The translations under genes were made by a program, and so were the position numbers. Positions 1-64,000 of a DNA stretch of 64,000 bases are shown piece by piece. Positions within the stretch are counted from its first letter, which is position 1. Every line of letters starts with the position of its first letter. The DNA is taken from contig JAOZUO010000013.1 in the NCBI GenBank assembly GCA_029938605.1, positions 6,462-70,461 of the forward strand, read 5' to 3'. This DNA comes from Deltaproteobacteria bacterium. GTDB taxonomy: Bacteria > Myxococcota_A > Polyangia > HGW-17 > JAJRWW01. The notes below the pieces were generated by a model that saw only the letters and a program-made list of their open reading frames with translations, did no database searches and had not been told where the DNA came from.

Positions 1-1689
1 CTTAATTGAGAGGTCAGCCAGCAGACCGTAGGTGGAGGCCTGATGGAGACCGGCGCGCAGCACCGCCTGATCCTTAGAGCCGGCGAGCACCTGGGCCACG
101 CGGGTCTGGCCGAATCTCCCCTCGAGGCGGGCCACGGCGCTGAGGGATTTCTGGATGCGGAGCCACTCGGATTCGGTGGGCGCCCGGCCGGTCACCCGGG
201 CGACGCCGCTTCGCCGCAGGCAATTGTCGCAGCGGTTGCCGCACACCCCCGTGGCGGTGGGATCGCCGAAGTACCGCAGGATGGTGGCGTGGCGGCACTC
301 CTTCGTATTGACGAAGCGCAGCAGACGCCGCAGCCGGGACTGATCCCGGTCGGCTTTCTCACGCAAAAAGTCCAGGTCCAGGTGGTCAATGTCCGCCGCG
401 GCCGGCCCCGGCGCCAGCAACGCGGGCCCTTGGTCTGCGTCGGGAACCCGACGTACTACGTCCAACCGGCCCAGCACGCCCAGGGCCGTCTCCATGGCCA
501 TCTGGTTGGCGCGACCACCCGTGGAAATCTCAGCGAAGACCGCCGCGGCGGACACCGGTTCGCGCCGGGGACCGGCCAAACGGGCCACCTCCCGCCCGAG
601 GCCACGGACAATGCCGGCGGGCGGATTGGACCCTTCATTGAAAAACTCCTGGGTGCGCACGTCCGCGTAGTTGTACAGCAGCTCGCAGTGGGACGGCGCA
701 CCGTCCCGCCCGGCCCGGCCGGCCTCCTGATAGTACGCCTCCAGGCTTCCGGGCACCTCCCAATGCACGATGAATCGCAGGTCAGCGCGATCGATGCCCA
801 TGCCAAAGGCGTTGGTGGCCACCACCACGTCCACCTCCCCGGAGACGAACTGATCCTGGGTATCACGCCGGATCTCGTCGCCCATGCCGGCGTGGTAGCC
901 CACACAGCGAACACCGTCTGCCCGCAGCCGCGCCGAGACCTTCTCGACGCTCTTGCGGGTGGCGCAGTAGACGATTCCCGTGCGGTGCTCCACCGCGAGG
1001 CCCAGGGTCCGACGGTACTTGTCGTCTTGTCCACGAACCTTGGTCACCGCCAGGGTCAAAGTCGGCCGGGCGAAGCCGCGGACCACCACCTCCGGAGCGT
1101 CCCTGGGCTCGACGCCCAACGCGAGCTGCCCGATGATGTCGTCGCGCACCTCGGGGGTGGCCGTGGCGGTGAGGCAGAGCACCTGGGGCTGGCCGAGCCG
1201 CGGCAGCACCTCGGCCAACTGGAGATAGTCCGGACGGAAGTCGTGGCCCCACATGGAGACGCAGTGGGCCTCATCCACGGCAAAGAGGTCCACCCCCGCG
1301 AGAATCATGGTCTCCACAAAGCGCGGGCTGCGGAACCTCTCCGGGGCCACGTACACGAGGTCGTAGCGTCGGTTGGCCAGGTCCCTCAGGCGTTGGTTGC
1401 GCTCGGGCGCCGAGAGGCTCGAGTTCACAAAGGTGGCCGCAATTCCGCTGGCGACCAGGCCGTCTACCTGATCCTTCATCAGAGCGATGAGCGGCGAGAT
1501 GACCAGGGTGAGTCCAGGCCGAAGGATCGCCGGCAACTGAAAGCACAGGGACTTGCCCCCGCCCGTGGGCATCACCGCCAGGCAGTCCCGGCCGGCCATG
1601 ACAGCCTCGATGACAGCCTCCTGCCCCTCTCGGAAGGTTGCGAAGCCAAAGTGACGCTGGAGCGCGTCCTGAGTTCTGGAACAAGTCAT
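1..1689 (-). CDS. recQ: ATP-dependent DNA helicase RecQ family, truncated at left window edge (absent from ORF track)
   Basis: Manual translation from ATG at 1689: MTCSRTQDALQRHFGFATFREGQE..MPTGGGKSLCFQLPA..LVISPLIALMKDQVD..VDEAHCVSMWGHDFRPDY. The frame is still open at position 1 (..STYGLLADLSIK, RQC-like). Confidence 0.95.
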   Translation of the reverse strand, partial: MTCSRTQDALQRHFGFATFREGQEAVIEAVMAGRDCLAVMPTGGGKSLCFQLPAILRPGLTLVISPLIALMKDQVDGLVASGIAATFVNSSLSAPERNQRLRDLANRRYDLVYVAPERFRSPRFVETMILAGVDLFAVDEAHCVSMWGHDFRPDYLQLAEVLPRLGQPQVLCLTATATPEVRDDIIGQLALGVEPRDAPEVVVRGFARPTLTLAVTKVRGQDDKYRRTLGLAVEHRTGIVYCATRKSVEKVSARLRADGVRCVGYHAGMGDEIRRDTQDQFVSGEVDVVVATNAFGMGIDRADLRFIVHWEVPGSLEAYYQEAGRAGRDGAPSHCELLYNYADVRTQEFFNEGSNPPAGIVRGLGREVARLAGPRREPVSAAAVFAEISTGGRANQMAMETALGVLGRLDVVRRVPDADQGPALLAPGPAAADIDHLDLDFLREKADRDQSRLRRLLRFVNTKECRHATILRYFGDPTATGVCGNRCDNCLRRSGVARVTGRAPTESEWLRIQKSLSAVARLEGRFGQTRVAQVLAGSKDQAVLRAGLHQASTYGLLADLSIK

Positions 1690-1751
1690 GTATCTGTGGT
1701 TATCGGCCCGTTGCCCAGTGTGGTTGCGAGAAAAATTCAGACACCTTCGCT

Positions 1752-2675
1752 CTATGCGAACAACCCAATCATGGGCCCGACCAGATACCGCGCGGCGATG
1801 AAAGTCAAAGCGACCCCGAGGATCACCTTCACCACGAACGCCGGCACCACGTTCTGCAGCCGGGCGCCCACGTAGACTCCGAACATACCGCCCAGCCCAA
1901 AGAGCAGCCCGAGCAGCCAGTCCGGCGACGTGTTGCCGCTGGCGCCGAGCGGCACGAAGGCGTAGAAAAACGCCCCCATCACCGAGGTCACCCAGGTGGA
2001 CAACAGCGACGCCCCCGCCACCACGAAGGGAGGCAACCGCATCACCGCGATGCAGAAAGGCGCCATGATGGCGCCGCCGCCGATGCCGTAGGCGCCCCCC
2101 ACCACACCCACAATCAACGACAGACCGAGCACCGGCACCGTGGGGCAGCGGTGGGTCTTTGCCCCCACGACGATGGTGATCTCCCGTAGGCTCACCCGCC
2201 CCCCGGTGATCCGTCCCGTGGGCAACTGCGGTGGCCCCCCGCCCGGCTCCTTCCGGTCCTTGTGATCCCGCCACACGCTTTGAAGCACGCGCACCGCCAG
2301 GTAGGCCAGCACCAGTCCCACGAAGGGCTTGAACCGCGCCGGCTCAGGCAGCAAGGTTACCCGCAGCCAGTAGCCCAAAAACACCCCGGGCAAGGTGCCC
2401 ACGGCGAGCACCGCGAATAGACTCCAGGCCAGATGCCCCTCTCGGATACGGCGCCACACACCCAAGGGGATGGCCACGATGTTGTACACAAAGTTGGTGG
2501 CGCTGACCCCGGGGGAGGTGTAGCCCAGCACGCTCATATTAAAGGGCAGTAAAATGAAAGCGCCGGTAACCCCGCCCATGGAGGTAGCCGACGCGATCAG
2601 GAACATGATCAGCGGCGGTAGCCAGAGATAGGTTTCGACGTCAGACGTCGGAAATCGGTAGAGCAGCGAATCCAT
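1752..2675 (-). CDS. Sulfite exporter TauE/SafE family membrane protein
   Basis: Multi-TM protein with TSMGGVTGAFILLP, GGAYGIGGGAIMAP and PDWLLGLLFGLGGMFGVYVGARLQ motifs. Confidence 0.85.
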   Translation of the reverse strand: MDSLLYRFPTSDVETYLWLPPLIMFLIASATSMGGVTGAFILLPFNMSVLGYTSPGVSATNFVYNIVAIPLGVWRRIREGHLAWSLFAVLAVGTLPGVFLGYWLRVTLLPEPARFKPFVGLVLAYLAVRVLQSVWRDHKDRKEPGGGPPQLPTGRITGGRVSLREITIVVGAKTHRCPTVPVLGLSLIVGVVGGAYGIGGGAIMAPFCIAVMRLPPFVVAGASLLSTWVTSVMGAFFYAFVPLGASGNTSPDWLLGLLFGLGGMFGVYVGARLQNVVPAFVVKVILGVALTFIAARYLVGPMIGLFA

Positions 2676-2810
2676 GGTGCAGGGCGCATGGTAGTCGAAA
2701 ATCCAGCTCTAAGGTCCCGAAAAAACGCGACTCCGTTGGGATGGTTGGATTTGACTCTCGAATGGGGGAGCCGCTTGACTGGCGAGCCCATCGGTCCGAC
2801 AATGCTGAGA

Positions 2811-5018
2811 ATGTTCCGACCGACACTGTTTGGAAAGTACCTGCTGACCCACCGTTTGGCCGTGGGGGGCATGGCCGAGATCTACAAAGCCAAGGTCTTT
2901 GGCGTGAGCGGGTTCGAAAAGGATCTGGTGGTCAAACAGATCCTGCCCCAGTACGCCAAGTACCGTGAGTTCATCAACATGTTTGTCGATGAGGCCAAGA
3001 TCACGGTCTCGCTCAGCCACGGCAACATCGTACCCGTCTACGAGCTGGGGCGAATCGAGGGCGTCTACTTCATCGCCATGGAGTACATCCATGGCCGCGA
3101 CCTGAGCCAGGCCATGCTCCGGGGCGCCGAGCTGGACCAGTTCTTCAGCCCGGAGCAGACCGTGGCGATGATGATCGACACACTCAAGGGGCTCGACTAC
3201 GCCCACCGTCGCAAGGACCGACAGGGCGAGTCCATGGGCATTGTGCACCGGGACGTGAGCCCCCAGAACGTGATGGTCTCCTTCGACGGCGAGGTGAAGA
3301 TCCTCGACTTCGGTATCGCCAAGGCCACCCAACGCCTGGTGGCCACGCACCCCGGAGCCGTACGGGGTAAATTCGGCTACTTGTCGCCGGAGCAGGCCGC
3401 CGGGGAGAACGTGGACCGCCGGGCGGACATCTTCGCCGCCGGCACGGTACTGTGGGAGCTGCTCACCATGCGGCGACTCTTCGGCACGGGCACCGAGGCC
3501 CAGGCCCTGGAAAACATCCGCAAAGCAGTGGTGGAGCCCCCCTCCAGCATCAACCCGGACGTGCCCGAGGCCCTGGACGACCTCGTGCTCCAAGCCCTCC
3601 AGAAATCGCCCGACGCGCGGTACAAGGACGCCGGCGCCTTCCAGTTGGCCCTGTCCAAATTCCTATACTCTTCCGGTGGCGCGGTGACCTCCGAGTCCAT
3701 CGGCAACTACATGAAGCGGATCTTCGCCGAACACCTGGATGCTGAAGAGGCGGCCGATCAGGATCCCCGGCGCCAGGAGGAGGTGGAGCGCCTCTACGAA
3801 GAGCTGGCCGAGAAGCTCCAGGGACAAAACACCGACCCGGGCCCCCGCCGACCCCGCCGACCCCGCCAGAGGACTCGTCAGGGTCGCCCCCCAGAGCGGA
3901 CGCGGCCGGGTCTGGGGGCGATCCAGCAGCCGCGCACACCAACCCGGCCGCGCCACACGCGGCCGGCCACGGGAGGAACCCCGCTGCCCCCGCGGCCTTT
4001 GACCCGCCCGCCGTCGATCCCGACGGGCTCAGTGCGCGGCCAACTGAACCACGAGGGAAAAACGCAGCCCGTGGAAGGGAGCAGCACGGCCGACAGCGCC
4101 GCCGACAGGGCATCGGCCAGCGAAGCCCTGGCTAAGGCCGCGGATCCCAACTACGATCTGGACGCCTTCCTGACCGAGCTGGCGCCCGAGCCCAGCGACG
4201 AGCCCGACGACATCCACATCGAATCCAAGTCCGCCCTGCAGTACGAGGTCTTCGCCTCACGGGAGGCGGATCTCGAGGAGTCCATCTTCGCCCACAGCGG
4301 CAAGTCCGCGCCGGTGGGCTGGCTCCTGGCCGTGGTTGTGGCCGTGCTCTTCTCAGGCTGGCTTTTGGCCACCCAGACCAATGTTTTCAAAGGAAAGGGA
4401 CCATCCAAAAAGGCAGGCGCCAAACCGCAGGTCACCGGGCAGGTAGTGGTGCGGGTGACACCCCAGTTTGATTCTTCCCAGACCGTGCCCGTCCGGTATC
4501 GGATCTACTGGCACCAGGGTGCCGGTCCAGCCACTCTCTCGGACCTGCCCATGGGCCAGAATCACCTGTTGCTGGTGGAGCTCGCCGGCTACAACGCGCA
4601 GTGGGTTAAGGTCCCCAAAAACGCCTGGAGTCCCCGACCCAACCACCCGGGATCCTCCAACGCCTGGCAGCGCAAGCTTCAGATCCGTCTCAGTGCGGGT
4701 TCCGGTAAACCTCCCAAGCCGATCATCGTCAAGCCGCCCCTCGACACCGTGATCCCGCCGCCAGGGCACACCGGGCAGCTCCTGATCGAGACCGAGCCCT
4801 CGGGCGCCCAGATCTGGTTGCTGGCCGGCGACGAGTTCAAGGCCGAACACTTAGACCCCAAGAAGTACCACCGGTTCATGGGACTGTCCCGGTTGGGTCG
4901 GGGCCGAATCATCCTCACCATCCAACCGTACAAGACCGAGGACAATCCGGGCGACTGGAAGATCCCCAAGGAGGGCGGGACCACCCTGCAGTACGAGGGT
5001 GTTCTGAAGATGAAGTAG
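2811..5018 (+). CDS. Membrane-anchored Hanks-type Ser/Thr protein kinase (myxobacterial Pkn type)
   Basis: FGKYLL..LAVGGMAEIYKA, VVKQIL, HRDVSPQNVM, DFGIAKA, GKFGYLSPEQ; Pro-rich linker, one TM helix, PEGA-like extracellular part. Start probably 2802 or 2811, not 2688. Confidence 0.92.
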   Translation: MFRPTLFGKYLLTHRLAVGGMAEIYKAKVFGVSGFEKDLVVKQILPQYAKYREFINMFVDEAKITVSLSHGNIVPVYELGRIEGVYFIAMEYIHGRDLSQAMLRGAELDQFFSPEQTVAMMIDTLKGLDYAHRRKDRQGESMGIVHRDVSPQNVMVSFDGEVKILDFGIAKATQRLVATHPGAVRGKFGYLSPEQAAGENVDRRADIFAAGTVLWELLTMRRLFGTGTEAQALENIRKAVVEPPSSINPDVPEALDDLVLQALQKSPDARYKDAGAFQLALSKFLYSSGGAVTSESIGNYMKRIFAEHLDAEEAADQDPRRQEEVERLYEELAEKLQGQNTDPGPRRPRRPRQRTRQGRPPERTRPGLGAIQQPRTPTRPRHTRPATGGTPLPPRPLTRPPSIPTGSVRGQLNHEGKTQPVEGSSTADSAADRASASEALAKAADPNYDLDAFLTELAPEPSDEPDDIHIESKSALQYEVFASREADLEESIFAHSGKSAPVGWLLAVVVAVLFSGWLLATQTNVFKGKGPSKKAGAKPQVTGQVVVRVTPQFDSSQTVPVRYRIYWHQGAGPATLSDLPMGQNHLLLVELAGYNAQWVKVPKNAWSPRPNHPGSSNAWQRKLQIRLSAGSGKPPKPIIVKPPLDTVIPPPGHTGQLLIETEPSGAQIWLLAGDEFKAEHLDPKKYHRFMGLSRLGRGRIILTIQPYKTEDNPGDWKIPKEGGTTLQYEGVLKMK

Positions 5019-5030
5019 GGCCCGCGGAGG

Positions 5031-6650
5031 TCAGCGAGGGGGCGGCGACACGGCGGGGGTCATTGCGCGTCGCGGGGTTCGCCGTGTCCGCCGTGTCTGA
5101 TGGGGACGCTGCTTCACCGAGCGCAGGTCTCCCGAAGCCGCGAGCAGGTAGTCCACCACCAAGTTCGACAGCAGATTCACGCCCACCGCCAGGCAGCCCT
5201 CGTCCGCCACGAAACCCGGCGTTCGAATGCGGCTGGGCTTTTGCCCCCGGGTGGACGACCCAAGCTGGATCAGCACCGAAGGCACGCGCCTGCGGAACTG
5301 GTCAAACCCAGAGTCAGTCACCGGCGGCACCGCCGAGATGCGGATGCCCCGACGCCGCAAGACCCGCACCGCCGTCCCCAGGGTCCACTGGGCCAACCGT
5401 GGGTTGTTGCCGATGAGAATGCCACCGTGCTTAAAGGTCGCCCGGGCCCGGCCCCCCGACAGCGCCGCCGCGGCGGCCGCTGCCCGCCGCACCAGATGCA
5501 TGGCGATGTTCCGATCCAGGATCCGTCGCCATCGGATGGTGCCCTTAATGGCCAGCTTCGTGGGCAACATATCCCCCGACCGCCCACCGTGGATGGCCCC
5601 TACGGTGATGAGCAACCGGCCGGCCGCGTTCATGCGGGAGTGAGGGATGTTCCGCAGGTTGAGCACGAGCTGAGCCGCGGCGGCGATGAGGTCCGGACAC
5701 CGCGGCCCCGGCCGCCGGCAGGCCCCGCGACTGGGCGAGGTCAACACGATCTCGAACCGCGCCACGCCGCCGCCGCCGGTGGAGGTATCGATGGCGATCT
5801 CCGTCACCCGTAGCTGAGGCTGGAGCTGCACCGCGAACAGCGCGTTCACCGACGGCGCCGCGAGCACTCCGTCGGCGATCATGGCCCGGGCGCCGCCGCG
5901 CTCTCCAGGAGGCGGCCCCTCCGATGCGGGCTGAAAGATCAGCTTCACGGTGCCCGGCAGTTTGCTCCTGAGGTCCGAGACAATCTCCGCTACCCCCAGC
6001 AACATCGCCACCTCGAACTCGTTCCCCGCCGCGTGGCTCACGGGCACCATGCGCCGCATGAACCGCGCCTTCTCCGTGGAGGCGTACTCCAAACCGGACT
6101 TCTCCTCCACCGCCACTCCGTCCATGGCCGCCCGAAGGGCCACCACCGGCCCGGGGCGACCGCCTTTGATGAGCGCCACCACGCCCGTACCCGCCAGCCC
6201 CTTCGACTCCAGACCGAGCTCCTTGAGGGCCGATCGGATCATGGCCGCGGTGCGCACCTCCCGGTTGGCCAGCTCGGGCAGCTTGTGCAGCTTGCGGCGC
6301 AGGATCTGTAGGTCCGCCTCCATGGCCTGGACCCGCCCCCAGATGGGCCGGGAGAAGCGGGACTCTCGCCGGCGAACCCGGCTAATGGCTCCGCTTCGGG
6401 ACAGCAGGGGCATGTCCTCAAGGCCCAGCAGCAGTGACTCATCCTTGGGCTTGGATTTCTTCGCGGCCCGCTCGCTCCGAACCTGGATGCCGCGGTCCTG
6501 ACCCTCCTCCAGATTTCGACCACAGATCACCAGCAGCGTGACCGCCGACACGATCATACCCACCAGAAACACGATGCGCCAACTCTCGCGTCCACCGCGA
6601 CGGCGCCTGAGGAACCGATCATCGTACATAGCAACGAGATCCAATAGCAC
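5031..6650 (-). CDS. M20D amidohydrolase homolog with N-terminal TM helix; metal ligands substituted (probable pseudoenzyme)
   Basis: Scaffold motifs LHKLPELANRE..T, TGVVALIKGGRPGPVVALRA, GTVKLIFQPA are intact. RADMD reads RAAMD, HACGHD reads HAAGNE, PAEEG reads PASEG. Confidence 0.8.
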   Translation of the reverse strand: MLLDLVAMYDDRFLRRRRGGRESWRIVFLVGMIVSAVTLLVICGRNLEEGQDRGIQVRSERAAKKSKPKDESLLLGLEDMPLLSRSGAISRVRRRESRFSRPIWGRVQAMEADLQILRRKLHKLPELANREVRTAAMIRSALKELGLESKGLAGTGVVALIKGGRPGPVVALRAAMDGVAVEEKSGLEYASTEKARFMRRMVPVSHAAGNEFEVAMLLGVAEIVSDLRSKLPGTVKLIFQPASEGPPPGERGGARAMIADGVLAAPSVNALFAVQLQPQLRVTEIAIDTSTGGGGVARFEIVLTSPSRGACRRPGPRCPDLIAAAAQLVLNLRNIPHSRMNAAGRLLITVGAIHGGRSGDMLPTKLAIKGTIRWRRILDRNIAMHLVRRAAAAAAALSGGRARATFKHGGILIGNNPRLAQWTLGTAVRVLRRRGIRISAVPPVTDSGFDQFRRRVPSVLIQLGSSTRGQKPSRIRTPGFVADEGCLAVGVNLLSNLVVDYLLAASGDLRSVKQRPHQTRRTRRTPRRAMTPAVSPPPR

Positions 6651-6700
6651 GGGTGACCCCTAACGGTCCAGACCCGGCCACAATCATTGTACCAGTGGAG

Positions 6701-7843
6701 TCAACGTCCGATCTTCCCAGAAAGATGCCGGCGAAGGATCTCCTGTACGAACCAGCGGGTCATGGCGCTGTGGGCGTCCAGGTCGTCGTCGCCAGGTGGG
6801 TTCCCAGACCCCGACTGGGCCTCTTGGGCCAACGGGCGGTGTCGCGCCTTGAAGAGCCACCACCCCCGATCATTGCCCAGGCAGGACTCGTAACGCGTGC
6901 GATCACACCGCACCACATCGCTGACCCCAAGGCCGCGGGCGAAGCCATCGAGGTCCCGATCGAGGGTCGCGTACCACGTCTGGGGCTCCACCCACATGGC
7001 GGCGACCCGGGTGGACGTTCCGGCGAGGGCATCCCGAAGGAAACGGCCCCCGCCGTAGCCGTGAAAGCAGATGTCCATGAGCCCCAGGGTGGTAACATGA
7101 ACCCCTTGGGTCCGAAGAGCTCTCACCCGCTCAGCCACATGGAACAGGCCGTTTCGCTTCCGGGACGTCACCACACAGCCGGCGCCGCTGTGGCCAAATA
7201 CGCTCACCTGCCGACGGTCCACACGCGCTGATCCCAGCACTGAAAGCTCCGCCTCCAGAACGGTCACGAAGTCTGCGAGATTGAAGCCGGCCGGGGTCCA
7301 CAGGGAGGGGCTCGCGTGCGCATCTCGAGTCTGACTGGGCGCGGCCACGATCACCGGCACGGCGACTCCCCGCTCCAGCGCGCTCTTGAACTCCAGGCTC
7401 AGATTCAGCGGCGGGGCAAGGAGCCGGTGGACCCCACCCGGCTTCGGCATAGAGTCGGTGCCGTGCAACAACACCACCAAGGGGTAGGGCCCACCCCGTT
7501 GTCGGGCGATCGCCGGGATCCACACCCGCCCGCCACCGGTTTGCGTCTCCAGCAGCAACTTCTCATCCCGGTATGAGAAGTCGACCACGCAGTCCCCCCG
7601 GACCGGACATCCCCGATCCAGCTTCGCTTCGGACCCCACCGGGTCACGGCCCAAGAGCCCATCGCCCACACCCGGTGCACGGGCTAGACGGGGCGACTCA
7701 AGGCGCACCCCCACATCCGGGACCGACGCCGCCGAAAACCACAGGAGCGCAACCATGCTGGCAGCCAACAGCACCAAACCAGTACCCAGCCAGTAACGGC
7801 CCGTCCAGAAATAAGTCCTCGTTTCCCGGAGGGGATCACGCAT
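6701..7843 (-). CDS. Membrane-anchored or secreted alpha/beta-hydrolase-like protein
   Basis: N-terminal hydrophobic helix, VVLLHG, nucleophile elbow VFGHSGAG, later Asp (LMD) and C-terminal His (DAHSAM). Confidence 0.6.
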   Translation of the reverse strand: MRDPLRETRTYFWTGRYWLGTGLVLLAASMVALLWFSAASVPDVGVRLESPRLARAPGVGDGLLGRDPVGSEAKLDRGCPVRGDCVVDFSYRDEKLLLETQTGGGRVWIPAIARQRGGPYPLVVLLHGTDSMPKPGGVHRLLAPPLNLSLEFKSALERGVAVPVIVAAPSQTRDAHASPSLWTPAGFNLADFVTVLEAELSVLGSARVDRRQVSVFGHSGAGCVVTSRKRNGLFHVAERVRALRTQGVHVTTLGLMDICFHGYGGGRFLRDALAGTSTRVAAMWVEPQTWYATLDRDLDGFARGLGVSDVVRCDRTRYESCLGNDRGWWLFKARHRPLAQEAQSGSGNPPGDDDLDAHSAMTRWFVQEILRRHLSGKIGR

Positions 7844-8097
7844 TCACCACTCTTATCACGCGGCAGAGCAAACCGCGGATTTCTCCACGGGCCCCGATAG
7901 CCCCGTGCTACACTGCAAAAGATGTCGTGGACCGGTGGCCTTCCCCACGAATCCCCATGAACACCATGCGACACTTGACCTTTCAGGGCCCGTCTCAAAA
8001 CAAGTCCTCGAATCAGGGCGTCGATGCGCCCGGCTCGCGAGGCGCGCCGAGGCGCATACTTATTGATATGCAACGAGAAGCAACGAAACGAGCCGGG

Positions 8098-8745
8098 ATG
8101 CAGCGGCGTCATGAGCGATCGAGTTGTTTTGAGACGGGCCCTCAACATCGCCCTACGGCACCACGCTCCGGGCTCCACCACTTCGGCCCGGCCGTGCTGC
8201 TCACCATGGCCGGGCTCGCCCTGCTAACCACGGGCTGCCCTGTGAGCAAGTTCAATAAAATGAACGCACGCCCCTGGCAGCCCAAGCTTGCGGTGCTCTT
8301 CGACAATGCCACGGACGTCTGCTCCCCTTGGGTCGCCTCGTCCGAGCCCTGGGCGCGTCGGGAGCACGAGCTCACGGCGAGACGCTGCCTGGACACCGAC
8401 CTGGTGGCAGTGGGAGAAATCCAAGAGGTGGTCGACACCCTCTCCGGGGCGGCGGTGAAGCAGGTGGTGCTGCAGTTCCACGTCAAAAAAATGTTGCGGG
8501 GAAACATCGAAGATCTGCCGGACGGAAAGCGGCGCGTCACCCTGGTGGTCTCGAAGTCCGAGGAAGCCAGCATCCCCAAGAGGATGCTCCGACGTACCGC
8601 GGTCCTGTCGCTTCGCTGGCTTCAGGGCACTGATCCCCCCTTCCGCTGGCATCTCACCTGCGCCACCAAGGGCGTGGTTCCCCTGGTCAAAAAGCACACC
8701 CAGGCCCGGAACCGAAAAGAGGCCGGCGAGACGCCTCAGCTGTAA
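8098..8745 (+). CDS. Hypothetical lipoprotein
   Basis: Lipobox-like LALLTTGC; globular C-terminal part. Start 8098 or 8206; the upstream part of ORF 7573 looks non-coding. Confidence 0.55.
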   Translation: MQRRHERSSCFETGPQHRPTAPRSGLHHFGPAVLLTMAGLALLTTGCPVSKFNKMNARPWQPKLAVLFDNATDVCSPWVASSEPWARREHELTARRCLDTDLVAVGEIQEVVDTLSGAAVKQVVLQFHVKKMLRGNIEDLPDGKRRVTLVVSKSEEASIPKRMLRRTAVLSLRWLQGTDPPFRWHLTCATKGVVPLVKKHTQARNRKEAGETPQL

Positions 8746-8787
8746 GGACCCTAAGGGCCCTAAGGGCCCGAAAGATCCTAAGGACCC
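8743..8787. repeat. Degenerate 9-nt tandem repeat (TAAGGRCCC, 5 units) at convergent junction
   Basis: taaggaccc taagggccc taagggccc gaaagatcc taaggaccc, starting at the stop codon of the upstream gene. Confidence 0.85.
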
Positions 8788-8823
8788 TGGTTCCCCAACG
8801 ACAGCTCGGCACACTGAGAAAAC

Positions 8824-10524
<1,701 letters not shown>

Positions 10525-10702
10525 GGTGTATTCCTCACTGATTCTGGTGCCGATTCAGACCCCCCCTGTATACCACTAATTCAATCGGGTGCCCCCCTTA
10601 GGATTGGGCCCCTCGACGAAGCAGTTGATCCCCGACCCCCTCTTTGGGCATACTAAGATCTAGAGACTATTGTGCTTTGACTAGCCCATAGGAGAAACCC
10701 CC

Positions 10703-12274
10703 ATGAGACGCTTTCTATTGTGCGGGATGATCATCGTCGTCGCGGCCGGGGCGGGGGCCTGCGACGCCGACAGCTCCACTGCCCTTGGTGACACCGAGAA
10801 CTGTACCAACGGCGCCGACGATGACGGGGATGGTGCCGTCGACTGCGGGGACGCCGATTGCCACGGCCACGCCTACTGTCTGGCCTACTCCGAGTACAAC
10901 TGCGACAACGGCGCGGACGACGACGGCGACGGCCTCTACGACTGCGACGATCCGGACTGCCAGCAGACGTCCGCGTGCGACCCCACCCGGGAGTGGCATT
11001 GCCACGACGGCGTGGACAACGACAGCGACGGCCGCACCGACTGCGACGACCCGGACTGCCTCGAAGCCTGCACGGAGCTCTGCGACGACGACGTGGACAA
11101 CGACAACGACGGCCAGATCGACTGCGCCGACTCCGACTGCTTCAGCGAGGAAGGCTGCCACGCCGGAGATGAGATCTGCCGCAACGGCGAAGACGACGAC
11201 GGCGACGATCTGACCGACTGCGACGACCCGGACTGCGCGGACCTGCCTACCTGCACTCCCGTGGAGATCTGCAACAACGATGGCGTGGACGACGACGACG
11301 ACGGCCTCGCCGACTGCGCCGACCCCGACTGCTTGGACAATCCCTACTGCCAAGAGCTGCTGTGCGACGACGGCGTGGACAACGACGCAAACGGCCTGGT
11401 GGACTGTGACGACGCCGTGTGCGTCGGCATGGCCGGCTGCATCCCCAGCCCCAACTGCGTCCCCTCAGAGCCGCTGACGTGCGGGGACATCATCGACGGC
11501 AGCACCGTCGGCCGCCTTAGCAACTTCGACACCTACCAATGCCTACCGGGCAGCTTCGTCGGCGGTGAGCGCTACTACCTCATTACGCCGGACCCCGGCC
11601 AGGCCGTCACCGTCGCGCTCAACGACTACTCATGGAACGAAGATCTGCGGCTCATCGTGTCGTCCACTAACGACTCGGCGGGCGGCTGCGACCCCTCCAA
11701 CCCCTGTACCATCTCGAGCGATACCATCGCCGCGGATCAGGAGGTGACAACCGACGTGGACTCCACCACCAACCTGTGGGTTATCGTCGACAGCGACACC
11801 GCGGGCGGCGGACTCTTCGATCTCGAGGTAGTCTGCTTGCCGTTGCACGAGTTGGACTGCGACGATGGATGGGATGACGACGGCGACGAGCTGATCGACT
11901 GCATGGATCCAGACTGCGCCAACACCGCAACCTGCTCATACACCTGGGCCGACGCCGGCGTCGAATGCCAGGACCCCACCGATTGTATCCCCTCGCCCAG
12001 TCACTTCTGTCGACAACCGCCGGGCAACCCCGGCGCCGAGGGCTTCTGCTCCCGGGAGTGCAGCACCCTCGGCGAACTGGATGGTCAGTGTGCCCCCGGC
12101 GACCCTGGTCTGCATGGCTACTGCTTCGGGGAAAACGGCGGTGGCGGCTTCTGCGGCTACCCCTGCGGCCCCGGCTTCGCCGGCATGTACCAGTGCCCCT
12201 CCGACTGGCACTGCATCAACCCCGTCGACGGCTCCATCACCAACATTGACTACGGCGTCTGCACGCCGAACTAG
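10703..12274 (+). CDS. Cys/Asp-rich repeat lipoprotein (CxNGxDDDxDGxxDCxDxDC repeats plus PPC-like domain)
   Basis: Lipobox AGAGAC; about 8 CxD/NGxDxDxDGxxDCxDxDC units; AGGAG RBS upstream. Confidence 0.85.
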   Translation: MRRFLLCGMIIVVAAGAGACDADSSTALGDTENCTNGADDDGDGAVDCGDADCHGHAYCLAYSEYNCDNGADDDGDGLYDCDDPDCQQTSACDPTREWHCHDGVDNDSDGRTDCDDPDCLEACTELCDDDVDNDNDGQIDCADSDCFSEEGCHAGDEICRNGEDDDGDDLTDCDDPDCADLPTCTPVEICNNDGVDDDDDGLADCADPDCLDNPYCQELLCDDGVDNDANGLVDCDDAVCVGMAGCIPSPNCVPSEPLTCGDIIDGSTVGRLSNFDTYQCLPGSFVGGERYYLITPDPGQAVTVALNDYSWNEDLRLIVSSTNDSAGGCDPSNPCTISSDTIAADQEVTTDVDSTTNLWVIVDSDTAGGGLFDLEVVCLPLHELDCDDGWDDDGDELIDCMDPDCANTATCSYTWADAGVECQDPTDCIPSPSHFCRQPPGNPGAEGFCSRECSTLGELDGQCAPGDPGLHGYCFGENGGGGFCGYPCGPGFAGMYQCPSDWHCINPVDGSITNIDYGVCTPN

Positions 12275-12288
12275 AAACACACCAAACC

Positions 12289-14358
12289 ATGCACCCGAAA
12301 ACGATCATCATGTTGACCATGGTCTGCCTGATCGGTTGGGCCGGTTGCAAAGAAGAGAAGCAGACCTGCCGAAGCGCGGCGAACCACTTCCTGCAGGTGC
12401 GTCCGGGGCTCGAGGTCGAGGGCGCGTCCATGCAGACCCCCGAGGCGCTCGCGGCCTACTGCGAAGAGACGCAAGCGTCGGCGGCTGTTATTGGCTGTAC
12501 TTTGCAACACGCAGCGTTCCAAACTTGTTTGGAGGGCGTGGAGCCCGCCATCGCCCCGGCATGGATCGACTTTTGCCAGTACGAGGTGGCGGCGCTGCAG
12601 GCCTGTCTGAGCGACACCCCATTCGAGTCCCTCTGTCACGACGGCCATAGTGACGACGATGACTCCCTCGTCGACTGCGCCGACGAGGACTGTGACGACT
12701 TCGAGACCTGCCAGCAGAGGTGGTCGCCCTGGAATTGGTATTTCCCGAACTCGTCCCGCAACGTGGACCTGCTGTTCGTCATCGACAACTCCGGATCCAT
12801 GGCCGGCGAGCAGGCCAACCTACGCGCGAGCTTCCCCGCGCTCATGGCGGAACTGAGAAACACGAACTCGGGCCTGCCCAACCTGCACATCGGCGTCACC
12901 ACCACCGATCTGGGCACGGGCATGTTCCAGATCACCTACTGCGAACAGGTGGGCGGCGAAGCCGGCAATCTGGTGACCGGAAGCTGCACCAACCCCTCCG
13001 GAGCACCGTACATTATCGACGTGGAGCCCGAGCCCTGCGAGATCACCAGGGAGCCGGACAACACCTGTACGTCCCACACCTGCACGCAGTCTGACTGCAT
13101 GCACGAGCTCGCCACGACCATCGTGGAAGACGCCACCACGGGCTGCCCGCGCTGCCGAAACTTCTCGGGCGAGACCCTGGAGGAGGTATTCTCCTGTATC
13201 GCCAGCCTGGGCACCATGGGCTGCACCTTCGAGCAGCCCCTGGAGGCCATGTACAAAGCTCTGGACTCCAGCAATTCGGCCAATACCGGGTTTGTGCGCG
13301 ATGCAGCAAACCTGGCAGTGATTCTGATCACCGACGAGGACGATTGCTCGGCCTCCGATCCCCAGCTTTTTGACAGCTCCCAGACTGACCTCGACTCCAC
13401 CCTGGGTCCGCTCTCGTCCTATCGCTGCTTCGAGTTTGGCGTCACCTGTGACATCAACTCCCGGACCCAACCGGGCGACCGACAAGACTGCGTGCCCCGG
13501 GAGGACGCCGAGGCTCTGCTGCATCCCATCAGCCGCTACTCCCAGTTCCTGAGATCCCTGAAATACCCCGAGCAACTTCTCCTCGCGGCCATCGCGGGCC
13601 CGGTCACCCCCAGTGACAGCGGCATCGGCCACAACGTGGTGGTGGATGAGGACCCCGAGAGCAACCCGCAGGTGCAATACAGCTGCTCCACGACGTCAGA
13701 CAGCGCGGTTCCCGCCATCCGGATCTTCAACCTCATCGCCGAACTCAACAGCGAGACCGACCTGGACGCCTGGGCCTACACCTCCATCTGCGCCGATGAC
13801 TACACGCCTTTTTTGGCGGGCGTCGGCGACAGGATCAGAAGCGGCCTCGACCAAAGTTGTCTCACCGTGCCGTTGGAGGGATGCGCCGATGTGGGCGTGG
13901 AGTTTGGCACCCCCCAGGCGTCTGTGACCTGCGCCATCAATGAGCGCTGTCTGGCCAATTGCCAGGTCGAGGACTTCTTCTGGCGTGGCACCGATGACGA
14001 AACACGGCAGGAAGTTCCCCCTTGTCTCGAGGTGATGTCCGATGGCTCCTTTGCCGCGGGCAACGTCGACCGGACCCTTGCCTACGCCTCCGGCCACCCC
14101 GCGCTCCGAGACACCGACCTACCGGTCTCCGCCTGCTGGCACATCATCTACAACGCCTACTGCTCCCGATCGAACTACGCGGAGCTGGTCATCTCCCGCC
14201 AGGAGAATCCGCCGCCCCGCTCCTTTGCCACCGTGGCCTGCTCCCTGATCTACCCTGACGAGCTCACCTGCGGCGACGGTCTGGACAATGACCAGGACTG
14301 CCTGGTGGACAGCGACGACCCCTGCTGCCAAGACGTCTCCACCTGCCACTGGAATTGA
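12289..14358 (+). CDS. VWA-domain lipoprotein, myxobacterial type
   Basis: Lipobox IGWAGC; MIDAS VDLLFVIDNSGSMAGEQANL; LHIGVTTTDLG; GCTFEQPLEA; LAVILITDEDDCS. Confidence 0.85.
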   Translation: MHPKTIIMLTMVCLIGWAGCKEEKQTCRSAANHFLQVRPGLEVEGASMQTPEALAAYCEETQASAAVIGCTLQHAAFQTCLEGVEPAIAPAWIDFCQYEVAALQACLSDTPFESLCHDGHSDDDDSLVDCADEDCDDFETCQQRWSPWNWYFPNSSRNVDLLFVIDNSGSMAGEQANLRASFPALMAELRNTNSGLPNLHIGVTTTDLGTGMFQITYCEQVGGEAGNLVTGSCTNPSGAPYIIDVEPEPCEITREPDNTCTSHTCTQSDCMHELATTIVEDATTGCPRCRNFSGETLEEVFSCIASLGTMGCTFEQPLEAMYKALDSSNSANTGFVRDAANLAVILITDEDDCSASDPQLFDSSQTDLDSTLGPLSSYRCFEFGVTCDINSRTQPGDRQDCVPREDAEALLHPISRYSQFLRSLKYPEQLLLAAIAGPVTPSDSGIGHNVVVDEDPESNPQVQYSCSTTSDSAVPAIRIFNLIAELNSETDLDAWAYTSICADDYTPFLAGVGDRIRSGLDQSCLTVPLEGCADVGVEFGTPQASVTCAINERCLANCQVEDFFWRGTDDETRQEVPPCLEVMSDGSFAAGNVDRTLAYASGHPALRDTDLPVSACWHIIYNAYCSRSNYAELVISRQENPPPRSFATVACSLIYPDELTCGDGLDNDQDCLVDSDDPCCQDVSTCHWN

Positions 14359-14436
14359 TCTCGCACGCTAGCGCTGGACATACTATGATGTGGTGGTGAG
14401 CGTAGTCTTAGACATTCTATAGCTTAGGAGCTGGAC

Positions 14437-15990
14437 ATGAGGCGCATATCTTTGGTGTTGGGGGTGGTTCTGGGGGTCGGCCTGGCGGGGTGTGGCGGGA
14501 TGGATTCCACCGCGCTGGGGGACTTGGAGAACTGCGTCAACGGGTCGGACGACAACGGGGATGGGCTGGCCGACTGCGAGGATCCGCAGTGCGTGGCTCA
14601 CGCGGCTTGTATCCCCATGCGGGAGATGAACTGCGCCAACGGGGTAGACGACGACGATGACGGCTTCATCGACTGCAGCGACCCCGACTGCCAGCAAAGC
14701 ATTGAATGTGGCGCGACCCGGGAGCTGAGCTGTCACGACGGTGTAGACAATGACTCAGACGGCTTCACCGACTGTGAGGACGACGACTGCGCCGAGGCCT
14801 GCACCGAAGTATGTAACGACGAAATCGACAACGACGGCGACCTCCTGGTGGACTGCTCCGACCCCGACTGTGCGGGGAAGGCGGGGTGTCCGGGGACCAC
14901 CGAAGTGTGCAGCAATGGAGTGGATGACGATGATGATGGCGACGTGGACTGCGAGGACTCCGACTGCGCCGGGCGGCCCATGTGTACGTCGGTGGAGCTC
15001 TGCAACACCGAGGCCGACGACGACAACGACGGGTTGGTCAACTGCGCCGATCCCGACTGCCTCCTGAGCCCCTACTGCAGGGAGGTCAACTGCTTGGACG
15101 GTCAAGACAACGACGGCGACCTCCAGGTGGACTGCGACGATCCGGACTGCCAGAACGCGCCGGAGTGTCAAGGGGGCACGCAGTGTCGACCGGCCACGCC
15201 CCTGCCCTGCGGCCAGTGGGTGGAGTCCACCACCGTGGGACGTCTGAACAACTTCAATGACTATGAGTGCCATCCCGACACCCTGAACGGCCCCGAGCGG
15301 TACTTCCAGTTTACCGCCGAGCGAGATCTATTCCTGGACCTGTATTTGGACGACTGGAACCTCAATGGACAGACCATGATCGCCAACAGCGGCGATCCCG
15401 TCACCGGTTGTGACCTCAACGGCGACTGCTACGCCGAAGACTACCCGGGGGATAACTTCCTCCTCCTGGAGATTAGCGAAGGCGAGACACTCTTTCTCAT
15501 TGTGGACGGCCCCGCGTCCACGCCCGGACCCTTTGACCTGGGGATGGAGTGCGTGCCCATGGACGAGGTGGGCCTGTGCGACGACGGCCAGAACAACGAC
15601 GAGTACTCGGACGGCCTCACGGACTGCTGGGACGACGACTGTCTGGGCGACCCGGTGTGTAACTACTGGGTGAGCGCCGGGATCTCCTGCACCGAGGCTT
15701 CAGAGTGCGCCCCGGGCGAGTTCTGTAGTGATGTATCTTTCCAGATGGCTGGGACCGAAGTCTCCTTCTGCACCCGCCACTGCTCTTCGGCGGGAGCGGT
15801 GGGCGGTGAGTGCCACACCGAATCCCTCGGCGACGGCGTCTGCAACGCCATCCAATCCAACGCTGGGCTCCGATGTGTGCTCCCCTGCTCCTCCGCCTTG
15901 GACCCATGCCCCTGGGGATCGGTCTGTACGGACATCATCTCAGGCAGCGAATCGACTCTGAACAGCGGCTACTGCCTACCGTACCAGTAG
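14437..15990 (+). CDS. Cys/Asp-rich repeat lipoprotein, paralog of 10703..12274
   Basis: Same layout and shared segments (DSTALGDxENCxNG, CHDGVDNDSDGxTDC, STVGRLxNF); lipobox GLAGC. Confidence 0.85.
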   Translation: MRRISLVLGVVLGVGLAGCGGMDSTALGDLENCVNGSDDNGDGLADCEDPQCVAHAACIPMREMNCANGVDDDDDGFIDCSDPDCQQSIECGATRELSCHDGVDNDSDGFTDCEDDDCAEACTEVCNDEIDNDGDLLVDCSDPDCAGKAGCPGTTEVCSNGVDDDDDGDVDCEDSDCAGRPMCTSVELCNTEADDDNDGLVNCADPDCLLSPYCREVNCLDGQDNDGDLQVDCDDPDCQNAPECQGGTQCRPATPLPCGQWVESTTVGRLNNFNDYECHPDTLNGPERYFQFTAERDLFLDLYLDDWNLNGQTMIANSGDPVTGCDLNGDCYAEDYPGDNFLLLEISEGETLFLIVDGPASTPGPFDLGMECVPMDEVGLCDDGQNNDEYSDGLTDCWDDDCLGDPVCNYWVSAGISCTEASECAPGEFCSDVSFQMAGTEVSFCTRHCSSAGAVGGECHTESLGDGVCNAIQSNAGLRCVLPCSSALDPCPWGSVCTDIISGSESTLNSGYCLPYQ

Positions 15991-16047
15991 CCGAGGTCCT
16001 GGCAACCGGGGCTTCGCGCCGTCCCGAAATTCACACCTTCAGGAGCG

Positions 16048-16075
16048 TTGACCTGCCCCGGCCCGCGACTATAAT
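16048..16075 (+). promoter_or_regulatory. Sigma70-type promoter of fusA paralog
   Basis: TTGACC-16 nt-TATAAT, 51 nt upstream of the ATG at 16127. Confidence 0.75.
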
Positions 16076-16126
16076 GCCGCAGAACTCAACCGCGCCCACG
16101 GGGGCCACGCTGCAGGGCCAATCGCC

Positions 16127-18160
16127 ATGGCGAAGATCGACCAGGTAAGAAATATCGGAATTGTGGCGCACATCGACGCCGGCAAGACCACAGTCACCGA
16201 ACGGTTTCTGTACTACTCCGGTCGCAGCCACAAGATCGGCGAGGTCCACGACGGCGAGGCCCAGATGGACTGGATGCCCCAGGAGCAGGAGCGCGGCATC
16301 ACCATCACCGCCGCCGCTACGACCCTGAGCTGGAAAAAACACGACCTGCACCTCATCGACACGCCCGGCCACGTGGACTTCACCATCGAGGTGGAGCGCT
16401 CCTTGCGGGTGCTCGACGGCGCTGTAGTGGTCTTTTGCGGCCGGGGCGGAGTAGAGCCCCAGTCCGAGACCGTGTGGGCCCAGGCTGACAAGTTCCAGGT
16501 GCCGCGCATCGCCTTTGTGAATAAGCTCGACCGGGTGGGCGCCCAGTTCGACACCGTGGTGGCGGAGATCCGCGAGAGGCTCGGCGCGAACCCGATCCCC
16601 GTGCAGCTGCCCATTGGCGAGGAGGGCGACTTCGCTGGGGTAGTGGACCTCATCGAGCGCAAGGCCTACCAGTGGACCGGCAAAGAAGAGGACATCCAGA
16701 CCGAGGTGGACATCCCCGCCGACCTGGTCGAGGCCGTGGACGCCGGCCGGGAGCAGCTGCTCGAAGCCGCGGCCGACTTCGACGACGACCTCGCTGAGCG
16801 GTACCTCGAGGGCGAGGAGATCACCCCCAAGGAGCTCCGCGCCGCCCTGCGGGCAGGCACCCTGGCCAACCGATGCGTGCCGGTGCTCTGCGGAGCGGCC
16901 CTGCGCAACCGCGGTATCCAACCCCTGCTCGACGCCGTGGTGCATTTTTTGCCGTCGCCCGCGGAGGTTGCCGAGGTGGAGGCCTTCATCCCGGGCACCG
17001 ACGAACGGGTCCTACAACAGCCCAAGGACAACAATCCACTGTGCGCCCTGGCCTTCAAGGTGGCCATGGAGCAGGGCCGCAAGATGGTGTTCTTCCGGGT
17101 GTACGCCGGGCGCATCAAACCCGGGGATGTGCTGTTCAACCCGCGGGCGGGCACCAGGGACAAGATCTCCCGGGTGCTCAAGATGCACGCCAACAAGCGC
17201 GAGCGGATCCAGGCCGCCGTGGCCGGGGACATCGCCGTAGGCATGGGCCTCAAGTCCGTGGGCACCGGCGACACCCTCTGCCAGTTCGATCATCCGTTGC
17301 AGCTAGAAGCCATCGACAGCCACGAGACGGTCATCTCTGTGGCAGTGGAGCCCAAGAACCTGCCCGAGAAGGACAAGATGGACTTCGGCCTGGCCAAGAT
17401 GGTGGAGGAGGATCCCACCTTCAGCGTACGGGAAGACGCCGAGACCGGCCAGACCCTCATCTCGGGAATGGGTGAGCTGCACCTGGAGATCATGACCGAC
17501 CGCCTCAACCGGGAGTACGGCATCTCCGTGCGTGTGGGCAAGCCCCAGGTGGTCTACCGCGAGACCGTCAAGGAGACGGCCACCGAGGAGTACCGCTTCG
17601 AGCGCAAGCAGGAGGAGGAGCGGGTCTTTGGTCACGCGCGCATCACCGTGTCGCCCCAGCCCCGGGGGTCGGACAACGTGGCCTTGGCGGAAATCAAAGC
17701 CGATCCACCGCCGCCCTCCGCACTGGTGGAGGCGGCCCTGGAGGGCATCCGGGAGGCGTTCCGAAGCGGGCCCCAAGGTGGTTATCCCATCCGGGACGTC
17801 AAGGCGGTGGTGACGGGCCTGGAGGTGGTGGAGGGATCCTCGGCGGTGGTGCCCTACAAGATCGCCGCGCAGGAGGCCTTCCGCAAGGCCATGCGCGGCG
17901 CCACGGTGCAGCTGCTCGAGCCGGTCATGGAAGTGGAGGTCACCACGCCCGAGGAGTCCATGGGTGAGGTCATCGGCGACCTGAACCAGCGCGGCGGCCG
18001 CATCGAGTCTTCGGAGTTCCGGGGCAACAAGCGCGTCATCCAGGCCAAGGTGCCCCTCAAGCAGATGTTCGGCTACTCCACGTCTCTGCGCTCACTCACC
18101 AAGGGCCGCGCGGTGTTCTCCATGCGGTTCTACGAGTTCGACACCGCCTCGGGCGATTGA
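16127..18160 (+). CDS. fusA: Elongation factor G paralog (standalone, outside the str operon)
   Basis: [67 protein letters not shown]. Confidence 0.95.
18075..18160 (+). repeat. Direct repeat copy 1: last 86 bp of fusA
   Basis: actccacgtctctgcgc...gacaccgcctcgggcgattga; the first 76 nt are identical to 21515..21590. Confidence 0.95.
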
Positions 18161-18276
18161 CGTACCGTCCCAGGGCCAGGGCCAGGCGTGGTCCGAGCCG
18201 ATATCACCCAGCCGAACCTCGAGGCGTTGTTGCATGAATCGAACAGACAACGGACCGAATCCATGGTTGTTCGCCC

Positions 18277-18374
18277 TCACGCAGCAACCTTCACCGATTC
18301 CGGCATCCCCAGCTCGGTCATACGATTGAGCACGTTGACCGTGATCATCGCCTCCCTCAACTGAGCCTCGAAGC
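18277..18374 (-). pseudogene. Remnant C-terminus of IS903-like transposase with a 1-nt frameshift
   Basis: RFEAQLREAMITVNVLNRMTELG/MPESVKVAA* aligns with the recalled IS903 end DYDGQVAEAMALVRALNKMTKAGMPESVRIA*; one G is missing at the LG/MP junction. Confidence 0.8.
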
Positions 18375-18432
18375 GGCCACACGCCGGGCTTTCCCGCTGG
18401 TCTTCGCCAAATGCCCTCGGAAAGCAAAAATG

Positions 18433-19044
18433 CTAGCTGCGAGCCCTTCCCCGGCGGAGGGCCATGGCGGTGAGCACCAGCGCCGCCGCGCCCAGGCCGA
18501 CGACCGGGATCCTCAGATCCCCCAGGAAGCGCGCGTCGAGGGTTCCCAGCCCGGCGCAGCCGCGGGCCACGCACTGTGCCACCACCGAGCCCCCGATGGT
18601 GGCGACCAGGGCGACGCCGAGCCAGGTAGCCAGCGCCAACACACCCCGTCGCGCCGCGACGAAGGTGGCGGACCAGATGCACAGGGTGAGCAGAGCCCCG
18701 GTGAGCGCCAACCAGACGTCAGTCGCGCCGTACACGAGTCGGCCGGTGCCCAGGCCGGCGCCCCAAAGGACCAGCCCGGCGGCCTGCGGCAGCAGCAGCG
18801 CACGGGTAACCGGGACCCCTGCTGGAGAGGCGCCGAGGGTGGAAGAGAACCGCTCGCGCCTCAGGGCGTCGGCCACGAGCACGGTCAGCAACGCCCAGAG
18901 CGGCGTGAGGGGAAGCCCGCGATTGGGGGCGTGGGCCATGTACCCCGCCGTACACAGCGCCAGGACAGGCACCGCCTGCACCAGGACACGCCAGCCCAGG
19001 CTGCTCACCGGGTGGCGGTCACTCTGTGCGTGTGTGCTCATCAC
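18433..19044 (-). CDS. Hypothetical multi-pass membrane protein (possible immunity protein)
   Basis: About 6 hydrophobic segments; the start overlaps the stop of the upstream lipoprotein (ATGA, 19041-19044). Confidence 0.6.
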   Translation of the reverse strand: MMSTHAQSDRHPVSSLGWRVLVQAVPVLALCTAGYMAHAPNRGLPLTPLWALLTVLVADALRRERFSSTLGASPAGVPVTRALLLPQAAGLVLWGAGLGTGRLVYGATDVWLALTGALLTLCIWSATFVAARRGVLALATWLGVALVATIGGSVVAQCVARGCAGLGTLDARFLGDLRIPVVGLGAAALVLTAMALRRGRARS

Positions 19045-21266
19045 GGGGGACAGTTGATGAAGCAGGTGATCCGGCAGGGATCACAGTACCAGTCCATGAA
19101 CCAGGCGATAAGCTTGACAATGAAATAGCCAAACATGATGGCCGCGCCAAAATAGACCGCCGTCACCAGTACCGCCACCACAAGCGGCGTTGTGGCGGAA
19201 AGCATGAGCATGGCGGCCAGCGCCCCGGCGAAGGTGATCCCCGCGCCAAGGTTGCCGATGAGGATGCCTTCGAGCTGATTCCAGTCCCCGTGCTTGACCA
19301 GCGCGCCGTCCAGCGAGGTGAGCTCCATCGACGGTGGGGGCTCCTCGCCGCGCAAGATGCGAGCCGCGCGGCCGGGGTTGTCCAGGATCCACGTCCGCAG
19401 CGGAGTCATGTCGGTGCCAGTGTCCACCTCGTATTGGTCCAGCCGGGCAACAATGGCCTGATCGCTGTAGTCCACGCTCAGGGTCTCGGTGGTCACCGAG
19501 CCCCCCACATCCGCGATGATCTCCACGGTCTGGGAATCCGTCGACCATACGAGGGTCGTAACGTCCCAATCCCCTGGGCCCTCCATCTGTACGGGGCGGT
19601 ACCGCTCGTCGAATGCGACACGGTAGACGTCGCCGTTGGCCAGAACGACGTGCATGCCGGACAGGCGGTCCTGATCTCGTTTCAGGGTCACCGAGTTGCC
19701 CGAGGCGGAGTCGTGAATGTAGGCGAGCTCGCTCTTGAACGGATCCGGCGAGGCGACCACGACGTCCACTGGAGGATCCGCCGCTTCCTGCATGGTGCCA
19801 AAGGGAACGAGCGAAAAAGAGTACTCGCCCTTCTCCCAGGTACCGTGTAGGTACCAGCTGTTGGCCAAGAGCTGTCCGCGCCAGGGGGAGGTCTGTCCCG
19901 GAGCCGCCTCGTCCCACCAGAAGCCCAAATACTGGTACCCGTTCCAGGTAGCCTCCACCCGATAGGTCGCGCCGTCGCTAGAGTGGTCGGTGATCTCCAA
20001 ACGACTTCCGTCTTGCACAATGACCGCGGACCCCAGGATGGGCTCCGGAATCCCGGATGGAGCATCGAACCAGTCCGCCGACAGGCTCGAGGCGTCACCC
20101 GTGAGCCACCCGGCGGGGGGCTCCACGGTGCGTTGCAGGGAGTGGTAGTATTCCTCCCAGCCATCGTAGCGACCCACGATGCGGGTATTGGACGAAGCCA
20201 TGTAGCCATGCCAGTTCGAAGAAACAGAGCCCCCCTGGCTCGTGTCGATGAAGCTCGTGCCATCCACTGTCTCGGGGCGAATGGAGCGGGTCAGCAGGCT
20301 GTCCAGGAAGGCCTCGTCCCGATGGTGCACGTACAGCACTTGCTCGTGTTGCACCACCACAGCGGCGTACCACTGCGGCAGATCCTGCTGATAGGTCTGA
20401 AAGCGTTCCAGCCACAGGCCGTTGAGCGGCGATGGCTGGGGCGCCGCCTCAAGGACCTCACACTGCTCGATATCCAGGGCCCATTCGTACCGGCAGACAT
20501 ACATGCGCTGCCCCTGCTGGAAGGATAAGGCGGTGAGCCCCGTACCCTGAATTCTCGGATCATCCGCCGAGTCCACGGTGCCGCTGTATCGACCGTCCTC
20601 GGGCCAGCCCCCGTCCGGGTCCAGGATGCTCAACAACGCCTGATTGCCGCTCCAACCGAAGTCCAGGGCAAGCAGGGCCGTGAGATCGCCATCGGCGGTG
20701 TGCCAGACACCAACCTGCTGTTGTCCGAAATGAACCACGCGGTGCAGCTGCAACATTTGACCATCGGCGAAGGTACCAGAGAGCAGAGCGACCGAGGTAT
20801 CCGCCTGCGCGAAGGTCACTGTCTGTGTTGAGCTCGCTCCCACGCTGTCACGCCACTGACCCACCAGCGCTCCATCTGCCCCCCTAGCCAACGTGAGCGA
20901 CGGCTGCCGGCCGTCGGCCAGCGTCACCGCCAACTGCGCCTCGTCCCCTGCGACGTCGGTGACCATCTCCCCAGAGCCCCAGCGGAGGTCCTGGGCCAGA
21001 TCCGCCCGCGCCACGACCCACCAGCCATCTAGCGGCACTAAGGCCACGAGCGGGTGGTCGGGATCACACACGTCGCCGATCCCGTCGCCATCCACATCCG
21101 CCTGATCGCCGTTAGACCGCGCCGGACAGTTGTCCTCACTGTCCGGAACGCCGTCGCCGTCCCCATCCGTTACGCTCCCATGGGTTCCCGACGGACACCC
21201 GGCAGCTGCCATCGAAAAGCCCAGCAGCATCCCCAGCGCCTTGCGCTTCGTATAGCTGTAACTCAT
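19041..21266 (-). CDS. Lipoprotein with thrombospondin type-3 Ca-binding repeat, Trp-rich beta modules and hydrophobic C-terminal helices
   Basis: ATG at 21266 with GAGGGAG RBS; lipobox AAAGC; DGDGDGVPDSEDNCP..NGDQADVDGDGIGDVCD; long hydrophobic C-terminal stretch, then Cys-rich end. Confidence 0.8.
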   Translation of the reverse strand: MSYSYTKRKALGMLLGFSMAAAGCPSGTHGSVTDGDGDGVPDSEDNCPARSNGDQADVDGDGIGDVCDPDHPLVALVPLDGWWVVARADLAQDLRWGSGEMVTDVAGDEAQLAVTLADGRQPSLTLARGADGALVGQWRDSVGASSTQTVTFAQADTSVALLSGTFADGQMLQLHRVVHFGQQQVGVWHTADGDLTALLALDFGWSGNQALLSILDPDGGWPEDGRYSGTVDSADDPRIQGTGLTALSFQQGQRMYVCRYEWALDIEQCEVLEAAPQPSPLNGLWLERFQTYQQDLPQWYAAVVVQHEQVLYVHHRDEAFLDSLLTRSIRPETVDGTSFIDTSQGGSVSSNWHGYMASSNTRIVGRYDGWEEYYHSLQRTVEPPAGWLTGDASSLSADWFDAPSGIPEPILGSAVIVQDGSRLEITDHSSDGATYRVEATWNGYQYLGFWWDEAAPGQTSPWRGQLLANSWYLHGTWEKGEYSFSLVPFGTMQEAADPPVDVVVASPDPFKSELAYIHDSASGNSVTLKRDQDRLSGMHVVLANGDVYRVAFDERYRPVQMEGPGDWDVTTLVWSTDSQTVEIIADVGGSVTTETLSVDYSDQAIVARLDQYEVDTGTDMTPLRTWILDNPGRAARILRGEEPPPSMELTSLDGALVKHGDWNQLEGILIGNLGAGITFAGALAAMLMLSATTPLVVAVLVTAVYFGAAIMFGYFIVKLIAWFMDWYCDPCRITCFINCPP

Positions 21267-21351
21267 GACGTCGCACTCCCTCGTGTGAGCAAACCAATGT
21301 CTGCGATTCCAATACTTTGTGTAAATGAACCCAGCACCCAAAGCCACCGCA

Positions 21352-21379
21352 ATCTTACCCAGCCGTGCGAGGGGGTCAA
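21352..21379 (-). promoter_or_regulatory. Sigma70-type promoter inside the cassette driving the lipoprotein gene
   Basis: On the minus strand TTGACC-16 nt-TAAGAT. Confidence 0.6.
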
Positions 21380-21514
21380 GCCGTTGGGTGCCCCATACCA
21401 GGCAGGCCCATCAGGCGGATCACCGATGCTCATCGGTCATCGGTCAACGAAATGCAGGATCGCCGGGATACGGCGACGACTTCAAACTGAACGAGGTCGC
21501 CGTGCACCAACGCC

Positions 21515-21600
21515 ACTCCACGTCTCTGCGCTCACTCACCAAGGGCCGCGCGGTGTTCTCCATGCGGTTCTACGAGTTCGACACCGCCTCCGGCGATTAG
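21515..21600 (+). repeat. Direct repeat copy 2 of fusA 3-prime end (TAG stop)
   Basis: Differs from copy 1 only at 21591 (C vs G) and the stop codon (TAG vs TGA); offset 3440 bp. Confidence 0.95.
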
Positions 21601-22945
21601 CCAGCAGCAAGATCAGCACCAGGATCAGCACCAGCGCCCGCCCGGACGCGCTCGACGGCCCAGACGTGCCACATGCGCAGCCCCGTGGATCGGCGCCGTT
21701 CTCCGGACCCCCATCCGGGCCCAGACCCCCGTCCTCATCTACGCCCGCATCACTCGAGACGCCGGTAACCACCACGGTCCAAGAGCGCTCCGAGGCGAGA
21801 GCGTGGTCGGGATCGTTGCGCACCCAGGTCCCGTCGTCGGTGACCTCACAGCGCAGGTCGTGGGTCCCGTTTTCCGGGCCGACCATGGCCAAATCCAGCG
21901 TCAGCGCCGTTCCGGAGCCCACCTCCTGGTCCCCCAGCCACCAGGTCACCGTCTGGCCCGCGTCGCCCCCAAGCGCCACCGTGGCCACTTCGAATGGCAC
22001 CGGATACGTGGCCGGAGCTCCCCGGTCCAGGGTCACCGGAGACTCGGGCGGCGAGACAGTGTCGATGGGATCCACCCGGTCGTACACCGACAGCACCAGC
22101 GCTTCGGCGCACACGGCGCAGTAGTCGTATTCCAAGCTGCCCATCATGCAGTGGGGCGCCGGGCGATAGATTCCGGTCTCCAGGTACCGTGCGCCCTCAT
22201 AAGCCCCTACGGGCAGATAGTCAGTCACCGCGTCCGACAGCAGGGTGGGCAGCGGCGTGGTGGGCTCCACCCAGGCGTTCCACTTGAGCTGGTCGAAGGC
22301 AAAATCGAAGTCCACATTGGGCTCGTTGTCCCCCGGCGTAAATCCCGGCAAGGGGTCGGTGTACTCGTCGGCCAGGCCGGCGAAGCTGTGGCCGAGCTCA
22401 TGGATAAGGATCCCCACCGCCACATCCGTTGCGCTCACCGTGGCCACGGATCCGCCGCTGCCACCGTAGAGCGTGTCATTGACAAGGACCACCACCAGGT
22501 CCACCTCCGGCAGCAGATCCGCCGCGACGCTGATGGCGAGAGCTTCGTTGACCACCAGCAGCCGCTCCACGCCCAGGTAGTCGTAGGTGGCGTCTAAGTA
22601 GGTGTCCACGTACAGCCCCGCCGAAGGGTGGTCAGCCCCCGACTCCACCGACTCGGTGACGATGCGGTAGAGGTTGAAGGCCCCCCGATAGGAGGCCCAG
22701 GGCTCGGTCGCCAATAGCCCGCCCAGCAGGTTGTCCACGTGGTTCCGAAACGCTTCCCCTTCCGCGGCCCGGTACCCCTCACCGATGACGACCAGATCGA
22801 TACGATTGTCCGCCGGGCCGGTGTTCTCCACCGTCTCAAGGGTGTTGACGGCCCGGGCGGAGGCGGGGTCCACCCACTCCCACACCCCGAACACGCCCAG
22901 AACGACGACCACACCGACGACCAACACAGTGCCCAGCCGGGTCAC
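21536..22945 (-). CDS. Peptidase M64 (IgA peptidase-like) zinc metalloprotease with MYXO-CTERM-like tail
   Basis: RIDLVVIGEGY, YGGSGG, HELGHSFAGLADEY, GAYEGA, IYRP..CMM; tail GCACG..ALVLILVLILLLANRRRR. GTG start at 22945 overlaps the upstream TGA. Confidence 0.88.
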   Translation of the reverse strand: MTRLGTVLVVGVVVVLGVFGVWEWVDPASARAVNTLETVENTGPADNRIDLVVIGEGYRAAEGEAFRNHVDNLLGGLLATEPWASYRGAFNLYRIVTESVESGADHPSAGLYVDTYLDATYDYLGVERLLVVNEALAISVAADLLPEVDLVVVLVNDTLYGGSGGSVATVSATDVAVGILIHELGHSFAGLADEYTDPLPGFTPGDNEPNVDFDFAFDQLKWNAWVEPTTPLPTLLSDAVTDYLPVGAYEGARYLETGIYRPAPHCMMGSLEYDYCAVCAEALVLSVYDRVDPIDTVSPPESPVTLDRGAPATYPVPFEVATVALGGDAGQTVTWWLGDQEVGSGTALTLDLAMVGPENGTHDLRCEVTDDGTWVRNDPDHALASERSWTVVVTGVSSDAGVDEDGGLGPDGGPENGADPRGCACGTSGPSSASGRALVLILVLILLLANRRRRCRTRRTAWRTPRGPW

Positions 22946-23463
22946 AGCGCCACCTCCCCCAACACCACCTCCCCCAGTCGGCGACGCCCGAAATCGTCGT
23001 ACAGGACCACGGTCCGCGCCCCCGGGGCCACAGCGATGCGCAGCCACACCACCGGTCGCTCCAGCTCCACGTCCACCGCCCGGGCCGGACCGCCCACTTC
23101 AGCGAACAGCGCGTGACGGCGCCTGGGAATTCGAAAACGCCCCTCGCCCAGCACCCAGCCATCGGGGCTTCGCACCTGCCAGCGCCCCCTCCAATGCCGA
23201 GGGGCGCGACGCAGCTCGCGGACCGCGCGGGGCGAGCGAGGCAACGCACGACTGAGTAAGACCTCAACGCCGTCTCCCAGACGAACCACGAGCAACCGCC
23301 CGGCCACCCGCTCCGGAGCCGTCGCCCGAGCGCGCACCTCCCGAATCGGGTCGTCAGACGGATCATCGCAGCCAGTACAGGCAGCGACCAGCACCAGCAC
23401 CAGCACCAGCACCAGCACCAGAAAAGTGGAGCCAACAAGACCCCACGGCAAATCGCGTCTCAT
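22942..23463 (-). CDS. Hypothetical lipoprotein translationally coupled to the M64 peptidase
   Basis: MRRDLPWGLVGSTF(LV)nAACTGC signal peptide; GTGA overlap with the M64 start. Confidence 0.6.
   Translation of the reverse strand: MRRDLPWGLVGSTFLVLVLVLVLVLVAACTGCDDPSDDPIREVRARATAPERVAGRLLVVRLGDGVEVLLSRALPRSPRAVRELRRAPRHWRGRWQVRSPDGWVLGEGRFRIPRRRHALFAEVGGPARAVDVELERPVVWLRIAVAPGARTVVLYDDFGRRRLGEVVLGEVAL
23387..23421. repeat. (ACCAGC)n hexamer repeat encoding a Leu-Val run in a signal peptide
   Basis: About 6 in-frame units. Confidence 0.8.
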
Positions 23464-23470
23464 GAAGACA

Positions 23471-23752
23471 CTACGGTTTGCAGACCTTACAGGGCACATA
23501 GCCGGCCTTGATCGCATCAGCCCTCGTTCTGAAAATGGCTGTGCACTTCTTGCAGTTGTAGTACCGGCACGACGGCTCGTGGAACTTCTTGGATTTGACG
23601 TTGCCGCGGTAGATCGTGCTGCTGGCTGTCGTACCGATTCCCATCCACAGGATGACCGCAAGGGCCATGATCGCGGTTACCAGGAGAGGCCGTTTGGGTC
23701 TGTCCAAAATGATGAAATTCTCCGTCTCAGTTGTGTCCGTAGGAAACACCAT
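23471..23752 (-). CDS. Small protein with TM/signal helix and Ada-type Zn-binding domain
   Basis: YRGNVKSKKFHEPSC..C..C..F.T.ADAIKAGYVPCKVCKP. Confidence 0.8.
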   Translation of the reverse strand: MVFPTDTTETENFIILDRPKRPLLVTAIMALAVILWMGIGTTASSTIYRGNVKSKKFHEPSCRYYNCKKCTAIFRTRADAIKAGYVPCKVCKP

Positions 23753-23775
23753 GCTGAATTTCGGACATTTGGCTA

Positions 23776-23804
23776 ATTATGGTGGAGGGCGATTAGGGGG
23801 TCAA
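23776..23804 (-). promoter_or_regulatory. Sigma70-type promoter for the Ada-Zn gene
   Basis: Minus strand TTGACC-17 nt-CATAAT. Confidence 0.65.
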
Positions 23805-23882
23805 GCGTGGACGCAGAAGTGCCGTCGTCGGAGTCGCGACGGGAGTCGTTTAGGATGCGCGCTAGGGGGTTGGTCGCCGAGG

Positions 23883-25664
23883 CTACTGGCAGGTGAAGCG
23901 GAGGGTCCAGTAGGTGAACGTTCCCACGTCATAGGCGGCGTGGTCCGAGACGTTTATGGACCAGGTGCCGTTGGGGCCGTCGGCGAGCAGGGCGGCGTCC
24001 ACGGGGACGTTCAGCAGGTCGAGGTTGTCAGCGCTGGCCCCCTCGCGGTCGTGCAGGGTCTGGGTGTCGCCGCTGGGGCTGGTGAGGATCACCACCAGGT
24101 CACCGCGGTAGGTGTGATCCACGTGCAGGTCCACGGTCACCGCCAGGGTACAGGAGGGGATGGAAGAGGCGGTGATATCGCTCTGGATGCCCGTGAGGTC
24201 GTCGTCGGGGATGTCGTACTTCTGGAGGTTGGTGAGCTCGGTGGGGAACTGCGTCGTCTGCCAGGCACACATGTTGCTGTCGCAGGCCCACTGGCCGGGC
24301 ACGGCGATGTGGATCAAGTCGGCGCAGTCCGCCGCCACCGTGGCGGGCGAGCACCAGAACTCGTCCTGACAGGTGCCCTCTCCAATGGGGGAGAGCTCCT
24401 TACAAAAGAGGCCCGCGTCGCAAAGTCGGGAGGCGCCATCACAGACATCGCCCACGTCTCCGCCGTCGCCGACGTCGGTGGCCTCGCAGTGGCCGTAGCA
24501 CGACGCAAAGGGGCTGAAGCAGCGGTGCGGGAGACAGTACTGCTCGGCCCCACAGTCCGCGTCTGTATTACAGGCGCCCACGGGGAGCTGCTCGTAGAAG
24601 CTCACCTTGGCGACCTGCCAGCCCCAATCCGTGATGGAGTAGTCGCTGCGGAAGTTGATGTGGATGGTGTTACCCTCAAAGATCGGGCTCCATTCGTTGA
24701 CGTGGTGGCCGTCGAGCATCACCGCGTTCTCCTGGACGTCTCCTGAGAGCACCAGTGGGTCGTAGCCGGCCTCGGTGTCGATGCGGCTGAACAGCACCTT
24801 GATCTGCGTGGCGCCGGCGCCGCCCACCACGTCCACGGTCTCATCGGTGTTGTTCAGGTAGGGGTGCACGCTGCCGACATCAAGAACCAGGAGTGTGGTC
24901 CAGGACCAGACCCCCTGGCCCTGGGGCTCGGTCACACAGGTGCCCGGCGTGGTGGAGGTCGGACCCTGACAGATCAACCCGTCGTAGCAAATCAACGCGG
25001 TACCGCCATCGCAGGGCTCCCCGTACAGGGCGATGCCTTCGAGCAAGTGGCAGGCGCTGTCCCAGGTAATGAGCGGATCGGGGGCACTGGTGTACCAGCC
25101 CTCGCTGCGAGAGCTGATGGCGCCACAGACGGGCGTGTCTTTTGAGTCGCAGCGCTCGAGCTTGATGAGCTGCTCTGTGTCGCCCCAGTACCAGCCCTCC
25201 TGGGGCGTACCAACGAAGCCGCAGTAGGGGCGATGGTCCATGGGGTGCCCGGGGTCGGTGGTCTCGATGCGGTACTCCGAGATCCGGAAGCCCCAGTCCC
25301 GGATGGAGTAGTCGGACACGAACTCGATGCGCATGTACCTGCCGTGTACCTCGAAGAGCTCGCCCGTGTGGTTGCCCGATAGGTGGTGAACCAGGGTGCC
25401 GTCGATGTCGTAGATGTTCACGAAGTCGAAGTCCTCTTCGGTCTCGAACCGATCAAAGACCACGCCTATGCTCAGCGCCCGCACGGGCGAATCGATCTCC
25501 CACTGCTGATTGGTGTGGTTCGCATAGGGATGCGCCGTCTGGATGTCCACCGCCGTGGTCACCACCACTTCCTTCATGATAGGTTTGGTCTCCGAGCCGA
25601 TCGCACACCCAGCCCCGATCCCGATCAACACCGTAAAAAACGCCATCGTCGTACGCATGCTCAT
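23883..25664 (-). CDS. Lipoprotein with two CUB-like domains, Cys-rich linkers and C-terminal proprotein-convertase P domain
   Basis: Lipobox GAGC; HPYANHT..FDRFETE..FDFV..FVSDYSI and a second similar unit; HTYRGDLVVILTSPSG..NGTWSINVSD..YDVGTFTYWTLRF. Confidence 0.8.
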   Translation of the reverse strand: MSMRTTMAFFTVLIGIGAGCAIGSETKPIMKEVVVTTAVDIQTAHPYANHTNQQWEIDSPVRALSIGVVFDRFETEEDFDFVNIYDIDGTLVHHLSGNHTGELFEVHGRYMRIEFVSDYSIRDWGFRISEYRIETTDPGHPMDHRPYCGFVGTPQEGWYWGDTEQLIKLERCDSKDTPVCGAISSRSEGWYTSAPDPLITWDSACHLLEGIALYGEPCDGGTALICYDGLICQGPTSTTPGTCVTEPQGQGVWSWTTLLVLDVGSVHPYLNNTDETVDVVGGAGATQIKVLFSRIDTEAGYDPLVLSGDVQENAVMLDGHHVNEWSPIFEGNTIHINFRSDYSITDWGWQVAKVSFYEQLPVGACNTDADCGAEQYCLPHRCFSPFASCYGHCEATDVGDGGDVGDVCDGASRLCDAGLFCKELSPIGEGTCQDEFWCSPATVAADCADLIHIAVPGQWACDSNMCAWQTTQFPTELTNLQKYDIPDDDLTGIQSDITASSIPSCTLAVTVDLHVDHTYRGDLVVILTSPSGDTQTLHDREGASADNLDLLNVPVDAALLADGPNGTWSINVSDHAAYDVGTFTYWTLRFTCQ

Positions 25665-25877
25665 CTCCCATTTCTCCTAACCATCTGGCACATCTGAAAC
25701 AGTGGACCTTCAAGGTCGTCAATTGTGGTTGCGTGTCTTACCTTGTGCGCCATGTAGGTTTTCTGGTTATGGACCGCGTAGATCCGAAAGTCAACAGGTA
25801 AGCGCACCGGTGCATCTTTTCCGAGCAGACGCGCGAATTGACCATTTATTTTAGGATGTTAACCGAGAGATGCAGCG

Positions 25878-27089
25878 CTACAGCGCCGCGCGATAATCGC
25901 GGATGGCGGCGGCGAACCGCTTGATGCCCTCTTCGATCTGCTCCACGGTGGGGAAGCTAAATGTAAGACGCAGGGTGTTGGTGCCACTGCCGTCGAAGTG
26001 GAAGGCCTGGCCGATGACGTAGGCGACCTCACGGGGAATTGCATACTTCTCCAGCATCACCATGGAATCCATACCCTCGGGGAGGATGACCCAGAGGAAG
26101 AGGCCCCCCTCGGGCTTGGTCCACTCCACGTCCTTGGGCATGTGCTCGTCCATCATGCGCAACATCACCTCACATTTTCTGCGGTAGAGCTGCTTGATGG
26201 AGCTGACCTGGGGCGCCAAACGTTCCTGGATCATGTACTCCGCCATGACGGCCTGATTGAAGGCCGCCGAGCACAGGTCGGTGGACTGCTTGGCCATGAC
26301 CATCTTATCGAAAATGGCGGGCGGTGCGATGGCCCAGGCCAGGCGGAACCCTGGACAAAAGAGCTTGGAGAAAGTGGAGAGGTTCACCACCCGGCCTTCT
26401 TTGTCGAGGGAGAAGAGCGTGGGCTGGTCCTCGCCGGAGAAGCGGAGCTGGCGGTAGGGAGTGTCCTCCACGATGAGCGTATCGTATTCAGCCGCGAGCT
26501 CCAGCAACCGCAATCGACGCCCCAAATCCATGGTGGTGCCCGAAGGGTTCTGGAAATCGGGCACTACGTAGATGAACTTGGGCTTGATGGACTTTTGCCG
26601 AAGGGCCTGAAGCTGCTCGGCGAGGCGGTCCATCTTCATGCCCTCGTGGTCCTGCTCCACACCCACCATCTTCGCCTGGTAGGATCGGAAGGCCTGGAGC
26701 CCCCCCAGATAGGAGGGCAGCTCCACCACCACCGTGTCGCCGGGATCCAGCAGCACGCGACTCACCAGGTCCAATCCCTGCTGGCTTCCGTTGGTCACCA
26801 GGATCTGGTCCGCGCTTACATCAATGCCGTCGGTGGCCACCCACTGCTTGATCTGCGAACGCAAACGCACGTCGCCTTCGGTGGTGCCATACTGCAAGGC
26901 GGTGCGCCCGCGATCCTTGAGCACCTTGCTCATGATGTCGTCGAGCAGCTCCACCGGGAAGGTGTCGGGCGCGGGGAGCCCACCGGCGAAGGAGATCACC
27001 TCCGGGCGCTGGGTCAGCTTGAGGATTTCCCGGATCACCGACCGGGAAGAGCCTTGGGCTGAAATCGAAAAAAACGACGCGTAGTCCAT
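25878..27089 (-). CDS. PLP-dependent class I/II aminotransferase (LysN/2-aminoadipate transaminase-like)
   Basis: ISFAGGLPAP, LQYGTTEG, GSQQGLDL, PDFQNPSG, EDTPY, STFSKLFCPGFRLAW, KPEGGLFLW. Confidence 0.92.
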   Translation of the reverse strand: MDYASFFSISAQGSSRSVIREILKLTQRPEVISFAGGLPAPDTFPVELLDDIMSKVLKDRGRTALQYGTTEGDVRLRSQIKQWVATDGIDVSADQILVTNGSQQGLDLVSRVLLDPGDTVVVELPSYLGGLQAFRSYQAKMVGVEQDHEGMKMDRLAEQLQALRQKSIKPKFIYVVPDFQNPSGTTMDLGRRLRLLELAAEYDTLIVEDTPYRQLRFSGEDQPTLFSLDKEGRVVNLSTFSKLFCPGFRLAWAIAPPAIFDKMVMAKQSTDLCSAAFNQAVMAEYMIQERLAPQVSSIKQLYRRKCEVMLRMMDEHMPKDVEWTKPEGGLFLWVILPEGMDSMVMLEKYAIPREVAYVIGQAFHFDGSGTNTLRLTFSFPTVEQIEEGIKRFAAAIRDYRAAL

Positions 27090-27295
27090 ACTCCACCTTC
27101 GAAGGGTTCGTCAGCAGTTGCGGTTTCAATTTCCGCCACCGTAAGCCGTAGGCAAGCCCCTGTAAAGCCACATCGTCGCACTGAACCCCATGGCCCACCG
27201 AGACCGTCCACGTCCGACTACGGCGGGTCTGATTCGAGAACGCGATTCGGGCGGCCGCGACGGTTCCGAGGGAACGTTGCACAGTCCGCCACACG

Positions 27296-27321
27296 TGTTG
27301 CAATACCAGACAAATGCAACA
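27296..27321. promoter_or_regulatory. Inverted repeat TGTTGCA-N12-TGCAACA, candidate activator site
   Basis: Perfect 7-bp arms in an AT-rich divergent intergenic region. Confidence 0.45.
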
Positions 27322-27373
27322 GCGACAATGAAAGCACCTCATACAACCGAGTGAAAACATTGAAAATCACACC

Positions 27374-27389
27374 TGGCATTGATCTTGAA
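27374..27389 (+). promoter_or_regulatory. Near-consensus sigma54 promoter upstream of rhodanese
   Basis: TGGCAT-TGATC-TTGAA; the -12 element reads GA instead of GC. Confidence 0.4.
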
Positions 27390-27422
27390 TCACCAGTGCG
27401 TTAATAGCCTATCCACGGAGAG

Positions 27423-27851
27423 ATGCACATGAAGCCACAGGCCCAACAGAGCAAGCGCAGGTTCATCGCCATAGCCGGGGTCATCCTGGCCGTGGGGGCG
27501 GGGCTGTGGCTCTTTGACACCCAGTTCGCCCAGGGAAAAGAGGTGCCGGCTCACGCCCTGGTGGTGGACGTGAGGACCCCCGGTGAGTACGCCGGTGGCC
27601 ACTACGACGGGGCCATCAACATCCCGGTGTCTCGGATCGGCGCCGAGCAGGCGAAGCTCGGGGCCAAGGATTGTAAGATCATCGTATATTGCCACAGCGG
27701 CAGCCGCAGCCACGTGGCAAAGAGAGTCCTGGAGCGGGCGGGCTTCACAAATGTGGAGGACGGGGGCAGCTTCAGCTCCATGCGCCGCCGCAAGCGGGCC
27801 AAGAACACCACACCGCCCCAGCCCCAGCCCCAGCCCCAGCCTCAGCCCTGA
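27423..27851 (+). CDS. Single-domain rhodanese (PspE-like) with N-terminal anchor and PQ tail
   Basis: VVDVRTPGEYAGGH..GAINIP, active loop YCHSGSRS. Confidence 0.9.
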   Translation: MHMKPQAQQSKRRFIAIAGVILAVGAGLWLFDTQFAQGKEVPAHALVVDVRTPGEYAGGHYDGAINIPVSRIGAEQAKLGAKDCKIIVYCHSGSRSHVAKRVLERAGFTNVEDGGSFSSMRRRKRAKNTTPPQPQPQPQPQP

Positions 27852-27890
27852 GCTCAGCCCCAGCCTTGAGCTCAGCCCCAGCCCTGAGCT
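27815..27890. repeat. (CAGCCC/CTCAGCCC)-type tandem repeat spanning the rhodanese stop codon
   Basis: Encodes PQPQPQPQP and continues past the TGA as gagctcagccccagcc units. Confidence 0.8.
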
Positions 27891-27955
27891 TGGCCCGACC
27901 CGATATTGATCTGGACTAACAAACCTGGTTATATGGGCCACCAAGGAGACACACC

Positions 27956-30289
27956 ATGAATAGGACCAGGACCTGGCTCGCAGGCGCGATCTGCTTGAGC
28001 TTCGCGCTCGGGCTCACCGCATGCCCTTCGACGCAGCCGCCCCGAAAGACGGCCACACCCGAACGGACCAAACCCCAACCAGACGCACCGGAAAATACAG
28101 TCTGGGACGACGTCAAAAACAGTGACGCCAAGATCCGCCGGCAGGCAGTGACCGAGCTGACGAACCTCGGCTCCGAGCGCGCCCTCAAGATTCTGGTATC
28201 GCTGGTGTCCGACCCCGACGCCACCGTGCGCAAGGCGGCGGAGGCGGGGTTGGTGCGCCGGGGCGCCTCGGCGGCGGAGGTGCTGGTGGAGGCCCTCACG
28301 GCCGCTCCAGCGAACAAGGTTGCAATCGCTCAGGCGCTGCTCATTCGTATCGGCAAGCCCGCCGTGGGGCCGCTGATGCACGCCCTGGGGGGAGCAACCC
28401 AGGGCGCCAAACGCGCCGCGATAGTCATCGGCAAGATGAAGGAGGGGCGCGTGCCCATCTTCGCCAGGGTGCTGCGACGGGGTGGCAAGACCGCCCGACT
28501 TGTCGCGGCCCGGCAGCTCGCCGCCATCCCCACCGACGCCGCCCGCCTCGCTCTGGTACCCGGCCTGGCCAACTGGAACCAGAAGGTCCGCATCATCGCC
28601 CGTACGGCGCTCAAGCCGCAGTTCGGAAACAAGGGGATCACCGCCGCCATTCTGCAGATCTTCAAGACGGCCGATTTCTGGCAGGCCTATGCCCTGTCAC
28701 TCAGTGTGTACGACCACCCGGACGCCCGGGTACACAAGGAGATCGTCTACGGCTTCCACACGGCGCGTACGACCTTTGACCGGCACGCCCTGTTCTCGTC
28801 GCTGGTAGTGCGCGGCGACATCTGGTACGGACGCATCGTGGGCGGCATCACCCATCCCAAGCCCCGGGTCCGGGACCACATCCTCAAAGCCCTGTGGTTC
28901 GAAGTGACCTCCCTACGACGGATCCAGACGGCGGCCAAAGCCCACCGGGACACAGCCCAGCTCAAGTGGTCCACCGGCGAGCTGAAGCAGCTCAAAAAGG
29001 CCCTCCGGAACAAGGCCATCCGCAAGGTGCTCAAGAATCTCACCGGAAAGCTCGATCCCTACCCGGCCTGGCGGTCTGCCTACCTGCTCAAGTTTGCGGG
29101 CGGACGGGTCAACCTGAAAAAGCTGCGCAAAAAATACATCGCCGGGCTGAACAAGATCCTGGAGCAGTCCCCCGAGAAGGTCGGCGTGGATTCCATCCTG
29201 GCGGCCTACGTGCGGCTGGGTGATGACGCCTGGAAGCGCTCGTGCCCGGTGGACGAGGTCAACGGGATCTGCGTGAAGATCAAGAACAAGAAGACCCGGG
29301 CGGGCTGGCGACACACCGTACGCTACCGCAAACGCAACACCAAGCTGGTCAAACAGGCCCAGGCTCACCTGGCCAAGGCCTGGAGCTTCTGGGCAGACGG
29401 AGCCATGCTCGACCGGATCCCGAAAAAGGACCCACGCCACAAGGCCCGCCGCATGCGCGCACGCCACTACGCCGCCTGGGCCAAGTTCATGAAAGCGGAG
29501 CTCGGGCTCGAACGATTCCTCCAGGCCCGGCCCCCGGCCAAGCTCAACTTCGATCCGAAGAAACCAGCCGTCGCGACGGCGTCTACCAAACGCCTCAACG
29601 ACTGGGTCCGACAGAGGATGAAGAATGGCGCCGCCCTCGTGAAAAGCTATCTCTCGGTGATCACCAAGGTGAAGGCAGCAAAGACCCGGCGGTCCTACTC
29701 TCGCGCCTCCACCTATTGGGCCCTGGGTGCGGTGTCCCGAGCGGGCACAGTCATGGAGAACCTGGGTAAATCCCTGCAAACCATCCCCATGCCCAAACGC
29801 CTGAAGACCGCTGCTGCCAGAGACGCCTTCCGAGCGCGCATGAACAAACCCGCCGCCCCGATGCTACGCAGCGCCGCCAACATCTACGGAACCTGCCTGC
29901 GCATGGCCCGCAAGGCCAGGTTGCACTGGGAGTGGGCCCAGATCTGTGAGAGCGGCCTGTCGAGGACCGACCTCCGCTCCTTCCGAATCCACGCCAAGCG
30001 ACACCGCTACACCCGAGCCCCCATGCCCGGCACGGGGTACCCGCACCTGCAAATGCTCGAGCTCATGGTAAACGGCAAGCTCATCCAGCTCCGCAAGTGC
30101 GGCGCCATCAAAAAAGGCACCAAGTACAAGGTGACACTGACTCCCCAGGGCCGGGTCACCAAGGCCGCGCCGAAGGGGCGCAAAAAGCCCAAGGGCAAGG
30201 TGGACAACTGCATCCGGACCCTGCTCCAATCCCTGGTCGTGCCCCCCTTCCGCGGCAAGGCCGCGCCCCTCACCCTCACCCTTCCCTGA
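27956..30289 (+). CDS. Basic HEAT-repeat lipoprotein with helical C-terminal region and TonB-C/AgmX-like end domain
   Basis: Lipobox LTAC; HEAT repeats (RRQAVTEL, DPDATVRKAA); W..GAVSRAG..L..IPMP..A..YGTCL..A..W..ICESGL; terminal VDNCI..L..PPF.G..TLP. Confidence 0.7.
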   Translation: MNRTRTWLAGAICLSFALGLTACPSTQPPRKTATPERTKPQPDAPENTVWDDVKNSDAKIRRQAVTELTNLGSERALKILVSLVSDPDATVRKAAEAGLVRRGASAAEVLVEALTAAPANKVAIAQALLIRIGKPAVGPLMHALGGATQGAKRAAIVIGKMKEGRVPIFARVLRRGGKTARLVAARQLAAIPTDAARLALVPGLANWNQKVRIIARTALKPQFGNKGITAAILQIFKTADFWQAYALSLSVYDHPDARVHKEIVYGFHTARTTFDRHALFSSLVVRGDIWYGRIVGGITHPKPRVRDHILKALWFEVTSLRRIQTAAKAHRDTAQLKWSTGELKQLKKALRNKAIRKVLKNLTGKLDPYPAWRSAYLLKFAGGRVNLKKLRKKYIAGLNKILEQSPEKVGVDSILAAYVRLGDDAWKRSCPVDEVNGICVKIKNKKTRAGWRHTVRYRKRNTKLVKQAQAHLAKAWSFWADGAMLDRIPKKDPRHKARRMRARHYAAWAKFMKAELGLERFLQARPPAKLNFDPKKPAVATASTKRLNDWVRQRMKNGAALVKSYLSVITKVKAAKTRRSYSRASTYWALGAVSRAGTVMENLGKSLQTIPMPKRLKTAAARDAFRARMNKPAAPMLRSAANIYGTCLRMARKARLHWEWAQICESGLSRTDLRSFRIHAKRHRYTRAPMPGTGYPHLQMLELMVNGKLIQLRKCGAIKKGTKYKVTLTPQGRVTKAAPKGRKKPKGKVDNCIRTLLQSLVVPPFRGKAAPLTLTLP

Positions 30290-30290
30290 C

Positions 30291-30336
30291 AGTTCTTTTG
30301 GGTTCTTTTGGGTTCTTTGGGGTTCTTTGGGGTTCT
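30291..30336. repeat. 10-nt tandem repeat (GGTTCTTTKG, about 5 units) filling a convergent junction
   Basis: agttcttttg ggttcttttg ggttctttgg ggttctttgg ggttct, between the two stop codons. Confidence 0.9.
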
Positions 30337-32343
30337 CTACACCAGCAGATCGATGACGCGCTTTCCAAAGGCCGCGGGGTCCGGGAGCGGTGAGCCCTCG
30401 GCGAGGAGGGCCTGACCGAAGAGGAGGTGGGCGTAGTCGGCCAGGCGATCGTCCTTGGCGTCGGCGTCGGCGTCGAAGATGGACTGCAGCTTCTCGAGCA
30501 CCGGATGGTTGGCGTTGAGCTCGAGGATCCGCTTGGGCACGGGGACCTCCTGGCCGGCCTGCTTGAGGAGCTGAGCCATGTGAGCGCTCATGTCGTTCTC
30601 CTCCCCCACCAGGCAGGTCGCCGACTCGGTGAGGCGCGTGGAGAGGCGCACCTCCTTGATGTGCTCGTCAAGGGTGGACTGCAGAGCCTCGAAGAGCGAT
30701 GCGTGGGTCTTTTGCGCCTCCTCGCGCTCGGCCTCCGCCGCCTTCTTCTCCTCGTCGCTGCCCAGATCCACGGCGCCCTTGCCCACAGACTGCAGCTTCT
30801 TGCCCTCGAACTCGTGCAGCACGTTGACCAGGATCTCGTCCACGGGATCGGTGAGCAGCAGGACCTCAATTTCCTTGTCGCCGAATGCCTCCATGTGCGG
30901 CGACCGCTCCACTGCTTCCCGGCTGTCGCCGGTGATATAGTAGATAACCTCCTGATCCTCACCCATGCGCGACACGTAGTCGGCCAGGGAGGTGAGGTCC
31001 GAGGCGTGGTGCGACGACCCGAAGAGCAGCAGGGGCTTGAGCCGGTCCGCGTTGTCGTTGTCGGTGCTGATGCCCTCCTTGAGGGCCTTTCCAAAGACGG
31101 TCCAGAATTTGAGATACTTCTCAGCGTCTTCGGACTGCAGCTGGGCGAGCTCGTCGAGCACCTTGCGCACGATGCGTTTTTTGATGAGGCTCACATGACG
31201 GTCCTGCTGCAAAAGCTCCCTCGAGACGTTCAGCGACAGGTCCGGCGAGTCCACCACGCCCTTGACGAACCGCAGGTACTGCGGCAGCAGTTCCTCCGCT
31301 TGATCCTTGATGAGCACCCGATTCACATAGAGCTGCAGCCCAAAGGGGGTGTCGTACTGGAATAGGTCGAAGGGCGCCCGCTCCGGAAAAAACAGCAGCG
31401 CCGTATACTCGAAGGTCCCCTCGGCCTTGAGGGTGACCACGTGCAACGGGTCCGTCCAGTCGTGGGAGATGTGCTTGTAGAACTCGTTGTACTCCGCAGC
31501 CAGGACCTCGGACTGGGGCCGGGTCCAGATGGCCTTCATGGAGTTCAGGGTCTCCCAGGTCTTCACTTCCCGGGTCTCGGGCTCCGCGTCGTCCTTCGCG
31601 TCGTCCTTTGCGTCGTCCTTCGCGTCGTCCTTTGCGTCGTCGTCTGTGGATGCCTCACCGGAGACCGTCTCGGTACGCGTGGTCTGCAGCTTGATGGGGT
31701 AGGTGACGAAGTCGGAGTACTTCTTGACGATGGAGCGCAGGGAGTGCTCGGCGACGAAGTCGTTCATTCCGTCTTCGGCGTCGGCGGACTTGAGGCGTAG
31801 GGTCACCGTGGTGCCGGCCTCGTCGCGGGTTCCGTCAGACACCTCGAAGGATCCGTCTCCGGTAGACGTCCACCGCGTCGCGCCATCTTCCCCGGCCTTG
31901 CGCGTCACGACGGTCACCTCGTCGGCCACCATGAACGACGCATAAAAGCCTACGCCGAACTGCCCGATGAGGGTATCGAGGGTGGACTGGCTCTCGCCCT
32001 GCTCCTTGGCCTCGGCGAGTTGATCTTCGAATTCCCGTGTGCCTGACCGGGCGATGGTGCCCAGATCTTCGATGGCCTCGTCCCGGGACATGCCGACGCC
32101 ATTGTCCCAGACGGTCAGGGTGCGGGACTCGTCGTCGGCCTCCAGACGGATCTCGTACTCCCCCGACGGTGCGAGGTCCGTATCGGTGAGCGCGGCGAAC
32201 CGGCGCTTATCGATGGCGTCGGAGCTGTTGGAGACCAGCTCTCGCAGGAAGATCTCCTTGTTCGAGTACAGGGAGTGGATCACGATGTCCAAGACCCGGC
32301 GGGCCTCGGACTTGAAGGTATGTGTCTCGGCGTTTTTGCCCAT
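30337..32343 (-). CDS. htpG: Chaperone HtpG (Hsp90)
   Basis: HSLYSNKEIFLRELVSNSSDA, DNGVGM, LGTIARSGT, IGQFGVGFY, FVKGVVDSPDLSLNVSRE, ILELNANHP. Confidence 0.97.
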   Translation of the reverse strand: MGKNAETHTFKSEARRVLDIVIHSLYSNKEIFLRELVSNSSDAIDKRRFAALTDTDLAPSGEYEIRLEADDESRTLTVWDNGVGMSRDEAIEDLGTIARSGTREFEDQLAEAKEQGESQSTLDTLIGQFGVGFYASFMVADEVTVVTRKAGEDGATRWTSTGDGSFEVSDGTRDEAGTTVTLRLKSADAEDGMNDFVAEHSLRSIVKKYSDFVTYPIKLQTTRTETVSGEASTDDDAKDDAKDDAKDDAKDDAEPETREVKTWETLNSMKAIWTRPQSEVLAAEYNEFYKHISHDWTDPLHVVTLKAEGTFEYTALLFFPERAPFDLFQYDTPFGLQLYVNRVLIKDQAEELLPQYLRFVKGVVDSPDLSLNVSRELLQQDRHVSLIKKRIVRKVLDELAQLQSEDAEKYLKFWTVFGKALKEGISTDNDNADRLKPLLLFGSSHHASDLTSLADYVSRMGEDQEVIYYITGDSREAVERSPHMEAFGDKEIEVLLLTDPVDEILVNVLHEFEGKKLQSVGKGAVDLGSDEEKKAAEAEREEAQKTHASLFEALQSTLDEHIKEVRLSTRLTESATCLVGEENDMSAHMAQLLKQAGQEVPVPKRILELNANHPVLEKLQSIFDADADAKDDRLADYAHLLFGQALLAEGSPLPDPAAFGKRVIDLLV
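31586..31640 (-). repeat. 12-nt in-frame repeat encoding (DDAK)x4 in the HtpG charged linker
   Basis: gcgtcgtcctty units. Confidence 0.85.
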
Positions 32344-32380
32344 AGGGGGACCCTCTTCTTAGCAGGTTTGTCTGGGCTCC

Positions 32381-32408
32381 AAGATAGTCCTGATCTAGGC
32401 GGGATCAA
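32381..32408 (-). promoter_or_regulatory. Possible sigma70-type promoter of htpG
   Basis: Minus strand TTGATC-16 nt-TATCTT; no CIRCE element seen. Confidence 0.35.
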
Positions 32409-32427
32409 GAGGGGAACGGTGCTTTTT

Positions 32428-33342
32428 TCAGCCTACGGATCCCCGCCGGTCCACCTGGATGCGGAACTCGTCGCCCCCAAACCCCGCTTTCTTCAACTCC
32501 GCGGTCAGGTGGTGCAGGAACTGGCGACGGCTCCACTGATGTCGGGCAAAGGTGATCCGTGCGCGCTCGTACACCAGCATCTCAGGCATCTTCGAGACCC
32601 GTTGGCCTGCCAGCACCCGGCGGGCCAGGGTTGCCGAGACCCGGTAGCCGATGATGGCGTCGGGCACCGCGACCTTGGAGATCACCCCCACTCCCCGGGG
32701 GGCGAAGGTGTTCTGGAGCCAGACGTGCAAATGGAAATCGCTGGCCGAGGGCAGGTGGATCATGCGCACCATACGGTCGGAGCCACCGAAGCGCTTCAGC
32801 CGCTCAGGTCCCAGGTCCCGCAGGGCCCGAACCGCGAGCTTGCGCGGGTGGTAGTGGTAGCTGACGATGGTCCTGGGCGCGGGGATCTTCTCCACCCGGC
32901 CGGAGAAGAGGTCCACCAGGGACCGCATGGGCAGGAGCCGAACACCGTGGACCCCGTCTGGGTTGCCCCCCCGCTCCGTCAGGGCGCCCACTTCGGTCCA
33001 GACGCCATCGGGCAGGGTCAGAAAGAAGGCGTCCTCGTGGGCAGCGGTCCACGCCAGGGAGATGAGCTGGGCCTCACGGGCGGCTACCGTGTCCACCGTG
33101 GCGCTTCCTTTGTAGCGACGCAAGAAGGTGGTTTGATTGAGCGTCAGAGGTCCGGTGCGGAGCTTGGCGTCCACGTGGAACTGGTAGACCTGCCCACGAA
33201 GTCGCGCCCGCAGCTCGTACCGCCCGTCTCGCAGACAGATGGGCCCGCGGCAGCAACCGCTAAGCGCCGAACCCGCCAGCCCGACGCCCACCGTCACCAA
33301 AAATCCCCGGCGATTTGAGCCCGGATCACCCGCTCCACTCAT
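32428..33342 (-). CDS. Hypothetical Tat-signal lipoprotein, possible JAB/MPN-like motif
   Basis: MSGAGDPGSNRRGFLVTVGVGLAGSALSGC; E..60 aa..IVSYHYHP-x6-A-x2-D. Confidence 0.6.
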   Translation of the reverse strand: MSGAGDPGSNRRGFLVTVGVGLAGSALSGCCRGPICLRDGRYELRARLRGQVYQFHVDAKLRTGPLTLNQTTFLRRYKGSATVDTVAAREAQLISLAWTAAHEDAFFLTLPDGVWTEVGALTERGGNPDGVHGVRLLPMRSLVDLFSGRVEKIPAPRTIVSYHYHPRKLAVRALRDLGPERLKRFGGSDRMVRMIHLPSASDFHLHVWLQNTFAPRGVGVISKVAVPDAIIGYRVSATLARRVLAGQRVSKMPEMLVYERARITFARHQWSRRQFLHHLTAELKKAGFGGDEFRIQVDRRGSVG

Positions 33343-33385
33343 GCGCCACCTCACTGGTCCAGCCTCCACATCTAAACCTGTCCGG

Positions 33386-33421
33386 ACCACCGTTGAAATC
33401 GTAAACACCACCGTTGAAATC
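33386..33421. promoter_or_regulatory. Tandem 15-bp direct repeat ACCACCGTTGAAATC (21-bp period), candidate upstream activator sequence
   Basis: Exact copies at 33386-33400 and 33407-33421, about 215 nt upstream of a sigma54 promoter. Confidence 0.6.
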
Positions 33422-33635
33422 CGCAACTCCGTCTCAACACCATGAAAAAACGTTTGTTTTCCCAACACACTGCATCGGATCTCCCAAGGACCGTTGAGGA
33501 TCCTTACGGTGAACACACCGGGGCGGTTTCCACTGAATCGGCGGCCATTGAGTCCATAGGCTACCGCATAACACGGCGAATCGCATGGCGTTATCCCCGG
33601 AATGCAGATCCGCTCCACCGGCGGTTTTCCAGACC

Positions 33636-33651
33636 TGGCACTGCAATTGCT
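33636..33651 (+). promoter_or_regulatory. Consensus sigma54 (-24/-12) promoter
   Basis: TGGCAC-TGCAA-TTGCT (GG-N10-GC); GGAGG RBS and ATG at 33699 follow. Confidence 0.85.
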
Positions 33652-33698
33652 TTGATCACCGGCAAACGCACGAACAACTCGCAATGGAGGCGCAAGCG

Positions 33699-34619
33699 AT
33701 GCTCAACAACAAATCCAAAACCCGGACCGTGGATGATGCCTGTATCTGGATGAAAGCAGGCGTAGTGGACATGAAGATCTGCAACGAGCACTTCGACTGC
33801 ATGCGCTGCAAGTACGATCAGACGCTCAGCCGGTTCGCTCGCCAAAACGCAGCCATGCGCGTCCAGGGTGAGGTGCCCACGGGTAAAAAAGCCGACATCA
33901 TCTCCTGGCAGGACGCCATGCGCGCCAAGCCGCCCCAGCTCCGCCTCTGCCGCCACACCTTGAACGGACGCGTGGAGAACCGCCACTGCGCGCACAACTA
34001 CGCGTGTCACGACTGCGACTTCGATCAGATGTTCGAGGACGCCTGGGAGCTCCGCATGCCCATGCGCCTGGAGGAGGTGCCCGAGATCCGCGGCTACAAG
34101 GTGCCCCAGGGCTTTTACTACCACGACGGCCATGCCTGGGCGAAGCTCCAGCCCGCGGGTCGCATCCGCATCGGGCTCGACGACTTCGGCGGCAAGCTGG
34201 TGGGGCCCATGGACAAGCTCGACCTGCCCAAGCCGGGCTACGAGGTGAACAAGAACCAGGCCTCCTGGTCCCTGCACCGCGACGGCAACATGGCCGACAT
34301 TCTCTCGCCGGTGGACGGTGTGGTTCTGGAAGTGAACCCCAAGATCCGCAAGCACCCGGGCCTCACCAATGATGAGCCCTTCGAGGGCGGGTGGGTGATG
34401 GTCATCCAGGCGGCCAATCTCAAAAAGGACATCAAGCGCCTGCATTTCGGCGACGAGGCCAATCAGTTCATCACCGCCGAAAGCGACCGGCTCTTCGGTC
34501 TCGTGGAGGAGGTGGCCGGCCCCCTGACCGCCGACGGCGGCCAGCTCGTGTCCGACATCTACGGCAACCTCCCCGACCTGGGCTGGAACCGGCTCACCAA
34601 GGCCTTCTTCCGAGGCTAA
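33699..34619 (+). CDS. GcvH-like protein lacking the lipoyl Lys, with two N-terminal Cys-rich modules
   Basis: HAWA..RIGLDDF..DLP..DILSPVDGVVLEVN..N.EPFEGGW; HRDG occupies the ESVK position; CIWM..C..C..C..D and CRH..C..C..C..DQ modules. Confidence 0.85.
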   Translation: MLNNKSKTRTVDDACIWMKAGVVDMKICNEHFDCMRCKYDQTLSRFARQNAAMRVQGEVPTGKKADIISWQDAMRAKPPQLRLCRHTLNGRVENRHCAHNYACHDCDFDQMFEDAWELRMPMRLEEVPEIRGYKVPQGFYYHDGHAWAKLQPAGRIRIGLDDFGGKLVGPMDKLDLPKPGYEVNKNQASWSLHRDGNMADILSPVDGVVLEVNPKIRKHPGLTNDEPFEGGWVMVIQAANLKKDIKRLHFGDEANQFITAESDRLFGLVEEVAGPLTADGGQLVSDIYGNLPDLGWNRLTKAFFRG

Positions 34620-35020
34620 CGCCTCGACCCAGATACTCGGCCCCGGAGGGAAATCGATCGCTCCTGGCTACGCCGATCCCTGTTAGGGGGATCGGAGGAC
34701 TCACCACTGCAACCTGAGGCTCAAGCCGCCGCCGCCCCGCGTGATCATCGGCGCCACCGACGCGCGTACCCGTCGCCGCCGGGCCTTGCGTATATATCGG
34801 AGCCGGGAACATGGGAACATGGGGACGGTCCAACGATCTTCTTGATCCGAGGGACACTCCTACGATTTTGTGTTTGGCTCCTCAACATGGAAAAGGACCA
34901 GAACGTTCATTTTGAGCGCTACGACGCAGGTCGTACGCTCCCGAGGTCCGCTTCCAACTGTCACGGAACCGAAGCATGCGGTACACTCTCCCTAACGCGA
35001 CGGACGCGATGGAGGGGCCC

Positions 35021-36448
35021 ATGTCGAAGCTGCTGCGCCGCACCCGCCAAATCGTCAGAGGGCTCGGGCTGGTCGTCGGGCTGGTCGTCGGGCTGGTCAT
35101 CGGGCTGCTTTGGCTGGCGACGCCGCCGACCGCCGTGGCGCGACCGGCCCCGGCCGGGTTGGCGAAGGTCCAGGACCTTCGCAGAAAGCTGCGGAGCCGC
35201 CATAAGCGCGTGCGACGCAAGACGCTCAGAAAGCTCCAGCACAGCTTTGACGCCAAGCCAGAGGTGGTCCGGGCCCTCGCCCCGCTGGTGCGCCGGTTGG
35301 CGAAAAGAGATCCGGACTGCCAGGTGCGCACCGAGGCGCTCCAGACTCTGGTCTGGCGACGCCGGGACCTGGGTGGGAAGCCCCACGGACTACTCCTGCG
35401 CGCCCTGGCCGACAACTGCCCCCTGGCCAACGCGCGGGGCGCGGACTGGTTGGACACAGCGGCCCCGACATATCGACGGCGCGTGGTGGCCCGTCTGATG
35501 GCCCTGGCGCGAAGGTCCTCCTTCTACCACGTCCAGTGCAGCGCCCTGATCGCCCTGGGCAAGCTGCGCGTGAAGAAGGCCACCAAGCTCATGGCGCGGG
35601 CCCTGGCCGTGGGAGCGAAAACCGGGCTCGGCGGCTACGGCACCGGCTACACGGTCCCCGGTCGATCTATGCCCCATTGCGCGGTCCAGGCGCTACAGGA
35701 TCTGCACGGACAGGGCAGCAAGAAATGGCTCGCGGCCCTCACAAAGAAACGCGACGCCGTGGTCCAGAAGCTGAAAAACAAATCGCTGTCCAAAGACCAG
35801 CGCAGGTTGCTCTACGTTGAGTACTGGCGACTCCACGCGCTGGTCCTAAGCCGCACCATCAGGCTCCGCCCACTGCCCACCACAAAGCAGGTGCGGCAGT
35901 GGCGCAACCGCATGAGCAAGCGCGGTTACGTGACTGCGAGCCCTGCCTCCCTGTGCCTCAGCTCGAAGACCTGCCCGGCGGGCACGAGCTGCCTGCACAT
36001 GGCGTGCGTGACCCAGGCTCGCGCCCTCAAGGTCTACCAGACCTATCGCAAAAGCCGCCGCCGGGGACGCCGCCGGCCGAAACGAGGCTGGCGCAACTAC
36101 GATAACTCCCTCGCCGTACGCCTGGGCCTGGGCATGGGCGGTGCCGGCCACCTCGCCAATCTCCTTCGCCGTCGCAACCAGCCCCCCCCGGGGCCACCCA
36201 AACGCTGGCTCGTGCTGCGTAAACGCGCCCGGACTGCTTGGATGGCGGGCCAGTGCAACAAGGCCATCGGGCTGGCGCGCCGGTCCTATAAGCTCCACCC
36301 CTCCAACCTCAGCGCCTCGGTCATCGGGTACTGCGCCTGTAGCATCAAAAACGCCTCCCTGGCGCGATGGGCGTACCGCCGACTGAGGTCCATCTCCAGA
36401 AAAGGGATCGTCCGGGCCTGCCGCCGCAAGGGAATCAAGCTCCCCTGA
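35021..36448 (+). CDS. Arg/Lys-rich membrane-anchored HEAT-repeat protein with C-terminal Cys-containing TPR-like domain
   Basis: TM helix GLVVGLVVGLVIG; VRTEALQTL, VQCSALIALGKL; end GYCACSIKNASLARWAYRRL..IVRACRRKGIKLP; GGAGG RBS before 35021. Confidence 0.7.
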   Translation: MSKLLRRTRQIVRGLGLVVGLVVGLVIGLLWLATPPTAVARPAPAGLAKVQDLRRKLRSRHKRVRRKTLRKLQHSFDAKPEVVRALAPLVRRLAKRDPDCQVRTEALQTLVWRRRDLGGKPHGLLLRALADNCPLANARGADWLDTAAPTYRRRVVARLMALARRSSFYHVQCSALIALGKLRVKKATKLMARALAVGAKTGLGGYGTGYTVPGRSMPHCAVQALQDLHGQGSKKWLAALTKKRDAVVQKLKNKSLSKDQRRLLYVEYWRLHALVLSRTIRLRPLPTTKQVRQWRNRMSKRGYVTASPASLCLSSKTCPAGTSCLHMACVTQARALKVYQTYRKSRRRGRRRPKRGWRNYDNSLAVRLGLGMGGAGHLANLLRRRNQPPPGPPKRWLVLRKRARTAWMAGQCNKAIGLARRSYKLHPSNLSASVIGYCACSIKNASLARWAYRRLRSISRKGIVRACRRKGIKLP

Positions 36449-36493
36449 GGGATCGCCAGAGGGATCGCAAAGGGATCGCAGATCGCGGATCGC
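36448..36493. repeat. Degenerate GGGATCGC/GATCGC repeat (5 cores) at convergent junction
   Basis: GATCGC at 36451, 36463, 36474, 36481 and 36488. Confidence 0.8.
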
Positions 36494-36521
36494 CCACTAA
36501 GCCCCTCTGCAGTGTCGGTTG

Positions 36522-38276
36522 TCAGATTTTGCGGCGCACGTAGATGACCGCGGGGCGGGTGCGGCGCACGTCCCAGTAATAGCCGCGTCCGTAGCGGCGC
36601 CGGCGGAAGGTGCGGCGTTGGCGCCAGGAGCCTGTGTACTTGCCGCCGCGCACGGTGTCATAGTAGTTGTTCCAGTTCTTGGGCATGGCACGACGCAGGG
36701 CGTTGTTGCGCCTGACCTTGCGGCAGGAGACGTCCCGGCTGCGGCCCACGCCGCCCAGGGAGAGCTTGGACCAGCTCCCACGACCGTGACGGACCCGCCG
36801 CATGGTGACCTCGAAGGCCACGCACTTGTACTTCTTGGCGCGCCGGGCGTGTTTGCTGAGCTGCCTGATGAGGGGTGCGCCGGTGGCGCCGGCTTTCTTG
36901 GCGATGGACAGGGCCAACTCCGTCTCCAGGGCGGTAAGCTGCGCCAGGGGCTTGGCGGCGTAGGTCTGGGCGAAGTACGGGTGCCGCGGCAGGAACTTGT
37001 CCGTCAGGGCGACGCCGCGGTATCGGGAGTGCCGAGCCGGACGGCGCCTACCATGCCTACCACGATAGTTGGCCCAATTTCCGCTGCACTTCGATCCAAC
37101 GCCCGGCCGAATCTTCATGGGGTTCCAGGCGGTCCAACACACCCGCGTGCGCTTGGCGCCCACCTGCCGGGCGATCGTCAGGGCAGCCTGGGCGATGGTG
37201 TCTGCGGGGGTTGCGGTTTGCTGGGCCAGGATCTCGATGAGCGCCAAGCGGAGTCGGTCATCCCGCAGCACCGTGCGGGCACTGATGGCCGTGCGTTTGG
37301 GGCTACAGTTGCCTTTGCCCTTGGCCAGGGCCGCTGTCACAGCCTGGGGACGGAAGTCCCGGCGACCCTGCATCAGATTGCGCGAGCACTGGATGGCGCG
37401 GAACTTTTCGACGTTGGCCTGCAAAGCCGGCAGGTAGACCCGCTCCAGCAGATACAGAACGTCCAGGTAGGTCAGCCCGAGCTTGGGCTGGCCACCATCC
37501 ACGGAGTGCAGCCCGCCGAGCAGCTCCTTGATGGCGAGCTGGTAGAGCTGCTTCTTGGGCATGACGGCCAGGCGGCCCGTGTACTGCTTGGCCACACGGT
37601 ACCTGGCGGCCACCGCGGCGGAGACGCCGTAGTAGGCGGCGAAGGTCTGGTCAAAGCCAGCCATCGCGCGGGCGTTTGAGGGTTGATGGTGCAGGACCAG
37701 GGCGTAGTATCCCAGGGACTTGCGGCCCCCCCGAGAAGATCGGGCCCAGCTGAGCCAGCCATTGATCTTACGACGGGCCTGGTCCGGAGTCATGGAGGCG
37801 AGCAGGCCGCTGCCCCCGGAGGTCTTGGCCTTGCGGTAGGCTTGCCGACGCGCCTCCCAGGCCCGACACAGAGTCAAGGCACGCTGCAGCTCCTTTTGGT
37901 AGTACCGCACGTGGGGCTTCTGACAGTAGGCCTGAGCGCGCAGGGTAACGGCTTGGTTGCACTGCATCGTGGGGAACTGCTTAGGCTGGCTCCATCCCTT
38001 GGCAGCACGATAGAAACGCCCGGAGCGGTTTGTGAGAGCGGAGGGGCGCTCGTTGGAACGATACTCGGCGCGGCCGCAATCCACGAGCTGGCCTCCGGGG
38101 CCCGGTGCATACCCCGGCGCGGGGGCGGCGCCCGGCTGGCCGGCCTGGTCCGGCGGGGGAGCTGCCGTCGGATTGCCGCCTTGGGAGGGAGGTGCGGATC
38201 GCGGTCCGGGGAGCCCTAGGAGCTCACAGCCCGAGAGTAGGAGTATGGCCGAGGCCAAGATGGTCGTAGTTCTCAT
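36522..38276 (-). CDS. Hypothetical Arg/Lys-rich lipoprotein
   Basis: MRTTTILASAILLLSGC lipobox, Pro/Gly linker, very basic C-terminus; GGAGG RBS. Confidence 0.7.
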   Translation of the reverse strand: MRTTTILASAILLLSGCELLGLPGPRSAPPSQGGNPTAAPPPDQAGQPGAAPAPGYAPGPGGQLVDCGRAEYRSNERPSALTNRSGRFYRAAKGWSQPKQFPTMQCNQAVTLRAQAYCQKPHVRYYQKELQRALTLCRAWEARRQAYRKAKTSGGSGLLASMTPDQARRKINGWLSWARSSRGGRKSLGYYALVLHHQPSNARAMAGFDQTFAAYYGVSAAVAARYRVAKQYTGRLAVMPKKQLYQLAIKELLGGLHSVDGGQPKLGLTYLDVLYLLERVYLPALQANVEKFRAIQCSRNLMQGRRDFRPQAVTAALAKGKGNCSPKRTAISARTVLRDDRLRLALIEILAQQTATPADTIAQAALTIARQVGAKRTRVCWTAWNPMKIRPGVGSKCSGNWANYRGRHGRRRPARHSRYRGVALTDKFLPRHPYFAQTYAAKPLAQLTALETELALSIAKKAGATGAPLIRQLSKHARRAKKYKCVAFEVTMRRVRHGRGSWSKLSLGGVGRSRDVSCRKVRRNNALRRAMPKNWNNYYDTVRGGKYTGSWRQRRTFRRRRYGRGYYWDVRRTRPAVIYVRRKI

Positions 38277-38580
38277 GATTCGCCTCCGTGCGACGGTTCC
38301 GGGGTTGGAGCAACCAACAGTTCACTCAATAGGCACTACCCGCTCTTCAAGGGCTGTGCCAACTGTTCACGATAAGTTTGCCTATCACAAACCGTCGATG
38401 ATTGCTCAGCTTTGCTCAGCTGATCCAGAAGGAGAGCGGGCCGTCCGGTACGCGCGTTGGGCACTTCAGCCCCCAGGAGGTGGGCGCTTCAGCACCCATC
38501 GAGGTATTTCAACGTGATTGTTATTGGGTGGTGCTTTGGGATATGGTTGGGTTGGATCTAGGAGTTCTGGAGAGAACGTC

Positions 38581-40860
38581 ATGAATGCTCGTCTGTCGCT
38601 TGTTTCGCTGCTTGCGGTATTCTGCCTGACCACAGGGGTGGCTCTTCTGTCGGGGTCCTGCCTGAAGGAAGTGGTGGCTGTACCCTGTGGTGACGGCACC
38701 TTCTGTCCGGGCGGATACAAGTGTGTGGGGGACCTGATCGGCGGGTTCCGCTGCGCCGTGGACACCTGCGGCAACGGCCAGCCCGATCCTCTCGAGGATT
38801 GCGACGACGGCGAGGCCAACTCGGACACCCAGCCCGACGCATGCCGCCTGAGCTGCCGCTTCCCATCCTGCGGGGACAACGTGGTGGATTCGGACGAGAG
38901 CTGCGACGACGGCAACGAACAGCTCCAGGACTCCTGCCCCTCCGGCCCCATGGGGAGCTGCGAGAACGCCGTCTGCGGAGACGGGTACATCTGGACCCCG
39001 GAGTTTGGCGGTAGCGAGGAGTGCGATGACAATAACGACAACCCGCAGGATGCCTGCGTTAGCGGCCCTTTAGAGGCCTGCCAGGTCGCGACCTGTGGCG
39101 ACGGCGTGGTACAGTTGGGCTCTGAGTTCTGCGACTGTGGCACAGATCCGTCGAACTTGCCGGCGGGCTGCATCACTGTGAACTCGGACGACATCAGCGG
39201 CGCTTGCCGGACCGACTGCCTCATGGCGTACTGCGGTGACAACGTGCAGGACGACAATGAAGAGTGCGACGATGGCGATCAAAACTCCGACACCCTGCCC
39301 AACGCCTGCCGGGAGAACTGCCTGAACGCCTTCTGCGGCGACGGCGTGCAGGACGCCGGTGAGATCTGCGACTGCGGCTTGGACGAAAGCGCTCTGCCCA
39401 TCGGCTGTAACGACGTCAACAACAACGTCACGCCGGGCTCCTGCCGCATCACCTGCGTGAATTCCAGCTGTGGCGATGGCGTGCTTAACCCGTCCGAGGG
39501 CGAACAGTGCGACGATGGCAACACCGTGAACGAGGATGATTGCCCAAACAACTGCATGCTCCCTATCTGCGGAGACGGCATCGTTTACAACCAGGGAAAC
39601 GGCGCTGAGCAGTGTGACGACGGCGCCCAGAACAACGACTCCGCGCCGGACGCCTGTCGCACCACCTGCCTGGCACCCAGCTGCGGTGATGGCGTAGCAG
39701 ACTCTGGCGAGCAGTGTGACGACGGCAACGGCAGCAATAACGATTCCTGCCTGACGACTTGCCAGACCAATACCTGCGGCGATGGCTACCAGAACCCGGC
39801 TATAGAGGCTTGCGATTGCAACACCGCCGGTCCGTTGCCTCCGGGCTGCACTGGCTACAACAGTGACACGACCCCACAGCCCTGCCGCCTCAACTGCTCC
39901 GCTGTCTTTTGTAGCGACGGCGTACAGGACCCAGGCGAGGCTTGCGACGATGGGAACACCGACAACACCGACGACTGCCTGGCCACCTGCGTGGTGGCTT
40001 TCTGCGGCGACGGCCACCTCCATGCCATTGGCACCCCGCCTTTCGAGGTCTGTGACGATGGAACCACCGACGACTGCTCGGGCACCTGCAACGCGGCCTG
40101 CGACGGTCCAGCAAACTTCTGCGGCGACGGTATCCAGCGCTGCTCGGAGCAGTGCGACGACGGGGCAGCCAACTCCAACACCACGCCCGACGCCTGCCGA
40201 ACCAGCTGCCAGAGTCCCTTCTGCGGCGACAGCGTGCAGGACTCCAGTGAGTTCTGCGACGACGGGGGCAACGACGACTGCGCGGGCTCCTGTAACGCGG
40301 CCTGCGATGGGGCAGTAAACTTCTGCGGCGACTCCATCCAGCGCTGTGGGGAACAGTGCGACGACGGAGCGGCCAACTCCGACACCATCCCCGACGCCTG
40401 CCGGACCAACTGTCAGAACACCATCTGCGGCGACAACGTGCAGGACTCCGGGGAGTTCTGCGACGACGGGGGCAACGACGACTGCTCGGGCACCTGCAAC
40501 GCGGCCTGCGACGGTCCAGCGAACTTCTGCGGCGACGGCATGCAAGCCTGTGGGGAGCAGTGCGACGACGGGGCGGCCAACTCCGACACCACGCCCGACG
40601 CCTGCCGAAACAACTGCCAGGATCCTTTCTGCGGCGATGACGTGGTGGACTCCGGTGAGTTCTGCGACGACGGGGGCAACAACGACTGCCAGCACACCTG
40701 TAACGCGAGCTGCGACGGACCGGCCAACTTCTGCGGCGACGGCATTGAACGCTGCGGGGAGCAGTGCGACTGCGGCGATTCCGGACCGATTCCCATTGGC
40801 TGCGCTGGCCACAACGACGACGCGAGCCCGATGCCTTGCGATACCCACTGCCACACGTGA
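38581..40860 (+). CDS. Myxococcus cysteine-rich repeat (DUF4215-type) lipoprotein
   Basis: Lipobox LLSGSC; about 20 CGDG/N..ExCDDG repeats; about three 59-aa super-repeats near the C-terminus. Confidence 0.88.
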   Translation: MNARLSLVSLLAVFCLTTGVALLSGSCLKEVVAVPCGDGTFCPGGYKCVGDLIGGFRCAVDTCGNGQPDPLEDCDDGEANSDTQPDACRLSCRFPSCGDNVVDSDESCDDGNEQLQDSCPSGPMGSCENAVCGDGYIWTPEFGGSEECDDNNDNPQDACVSGPLEACQVATCGDGVVQLGSEFCDCGTDPSNLPAGCITVNSDDISGACRTDCLMAYCGDNVQDDNEECDDGDQNSDTLPNACRENCLNAFCGDGVQDAGEICDCGLDESALPIGCNDVNNNVTPGSCRITCVNSSCGDGVLNPSEGEQCDDGNTVNEDDCPNNCMLPICGDGIVYNQGNGAEQCDDGAQNNDSAPDACRTTCLAPSCGDGVADSGEQCDDGNGSNNDSCLTTCQTNTCGDGYQNPAIEACDCNTAGPLPPGCTGYNSDTTPQPCRLNCSAVFCSDGVQDPGEACDDGNTDNTDDCLATCVVAFCGDGHLHAIGTPPFEVCDDGTTDDCSGTCNAACDGPANFCGDGIQRCSEQCDDGAANSNTTPDACRTSCQSPFCGDSVQDSSEFCDDGGNDDCAGSCNAACDGAVNFCGDSIQRCGEQCDDGAANSDTIPDACRTNCQNTICGDNVQDSGEFCDDGGNDDCSGTCNAACDGPANFCGDGMQACGEQCDDGAANSDTTPDACRNNCQDPFCGDDVVDSGEFCDDGGNNDCQHTCNASCDGPANFCGDGIERCGEQCDCGDSGPIPIGCAGHNDDASPMPCDTHCHT

Positions 40861-40897
40861 TTAGGCTTTCGGGGCTCGAACCCGTGGAGACGACGTA

Positions 40898-42766
40898 ATG
40901 ATGACTTGCAAGTCGCTTTCGTCCTGGACCGCAACCGTCTGCATGACCGCGGGGTTGGCCCTGGTGTCGGGATCCTGCATTATTGAGGTGGCAGCCGTAC
41001 CCTGTGGCGACGGCACTTTCTGCCCGGTGGAGTACCAGTGCGTGGGGACCTTGGCCGACGGGTTCCGGTGCGTTGTGGACACCTGCGGCGACAGTCATAT
41101 CGATCCCCTGGAGGAGTGTGACAACGGCGAGGCCAACTCCGACATCGCGCCCGACGCCTGCCGTCTGGACTGCGTGCTGCCCATCTGTGGAGACGGCGTG
41201 TTGGACAGCGGCGAGACCTGTGACGACGGCAACGATGAGCAGGCCGATGCATGTCCATCCGGCTCCGAAGGGAGCTGCCAGAACGCGAGCTGTGGTGACG
41301 GCTTCATCTGGACCCCGGAGTTCGGTGGTACCGAGGAGTGCGACGACGGCAACCAGGAGCTGAATGACGGCTGCCCGACCGGCCCCGAAGGGAGCTGCCA
41401 ATCCTCCGTCTGTGGTGACGGGGTGATACAGCTGGGCGTTGAGATCTGCGACTGCGGCACGGATCCGTCGAGCTTGCCGGCGGGGTGCAACTCCGTAAAC
41501 TCGGACGACATCGATGGCGCTTGTCGAACCAACTGCGCCATGGCGTTCTGCGGTGACGGAATACTGGACTCCGACGAGGACTGCGACATGGGCGCCCAGA
41601 ACTCCGACATCGTGCCAAACGCCTGCCGCCTGAGCTGCATACTGCCCAGCTGCGGCGACGGCGTGGTGGACATCGGTGAGACCTGCGACTGCGGCCTGGA
41701 CGCGAGCGACCTGCCCGTGGGCTGTGACGAAATCAACAACGACGTAACGCCGGGCTCCTGCCGCACCACCTGCGTGTTAGCCAGCTGCGGTGACGGCGTG
41801 GTAGACCTGTCGGTGGGTGAGCAGTGCGACGACGCCAACACCGTGAACGAGGACGACTGCCTGAACAACTGCCGGACCCCCGTCTGCGGAGACGGCGTTG
41901 TTCACAACCTGGGCAGCGGTACCGAGCAGTGCGACGACGGTGTCCTCAACAGCGACGTCAAGCCGGACGCCTGCCGCACCACCTGCCTAACCCCCATCTG
42001 CGGTGATGGCGTACATGACGCCGGCGAGGAGTGCGACGACGCCAACGCCAACGACAACGATTTCTGCCTGACGGCCTGCCAAGTCAACCTCTGCGGCGAC
42101 GGCCACCATAACCCCGCCGCGGAGGCCTGCGACTGCGGCACCGCGGGTGCGTTGCCCACGGGCTGTACCGACTACAACAGCGATACGAATCCACTACCCT
42201 GCCGCCTCAACTGCACCGCGATCACCTGCGGCGATGGTTTGCATGACTCAAACGAGGCTTGCGACGATGGTAACACCAGCAACACCGACGACTGCCTGAA
42301 TACCTGCATGGTGGCCTTCTGCGGCGATGGTTATCCCCAGACCACGGGCACCGCGCCCCACGAGCAGTGCGACAACGGGGCGGCCAACTCCGACACCACG
42401 CCCAACGCCTGTCGGGTTAACTGCGTCAACCCGCGCTGCGGCGACAACGTCATTGACTCGGGCGAGCAGTGCGACAACGGAACTGCCAACTCTAATACTA
42501 CGGCCAACGCCTGCCGGACCAACTGCGTAAACCATTTCTGCGGCGACAACGTCATCGACTCGGGCGAGCAGTGCGACAACGGGGCGGCCAACTCCAACAC
42601 CGTGGCCAACGCCTGCCGGACCAACTGCGTGAACCATTTCTGCGGGGATGGTGTCATCGACTCGGGCGAGATCTGTGACTGCGGCTTGAGTGGTACGTTG
42701 CCCGCGGGCTGCACCGGCTACAACAGCAACACCCTCCCGGCACCCTGCCATCTCACCTGTTGGTAG
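40898..42766 (+). CDS. Cysteine-rich repeat lipoprotein, tandem paralog of 38581..40860
   Basis: Collinear N-terminal part (EVxAVPCGDGTFCP, IWTPEFGGxEECDD, GCNxVNSDDIxGACRT); three 34-aa repeats near the end. Confidence 0.88.
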   Translation: MMTCKSLSSWTATVCMTAGLALVSGSCIIEVAAVPCGDGTFCPVEYQCVGTLADGFRCVVDTCGDSHIDPLEECDNGEANSDIAPDACRLDCVLPICGDGVLDSGETCDDGNDEQADACPSGSEGSCQNASCGDGFIWTPEFGGTEECDDGNQELNDGCPTGPEGSCQSSVCGDGVIQLGVEICDCGTDPSSLPAGCNSVNSDDIDGACRTNCAMAFCGDGILDSDEDCDMGAQNSDIVPNACRLSCILPSCGDGVVDIGETCDCGLDASDLPVGCDEINNDVTPGSCRTTCVLASCGDGVVDLSVGEQCDDANTVNEDDCLNNCRTPVCGDGVVHNLGSGTEQCDDGVLNSDVKPDACRTTCLTPICGDGVHDAGEECDDANANDNDFCLTACQVNLCGDGHHNPAAEACDCGTAGALPTGCTDYNSDTNPLPCRLNCTAITCGDGLHDSNEACDDGNTSNTDDCLNTCMVAFCGDGYPQTTGTAPHEQCDNGAANSDTTPNACRVNCVNPRCGDNVIDSGEQCDNGTANSNTTANACRTNCVNHFCGDNVIDSGEQCDNGAANSNTVANACRTNCVNHFCGDGVIDSGEICDCGLSGTLPAGCTGYNSNTLPAPCHLTCW

Positions 42767-43094
42767 ACTCAGGGCCCGTCACGGACTCGGCCTCCTGCCT
42801 AGAATCAGACTAGGGCAGTGGAGGATATGTGTTCGGTGCCGCGCTGCTGCTCCGCTCGAACTCGAAGCACCGAATGTACTGCTGGCTGGGACCGGCTCAC
42901 CACTGCCTTCTTCCGAGGCTGATTCCAACGCCCTGAAAAACGCTTCGGCCCGTCCGGATCAGGACTTTGAAACCCCTCAAAATCACACAGCTTCGATTAG
43001 TCGACCCACTTTCCTTCTGGTAATCGGGCAAAAAATCATGGTACGCGTGACGCTGCTCACCGAAAAACAGCGCCCGCGCGTAGAGGAACAAACG

Positions 43095-45125
43095 ATGACA
43101 TCCCGACTCTCTTGGCACCCGCTGGCACTTCTGCTGTTGCCGCTGGCCCTGGCGGCCTGCGGAGATCGGGCCGGAAACAATCACAACCCCACTGACGCAG
43201 CGGTGGACGCGGACAGCGGGCCCGTCGTTGTGCAGATCCTCGACCCGGCCCTGGAGCAGTGTGTCCGCACTCAGCTGGACGCACTCAACGGTGATCTGCT
43301 GTCGTCCTACATGGAGGTCCTGACGTTCCTGGAGTGTCGGGATCTCGGGATCACGCGGCTCGACGGACTGGGCTACGCGACCAACCTGGTCTACCTATCG
43401 CTGTTCGAAAACCAGATCAACGACCTGACCCCCTTGAGCCCTCTGGTGCAACTACAGGAGCTGCAGCTCGGCAGCAATCAGATCCAGGACGTCAGCCCCC
43501 TCGAGGGGATGACCGCGCTCCTGCGACTCGGTCTGGCGCAAAACGGAATAGAGGACGTCAGCCCCCTGGCCTCCCTGAGTCAGCTTCAGTGGCTGAACCT
43601 GGACCACAACGTCATCGAGAGCGCTGCGCCCCTGGACGGGCTCACCGAGCTCACCTGGTTGACCATCGAATACAACGCTCTGGTAAGCACTACGCCCATC
43701 AATACGCTCCGGGGAATCGGCGTCGAGGTCTATTCCCGGATCGCGACGCCCACGCCCCAGGCGCTCATCGCTCGGGCACCGATCCCCATGGACAGGTCGG
43801 TCCGCCCCATGAAAGGCCACCTGACCATAGAGACGCGAGCCGACGGTCGGACCGCGCTCCGATGGTCCACCGCTCTGGGGCAGCTTCCGGTACGTCCGGA
43901 ATTTGCCGGCGCCCTGCGCGTACAGGACGGGCAGATCCACTGGAAGACCCTTGGCCGAAGCCTCGTGGTGGGCTGGACAGACGCCACGGGCGCGCACCTA
44001 TGCCGGGATCGGTACGCCGCCCTCTGTGACCTGGCGGTGGGCAAAAAGGGCGGTGGGGACGGGAACGACCGGGCGCCCGCGGTCAGCGACCGCGCCGCAC
44101 CCACGCCTGTGATCTCTGCCGCGCTTCACCTGACCGCGGCCGGCCGTCAGAAGCTCAGCATAGCGTTGGCGCCGCCCCCGGATCCGACCTACGATCCGCA
44201 GGATCCGACCGACTTTCTGGCCGTTGACGCCATCGCCAATCTTGCGCTGGCCTCCCCGAATCAATTCGACGGCGCGAGCTGCATCTTCATGGCCCACGCC
44301 GGTGCCATGGAGATGCTCATGAACCAGCATGCGGAGGGAACCATCCTGGAGTACCTCGGAGCCAGGGATCTGTCCGAGCGGTTCCTCATGAACGCCTACG
44401 ACCACGCGTCCGGGGGCAGCGTACCGTACTTTCTCACCGACCTGGTGTACGTCTATAACGCCTTCGGCGGGTCCCTGCTGTCGAGCGAATACCCCTTCAC
44501 CGCGGGCTACGTACTAGAGGACGCCAACGGCAACAAAACCCCGTCCGACTCCAGCAACCCCGACGCCTACTTCAGCTGCTACTACAACTGGTTCGACGAC
44601 CTGCCGACGGACTGGCAACAGAACCTGACGCCGACCCCCGAAGCCGAACGCACCCTGCTGTTCGTGGATCCGGAACGCGACGAAAACAGCTTCTGGAACG
44701 TGGGAATCGTCGGCCCGGACGTGGTGGACCGCATCAAGTACGAGCTGCGGACCAAAAACGCCCCGGTGGTGGTGGTCTACAACCACTGGCTCTACTGGCA
44801 CTCCGACGTCATCGTCGGCTACGACGACCGGGTGGACAACTCGGCGGACCCCTGCCCCATGGTGGACGACACGCTGGAGTACTTCGCCGAGCAGGGCGCC
44901 GCCTCCTACGTAACCAAGGTCGAAAATCACATGGCCGATCTGGGGGGCTGCACGCCCCAGGGAATCTTCTATGTGCGGGACTCCATCTACGACGGCGACT
45001 CCGAAGAGCCCATGTACACCTACACGTCGGGCTTTGTCGAGCGATACTCCAAGCGCATTATCTCCCGTACCTACAACTGGGTGACCTACCTGGCCAACCA
45101 CGTCTACACGATCCAACGGAAGTAG
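43095..45125 (+). CDS. Lipoprotein with internalin-like LRRs and C-terminal papain-like (C1) protease domain
   Basis: Lipobox LAAC; LxxLxLxxNQIxDxSPL repeats; NQFDGASCIFMA, LSERFL, HSDVIVGYDD, FYVRDS. Confidence 0.8.
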   Translation: MTSRLSWHPLALLLLPLALAACGDRAGNNHNPTDAAVDADSGPVVVQILDPALEQCVRTQLDALNGDLLSSYMEVLTFLECRDLGITRLDGLGYATNLVYLSLFENQINDLTPLSPLVQLQELQLGSNQIQDVSPLEGMTALLRLGLAQNGIEDVSPLASLSQLQWLNLDHNVIESAAPLDGLTELTWLTIEYNALVSTTPINTLRGIGVEVYSRIATPTPQALIARAPIPMDRSVRPMKGHLTIETRADGRTALRWSTALGQLPVRPEFAGALRVQDGQIHWKTLGRSLVVGWTDATGAHLCRDRYAALCDLAVGKKGGGDGNDRAPAVSDRAAPTPVISAALHLTAAGRQKLSIALAPPPDPTYDPQDPTDFLAVDAIANLALASPNQFDGASCIFMAHAGAMEMLMNQHAEGTILEYLGARDLSERFLMNAYDHASGGSVPYFLTDLVYVYNAFGGSLLSSEYPFTAGYVLEDANGNKTPSDSSNPDAYFSCYYNWFDDLPTDWQQNLTPTPEAERTLLFVDPERDENSFWNVGIVGPDVVDRIKYELRTKNAPVVVVYNHWLYWHSDVIVGYDDRVDNSADPCPMVDDTLEYFAEQGAASYVTKVENHMADLGGCTPQGIFYVRDSIYDGDSEEPMYTYTSGFVERYSKRIISRTYNWVTYLANHVYTIQRK

Positions 45126-45156
45126 CCGGCGGTTGCCCCCCCATACCGCCGCTGAT

Positions 45157-45187
45157 CGCTAGACGCTGGACGCTAGACGCTCGCTAG
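45157..45187. repeat. 7-nt repeat (CGCTRGA) at convergent junction
   Basis: cgctaga cgctgga cgctaga cgct cgctag, overlapping the methyltransferase stop codon. Confidence 0.75.
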
Positions 45188-45877
45188 GGGCGGAGTCACC
45201 GGCTTCTGGGCGGTGAGCAAGCGCGCCAGGCCCCAGACGTAGGGATGCTGCTCGGTCACGACGAAACCCGCGCCCTCGAGATTCTCAGTCCAGCTCCGGC
45301 GTACGTAGTCGGTGGCGTAGGGGCACTCCACGTGCCGAAAGAACCACCTGACGGGAAGGGCTCGGTGATCCGGGTCGAACTCCCCAAAGTCCAAGATATG
45401 GAAGGTGCCGCCCGGACGAAGAGCGTGGTAGACGTTGTCGAGCACCTTCAGACGACTCGGATGCGGAAGACCGTGTAGCACGAAGGAAATGAGCGCCTTA
45501 TCAAAGGGTGCGTCCGGGGGAAAATCCTCGTCGATGGGCTGGCGGGCAACCTGGACGTTGCCATGGCGGGCGCATCGCGTGCGAAAACGGGCCATCATCT
45601 CATCGCCGATGTCATAGCCCTGGATCTCTCCATCCTCTCCAGAATAGTGCCGCATGAGGCAGGCGTTCCGTCCGCTGCCCGAGCCAAGGTCCAGGATGCG
45701 GTCCCCCGGTTGAATATCCATGTCGCCGATGGCGCCTTCAATGAACCCCTTGTACCGGCCAAGGGAGGCCACATCCATCAGGAGATCGTAGTAGCGCGCC
45801 TCCAGACCACGCACCTCCACCTGGGAGTCTGGGTATCGCTTCGCCGTGTTCGCGTGCGTGCTGGAATTCATACTCAT
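45173..45877 (-). CDS. Class I SAM-dependent methyltransferase (UbiE-like)
   Basis: RILDLGSGSGRNA, GYDIG, FDKALISFVLHG, LRPGGTFHILDF; ATG at 45877 with GGAG RBS. Confidence 0.88.
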   Translation of the reverse strand: MSMNSSTHANTAKRYPDSQVEVRGLEARYYDLLMDVASLGRYKGFIEGAIGDMDIQPGDRILDLGSGSGRNACLMRHYSGEDGEIQGYDIGDEMMARFRTRCARHGNVQVARQPIDEDFPPDAPFDKALISFVLHGLPHPSRLKVLDNVYHALRPGGTFHILDFGEFDPDHRALPVRWFFRHVECPYATDYVRRSWTENLEGAGFVVTEQHPYVWGLARLLTAQKPVTPPLASV

Positions 45878-46046
45878 GTCGGTTTCTCCGTAGTGTTCGT
45901 GACCGGCCACCGTCCATCTCGAGGCCAGGGGAGCGCGGCCAAGGCACGGGCCAAGGCCAGGGCCAAGGCCAAGGCGTAACAAAAGATGAGCACGAATCAC
46001 TCTTGGTCAACGGGTGCACTTCTTTGGGCTACGGCCCGTCCGCCCG

Positions 46047-46598
46047 TCACAGCGGCAACCGCAACCCATCGGTGAGCAGCACCGTGCAGTAGCGGCAGAA
46101 AGACGCCTGCTTGTGATCGAGCTGCTCGAGGGAGTGGGCGAAGCTCATGGCGCACTGCTTGTCGTCACAGTGGGTGAGCCCAAAAGTGTGACCGAGCTCG
46201 TGGACGGCCTCCTTGAGGACCCGATCCCGCAAGACGCGGTACGCCACGATTCCGCCCGCGGAATCGGCCGACAGACGATGGATGGAGACGACGGCGGCCT
46301 TCCCCGGTAGCATGGCCTCGCCGTAGACGTAGGTGAGGATGGGAATGAACAGATCCAAACCGGTCAACCCCAGGATGCGCACACACCCGGGCGGGGCGTG
46401 GTCGGCGAGGTGGTGGAGCAGCTCCGTCGACAGGTGCTGACCCCGGTTGGGCTTGAAGGCTTCGGGAGGCACCTCTGAGGCTGCAAGGATCTGCGCGGGC
46501 AACGGAAAGATCAGACGCAGGGGCCCGGCCAGCCCCTCCACGAGATCGGGATCCATCGCGCCGAAGGGCTTGAGGCCCAGGAAGGGTGCCTGGACCAT
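46047..46598 (-). CDS. Archaemetzincin (M54) zinc metalloprotease
   Basis: YVYGEA, EAVHELGHTFGLTHC..CAMSF..LDHK..FCRYC. Confidence 0.9.
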   Translation of the reverse strand: MVQAPFLGLKPFGAMDPDLVEGLAGPLRLIFPLPAQILAASEVPPEAFKPNRGQHLSTELLHHLADHAPPGCVRILGLTGLDLFIPILTYVYGEAMLPGKAAVVSIHRLSADSAGGIVAYRVLRDRVLKEAVHELGHTFGLTHCDDKQCAMSFAHSLEQLDHKQASFCRYCTVLLTDGLRLPL

Positions 46599-46599
46599 G

Positions 46600-47952
46600 C
46601 TATTGGTCTGACGGCTTCTTCAGCCCGTACTTTTTAATGCGGTTGTACAGGGTTACCCGATCGATACCCAGCAGCGCCGCCGATCGGGTGATATTCCACG
46701 AAAGGTCCTCGAGCACCTCGATGATGTGCGCCTTCTCCATCTCCTGGATGGACCGGTCCTGGGGCACGTAGGCCTGCTCCTGTTGGTAAAAGGGCAGAGA
46801 GGTCGCCCCGATCTCCCTCCCCTGTCCGATGACCACGGACCGCTCGATGGCGTTCTCCAGCTCCCGCACGTTGCCCGGCCAGTCGTGGAGCATCATCTCG
46901 TCAAAGGCCTCCCGGGAGATCTTGTCCACGGGTTTGTTCAGCTCCCTGGCAAACCGCTTCAGGAAGTGCTTGGCCAGGATCGGGATGTCCTCCTTCCGCT
47001 CCCGCAGGGGCGGCACGTGGATGGCGATGACGTTCAACCGATAGAACAGGTCCTGGCGGAAGCTGCCCTCGGAGATGGCCTGGGCGAGGTTGCGGTTGGT
47101 CGCGGCGATCACCCGAAAGTCCAGGTCGATGCGCTGGCTCCCCCCGACGCGGTAGAAGTGCTTTTCGTCTAGCACCTTGAGCAGGTCGATCTGCATCTTC
47201 ATGCCGACCTCGCCCACCTCATCGAGAAACAGCGTCCCGCCCTGGGCCAGCTCAAAGCGGCCCTTGCGCAGGTGCACGGCGCCGGTGAAGGCGCCCTTTT
47301 CGTGACCAAAGAGCTCGCTCTCGAGCAGATGCTCGGTGAAGGCGCCGCAGTTGACGGCGATGAAGGGACAAGCCGCCCGGGGAGATTGGGCGTGGATGGC
47401 CTTGGCAACCAGACCCTTGCCCGTGCCCGTTTCGCCGGTAATGAGCACGCTGGTGTCGGTCTCGGCCACGCTGAGAATCAGCTCAAAGACCTTCTCCATG
47501 GCGGCCGAGCCGCTGACCAGGCTCTCGAGGCGCTGGCGACTTTGGACCTGCTCTTTGAGGATCTCGTTCTCTTCGGCCAGCTTTTGGTGTCCGATGATCC
47601 GCTCGATGAGCACACTGATCTCGGCGGGATCGAAGGGCTTGAGCAGGTAGTCGTGGGCGCCCCTCTTCATGGCCAAAACGGCCGTATCGATGGAGCCAAA
47701 AGCGGTAATCATCACCACGGCGAGCTCAGGATCGTCCTGCTGAAGGTGGCCTAACAGCTCGATGCCATCCATGCCGGGCATCTTGATATCGAGGAAGATG
47801 ATGTTGTAGCGGCGCGCCTTGAGCAGCTCCAGGGCCGCCTCGGCGCTGGAGGCCTGATCCACCTCGTAGCCGTCCATCTGCAGCCAGCCGGCGAGGGACT
47901 CGCGCACGATCTCTTCGTCGTCGACTATAGCGATCCGCGCCTTCTTCTTCAT
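46600..47952 (-). CDS. Sigma54-dependent response regulator (NtrC/AtoC type: REC-AAA-HTH)
   Basis: [79 protein letters not shown]. Confidence 0.96.
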
Positions 47953-47970
47953 AGGAGTCCCTCTTGCTTC

Positions 47971-49515
47971 TTAGGAAACTTCGCTTCGATACACCGGCAA
48001 TGTCACCAGGAAGGTGGTTCCCTCGGGGCCGGTCTGCTCCACCTCCACCTGGCCGTTGTGCTCCTTGACGATACCGTAGACCACGCTCAACCCCAACCCC
48101 ACCCCCTTGCCCTCGGACTTGGTGGTAAAAAACGGCTCGAAGATGTGCGGTAGGCTCTCGGGCCCAATCCCCGGACCGGTATCGGTGATGCGGGTGAGAA
48201 GCAGGTCCGATTCTTCATCGTATTGGGTCGACAGCAGGAGCCGTCCATCGGTCTCGGGGCCCATCTCATCTACGGCGTTGAGCAGGATGTTCATGAAGAC
48301 CTGCTCGAGCCGGCTGACATCTCCAAGCACGGGTGGCAGATCCCCCTGAAAATCCCGGACGAGCTGGATCTTGTTGAGTGCCAGGTGGTGCGCGTTGAGC
48401 TCTGTGATCAGGTCCAGGATCTCGTTGAGCTGCGCCTCGGCGGGCTCGAGCTTGGACTGCCGGGCAAAGGCCAGCAGGTTGGAGACGATCTTGGAGCAAC
48501 GCGCCGTCTCGTTCTCCATGAGACCGAGCTGGCCGAGGATCGTCTTACACATGTCCTGGGAGGGCTCGAGCTCGGTGAGCATGCGTCGCTGCAGCCGGAT
48601 GAAGTTCAGCACCCCGGTGAGCGGATTGTTCAGCTCGTGCACCACCGACGCCGAGAGCTTGCCCAAAGAGCTCATCTTGTCCTGCTGCAGGAGCTTGCAG
48701 TGGGCCTCCTCGATCTGCCGGGTCCGCTCTTCAACGGCGCGTTCCAGCTCCTGGGTCATTCGCTCCTGGGAGCGATGTCTCTCGGTGATGTCCCGACAGA
48801 TCTCGATGAACCGCGTCACCTTGCCCTCCATGTTCCGTAGCGGATAGAGGGTCAGATCCACGATGCGCTCCTCGCCATCGAGGTTGTAGTGGGTGTGCAT
48901 CTCGTGGTGGGGCTCTCCGGTCTTCAAGATCTCGTCAATGGGGCACGGATGATCCGGAGGCTGACAGGGCTGCTCGGAGTGATGGAACACCTCGTAGCAC
49001 TTGCGCCCCACCACCTCCTGGGCAAGGAGCCCGGACTGATCGAGGTACGGGGTGTTGACCTGCACGACGTTGTGCTCCCGGTCGATGACCACGATCCCCT
49101 CGAGGATTCCATTGATGATGGTCTCGAGCTGATCCCGCTGGGCCTTGTAGCGATTCTCCTCGACCTGGTAGGTGTCACGGATGAGCGCCGCGGTGTTGTA
49201 GGCCATCACGCGGGTGCTGGCGGGCCGCCTGGCGAGCACCTCCTCCAGGACCGCCTCGTCAGGTGTGAAGATGAAGATCTGGTTCACCTCCACTTTGTCG
49301 GCATCGAAGTAGTCGTGAAAGTCGGCAGTGGTGTACAGCCCCTTGTCCCGGGCATAGACCATGCCCACGGCGTCTGCGTCGGGGTCGGCCACAGCCACGT
49401 ACTCGCCGTGCACAAGCCGCGACTTGTAGTGCCGAAAGGCCCGGGTCAGCATGTCGCGACACATCTCACCGCCACCGATGATACCGATGCGCAGCCAGAG
49501 CCTGCCCGGCTCCAT
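47971..49515 (-). CDS. Cytoplasmic sensor histidine kinase: Rossmann-like N-domain, PAS, HisKA, HATPase
   Basis: IGIIGGG..VAVADPD; PAS with GRKCYEVFH..PC..CP; VVHELNNPL; NILLNA; DTGPGI; FEPFFTTK..GVGLGLS. No TM segment. Confidence 0.92.
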   Translation of the reverse strand: MEPGRLWLRIGIIGGGEMCRDMLTRAFRHYKSRLVHGEYVAVADPDADAVGMVYARDKGLYTTADFHDYFDADKVEVNQIFIFTPDEAVLEEVLARRPASTRVMAYNTAALIRDTYQVEENRYKAQRDQLETIINGILEGIVVIDREHNVVQVNTPYLDQSGLLAQEVVGRKCYEVFHHSEQPCQPPDHPCPIDEILKTGEPHHEMHTHYNLDGEERIVDLTLYPLRNMEGKVTRFIEICRDITERHRSQERMTQELERAVEERTRQIEEAHCKLLQQDKMSSLGKLSASVVHELNNPLTGVLNFIRLQRRMLTELEPSQDMCKTILGQLGLMENETARCSKIVSNLLAFARQSKLEPAEAQLNEILDLITELNAHHLALNKIQLVRDFQGDLPPVLGDVSRLEQVFMNILLNAVDEMGPETDGRLLLSTQYDEESDLLLTRITDTGPGIGPESLPHIFEPFFTTKSEGKGVGLGLSVVYGIVKEHNGQVEVEQTGPEGTTFLVTLPVYRSEVS

Positions 49516-49605
49516 CGCCTTCTCCTTCACCTTGGACTCTTGCTTGGATCCCAAGTCAGCCCTCCCCACCTGCCCGCCAACTGCGGCCGCGTTCGGGACT
49601 CGCCC

Positions 49606-50547
49606 CTACACCTCGGGTCGCGGCAACACCTTGGCCAGCTCTGCGATCTCGGGCACCTTGTGCTCCCACTCGATGGCCATGAGGTGCACTCCGGCGACGC
49701 CCTCCATCTCCTTGAACTCCTCGATCTGCTCGCAAGCCATCTTGATGCCTTCGGCGGCCTTCTTGCCCTTGGGGGCGGCCTTGAGCCGATCAATGACCGA
49801 ATTGGGCACGTCCATACCCGGCACCTTCGACTTCATATAGCGCGCCATACCGACGCTCTTCATGGGGGTGACCCCGGCGAGGAGGTAGCACTTCTCGGTG
49901 AGGCCCATGTCCACAGCCTGTTTCACGAACTCCCGGAAGCGCTCCATGTTGTAGATGCACTGGGTCTGAACGAAGTCCACGCCGGCCGCCACTTTTTTGG
50001 CCAGCCGGTGCGGCCGCCACTTGTGGGGCTCGGCGAAGGGGTTACACGCCGCTCCGATGAACATCTTCGGCGGCTCCTCGATGTCGTCCCCTCCCAGAAA
50101 TTTGCCCTCATCCCGCATGGTCTTGACCATGTTAATGAGCTGCATGGAGTCGATGTCGAAGACCCCCTTGGCCTGGGGATGATCCCCGAACTTCTGGTGA
50201 TCCCCCGACAGACACAGCAGGTTCCGGATGCCCAGGGCCGAGGCGCCCAGGATGTCGGCCTGCATGGCCAACCGGTTGCGGTCCCGACACACCATCTGGT
50301 AGTTGGGCTCGAGGCCCTCTTGGATGGCGATGAGCCCCGCGGCCCAACTCGACATACGCACCATGGCCGTCTGGTTGTCGGTGATGTTCACCGAGTCCAC
50401 CATGCCGATGAGATGCTTGGCCTTGTCCCGCACCTCTTGGGCGCTGCTGCCCCGGGGCGGGCCGAGCTCACCGGTAAACGCAAAATGCCCTGCCCTAAGC
50501 ACCTTCTCCAGGTTGCTTCCCGACTTGAAGTTATTGTCAGAACCCAT
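49606..50547 (-). CDS. metF: Methylenetetrahydrofolate reductase
   Basis: FTGELGPP, NITDNQTA, CRDRNRLAMQADILGA, LCLSGDH, AGVDFVQTQ, GVHLM. Confidence 0.93.
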   Translation of the reverse strand: MGSDNNFKSGSNLEKVLRAGHFAFTGELGPPRGSSAQEVRDKAKHLIGMVDSVNITDNQTAMVRMSSWAAGLIAIQEGLEPNYQMVCRDRNRLAMQADILGASALGIRNLLCLSGDHQKFGDHPQAKGVFDIDSMQLINMVKTMRDEGKFLGGDDIEEPPKMFIGAACNPFAEPHKWRPHRLAKKVAAGVDFVQTQCIYNMERFREFVKQAVDMGLTEKCYLLAGVTPMKSVGMARYMKSKVPGMDVPNSVIDRLKAAPKGKKAAEGIKMACEQIEEFKEMEGVAGVHLMAIEWEHKVPEIAELAKVLPRPEV

Positions 50548-50559
50548 GTCTGAACTCCT

Positions 50560-51234
50560 TTATTGCTCGGACTCGGGCTTCTTGTAGCCGGGTTGGATAG
50601 TGGTTCTCGGTACCTGGTTCTCGTGCTCCCGGGCCGGCGTGAAGGCGATGATGCCGTCGAGACGCCCTTGCTTCTCGAGCCGCTCGTAGATCATGTGCCA
50701 GGCGCAGTCCTGGTCGTCCGAGATCTCGCACTTGCCGTGGTTCGTTCCACCGCAGGGACCGTTGTACAGGGACTTGGCGCACATGGTCACCGGGCAGACG
50801 CCGCCGGTGACACCGAGCACACAGCTCGAACAGGAGCGGCACCGCTCCTCGTACCAGCCCACGCCCTGGTTCACACCGATGAAGGTGGTGTCCACCATCG
50901 GAAGCACGGGCGTCTCGGGAAAGCGCTCAGCGAGGAACTGCACCCCCGCCCCACAGGCCATGGTGAGCAACGCGTCGTACCCCTCCACCTTGTCGTCGAG
51001 CACCTCGAGGTACTCCCGATCACACTGCCGCTCCACGGTGATGCTGTCGATGTCGATGGGCTCTTTGCTCAGGCGACGAGCCATGTCGATCTCGGCGGAC
51101 AGGACGTCCACCTCTTTCTCGCCACCGACCAGGCACACCGCCACACAGGTGCCACAGCCGACATTGAGCACCTTCTTATAAGGGCCGATGAGGTCCTTGA
51201 TCTCCTCGAAAGGCTTTCGCTTGCCAACGATCAT
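50560..51234 (-). CDS. metV: MetV-type small MTHFR subunit (Zn/Fe-S)
   Basis: GCGTCVAVC, RQCD, ACGAGVQ, C..C..C.LG.TGG.CP.T.CAKSLYNGPCGG, DCAW. Confidence 0.9.
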   Translation of the reverse strand: MIVGKRKPFEEIKDLIGPYKKVLNVGCGTCVAVCLVGGEKEVDVLSAEIDMARRLSKEPIDIDSITVERQCDREYLEVLDDKVEGYDALLTMACGAGVQFLAERFPETPVLPMVDTTFIGVNQGVGWYEERCRSCSSCVLGVTGGVCPVTMCAKSLYNGPCGGTNHGKCEISDDQDCAWHMIYERLEKQGRLDGIIAFTPAREHENQVPRTTIQPGYKKPESEQ

Positions 51235-51261
51235 TTTTTTACCTCTCGCACGGGGGCGCTC

Positions 51262-52593
51262 TTAGACTTCAAACACTTCTATCTCGTCGTGGAACACATT
51301 GACCTTCTTGAGGTCGGGCCCCAGGTACGCCCGCTCCTTGGGAGACAGGATACCCAGGGCGAGGCACAAAATAGTCCAGAAGTGCACCACATGGTAGCCA
51401 CCTCCAAAGTGCTCACTCAGATCGTGGATTTGGGCGTGGCAGTTGTGGCAGCCGGCGATGACGTAGGTGGCGCCGGTCTCCTTGATCTGATCGTCCTTGA
51501 TCTTGCCGTAGCCCCGCCGCTCCTCGGGGAATCCCGACTGCAGGAACCCACCACCCCCGCCGCAGCAGTAGTTGTTGGACTTATTGGGCTGCATGTCGAT
51601 GAAGTTCTCCTCACCGATGCAGGCCTTGAGAGCGTAGCGCAGATCGTCGGCGATGGCGTCACCGAAGCTCTTGCGCACGATCTGGCAGGGATCCTGAAGC
51701 GTAAACTTGATCTTCAGATCCTTGTTCCAGTCAGAGTTGGGCTTGAGCTTTCCTTCGCGAATCCACTTCGCGTAGTACTCATAGATGTTCTTAACTTCAA
51801 AGTTGTGCGGAATGTTGAACTTGTTCAGTCCGGCCCGGACTGCAAATGTTACGTGGCCTCACTCCGTGTTTAAGAATATCTTGCAGCCTAACTTGTCAGT
51901 CACCTCCGCGGCCTTGCGGGTGATGTGCTCCCACCCCTCATCGTCGGCCATGAACAGACAATAGTTTTCCGCGGCCCAGGCGGTCTTCGGATAGGTCCAG
52001 GACGCGCCCACCTGGTGCAGGATCTTCCACAGAGGCACCATCTCGTCGGGCTCGGTCATGGGCTCCCGAGAGTTCTGGTTCACCAGGAAGTGGGCCCCCT
52101 CCTTATCTAAGGGAGCCTCCAGGTCCTTGAACTCGGGCTGGTCGGTCTGCGTCTCCTCGAGCACGTCATTGACGATCCACTCAAAGTCCTCGGGGCTCGT
52201 ACCCATGGCGCTCAAGGATTCATTCGCCAGCGCCGCGTCGCAGGAGTGCAAGATGCCCTTGGGGCGCTCGGACCGTGGGACCTTCTGCCGCAGCTTGTAG
52301 ATCATCTGCGGGATGTCGATCTGCATGGGACACACCCGGCTACAGCGCTGACACATGCTGCAGAACCACGGCCACCTGGAGGCGAGGATCTCCTCGTCCA
52401 TGCCCAGGCTGAGCATCCGTAGGAACTTGCGCGGATCCATGTCGTCAAACGATGACGAGGGACACCCCGATGAGCAGAGCCCACAGGTGAGGCACAGGTT
52501 CAGGTTGCCCTGGGGCAACATTTCGCGCAGCTCGTCCAAAAGGTTCGGTTTGCGCTTTCCACCTAGCTTGATCGCCGTCTCAGCCATTTTCAT
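51262..52593 (-). CDS. HdrD-like Fe-S oxidoreductase (two 4Fe-4S motifs plus CCG domains), selenoprotein, 443 aa
   Basis: CLTCGLCSSGCP and CSMCQRCSRVCP; TGA 51859-51861 reads NTE-U-GH (the ECGH position) and the frame continues to QDPC, YCCGGGGG and GCHNC. Confidence 0.9.
51826..51842 (-). promoter_or_regulatory. Bacterial SECIS hairpin for the HdrD-like gene
   Basis: CAGUCCG-GGC-CGGACUG, 7 bp Watson-Crick stem, 16 nt after UGA. Confidence 0.8.
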
Positions 52594-52607
52594 CCCCTTT
52601 GCGGGAG

Positions 52608-53036
52608 TTATTCATCTTTGTTCTGGGCGGTGCCGAGCGGGCTCGGGCCCACCTCTTTGATGTACGCCGTCATCTCCTTGGCGTAGGCCGCGAATGTCGG
52701 CCCCTCACCCGAGGAGAGGTTGTACATGCGCACCCGCTCTTTTTCCATGCCCATCTCGTCGAGCATGGACTGCACGTGCTCCACCCGCTCGCGGCACCGG
52801 AGATTCCCGGCGTTGTAGTGACAGGTACCCTCCAGGCAGCCGACGCAATAGACCCCGTCGGCGCCTTTCTGAAAGGCCCGCAGCATCAACATCACGTCCA
52901 CCTTGCCCGTGCAGGGCACGCGCACGATCCGCACGTTCGCCGGATACTCCAACCTCATCGAACCTGCCAGGTCCGCGGCTGAGTAACCTCAGAACTCGCA
53001 GCAAAATGCAATGATCGTCGGTTCGAACTCGCTCAT
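52608..53036 (-). CDS. mvhD: MvhD/FlpD [2Fe-2S] subunit, selenoprotein, 142 aa
   Basis: MSEFEPTIIAFCCEF-U-GYSAADLAG..RVPCTGKVD..GCLEGTCHY; TGA 52989-52991; ATG overlaps the hdrA stop. Confidence 0.9.
52960..52974 (-). promoter_or_regulatory. Bacterial SECIS hairpin for short mvhD
   Basis: GGACCU-GGC-AGGUUC, 6 bp stem, 14 nt after UGA. Confidence 0.75.
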
Positions 53037-56000
53037 CCCGTTTTCTCCGCCAAAAGTCCATCTACCTTACTGATCAGTTGGTCGTCTTCATAGAAGCCGA
53101 GCTGGATCGTCTGGCGGGGGCACACACAGGCGCACACCCCGCAGCCGTGGCACATGGCCTCGTCGATCTTGATCAGCTTTTCGTTGTTGTCGAACACCGG
53201 CACGTCGAAGGGGCAATTTCGCACGCAGGTCAAACACTTCACGCAGTGGTCGGTGTCCACCTTGGCCGTAATGGCCGAGAGCTTGATCTCGGGCTTGGCC
53301 AGGAACGTAGTGGCCCGGGAGGCCGCCGCCTGGGCCTGGGCAAGCGTCTCGGTGATCAGCTTGGGCCCGTGGGCCGTGCCACACAAAAAGATGCCCGCGC
53401 CCGGCATGTCCACCGGACGCAGCTTCACGTGGGCCTCCATGAAGTAGTTCTCTAGATTCGTGTTGAGCTTCATGGTCCGACACAGCGTCTCGGTGTCGGC
53501 TGCACGCAGCCCGGCGCTCAGGGTCACCAGATCCGCCTCAATGGCCACCTGCTGCCCCAGGATGTGGTCCTTGACCCGAACCACCAGCCCATCACCGCTC
53601 TTCTCCACGATCGGCGGCTCCTCCTCCTTGAACCGGATGAAGATAACGTCCTTTTCCCGAGCCTCCCGATAGTAGTCCTCCATCTGACCGTAGGTGCGGA
53701 TGTCCCGGTACAGCACGAACACCTGGGTGTCCGGGCTCTGCTCCTTGATGGCCAACGCGTTCTTCACCGCGTTCTGGCAGCAGATGCGCGAGCACTCCTG
53801 CATCTCGTCGTTGCGGGAGCCCACGCACTGGATCATCACCACCGTGTCAACATCCGCCACGCCCTTTTCGGCGATCCGATCGGAGAGATCGAGCTGGGTG
53901 ATCACCCGCTCGTCGTCACCAAAAAGATACTCGGTGGGCTCGTACTCCACCGCTCCGGTGGCCACCACGATGGCGCCGTGGTCGATGGACCGCTTGTCCC
54001 CGCCCACTGCCACCTCCGTGGTGAAGTTGCCCTGGTACCCGCCAAAGCCCACCACCTCGGCGCCTAGGAGCACCTCGATCTTCTCGGCCCCCGACACGTC
54101 CGCCACGAGCTTGGCCACAAAGGCCTGCACGTCGGCGCCCTCGATGGTGTGGTGCAGTCGGCGCGCCAGACCACCGAGGCTGTCTGTCTTTTCGAGCAGC
54201 ACCACCGGGAAGCCCTGTCGCTCCAGGTTCAGCGCCGCGGTCATGCCCGCCACGCCCCCACCCACCACCAGGGCCTTCTGGTTCACCGGGATGCGCTTCT
54301 CCTCCATGGCCTTGAGCGTCCGAGCCCGCGCCACCGCCGCCCGGACGAGGTCCTTCGCCTTTTCGGTGGCGGTGTCCGGGGTCTTGGAGTGGATCCAGGA
54401 GTTCTGGTTCCGGATGTTGGCCATCTCGAACAGATAGCGGTTCAGGCCGCAGGCCTCCAGGGTCTCCATGAACATGCCCTCATGGGTCTTGGGGCTACAA
54501 GAAGCCACAACGACCCGATTGAGCCCCTGTTCGATGATCATCTCCTTGATCTTCTCCTGCGTATCCTGGCTGCAGGTGAAGAGGTTGGAGTCAGTGAACA
54601 CCACGTTGTCGAGGGTCCCGGCGTACTCCTGCACGGCGGGCACGTCCACCACGCCGCCAATATTGATGCCGCAGTTGCAGACAAACACCCCGATGCGGGG
54701 CTCCTGGTGGGCGACCTCCTTTTGTTCGGGCAGGACGATGGTCTCCACGTCCGTTCCCCGAGCCGCCGACAGGTCGGCCCCCGCCAGGCAGGCCGCCGCG
54801 CTGGCCTCGGTGACGCTCTCCGGAATGTCCTTGGGCCCCTGGAACACGCCACACACGTAGATGCCGGGCTGGTTGGTCTCCACCGGCGCCAGGGGATCGA
54901 TCTTGGCGTACTTGTACTTGTTGAGTTCCACCCCCAGGCGATCCGCCAACCGCGTGGCGTCCTCGGGAATGGTGAGGCCCACCGACAGGACCACCATGGA
55001 GAACTCGTCCACACAGACCTTGCCCTCCTCGTCCACATAGCGGACAGACAGGTCCCCGGTCTCGTGGTTCTCGTCGATGGTATGCACCCGGGCCTTGACG
55101 TACCGCACCCCCTCTTTGTCCCGGGCGCGCATGAAATACTTCTCGTAGTCCTTGCCGTAGGTGCGCATGTCCATGTTGAACACCACCGCGTCCAGATCGC
55201 CGTGGATATGCTCCTTGGCGATCATGGCCTCCTTGGTGGCGTACATGCAGCAAACCGACGAGCAGTAGCCGTTCCCGCACTGGTTCGTGTCGCGGGAGCC
55301 GATGCACTGCAGCCAGGCGATGGACTTGGGCTCGGCGCGATCCAGGGGGCGCATGATGTGGCCGTAATACGGCCCGCCCGCCGACAGGATCCGCTCGAAG
55401 CCGTCAGAGGTGACGACGTTGGCGAACTTCCCGTAGCCCAGGTGATCGAGGCCCGCCGGGTCGAAGGGCTTGGTGCCCGGAGCCAGGATGATGGAGCCCA
55501 CCTGCACGTCCGTCTGGCGCACCTTGTCGTCGTAGGCCACCGCGCCGGCGAGACACATGTTCTCGCACAGGCCGCAGCCCACGCAAGCGTCCATGTCGAT
55601 GGCGTAGGCGAGGGGCACCGCCTGGGCGTACTCGATGTACGTGGCGGCGCGGTCGTTCATGCCCTTGTTGATCGTGTTGATCGCCGCGATGGGGCAGTGG
55701 CGCGCGCAGTCGCCACAACCGGTGCACTTGTCCGCATCGATGTAGCGTGGGTTGTTCTGCAGCGATACCTGGAAGTTGCCCGGATCTCCGGACAGACCAG
55801 CGACCTCGCTGTTGGTAATCAGCTCAATGTTCTCGTGCCGGCCGACCTCGACCAGTTTAGGTGAGATTACTCACATCGTACAGTCGTTGGTCGGGAACGT
55901 CTTGTCCAGGCGGGCCATGAGCCCACCGATGGTCGGTCCTTTCTCCACCAAGTACACTTTGTAATCAGAATTTGCGAGATCGAGGGCGGCCTGCATGCCG

Positions 56001-56056
56001 GCGATACCAGCTCCCACCACCATTACCGATCCGCTCAAATTGTCCTGATTAGCCAT
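53033..56056 (-). CDS. hdrA: Heterodisulfide reductase subunit A-like flavoprotein, selenoprotein, 1007 aa
   Basis: [27 protein letters not shown] (TGA 55871-55873); the frame stays open through 70 more codons into ORF 53033..55660; WLQCIGSRD..CSSVCC; VVGGGVAG; C-terminal ferredoxin motifs. Confidence 0.93.
55838..55855 (-). promoter_or_regulatory. Bacterial SECIS hairpin for hdrA
   Basis: CUGGUCG-AGGU-CGGCCGG, 7 bp including two GU pairs, 15 nt after UGA. Confidence 0.75.
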
Positions 56057-56065
56057 GGTCTCTCC

Positions 56066-56815
56066 TCAAAGCGCTGCGAACACCGGGATGGACTCCTCCA
56101 TGCCTGTAAACTCGACCAGCTTCTTCTGCTCGAGATCGGCCAGGAGGTAGGACACCCGTAAGACTTCAATTTCGGTTTGCTCAGCCACCTGCCGCACCGA
56201 GGTGGTGCCGGACTTGATGGCCAGATAAATGAGGCTCTTCTGATACTCCCGCAAAAGCGCGTCGTCGAGCACCTGCTGGAGCTTCTCTTCCTTCCAGGGG
56301 CGCCCGTAGACGTCGCCCGCCGAGGTGATCTTGTGCTGCTTGCCCACCAACCACCGCATCACCTCGCCCTTGACCACCATCTCGGCGGCCCGAAGTTGCA
56401 AGTCGTACTTCGACACATCCAGGGGGCCGCGCTTCCGCACGGCCTCGGTGGCCTCGGTGACGATCTCGGTGAAGCGCTTGGCCTCGGCCGACGAAACCCA
56501 GTCCACATGGAGCCGGTCTCCGCCGATGCCCGTGAGCTCCAGCAACTGCTGGGTCATCGCCATCTTCTTTTCGGCCTGAACATTACCTTCCAGGTAATGG
56601 CAATCGCCGATCAGTCACCCGGCGACAAGGGCGCCGTCCACCCCGTCTCGGAAGGCCTGAACAATGAACGCGGGGTCCACCCGGCCCGAGCACATGACCC
56701 GCACAGACCGCACGTTGGCCGGGTACTGCATACGCGATACCCCGGCCAGGTCGGCGCCGGCGTATGCACACCAGTTACAAAGGAAGGCGACGATTTTGGG
56801 TTCGAATTCGTCCAT
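56066..56815 (-). CDS. mvhD: MvhD/FlpD with C-terminal helical/wHTH-like extension, selenoprotein, 249 aa
   Basis: [40 protein letters not shown] (TGA 56615-56617), joining ORF 56066..56563 in frame. Confidence 0.9.
56581..56599 (-). promoter_or_regulatory. Bacterial SECIS hairpin for long mvhD
   Basis: CAUUACCU-GGA-AGGUAAUG, 8 bp Watson-Crick stem, 15 nt after UGA. Confidence 0.8.
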
Positions 56816-56827
56816 CGGTAAAACCCT

Positions 56828-59800
56828 CTACACCACGGCCCGCACCGCCGCCTCGATCTGATGGAAGCGGAAGTGCAGCATGTCGATGGCCTCCTGGGGG
56901 CAAGAGGCGGCACAGAGACCGCACCCCTTGCAGGAAGCCTGAATATTCTTGGCTCGCTTGATCCCGTCGACCTCTTCGAGGTGGATGGCGCCAAAGGCAC
57001 AGACCTCCTCGCACAGACCGCACCCGATACACTTGTCGGGATCCACCTCAGATACGTAGGGCGAGATCTGGATCTGGTCCTTGGACAGGACCGTCACCGC
57101 CCGGCTCGCCGCCGCCATGGCCTGGGCGATGGACTCATCCATGGCCTTGGGGTAGTGCGCGAGGCCGGCCATGAAGAGGCCGTCCGAGGCGAAGTCCACC
57201 GGACGCAGCTTGGCGTGCGCCTCCATGAAGAACCGGTCCTCGGTGAGCGGGAGCTTATAGAAGGACGCGATATCCTCCGCCCGATTCGGCTCAATGGCCG
57301 TGGCCAGGTTGAGCAGATCCGTCTCGATCTCCACGGGCGCCCCGAGGATGGGATCGAAGACCTTGACGATCAAGCCATCGCCCGCGGCCACCACCTCCGG
57401 CTTACGATCGAGCGCGTACCGGATGAAAATCACCCCCAGCTCGCGCGCCTGTTTATAGAGGGCCTCGCGCTCGCCGAAAGTCCGGATGTCCCGGTACAGC
57501 ACGAACACGTTGGTGTCCGGCTTGTTCTGCTTGATATCGATGGCCATGGCCACAGTGGTGGAGCAACAGATCCGCGAGCAGTAGGGACGCGGATCGTTGC
57601 GGGACCCCACGCACTGAATGAAGGTCACCGTGTCGGCCTTTGCCAGCTTCTGTGGATCCTGCTCCAGATCGTGCCACCGGGTCACGGCCGGGTGCTGCCC
57701 GTAGAGGTACTCCTCGGTGTCGGTGGGCGCCCCTCCCGTGGCCACCACCACAGCACCGTGGCTGATGGTCTGGGGTCCTTTGCCGTTTTTCACCTCGGTC
57801 TCGAAGTTGCCCACGTAGCCCGAGGCGCCCAGCACCTCGGCGTCGGTCATCACGGTCAGGTTCTTGTGGCCCCCGACCCGCTCGATGAGACTGGTGAGAA
57901 ACGACTGAACATCCCGACCGTCGTGGGTGCGCTTCACATCGAGCGCCCGCCCACCGAGCTGGGAGGACTTCTCCACCAGCGTGGTGGGGAACCCCTGGTC
58001 GGCCAGGCCCAGGGCGGCGAACATGCCCGCCACGCCGCCGCCGATGACCAACGCCGCCTTGTCCACATTGACGGAGATGGGCTGGATGGACTCCAGCTCC
58101 CGGGCCCGAGCCACGCCCATCCTCACCAGGTCCTTGGACTTAGACGTGGCGAGATCCTTGTTCTCGGAGTGAACCCAGGTGCACTGGTTGCGGATGTTGG
58201 CCATCTCGAACAGGTGCGGGTTCAGGCCGGCGTTCTGCAGGGTAAACTGGAACAGCGGCTCGTGGGTCCGCGGCGTACAGGCCGCCACGACCACGCGGTT
58301 GAGCTTCTGCTCCTTGATGGTCTGGGTGATCTTCTCCTGGGTGTCCTGGCTGCAGGAGAACATGTTCTCCTCGGCGTACACCACACCGTCGAGCTCCTTG
58401 GCGTAGTCCACGATGGCCGGCACATCCGCGATGCCGCCGATGTTCAGGCCGCAGTTGCACACGAACACGCCTACCCGGGGCTCGTCGTCGGCCACGTCGA
58501 TCTCGGCGGGCAGCTCCAGGGTCCTGGTGAGCGTAGAGCGAGCCGGTGCCAACCCCGCGCCGGCGATGCAAGCCGCCGCGCTGGACTCAGCCACGGAGTC
58601 CGGGATATCCTTGGGACCGTTGAAGGCGCCACAGGCGAAGACGCCCGGTCGCGACGTGGACAGCGGAGTCAGGGAGTCGTGCTTCACGAAGCGGTTCTCG
58701 TTGAGCTCCACCCCGAGCCTCTCAGCCAGGGCCACGGCCTCGTCGGAGACCCGGAGCCCCACCGAGAGCACGACCATGTCGAACTGTTCGTCGACCACCT
58801 TGCCGTCCTCGGTGAAGTAGCGCAACCGGAGGTCCCCCGTGTCGCGCACCTCATCGATGGTATGCACCCGCGCCTTGACGAAGCGGACGCCGCTTTGGTC
58901 CTCCCCCCGGGTCAGGTACTTCTCGTACTCCTTGCCGAAGGTGCGCATGTCCATGTTGAAGATGGCGCAGTCGAGCTCGCCGTCAGCGTGCTCCTTGGCC
59001 ATCATGGCGTCCTTGACGGCGTACATGCAGCACACCGAGGAGCAGTAGCCGTTGCCGCAGCGGTTGGTGTCCCGCGAGCCCACGCACTGGAGCCAGGCGA
59101 TCTTCTTGGGCACCTGGTGGTCCGATGGGCGCGACAGGTGGCCCTCCGTGGGACCCGAGGCGCTGAGGATCCGCTCGAACTCCAGGCTGGTCATCACGTT
59201 GGGGTTGGACCGGTGGTGGTAGGTGTCCTCCATGCCCGATGGGTCGAAGGGCTCGATGCCCGCCGACAGGACCACCGCGCCCACCCGGATCTCCCGCTCC
59301 ACCTCCACCATGGAGTGGTCGATGGCGCCGGGAGCGCAAACGGTGACGCACTCCATGCAGTCGCTGCAGTACGAGCAGTTCAGGCAGCGGTCGGCCTCGG
59401 CCTGGCCCGCCTCGGGCTCGAACCCGAGCTCCACCTCGTCGAAGGTCGCGCGCCGGGACGCCGGCTCGAGCTCGGGCATAGAGGCCCGGGCAGCCTTGGG
59501 CATGTCGGTGGGCACCGGACGATAGATCGGATCGTCCTTGGTGATGGGAACGCGCCCATCGGCCATGTCCTTGCCGTCGATGAACCGGGAAATGGAGACG
59601 GCCGCCTCGCGCCCCGCGGCCACGGCGCCAATGGCGTTCCAGGGGCCCGTGTGGGCGTCACCGCCGGCGAAGACACCCTCCCGCGGTGTGGCGTAGGTGA
59701 CACCGTCGGCCTCGAGAGTCCCCCGGCGAGTGTACTCTACCTCTTTGTCGCCCTCGAAGGCGCTGAAGTCGGGCTGCTGTCCGATGGCCGCCACCACCTG

Positions 59801-61246
59801 GTCCGCCTCGAGATCAAACTCACTTCCCGGTACGGGTACAGGCCGCCGCCGGCCCGAGGAGTCAGGCTCGCCCAGCTCCATGCGGATGCAGCGCATGCCC
59901 TTGACCTTGCCGCCCTCCACCAGGATCTCCTGGGGCGCGGCCAGGTACTCGATCTGGACGTCTTCGGCCTCCGCCGCCTCGATCTCTTCCTCCCAGGCGG
60001 GCATCTCCGTACGGGTCCGCCGGTAGACGATCTGCACGGACTGGGCCCCGAGGCGAACCGCCGCCCGGGACACGTCGATGGCCACATTTCCGCCACCGAT
60101 AATGAGGACCTTCTTGCCCACCTGGGTCTTGCCCGTGAGGTTCACCTCACGCAGGAAATCCACACCCTGCCGCACGCCGTCAGCGTCGTCGCCCTCCACG
60201 GCGAGGTCGTAGCCCTTGTGGGCACCCACGGCCAGATACACGGCCTTATAGTCCTTGAGCAGGTCGTCCACCGTGAGATCCGGACCGAGGGGGGTGGAGG
60301 TCTTGATCTCCACGCCGAGGTTCGTGATGACCTCGATCTCCTGGTCGAGAATCGCCTCGGGCAGGCGGTGGTTCGGGATGCCCACCCGGAGCATTCCGCC
60401 CGCCTTGGGAAGGGCCTCATAGATGGTGGACTTGATGCCCTGGCGTGCCAGGTGGTAGGCCGCCGACAGGCCGGCCGGGCCGGACCCCACGATGGCCACC
60501 TTCTCGGGACGCTCCTCCATGCAGTCGATCTTCACCTGGCGGGGATCGAACTGATCCGCGGCCAGCCGCTTGAGCCGACAGATGGAGACGGGCTCGTCCA
60601 CGTCACAGCGCCGGCAGGCGTCCTCACACTCGTGGGGACAGATGCGCCCCAGGACGCCGGGGAGGGGCAGATCGTCCATGATGATCTCGAGGGCGCGCTC
60701 GTACTTGCCCTCCTTGACCATCTGCACGTAGCCCTGGACGTTGAGACCCGCCGGACAGGAGAGCCGGCAGGGCGCGCGATCCGTCTTCTGGATGGCGAAG
60801 ACGCCCGGGATGGCCTGGGCATACTTCTTATAAGCAGCCTTGCGGGTGCCGAGCCCTTCGTCGAACTCGTCTGGGAGCACAACGGGACAGACCTTCTCGC
60901 ACTCACCGCAGGAAGTACACTTGTCGAGATCCACGAAGCGAGGCTGGGTCCGCACCCGCGCGGAAAAGTTCCCCGGATCGCCCTCCAGGGCTTCCAGCTC
61001 GGTTCCCGTGAGCAACTCGATGTTCAGATGCCGGCCGACCTCGACCAGTTTAGGTGAAATAATTCACATGGTGCAGTCATTGGTGGGGAAGGTCTTGTCC
61101 AGCTTGGACATCACCCCACCAATGGCTGTGGACTTCTCCACCAGGTACACGTAGTAGCCAGATTCAGCCAGATCCAGCGCCGATTGCATGCCAGCAATGC
61201 CGCCGCCGACTACCATCACGGAGCCTGCAAGGTCCTGTTTGCTCAT
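56828..61246 (-). CDS. hdrA: HdrL-type large HdrA with inserted GltD/NfnB-like NAD(P)H module, selenoprotein, 1472 aa
   Basis: [19 protein letters not shown] (TGA 61064-61066); [21 protein letters not shown]; [11 protein letters not shown]; [13 protein letters not shown]; Hdr[16 protein letters not shown]; terminal ferredoxin motifs. Confidence 0.93.
61031..61048 (-). promoter_or_regulatory. Bacterial SECIS hairpin for hdrL
   Basis: Identical 18-mer to the hdrA SECIS, 15 nt after UGA. Confidence 0.75.
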
Positions 61247-61576
61247 CGTGTCGATCCTGCCTCTCGTCGTGATCCCAAACCGTCGGATTGCGCCAAATGA
61301 ACAGAATACAAACCACCCTGCCCCCTACAGCCGGGAACCAGGCGCCCCGAGCCGGTACCGCGCTGGTGAGTGCGGAAACGCTAACGTCGGGATATCCCTA
61401 TTCTAAAACCTATTTGTCAGCACAAACCGAATACAACTAACCACCTGAAATGAATAAACAAAATCCAGACGGTGGCCAGTGACAATATCCATAGCATGGT
61501 GGTAGTGAAGATCGCAAGGGGAAAAGGCCGGATCTTCCGGATTATTCAACTCCAATAGGAAAACAATGGTTTCTCT

Positions 61577-61600
61577 ATGTACTAGAAAACATTAGTACAT
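61577..61600. promoter_or_regulatory. Palindrome ATGTACTA-N8-TAGTACAT in AT-rich leader of the hdr operon
   Basis: Perfect 8-bp arms, about 330 nt upstream of the hdrL start. Confidence 0.5.
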
Positions 61601-61656
61601 TAAAAAGCCCCCTAAGTAGGTTTATATTCTCTGTTTTCCGTCGGGGATCTGGGAGC

Positions 61657-63171
61657 TTAACGCGCCACGGTCTCCGTTTGGGAGGTGTCCATCTTCTGAC
61701 GGGCCTTCTCGATCATCGCGAGCACTTTTTCGGCCATCATGGGAGGAGTCTCTCGACGGAGTCGTTCCTCATCGATGGAGCTCCAGGCGCGCAGGGCATG
61801 CACCTTCTGTCCCGTGGGCCATAGCCGCAAGGACGCCCCCACCAGGGCCAGGGTCCGACGCGGCTCCTGGAGGGTCTTCGCCGTGTCCAGCAGCTCGTCC
61901 ACGTAGGGCACCAGGTCATCGGAGCCGCGACTGGGCGGCCAGCAGGCCAGCAGCTTCTGCAGGGCAACCAGCCGGGCCACGGGCTCCTCGTCCACGGCCC
62001 CGGCCAGGGCGCGCTCAAGCAGCTCGGTGGCGCGCTCGGAGCGCCGCTTCGCCTGGAGGGCGTCAGCCCGCATGGTCGCCACATTGAGTCGATCCAGGGG
62101 CGTGAGCCGGGCGTCATCTATCTCCCGCAGCAGCGTCCGCGCTCGCTCCGAGCGGCCGAGGCCCAACCAGGCCCGGGCCACGGAGGTCTTGAGGGCGATA
62201 AGGACCTCGGAGTCCAGGTCCTCCTCCATGAGACGGGAGCCCGCCGCCACCACCGCCTGACCAAGCTCCTTGGTCAGGCCCTGGTTCCCGATGACCACAC
62301 CCAAGGCGGTAAGACAGGCCGCAACGGGGGTGGTGCGGTGGCCGTTTTCCACCAACGCCTCCAACGCGGTGGCGCAGCGTCTCACCGCCTCCGCGGAGAT
62401 CTGGAATCGCTCGGCGAGCTGCAAAATGCGCTCAAGGGCCTCAATGTCGTCGTCGGGCTCGGGCGACTCCATGGCCAGGTTCAGCGCGCGCACGAGCAGC
62501 TCTTCGGCACGATCCGGGTCGGTCTCTCCCTCCGTTGCCATGGCCTCCTCCATGACGTGGCCGTACTCCGCTCGGATCTCATCGAGGTGGCGGCTGTCCA
62601 TGGGGGTGTGCTTCCCTGAAGGCTCCCCGGCGGTGATCCCCCGCAACCGGTACAGCTCCCTCCGGGGAAGCGCTGCCGCCGCGGCCAACCGTACGGTCTG
62701 CGCCAACAGCGGGTACTTGCGCGGGTCGATTCCCGGCAGGAAGGTCTGGTACATCCCGGGCAGGCACGCCAGCAGCCCGACATCGGCGCTCACCAGGCGA
62801 ATGGCGCCCGCCAGGTGCACCCGCCCCCGGAGGATGTCCAGGGCGTATCGCCGGAGCCCGTCGCTGGCAGGCAAATCTCCGCGATGCTCCACGATGGTCT
62901 CCAGCACCCGGTGAAACCCGATGGTGTTCTGCGCCTCCACGTAGAAGGCCCAGTCCAGCCCCTGGGTACCAAACAGCGAGGCGGTATCGGTGGACTCGAG
63001 CTCCTGCTCCGCCGAGCCGGCCCACCCCGCGCTGATGAGCAGCACCTCGTCATCCACCTCCCCCCAGCGCAGTCGCATGTCCAGAATTCCGGCCGCCTGA
63101 TCCTGGCGGTAGGAAGCGAACAGATCGCTGGCCAACTGCAGCTTGTCCTCGTGTCCTTCTTCACTCGTCAT
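61657..63171 (-). CDS. Hypothetical helical-repeat (TPR-like) protein
   Basis: Long open frame, Ala/Leu/Glu-rich helices; probable ATG at 63171 (MTSEEGHEDK). Confidence 0.6.
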   Translation of the reverse strand: MTSEEGHEDKLQLASDLFASYRQDQAAGILDMRLRWGEVDDEVLLISAGWAGSAEQELESTDTASLFGTQGLDWAFYVEAQNTIGFHRVLETIVEHRGDLPASDGLRRYALDILRGRVHLAGAIRLVSADVGLLACLPGMYQTFLPGIDPRKYPLLAQTVRLAAAAALPRRELYRLRGITAGEPSGKHTPMDSRHLDEIRAEYGHVMEEAMATEGETDPDRAEELLVRALNLAMESPEPDDDIEALERILQLAERFQISAEAVRRCATALEALVENGHRTTPVAACLTALGVVIGNQGLTKELGQAVVAAGSRLMEEDLDSEVLIALKTSVARAWLGLGRSERARTLLREIDDARLTPLDRLNVATMRADALQAKRRSERATELLERALAGAVDEEPVARLVALQKLLACWPPSRGSDDLVPYVDELLDTAKTLQEPRRTLALVGASLRLWPTGQKVHALRAWSSIDEERLRRETPPMMAEKVLAMIEKARQKMDTSQTETVAR

Positions 63172-63245
63172 GGTCGTAGTCCCCTGTCTTCCCAACTGGT
63201 TCCCAAGGTACCCACTCAGTATCCCGACCCCCCCCCGCCCGGTCA

Positions 63246-63295
63246 ATACGGAAATACCACATACGGAAATACCACCTGACATACGGAAAACCATC
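63246..63295. repeat. Three direct repeats of ATACGGAAATACCAC in a divergent intergenic region
   Basis: 63246-63260 and 63261-63275 exact; 63281-63295 degenerate. Confidence 0.85.
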
Positions 63296-63351
63296 GGGGC
63301 TGGTCGAATAACTTGCATACCCCAGGGTGTCGAGGCAGATCCTTTACCTCC

Positions 63352-64000
63352 ATGCGACGGTTTCATGACATGGCCCTCTGGGCGCTCGTGGTGCTCGCGA
63401 TGTCCATGGCTGCCTGTGACAACGACCCGAGCGCCAGCGACGCTCCGGACCCTGTCCATGGCGGAACCGACACCGCGCCGCCGCCGACTTTCAGAGCCGA
63501 CGCCTGGCCCGAGGCCGACGCGCTCTTCGAGGGAGACCCGCGCTGGATCGGTGGCGACGCGGCCTACTCGGTAGACCTGGGCAACGACCGGGTGCTCTGG
63601 CTCTTCGGCGACAGCTTCATCGCCACCGGGGCCAACCGGTTGCGCAGCGAGTCGGCGATGGTTCGCAACTCCATCGCCATCCAGACCGGCCGGGATCCGT
63701 CCACGGCGACGGCGGCCTTCCATTGGCGAGAGCCCAACTCCCCCGCCGCGCCGGAGGCCTACTTCTCCGAGCCGCTGTCCATGGAGACCTGGCTCTGGCC
63801 CCTGGGCGGTGCGCCCGTAGGCAACGGGGTGCTGCTGTTTTTTACCCGGGTGACGCCTACAAGCACGGGCCTGGGATTCGACGGCGTGGACTGGCAGGCC
63901 CGCTGGGTCGAAAACCCCGACGACGACCCGGACCTGTGGCGGATATCCACGCCCGAGGCGCCGGCCAATCCCTGGCGCATTTTCCTCGGCACCGCGGTGA
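63352..64000 (+). CDS. Lipoprotein of DUF4185/DUF5005-like beta-propeller type, truncated at right edge (absent from ORF track)
   Basis: MRRFHDMALWALVVLAMSMAAC; WIGGDAAYSVDLGNDRVLWLFGDSFI; no stop before 64000. Confidence 0.7.
   Translation, partial: MRRFHDMALWALVVLAMSMAACDNDPSASDAPDPVHGGTDTAPPPTFRADAWPEADALFEGDPRWIGGDAAYSVDLGNDRVLWLFGDSFIATGANRLRSESAMVRNSIAIQTGRDPSTATAAFHWREPNSPAAPEAYFSEPLSMETWLWPLGGAPVGNGVLLFFTRVTPTSTGLGFDGVDWQARWVENPDDDPDLWRISTPEAPANPWRIFLGTAV

Follow-up and report, generated by a model that had tools for sequence, protein, structure and literature searches.

The five in-frame UGA codons of an hdr operon are each followed by a stem-loop, and sequence comparison indicates that these hairpins are very probably ordinary bacterial SECIS elements, with a geometry inherited with the gene (sub)family and not dictated by a decoding rule of the organism. 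They are SECIS elements of an already-described kind, and the operon too belongs to a known class of selenoprotein operons. The window analysed is a 64,000-nt stretch of a deltaproteobacterial contig, and the operon lies on its minus strand. The UGAs stand at Cys-equivalent positions in two hdrA, two mvhD/vhuD-like and one hdrD/GlpC-like genes (Table 1). The hdrA–gltD fusion matched NCBIfam HdrA2 (2.8e-286) as well as PRK12771/GltD, and the TGA stop of hdrA2 overlaps the ATG of mvhD2. UGA-containing ORFs on the plus strand were rejected as antisense shadows of the true genes on the opposite strand.

Table 1. Selenoprotein genes of the hdr operon, their UGAs and the predicted SECIS hairpins (positions in the window)
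Feature	Position	Strand	Details
hdrA fused to GltD-like NAD(P)H-binding module ('HdrL'-like), 1472 aa, Sec61	56828..61246	-	reading frame open with TGA read as U
Sec UGA of hdrA–gltD fusion	61064..61066	-	aligned to Cys in 23 Cys-type HdrA and to TGA in 46 Sec-type HdrA
SECIS hairpin, hdrA–gltD fusion	61031..61048	-	CUGGUCG-AGGU-CGGCCGG; 7 bp; spacer 15 nt; UGA-to-loop 22 nt
mvhD1 (MvhD/VhuD-like), 249 aa, Sec67	56066..56815	-	real TGA stop 56068-56066
Sec UGA of mvhD1	56615..56617	-	Cys in 15 homologues, TGA in 4 orthologues
SECIS hairpin, mvhD1	56581..56599	-	CAUUACCU-GGA-AGGUAAUG; 8 bp; spacer 15 nt; UGA-to-loop 23 nt
hdrA2 (double HdrA module, one Sec), about 1007 aa	53033..56056	-	real TGA stop 53035-53033
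Sec UGA of hdrA2	55871..55873	-	in-frame; alignment with HdrA homologues
SECIS hairpin, hdrA2	55838..55855	-	CUGGUCG-AGGU-CGGCCGG, same as that of the fusion gene; 7 bp; spacer 15 nt; UGA-to-loop 22 nt
mvhD2 (MvhD/VhuD-like), 142 aa, Sec16 within N-terminal CxxU motif	52608..53036	-	
Sec UGA of mvhD2 (FCCEF-U-GYSAADLAG)	52989..52991	-	Cys in >20 homologues; TGA in L103
SECIS hairpin, mvhD2	52959..52975	-	CGGACCU-GGC-AGGUUCG; 7 bp; spacer 13 nt; UGA-to-loop 20 nt
hdrD/GlpC/TmcB-like Fe-S oxidoreductase, about 445 aa, one Sec (LNTE-U-GHVTF)	51262..52602	-	
Sec UGA of hdrD/GlpC-like gene	51859..51861	-	TGA kept in 5 orthologues
SECIS hairpin, hdrD/GlpC-like	51826..51842	-	CAGUCCG-GGC-CGGACUG; 7 bp; spacer 16 nt; UGA-to-loop 23 nt

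The initial annotation had described spacers of 14–16 nt and stems of 6–8 bp. A stem-loop does follow every UGA, with the loops exactly as claimed, but the mvhD2 spacer is 13 nt and the stems, all perfectly paired, are 7–8 bp long. The hairpins have minimum free energies (MFE) of −9.1 (hdrA–gltD), −15.9 (mvhD1), −10.6 (hdrA2), −14.0 (mvhD2) and −10.8 kcal/mol (hdrD-like), but the z-scores of the folding windows against shuffled sequences were modest (−1.4 to −2.7). At the hdrD-like site, the 45-nt MFE favours a competing fold over the hairpin. Folding z-scores discriminate poorly in GC-rich sequence, and weight was put on the background after other TGAs and on comparative data. An Rfam scan of positions 51000–62000, with E up to 10, returned no SECIS family, only two chance matches.

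The bSECIS model (bSECISearch; Zhang & Gladyshev 2005, summarised in the Fig. 2 legend of PMC13188914) describes a stem-loop within the ORF just past the Sec-UGA, having a loop of 3–9 nt, an upper stem of 4–16 bp, at least one G among the first two loop nucleotides, as a rule with G or U next to it, a UGA-to-loop distance of 16–37 nt and an MFE ≤ −7.5 kcal/mol (PMC13188914). All five elements agree with this description on every point, including their position past a Cys-aligned UGA, loop G and MFE (−9.1 to −15.9 kcal/mol). They are the same in kind as the consensus and occupy a narrow corner of its range, with UGA-to-loop distances of 20–23 nt, perfect stems of 7–8 bp and loops of 3–4 nt. The genome also carries selA (533 bits), selB (315.8 bits), selC (tRNA-Sec, on C3) and selD (316 bits). 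A single SelB was found above the cut-off, and the selD gene carries a UGA of its own.

The SECIS of Escherichia coli fdhF, the sequence of which was verified in 5419 of 5426 E. coli genomes, is likewise a hairpin directly past the UGA. Its apical loop, AGGUC, contains the AGGU of both hdrA loops, and the resemblance noticed initially is genuine. However, the fdhF loop lies 17 nt from the UGA and the hdr-cluster loops 3–6 nt further, at 20–23 nt; the first loop G falls at positions 24–27 in the five sites (1-based) and at position 22 in fdhF. A U follows the loop G in fdhF, whereas three of the five hdr-cluster loops (GGC, GGC and GGA) lack it, and the upper stem of fdhF has a bulged U that is absent from the hdr-cluster stems. 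A strict fdhF-type test (11-nt spacer, loop G/U at 23/24 from the U of the UGA) failed for the hdr-cluster sites, where spacers are 13–16 nt. The fdhF element is close to the FdhA SECIS of this same genome, which has a spacing of 18 nt and the loop GGUCU.

The hairpin pattern is rare in the genome as a whole. It follows 1875 of 210,478 TGA trinucleotides (0.89%). Of 1920 called genes ending in TGA, 15 have it past the stop (0.78%), and one of these 15 stops is the hdrD Sec site; the genes for this control were called with a home-made codon log-odds model. No hairpin follows the two true TGA stops within the operon, those of mvhD1 and hdrA2. The initial annotation had named equal frequency of such hairpins after true TGA stops as counting against it, and this was not observed. 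A narrow form of the pattern is very specific, being matched by only one of 498 true TGA stops, and the general published bSECIS model is passed by 23.5% of true TGA stops in this GC-rich genome. The general model is too permissive for GC-rich genomes.

The same hairpins are found in orthologues from Desulfohalobiaceae, Desulfobia, Desulforhabdus, Desulfoferrobacter, Desulfobacterales and Desulfarculia. The HdrA hairpin is base-for-base identical in 13 Sec-HdrA genes of other taxa. The mvhD1 hairpin, CAUUACC-UGGAN-GGUAAUG, is conserved in L003, L004, L005 and L040, the mvhD2 hairpin is identical in L103, again after a TGA, and that of the hdrD-like gene is also common to the orthologues of other lineages. 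The FdhA spacing and loop seen here recur in nine genomes with the same hdr hairpins, in 20 of their 20 FdhA genes. The HdrA of Desulfobulbaceae and cable bacteria has another hairpin, GAGGCC-GGUC-GGUCUC, displaced to 27 nt.

Several observations point to constraint at the RNA level, as had been proposed. The two hdrA copies do share 29 identical nt (tcacctaaactggtcgaggtcggccggca), synonymous positions included. Across the aligned N-terminal domains of the pair, 39 of 81 degenerate codons for identical residues differ synonymously; at +3 to +11 past the UGA, none of nine codons differs. The enrichment of A/U-ending codons near the UGAs was also borne out: of the 60 codons that make up the first 12 past each UGA, 25 end in A or U, versus 435 of 3251 elsewhere in the genes (3-fold; Fisher p = 9e-8). 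Third-codon entropy across six hairpin codons is 0 in 15 Sec-type HdrA versus 1.0–1.7 in 22 Cys forms. Covariation was countable for the hdrD-like hairpin only, the HdrA and MvhD stems being invariant. In six orthologues, 93.8% of cells of the hdrD-like stem are paired and two pairs have changed on both sides, although with six sequences only this covariation was matched by 60 of 500 shuffles. We consider it extremely improbable that the hairpins are dispensable by-products of conserved peptides (LVEVGR, HYLEGN, ADLAGS and VRAGL) and GC-rich codon usage. The hairpins do coincide with conserved peptide motifs, and Cys-type mvhD genes coding for ADLAG already make part of the stem. However, where Cys-type homologues encode these peptides or similar ones, no hairpin forms and third positions vary freely, rare A/U-ending codons (GGU AAU, GGA, GCA) are retained exactly at pairing sites, and the hdrD-like stem has compensatory changes. 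The case for RNA-level constraint is made by frozen synonymous sites, by the retention of rare A/U-ending codons where they are paired and by the lack of hairpins both in Cys-type homologues and past true stops.

The initial annotation had further read the five sites as a compact, lineage-specific SECIS rule, and here it did not hold. Beyond the operon, the genome has eight selenoprotein genes or candidates: FdhA, Prx, two Prx-like genes, DfsP, a UshA-like PCGU gene, SelD and an unassigned candidate, C97. Their loops are of GU type (GGUC, GUC, GUU, AGUUC) and lie 16–19 nt from the UGA in seven and 32 nt in SelD. If the SelB of this lineage imposed a rule of its own (UGA, 14–16 nt, a 6–8 bp stem and a small GG loop) able to find all its selenoproteins, the striking uniformity of the five sites and the specificity of the narrow pattern would be explained, but this is very unlikely: none of the eight conforms, the same hairpins occur across several Desulfobacterota orders, and all five sites satisfy the published bSECIS model. 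The suggested scan for more selenoproteins, run genome-wide with the narrow pattern and coding potential on both sides, gave back the five known sites and no further selenoprotein gene; a strict coding-potential threshold missed both mvhD sites, which a relaxed version recovered. Drawn from five genes that lie side by side, such a rule is over-fitted to a single operon. Since other genes of the genome break the rule and the hairpins occur in Desulfobacterota orthologues, SECIS geometry, as judged from these alignments, follows the gene family and not the organism. A different possibility is that one SelB serves two SECIS classes that differ in efficiency or selenium dependence, an hdr class (20–23 nt, GG loops mostly without U) and an E. 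coli-like class (16–19 nt, GGUC-type loops). The spacings of the five hdr sites and of the seven others do not overlap, and only one SelB exceeded the cut-off. If true, this would let the operon tune or coordinate all five Sec insertions of a single mRNA, for instance when selenium is limiting. We regard it as unlikely, however, because inheritance with the gene family fully accounts for the difference, the published model allows 16–37 nt and either G or U after the G (PMC13188914), and SelD at 32 nt spoils the dichotomy.

The five elements would work as follows. By analogy with E. coli and Moorella, the single SelB of the genome would bind the apical G-containing loop of a hairpin placed in the coding sequence directly past the UGA, and would deliver Sec-tRNA(Sec) to the UGA whilst the ribosome stands 20–23 nt before the loop. 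Each hairpin very probably owes its sequence and geometry to the gene (sub)family, is passed on with the gene and is held fixed by constraints on protein and RNA together. That the five resemble one another in spacing and GG loops probably reflects their common origin in a Desulfobacterota-type hdrA-mvhD-glpC selenoprotein operon, and not a decoding rule of this organism.

The hdr operon probably arrived by horizontal transfer, the direction of which we infer. Relatives of the same genus and the same family have only Cys-type HdrA, of ≤59% identity, and the best matches are in a Desulfobacterales MAG (72% for hdrA2 and 67% for the hdrD-like gene). Selenoprotein operons of the form glpC-hdrA-frhD(-frhG-frhA) have been described in Deltaproteobacteria such as Syntrophobacter fumaroxidans and Desulfotalea psychrophila, and SECIS phylogeny was found to track selenoprotein phylogeny (PMC1794560). 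The present cluster has the same association of Sec-containing HdrA, FrhD/MvhD and a GlpC-like Fe-S oxidoreductase, with hdrA duplicated and fused, and in both there is evidence of horizontal spread and SECIS evolution follows the genes. Unlike those operons, it has no hydrogenase genes frhG and frhA, its two mvhD paralogues have Sec in place of different Cys residues, and its host genome is 64% GC, with Cys-type HdrA alone in its genus and family relatives.

An annotation of the operon should read each of the five genes through its UGA as a single gene. A rule built on these five sites would miss all eight other selenoprotein genes or candidates of the genome. Geometry is kept per family across orders, at 18 nt for FdhA, 22 nt for HdrA type 1, 27 nt for HdrA type 2 and ∼23 nt for MvhD/GlpC-like genes, and family-specific SECIS patterns are therefore better annotation aids than organism-specific ones.

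Translation of the minus strand at 51262-61246 with TGA read as selenocysteine (Sec, U) gave five genes, for which NCBIfam supplied the family names HdrA2/HdrA, VhuD and TmcB/HmcF/DsrK-like. They share the codon usage of the host genome (GC3 0.81-0.88; coding log-odds 0.53-0.73, genome median 0.51), and many homologues have Cys where these genes have UGA. Long plus-strand frames containing UGA were rejected as antisense shadows of these genes. The position of Sec differs between the MvhD paralogues, being in an N-terminal CxxU in mvhD2 and in G-U-xxGxCH in mvhD1; at each position, the homologues examined have Cys.

Selenoprotein genes and candidates of the genome, with the hairpins of the hdr operon (window coordinates unless a contig, C, of the same assembly is named; spacer, UGA to stem)
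Gene	Location	Strand	Sec or UGA	Spacer (nt)	Stem (bp)	Loop	UGA-to-loop (nt)
hdrA fused to GltD-like module	56828-61246	minus	Sec61	15	7	AGGU	22
mvhD1	56066-56815	minus	Sec67 (56615-56617)	15	8	GGA	23
hdrA2	53033-56056	minus	one Sec	15	7	AGGU	22
mvhD2	52608-53036	minus	Sec16 (52989-52991)	13	7	GGC	20
hdrD/GlpC/TmcB-like Fe-S oxidoreductase	51262-52602	minus	one Sec	16	7	GGC	23
FdhA							
Peroxiredoxin							
Two Prx-like UxxC proteins							
DfsP (DUF166 selenoprotein; above NCBIfam cut-off)							
UshA-like PCGU selenoprotein							
SelD (SCAG-U-AAK)	C313	plus	0-based 54061				32
Lipoprotein candidate (WUPGC; 378 aa)	C97:130-1266	plus	0-based 903		8	GUC	18

The initial annotation placed a 6-8 bp stem with a small G-rich loop 14-16 nt after each UGA. 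Hairpins with the loops it listed were present at all five sites, with a slightly amended geometry (spacers of 13-16 nt, stems of 7-8 bp). The same pattern followed 1875 of the 210,478 TGA trinucleotides in the whole 8.56-Mb assembly (0.89%). Nor was it as common after true stops, the outcome named in advance as counting against the proposal: 15/1920 TGA stops of called genes (0.78%) carried it against 5/5 Sec sites, the calls coming from a rough, home-made codon log-odds model and one of the 15 being the hdrD-like Sec site itself. Given these backgrounds, five out of five is far beyond chance. Within the operon, mvhD1 and hdrA2 end at true TGA stops, and neither stop has such a hairpin. Energy alone discriminates weakly (folding z-scores −1.4 to −2.7), and folding of the hdrD-like 45-mer preferred a competing structure over the SECIS hairpin. 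In the same rough gene calls, TAG ended 1783 of 4560 genes (39%) and TGA 1931, a TAG share that seems high at 64% GC.

The published bacterial SECIS consensus (bSECIS) specifies a loop of 3-9 nt, an upper stem of 4-16 bp, a G at loop position 1 or 2, a UGA-to-loop distance of 16-37 nt and a minimum free energy of at most −7.5 kcal/mol (PMC13188914). All five elements, with ΔG from −9.1 to −15.9, lie within every one of these limits, and the genome encodes selB, selA, a Sec-containing selD and a 97-nt tRNA-Sec (contig C3), a complete Sec machinery. The reading of the hairpins as SECIS elements was right. A second ARAGORN tRNA-SeC call of 79 nt (C219:67174-67252) is probably false or a degenerate copy. 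The likeness to E. coli fdhF is partial: its verified sequence has the loop AGGUC at 17 nt from the UGA, whereas the hdr-operon loops lie 3-6 nt farther away and in three of the five no U follows the G, both differences falling inside the published range. In E. coli and Moorella, the C-terminal winged-helix domain of SelB attaches the SelB.GTP.Sec-tRNA(Sec) complex to the apical loop. By analogy, the complex would bind the loops here through the same domain and bring the tRNA to the A site, where the UGA stands, with the spacer setting the distance.

The hairpins exist, are non-random and are under selection at the RNA level. The suggested excess of A/U-ending codons was borne out (25/60 in the 12 codons after each UGA, 435/3251 in the remaining codons of the five genes; Fisher p = 9e-8). 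Across the aligned N-termini of the two hdrA copies, 39 of 81 synonymous opportunities differ, but codons +3 to +11 downstream of the UGA, nine in all, are free of such differences, and this invariant stretch is the 29-nt identity noted earlier. In 15 Sec-type HdrA genes, the entropy of third codon positions is zero throughout the six codons of the hairpin and 1.0-1.8 in the spacer codons; over the corresponding six codons of 22 Cys-type genes it is 1.0-1.7.

The geometry had also been proposed as a compact, lineage-specific rule with which to scan the genome, and here the proposal failed. A scan for UGAs that lie in frame, have coding-like sequence to either side and come with a hairpin, its matches checked by family search and folding, gave eight further selenoprotein genes or candidates, none of which fits the rule. 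In seven of the eight the loop (GGUCU, GUCU, GUC, GGUC, GUU or AGUUC) lies 16-19 nt from the UGA; in SelD the nearest hairpin, with the loop CCCG, violates the G rule, and the only consensus-type one is GGCGCA-GGUCG-UGCGUC. The narrow rule is very specific (1/498 true TGA stops pass) and caught only the hdr operon; the bSECIS model is sensitive, yet 23.5% of true stops pass it in this GC-rich genome. The predicted lipoprotein, which has a thioredoxin-like WUPGC motif, a strong hairpin and no match in Pfam or NCBIfam, may represent a selenoprotein family not yet catalogued. An epimerase-like (NAD-dependent) ORF with an in-frame TGA (C108, 0-based 609, plus; MTTST-U-YGPQ) has no hairpin downstream of it and is less likely a selenoprotein than a pseudogene or assembly error. 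Another in-frame TGA lies within a repeat of a repeat-rich secreted protein (C56, 0-based 10861, plus; FVVAW...GVFAQRF repeats); the very stable fold after it (−28.9 kcal/mol) does not resemble bSECIS.

Each hdr-operon hairpin was also found in other taxa. A scan with the HdrA2 N-terminus over one genome per species (80 loci) gave 13 Sec-type genes with the 18-nt hairpin CUGGUCGAGGUCGGCCGG, identical to that of both hdrA copies here, from Desulfohalobiaceae, Desulfobia, Desulforhabdus, Desulfoferrobacter suflitae, Desulfobacterales, Desulfarculia and two same-class relatives. A different, shifted SECIS (GAGGCC-GGUC-GGUCUC, 27 nt from the UGA; motif LVEAGRS) is invariant in 31 Sec-HdrA genes (within loci L038-L075) of Desulfobulbaceae, Desulfurivibrionaceae and the cable bacteria Candidatus Electrothrix. 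The mvhD1 hairpin, CAUUACC-UGGAN-GGUAAUG, is present in four orthologues and missing from 15 Cys forms, and that of mvhD2 has an identical copy in one Desulfobacterales orthologue. The hdrD-like hairpin is retained in five orthologues (93.8% of cells paired, at most 48% in slid controls), with two pairs changed on both sides from G-C to U-A, a score that 60 of 500 shuffles reached with these six sequences. The 20 Sec-FdhA genes of nine genomes sharing hdr hairpins all have, as here, the loop GGUCU, GGGCU or GUU at 18-19 nt, and their stems covary. Since family hairpins recur across lineages and FdhA keeps its own spacing, UGA-to-loop geometry tracks the gene family and not the organism. The two spacing classes of this genome might also differ in decoding efficiency, but they are unlikely to reflect more than inheritance. 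The five hairpins are ordinary bacterial SECIS elements, in known selenoprotein families and a known operon type.

Among 60 relatives, those of the same genus and family (including genomes G001-G004) have only Cys-type HdrA, at no more than 59% identity, and Sec-HdrA occurs in just two same-class genomes (51-53%). A Desulfobacterales MAG contains the best match both of hdrA2 (72%) and of the hdrD-like gene (67%). Cys-type HdrA in close relatives and best matches in Desulfobacterota MAGs suggest horizontal acquisition of the whole five-selenoprotein cluster, whose codon usage would then have ameliorated. The operon fits the picture drawn in 2006 of glpC-hdrA-frhD selenoprotein operons spreading laterally in Deltaproteobacteria, with SECIS phylogenies that follow those of the selenoproteins (PMC1794560).
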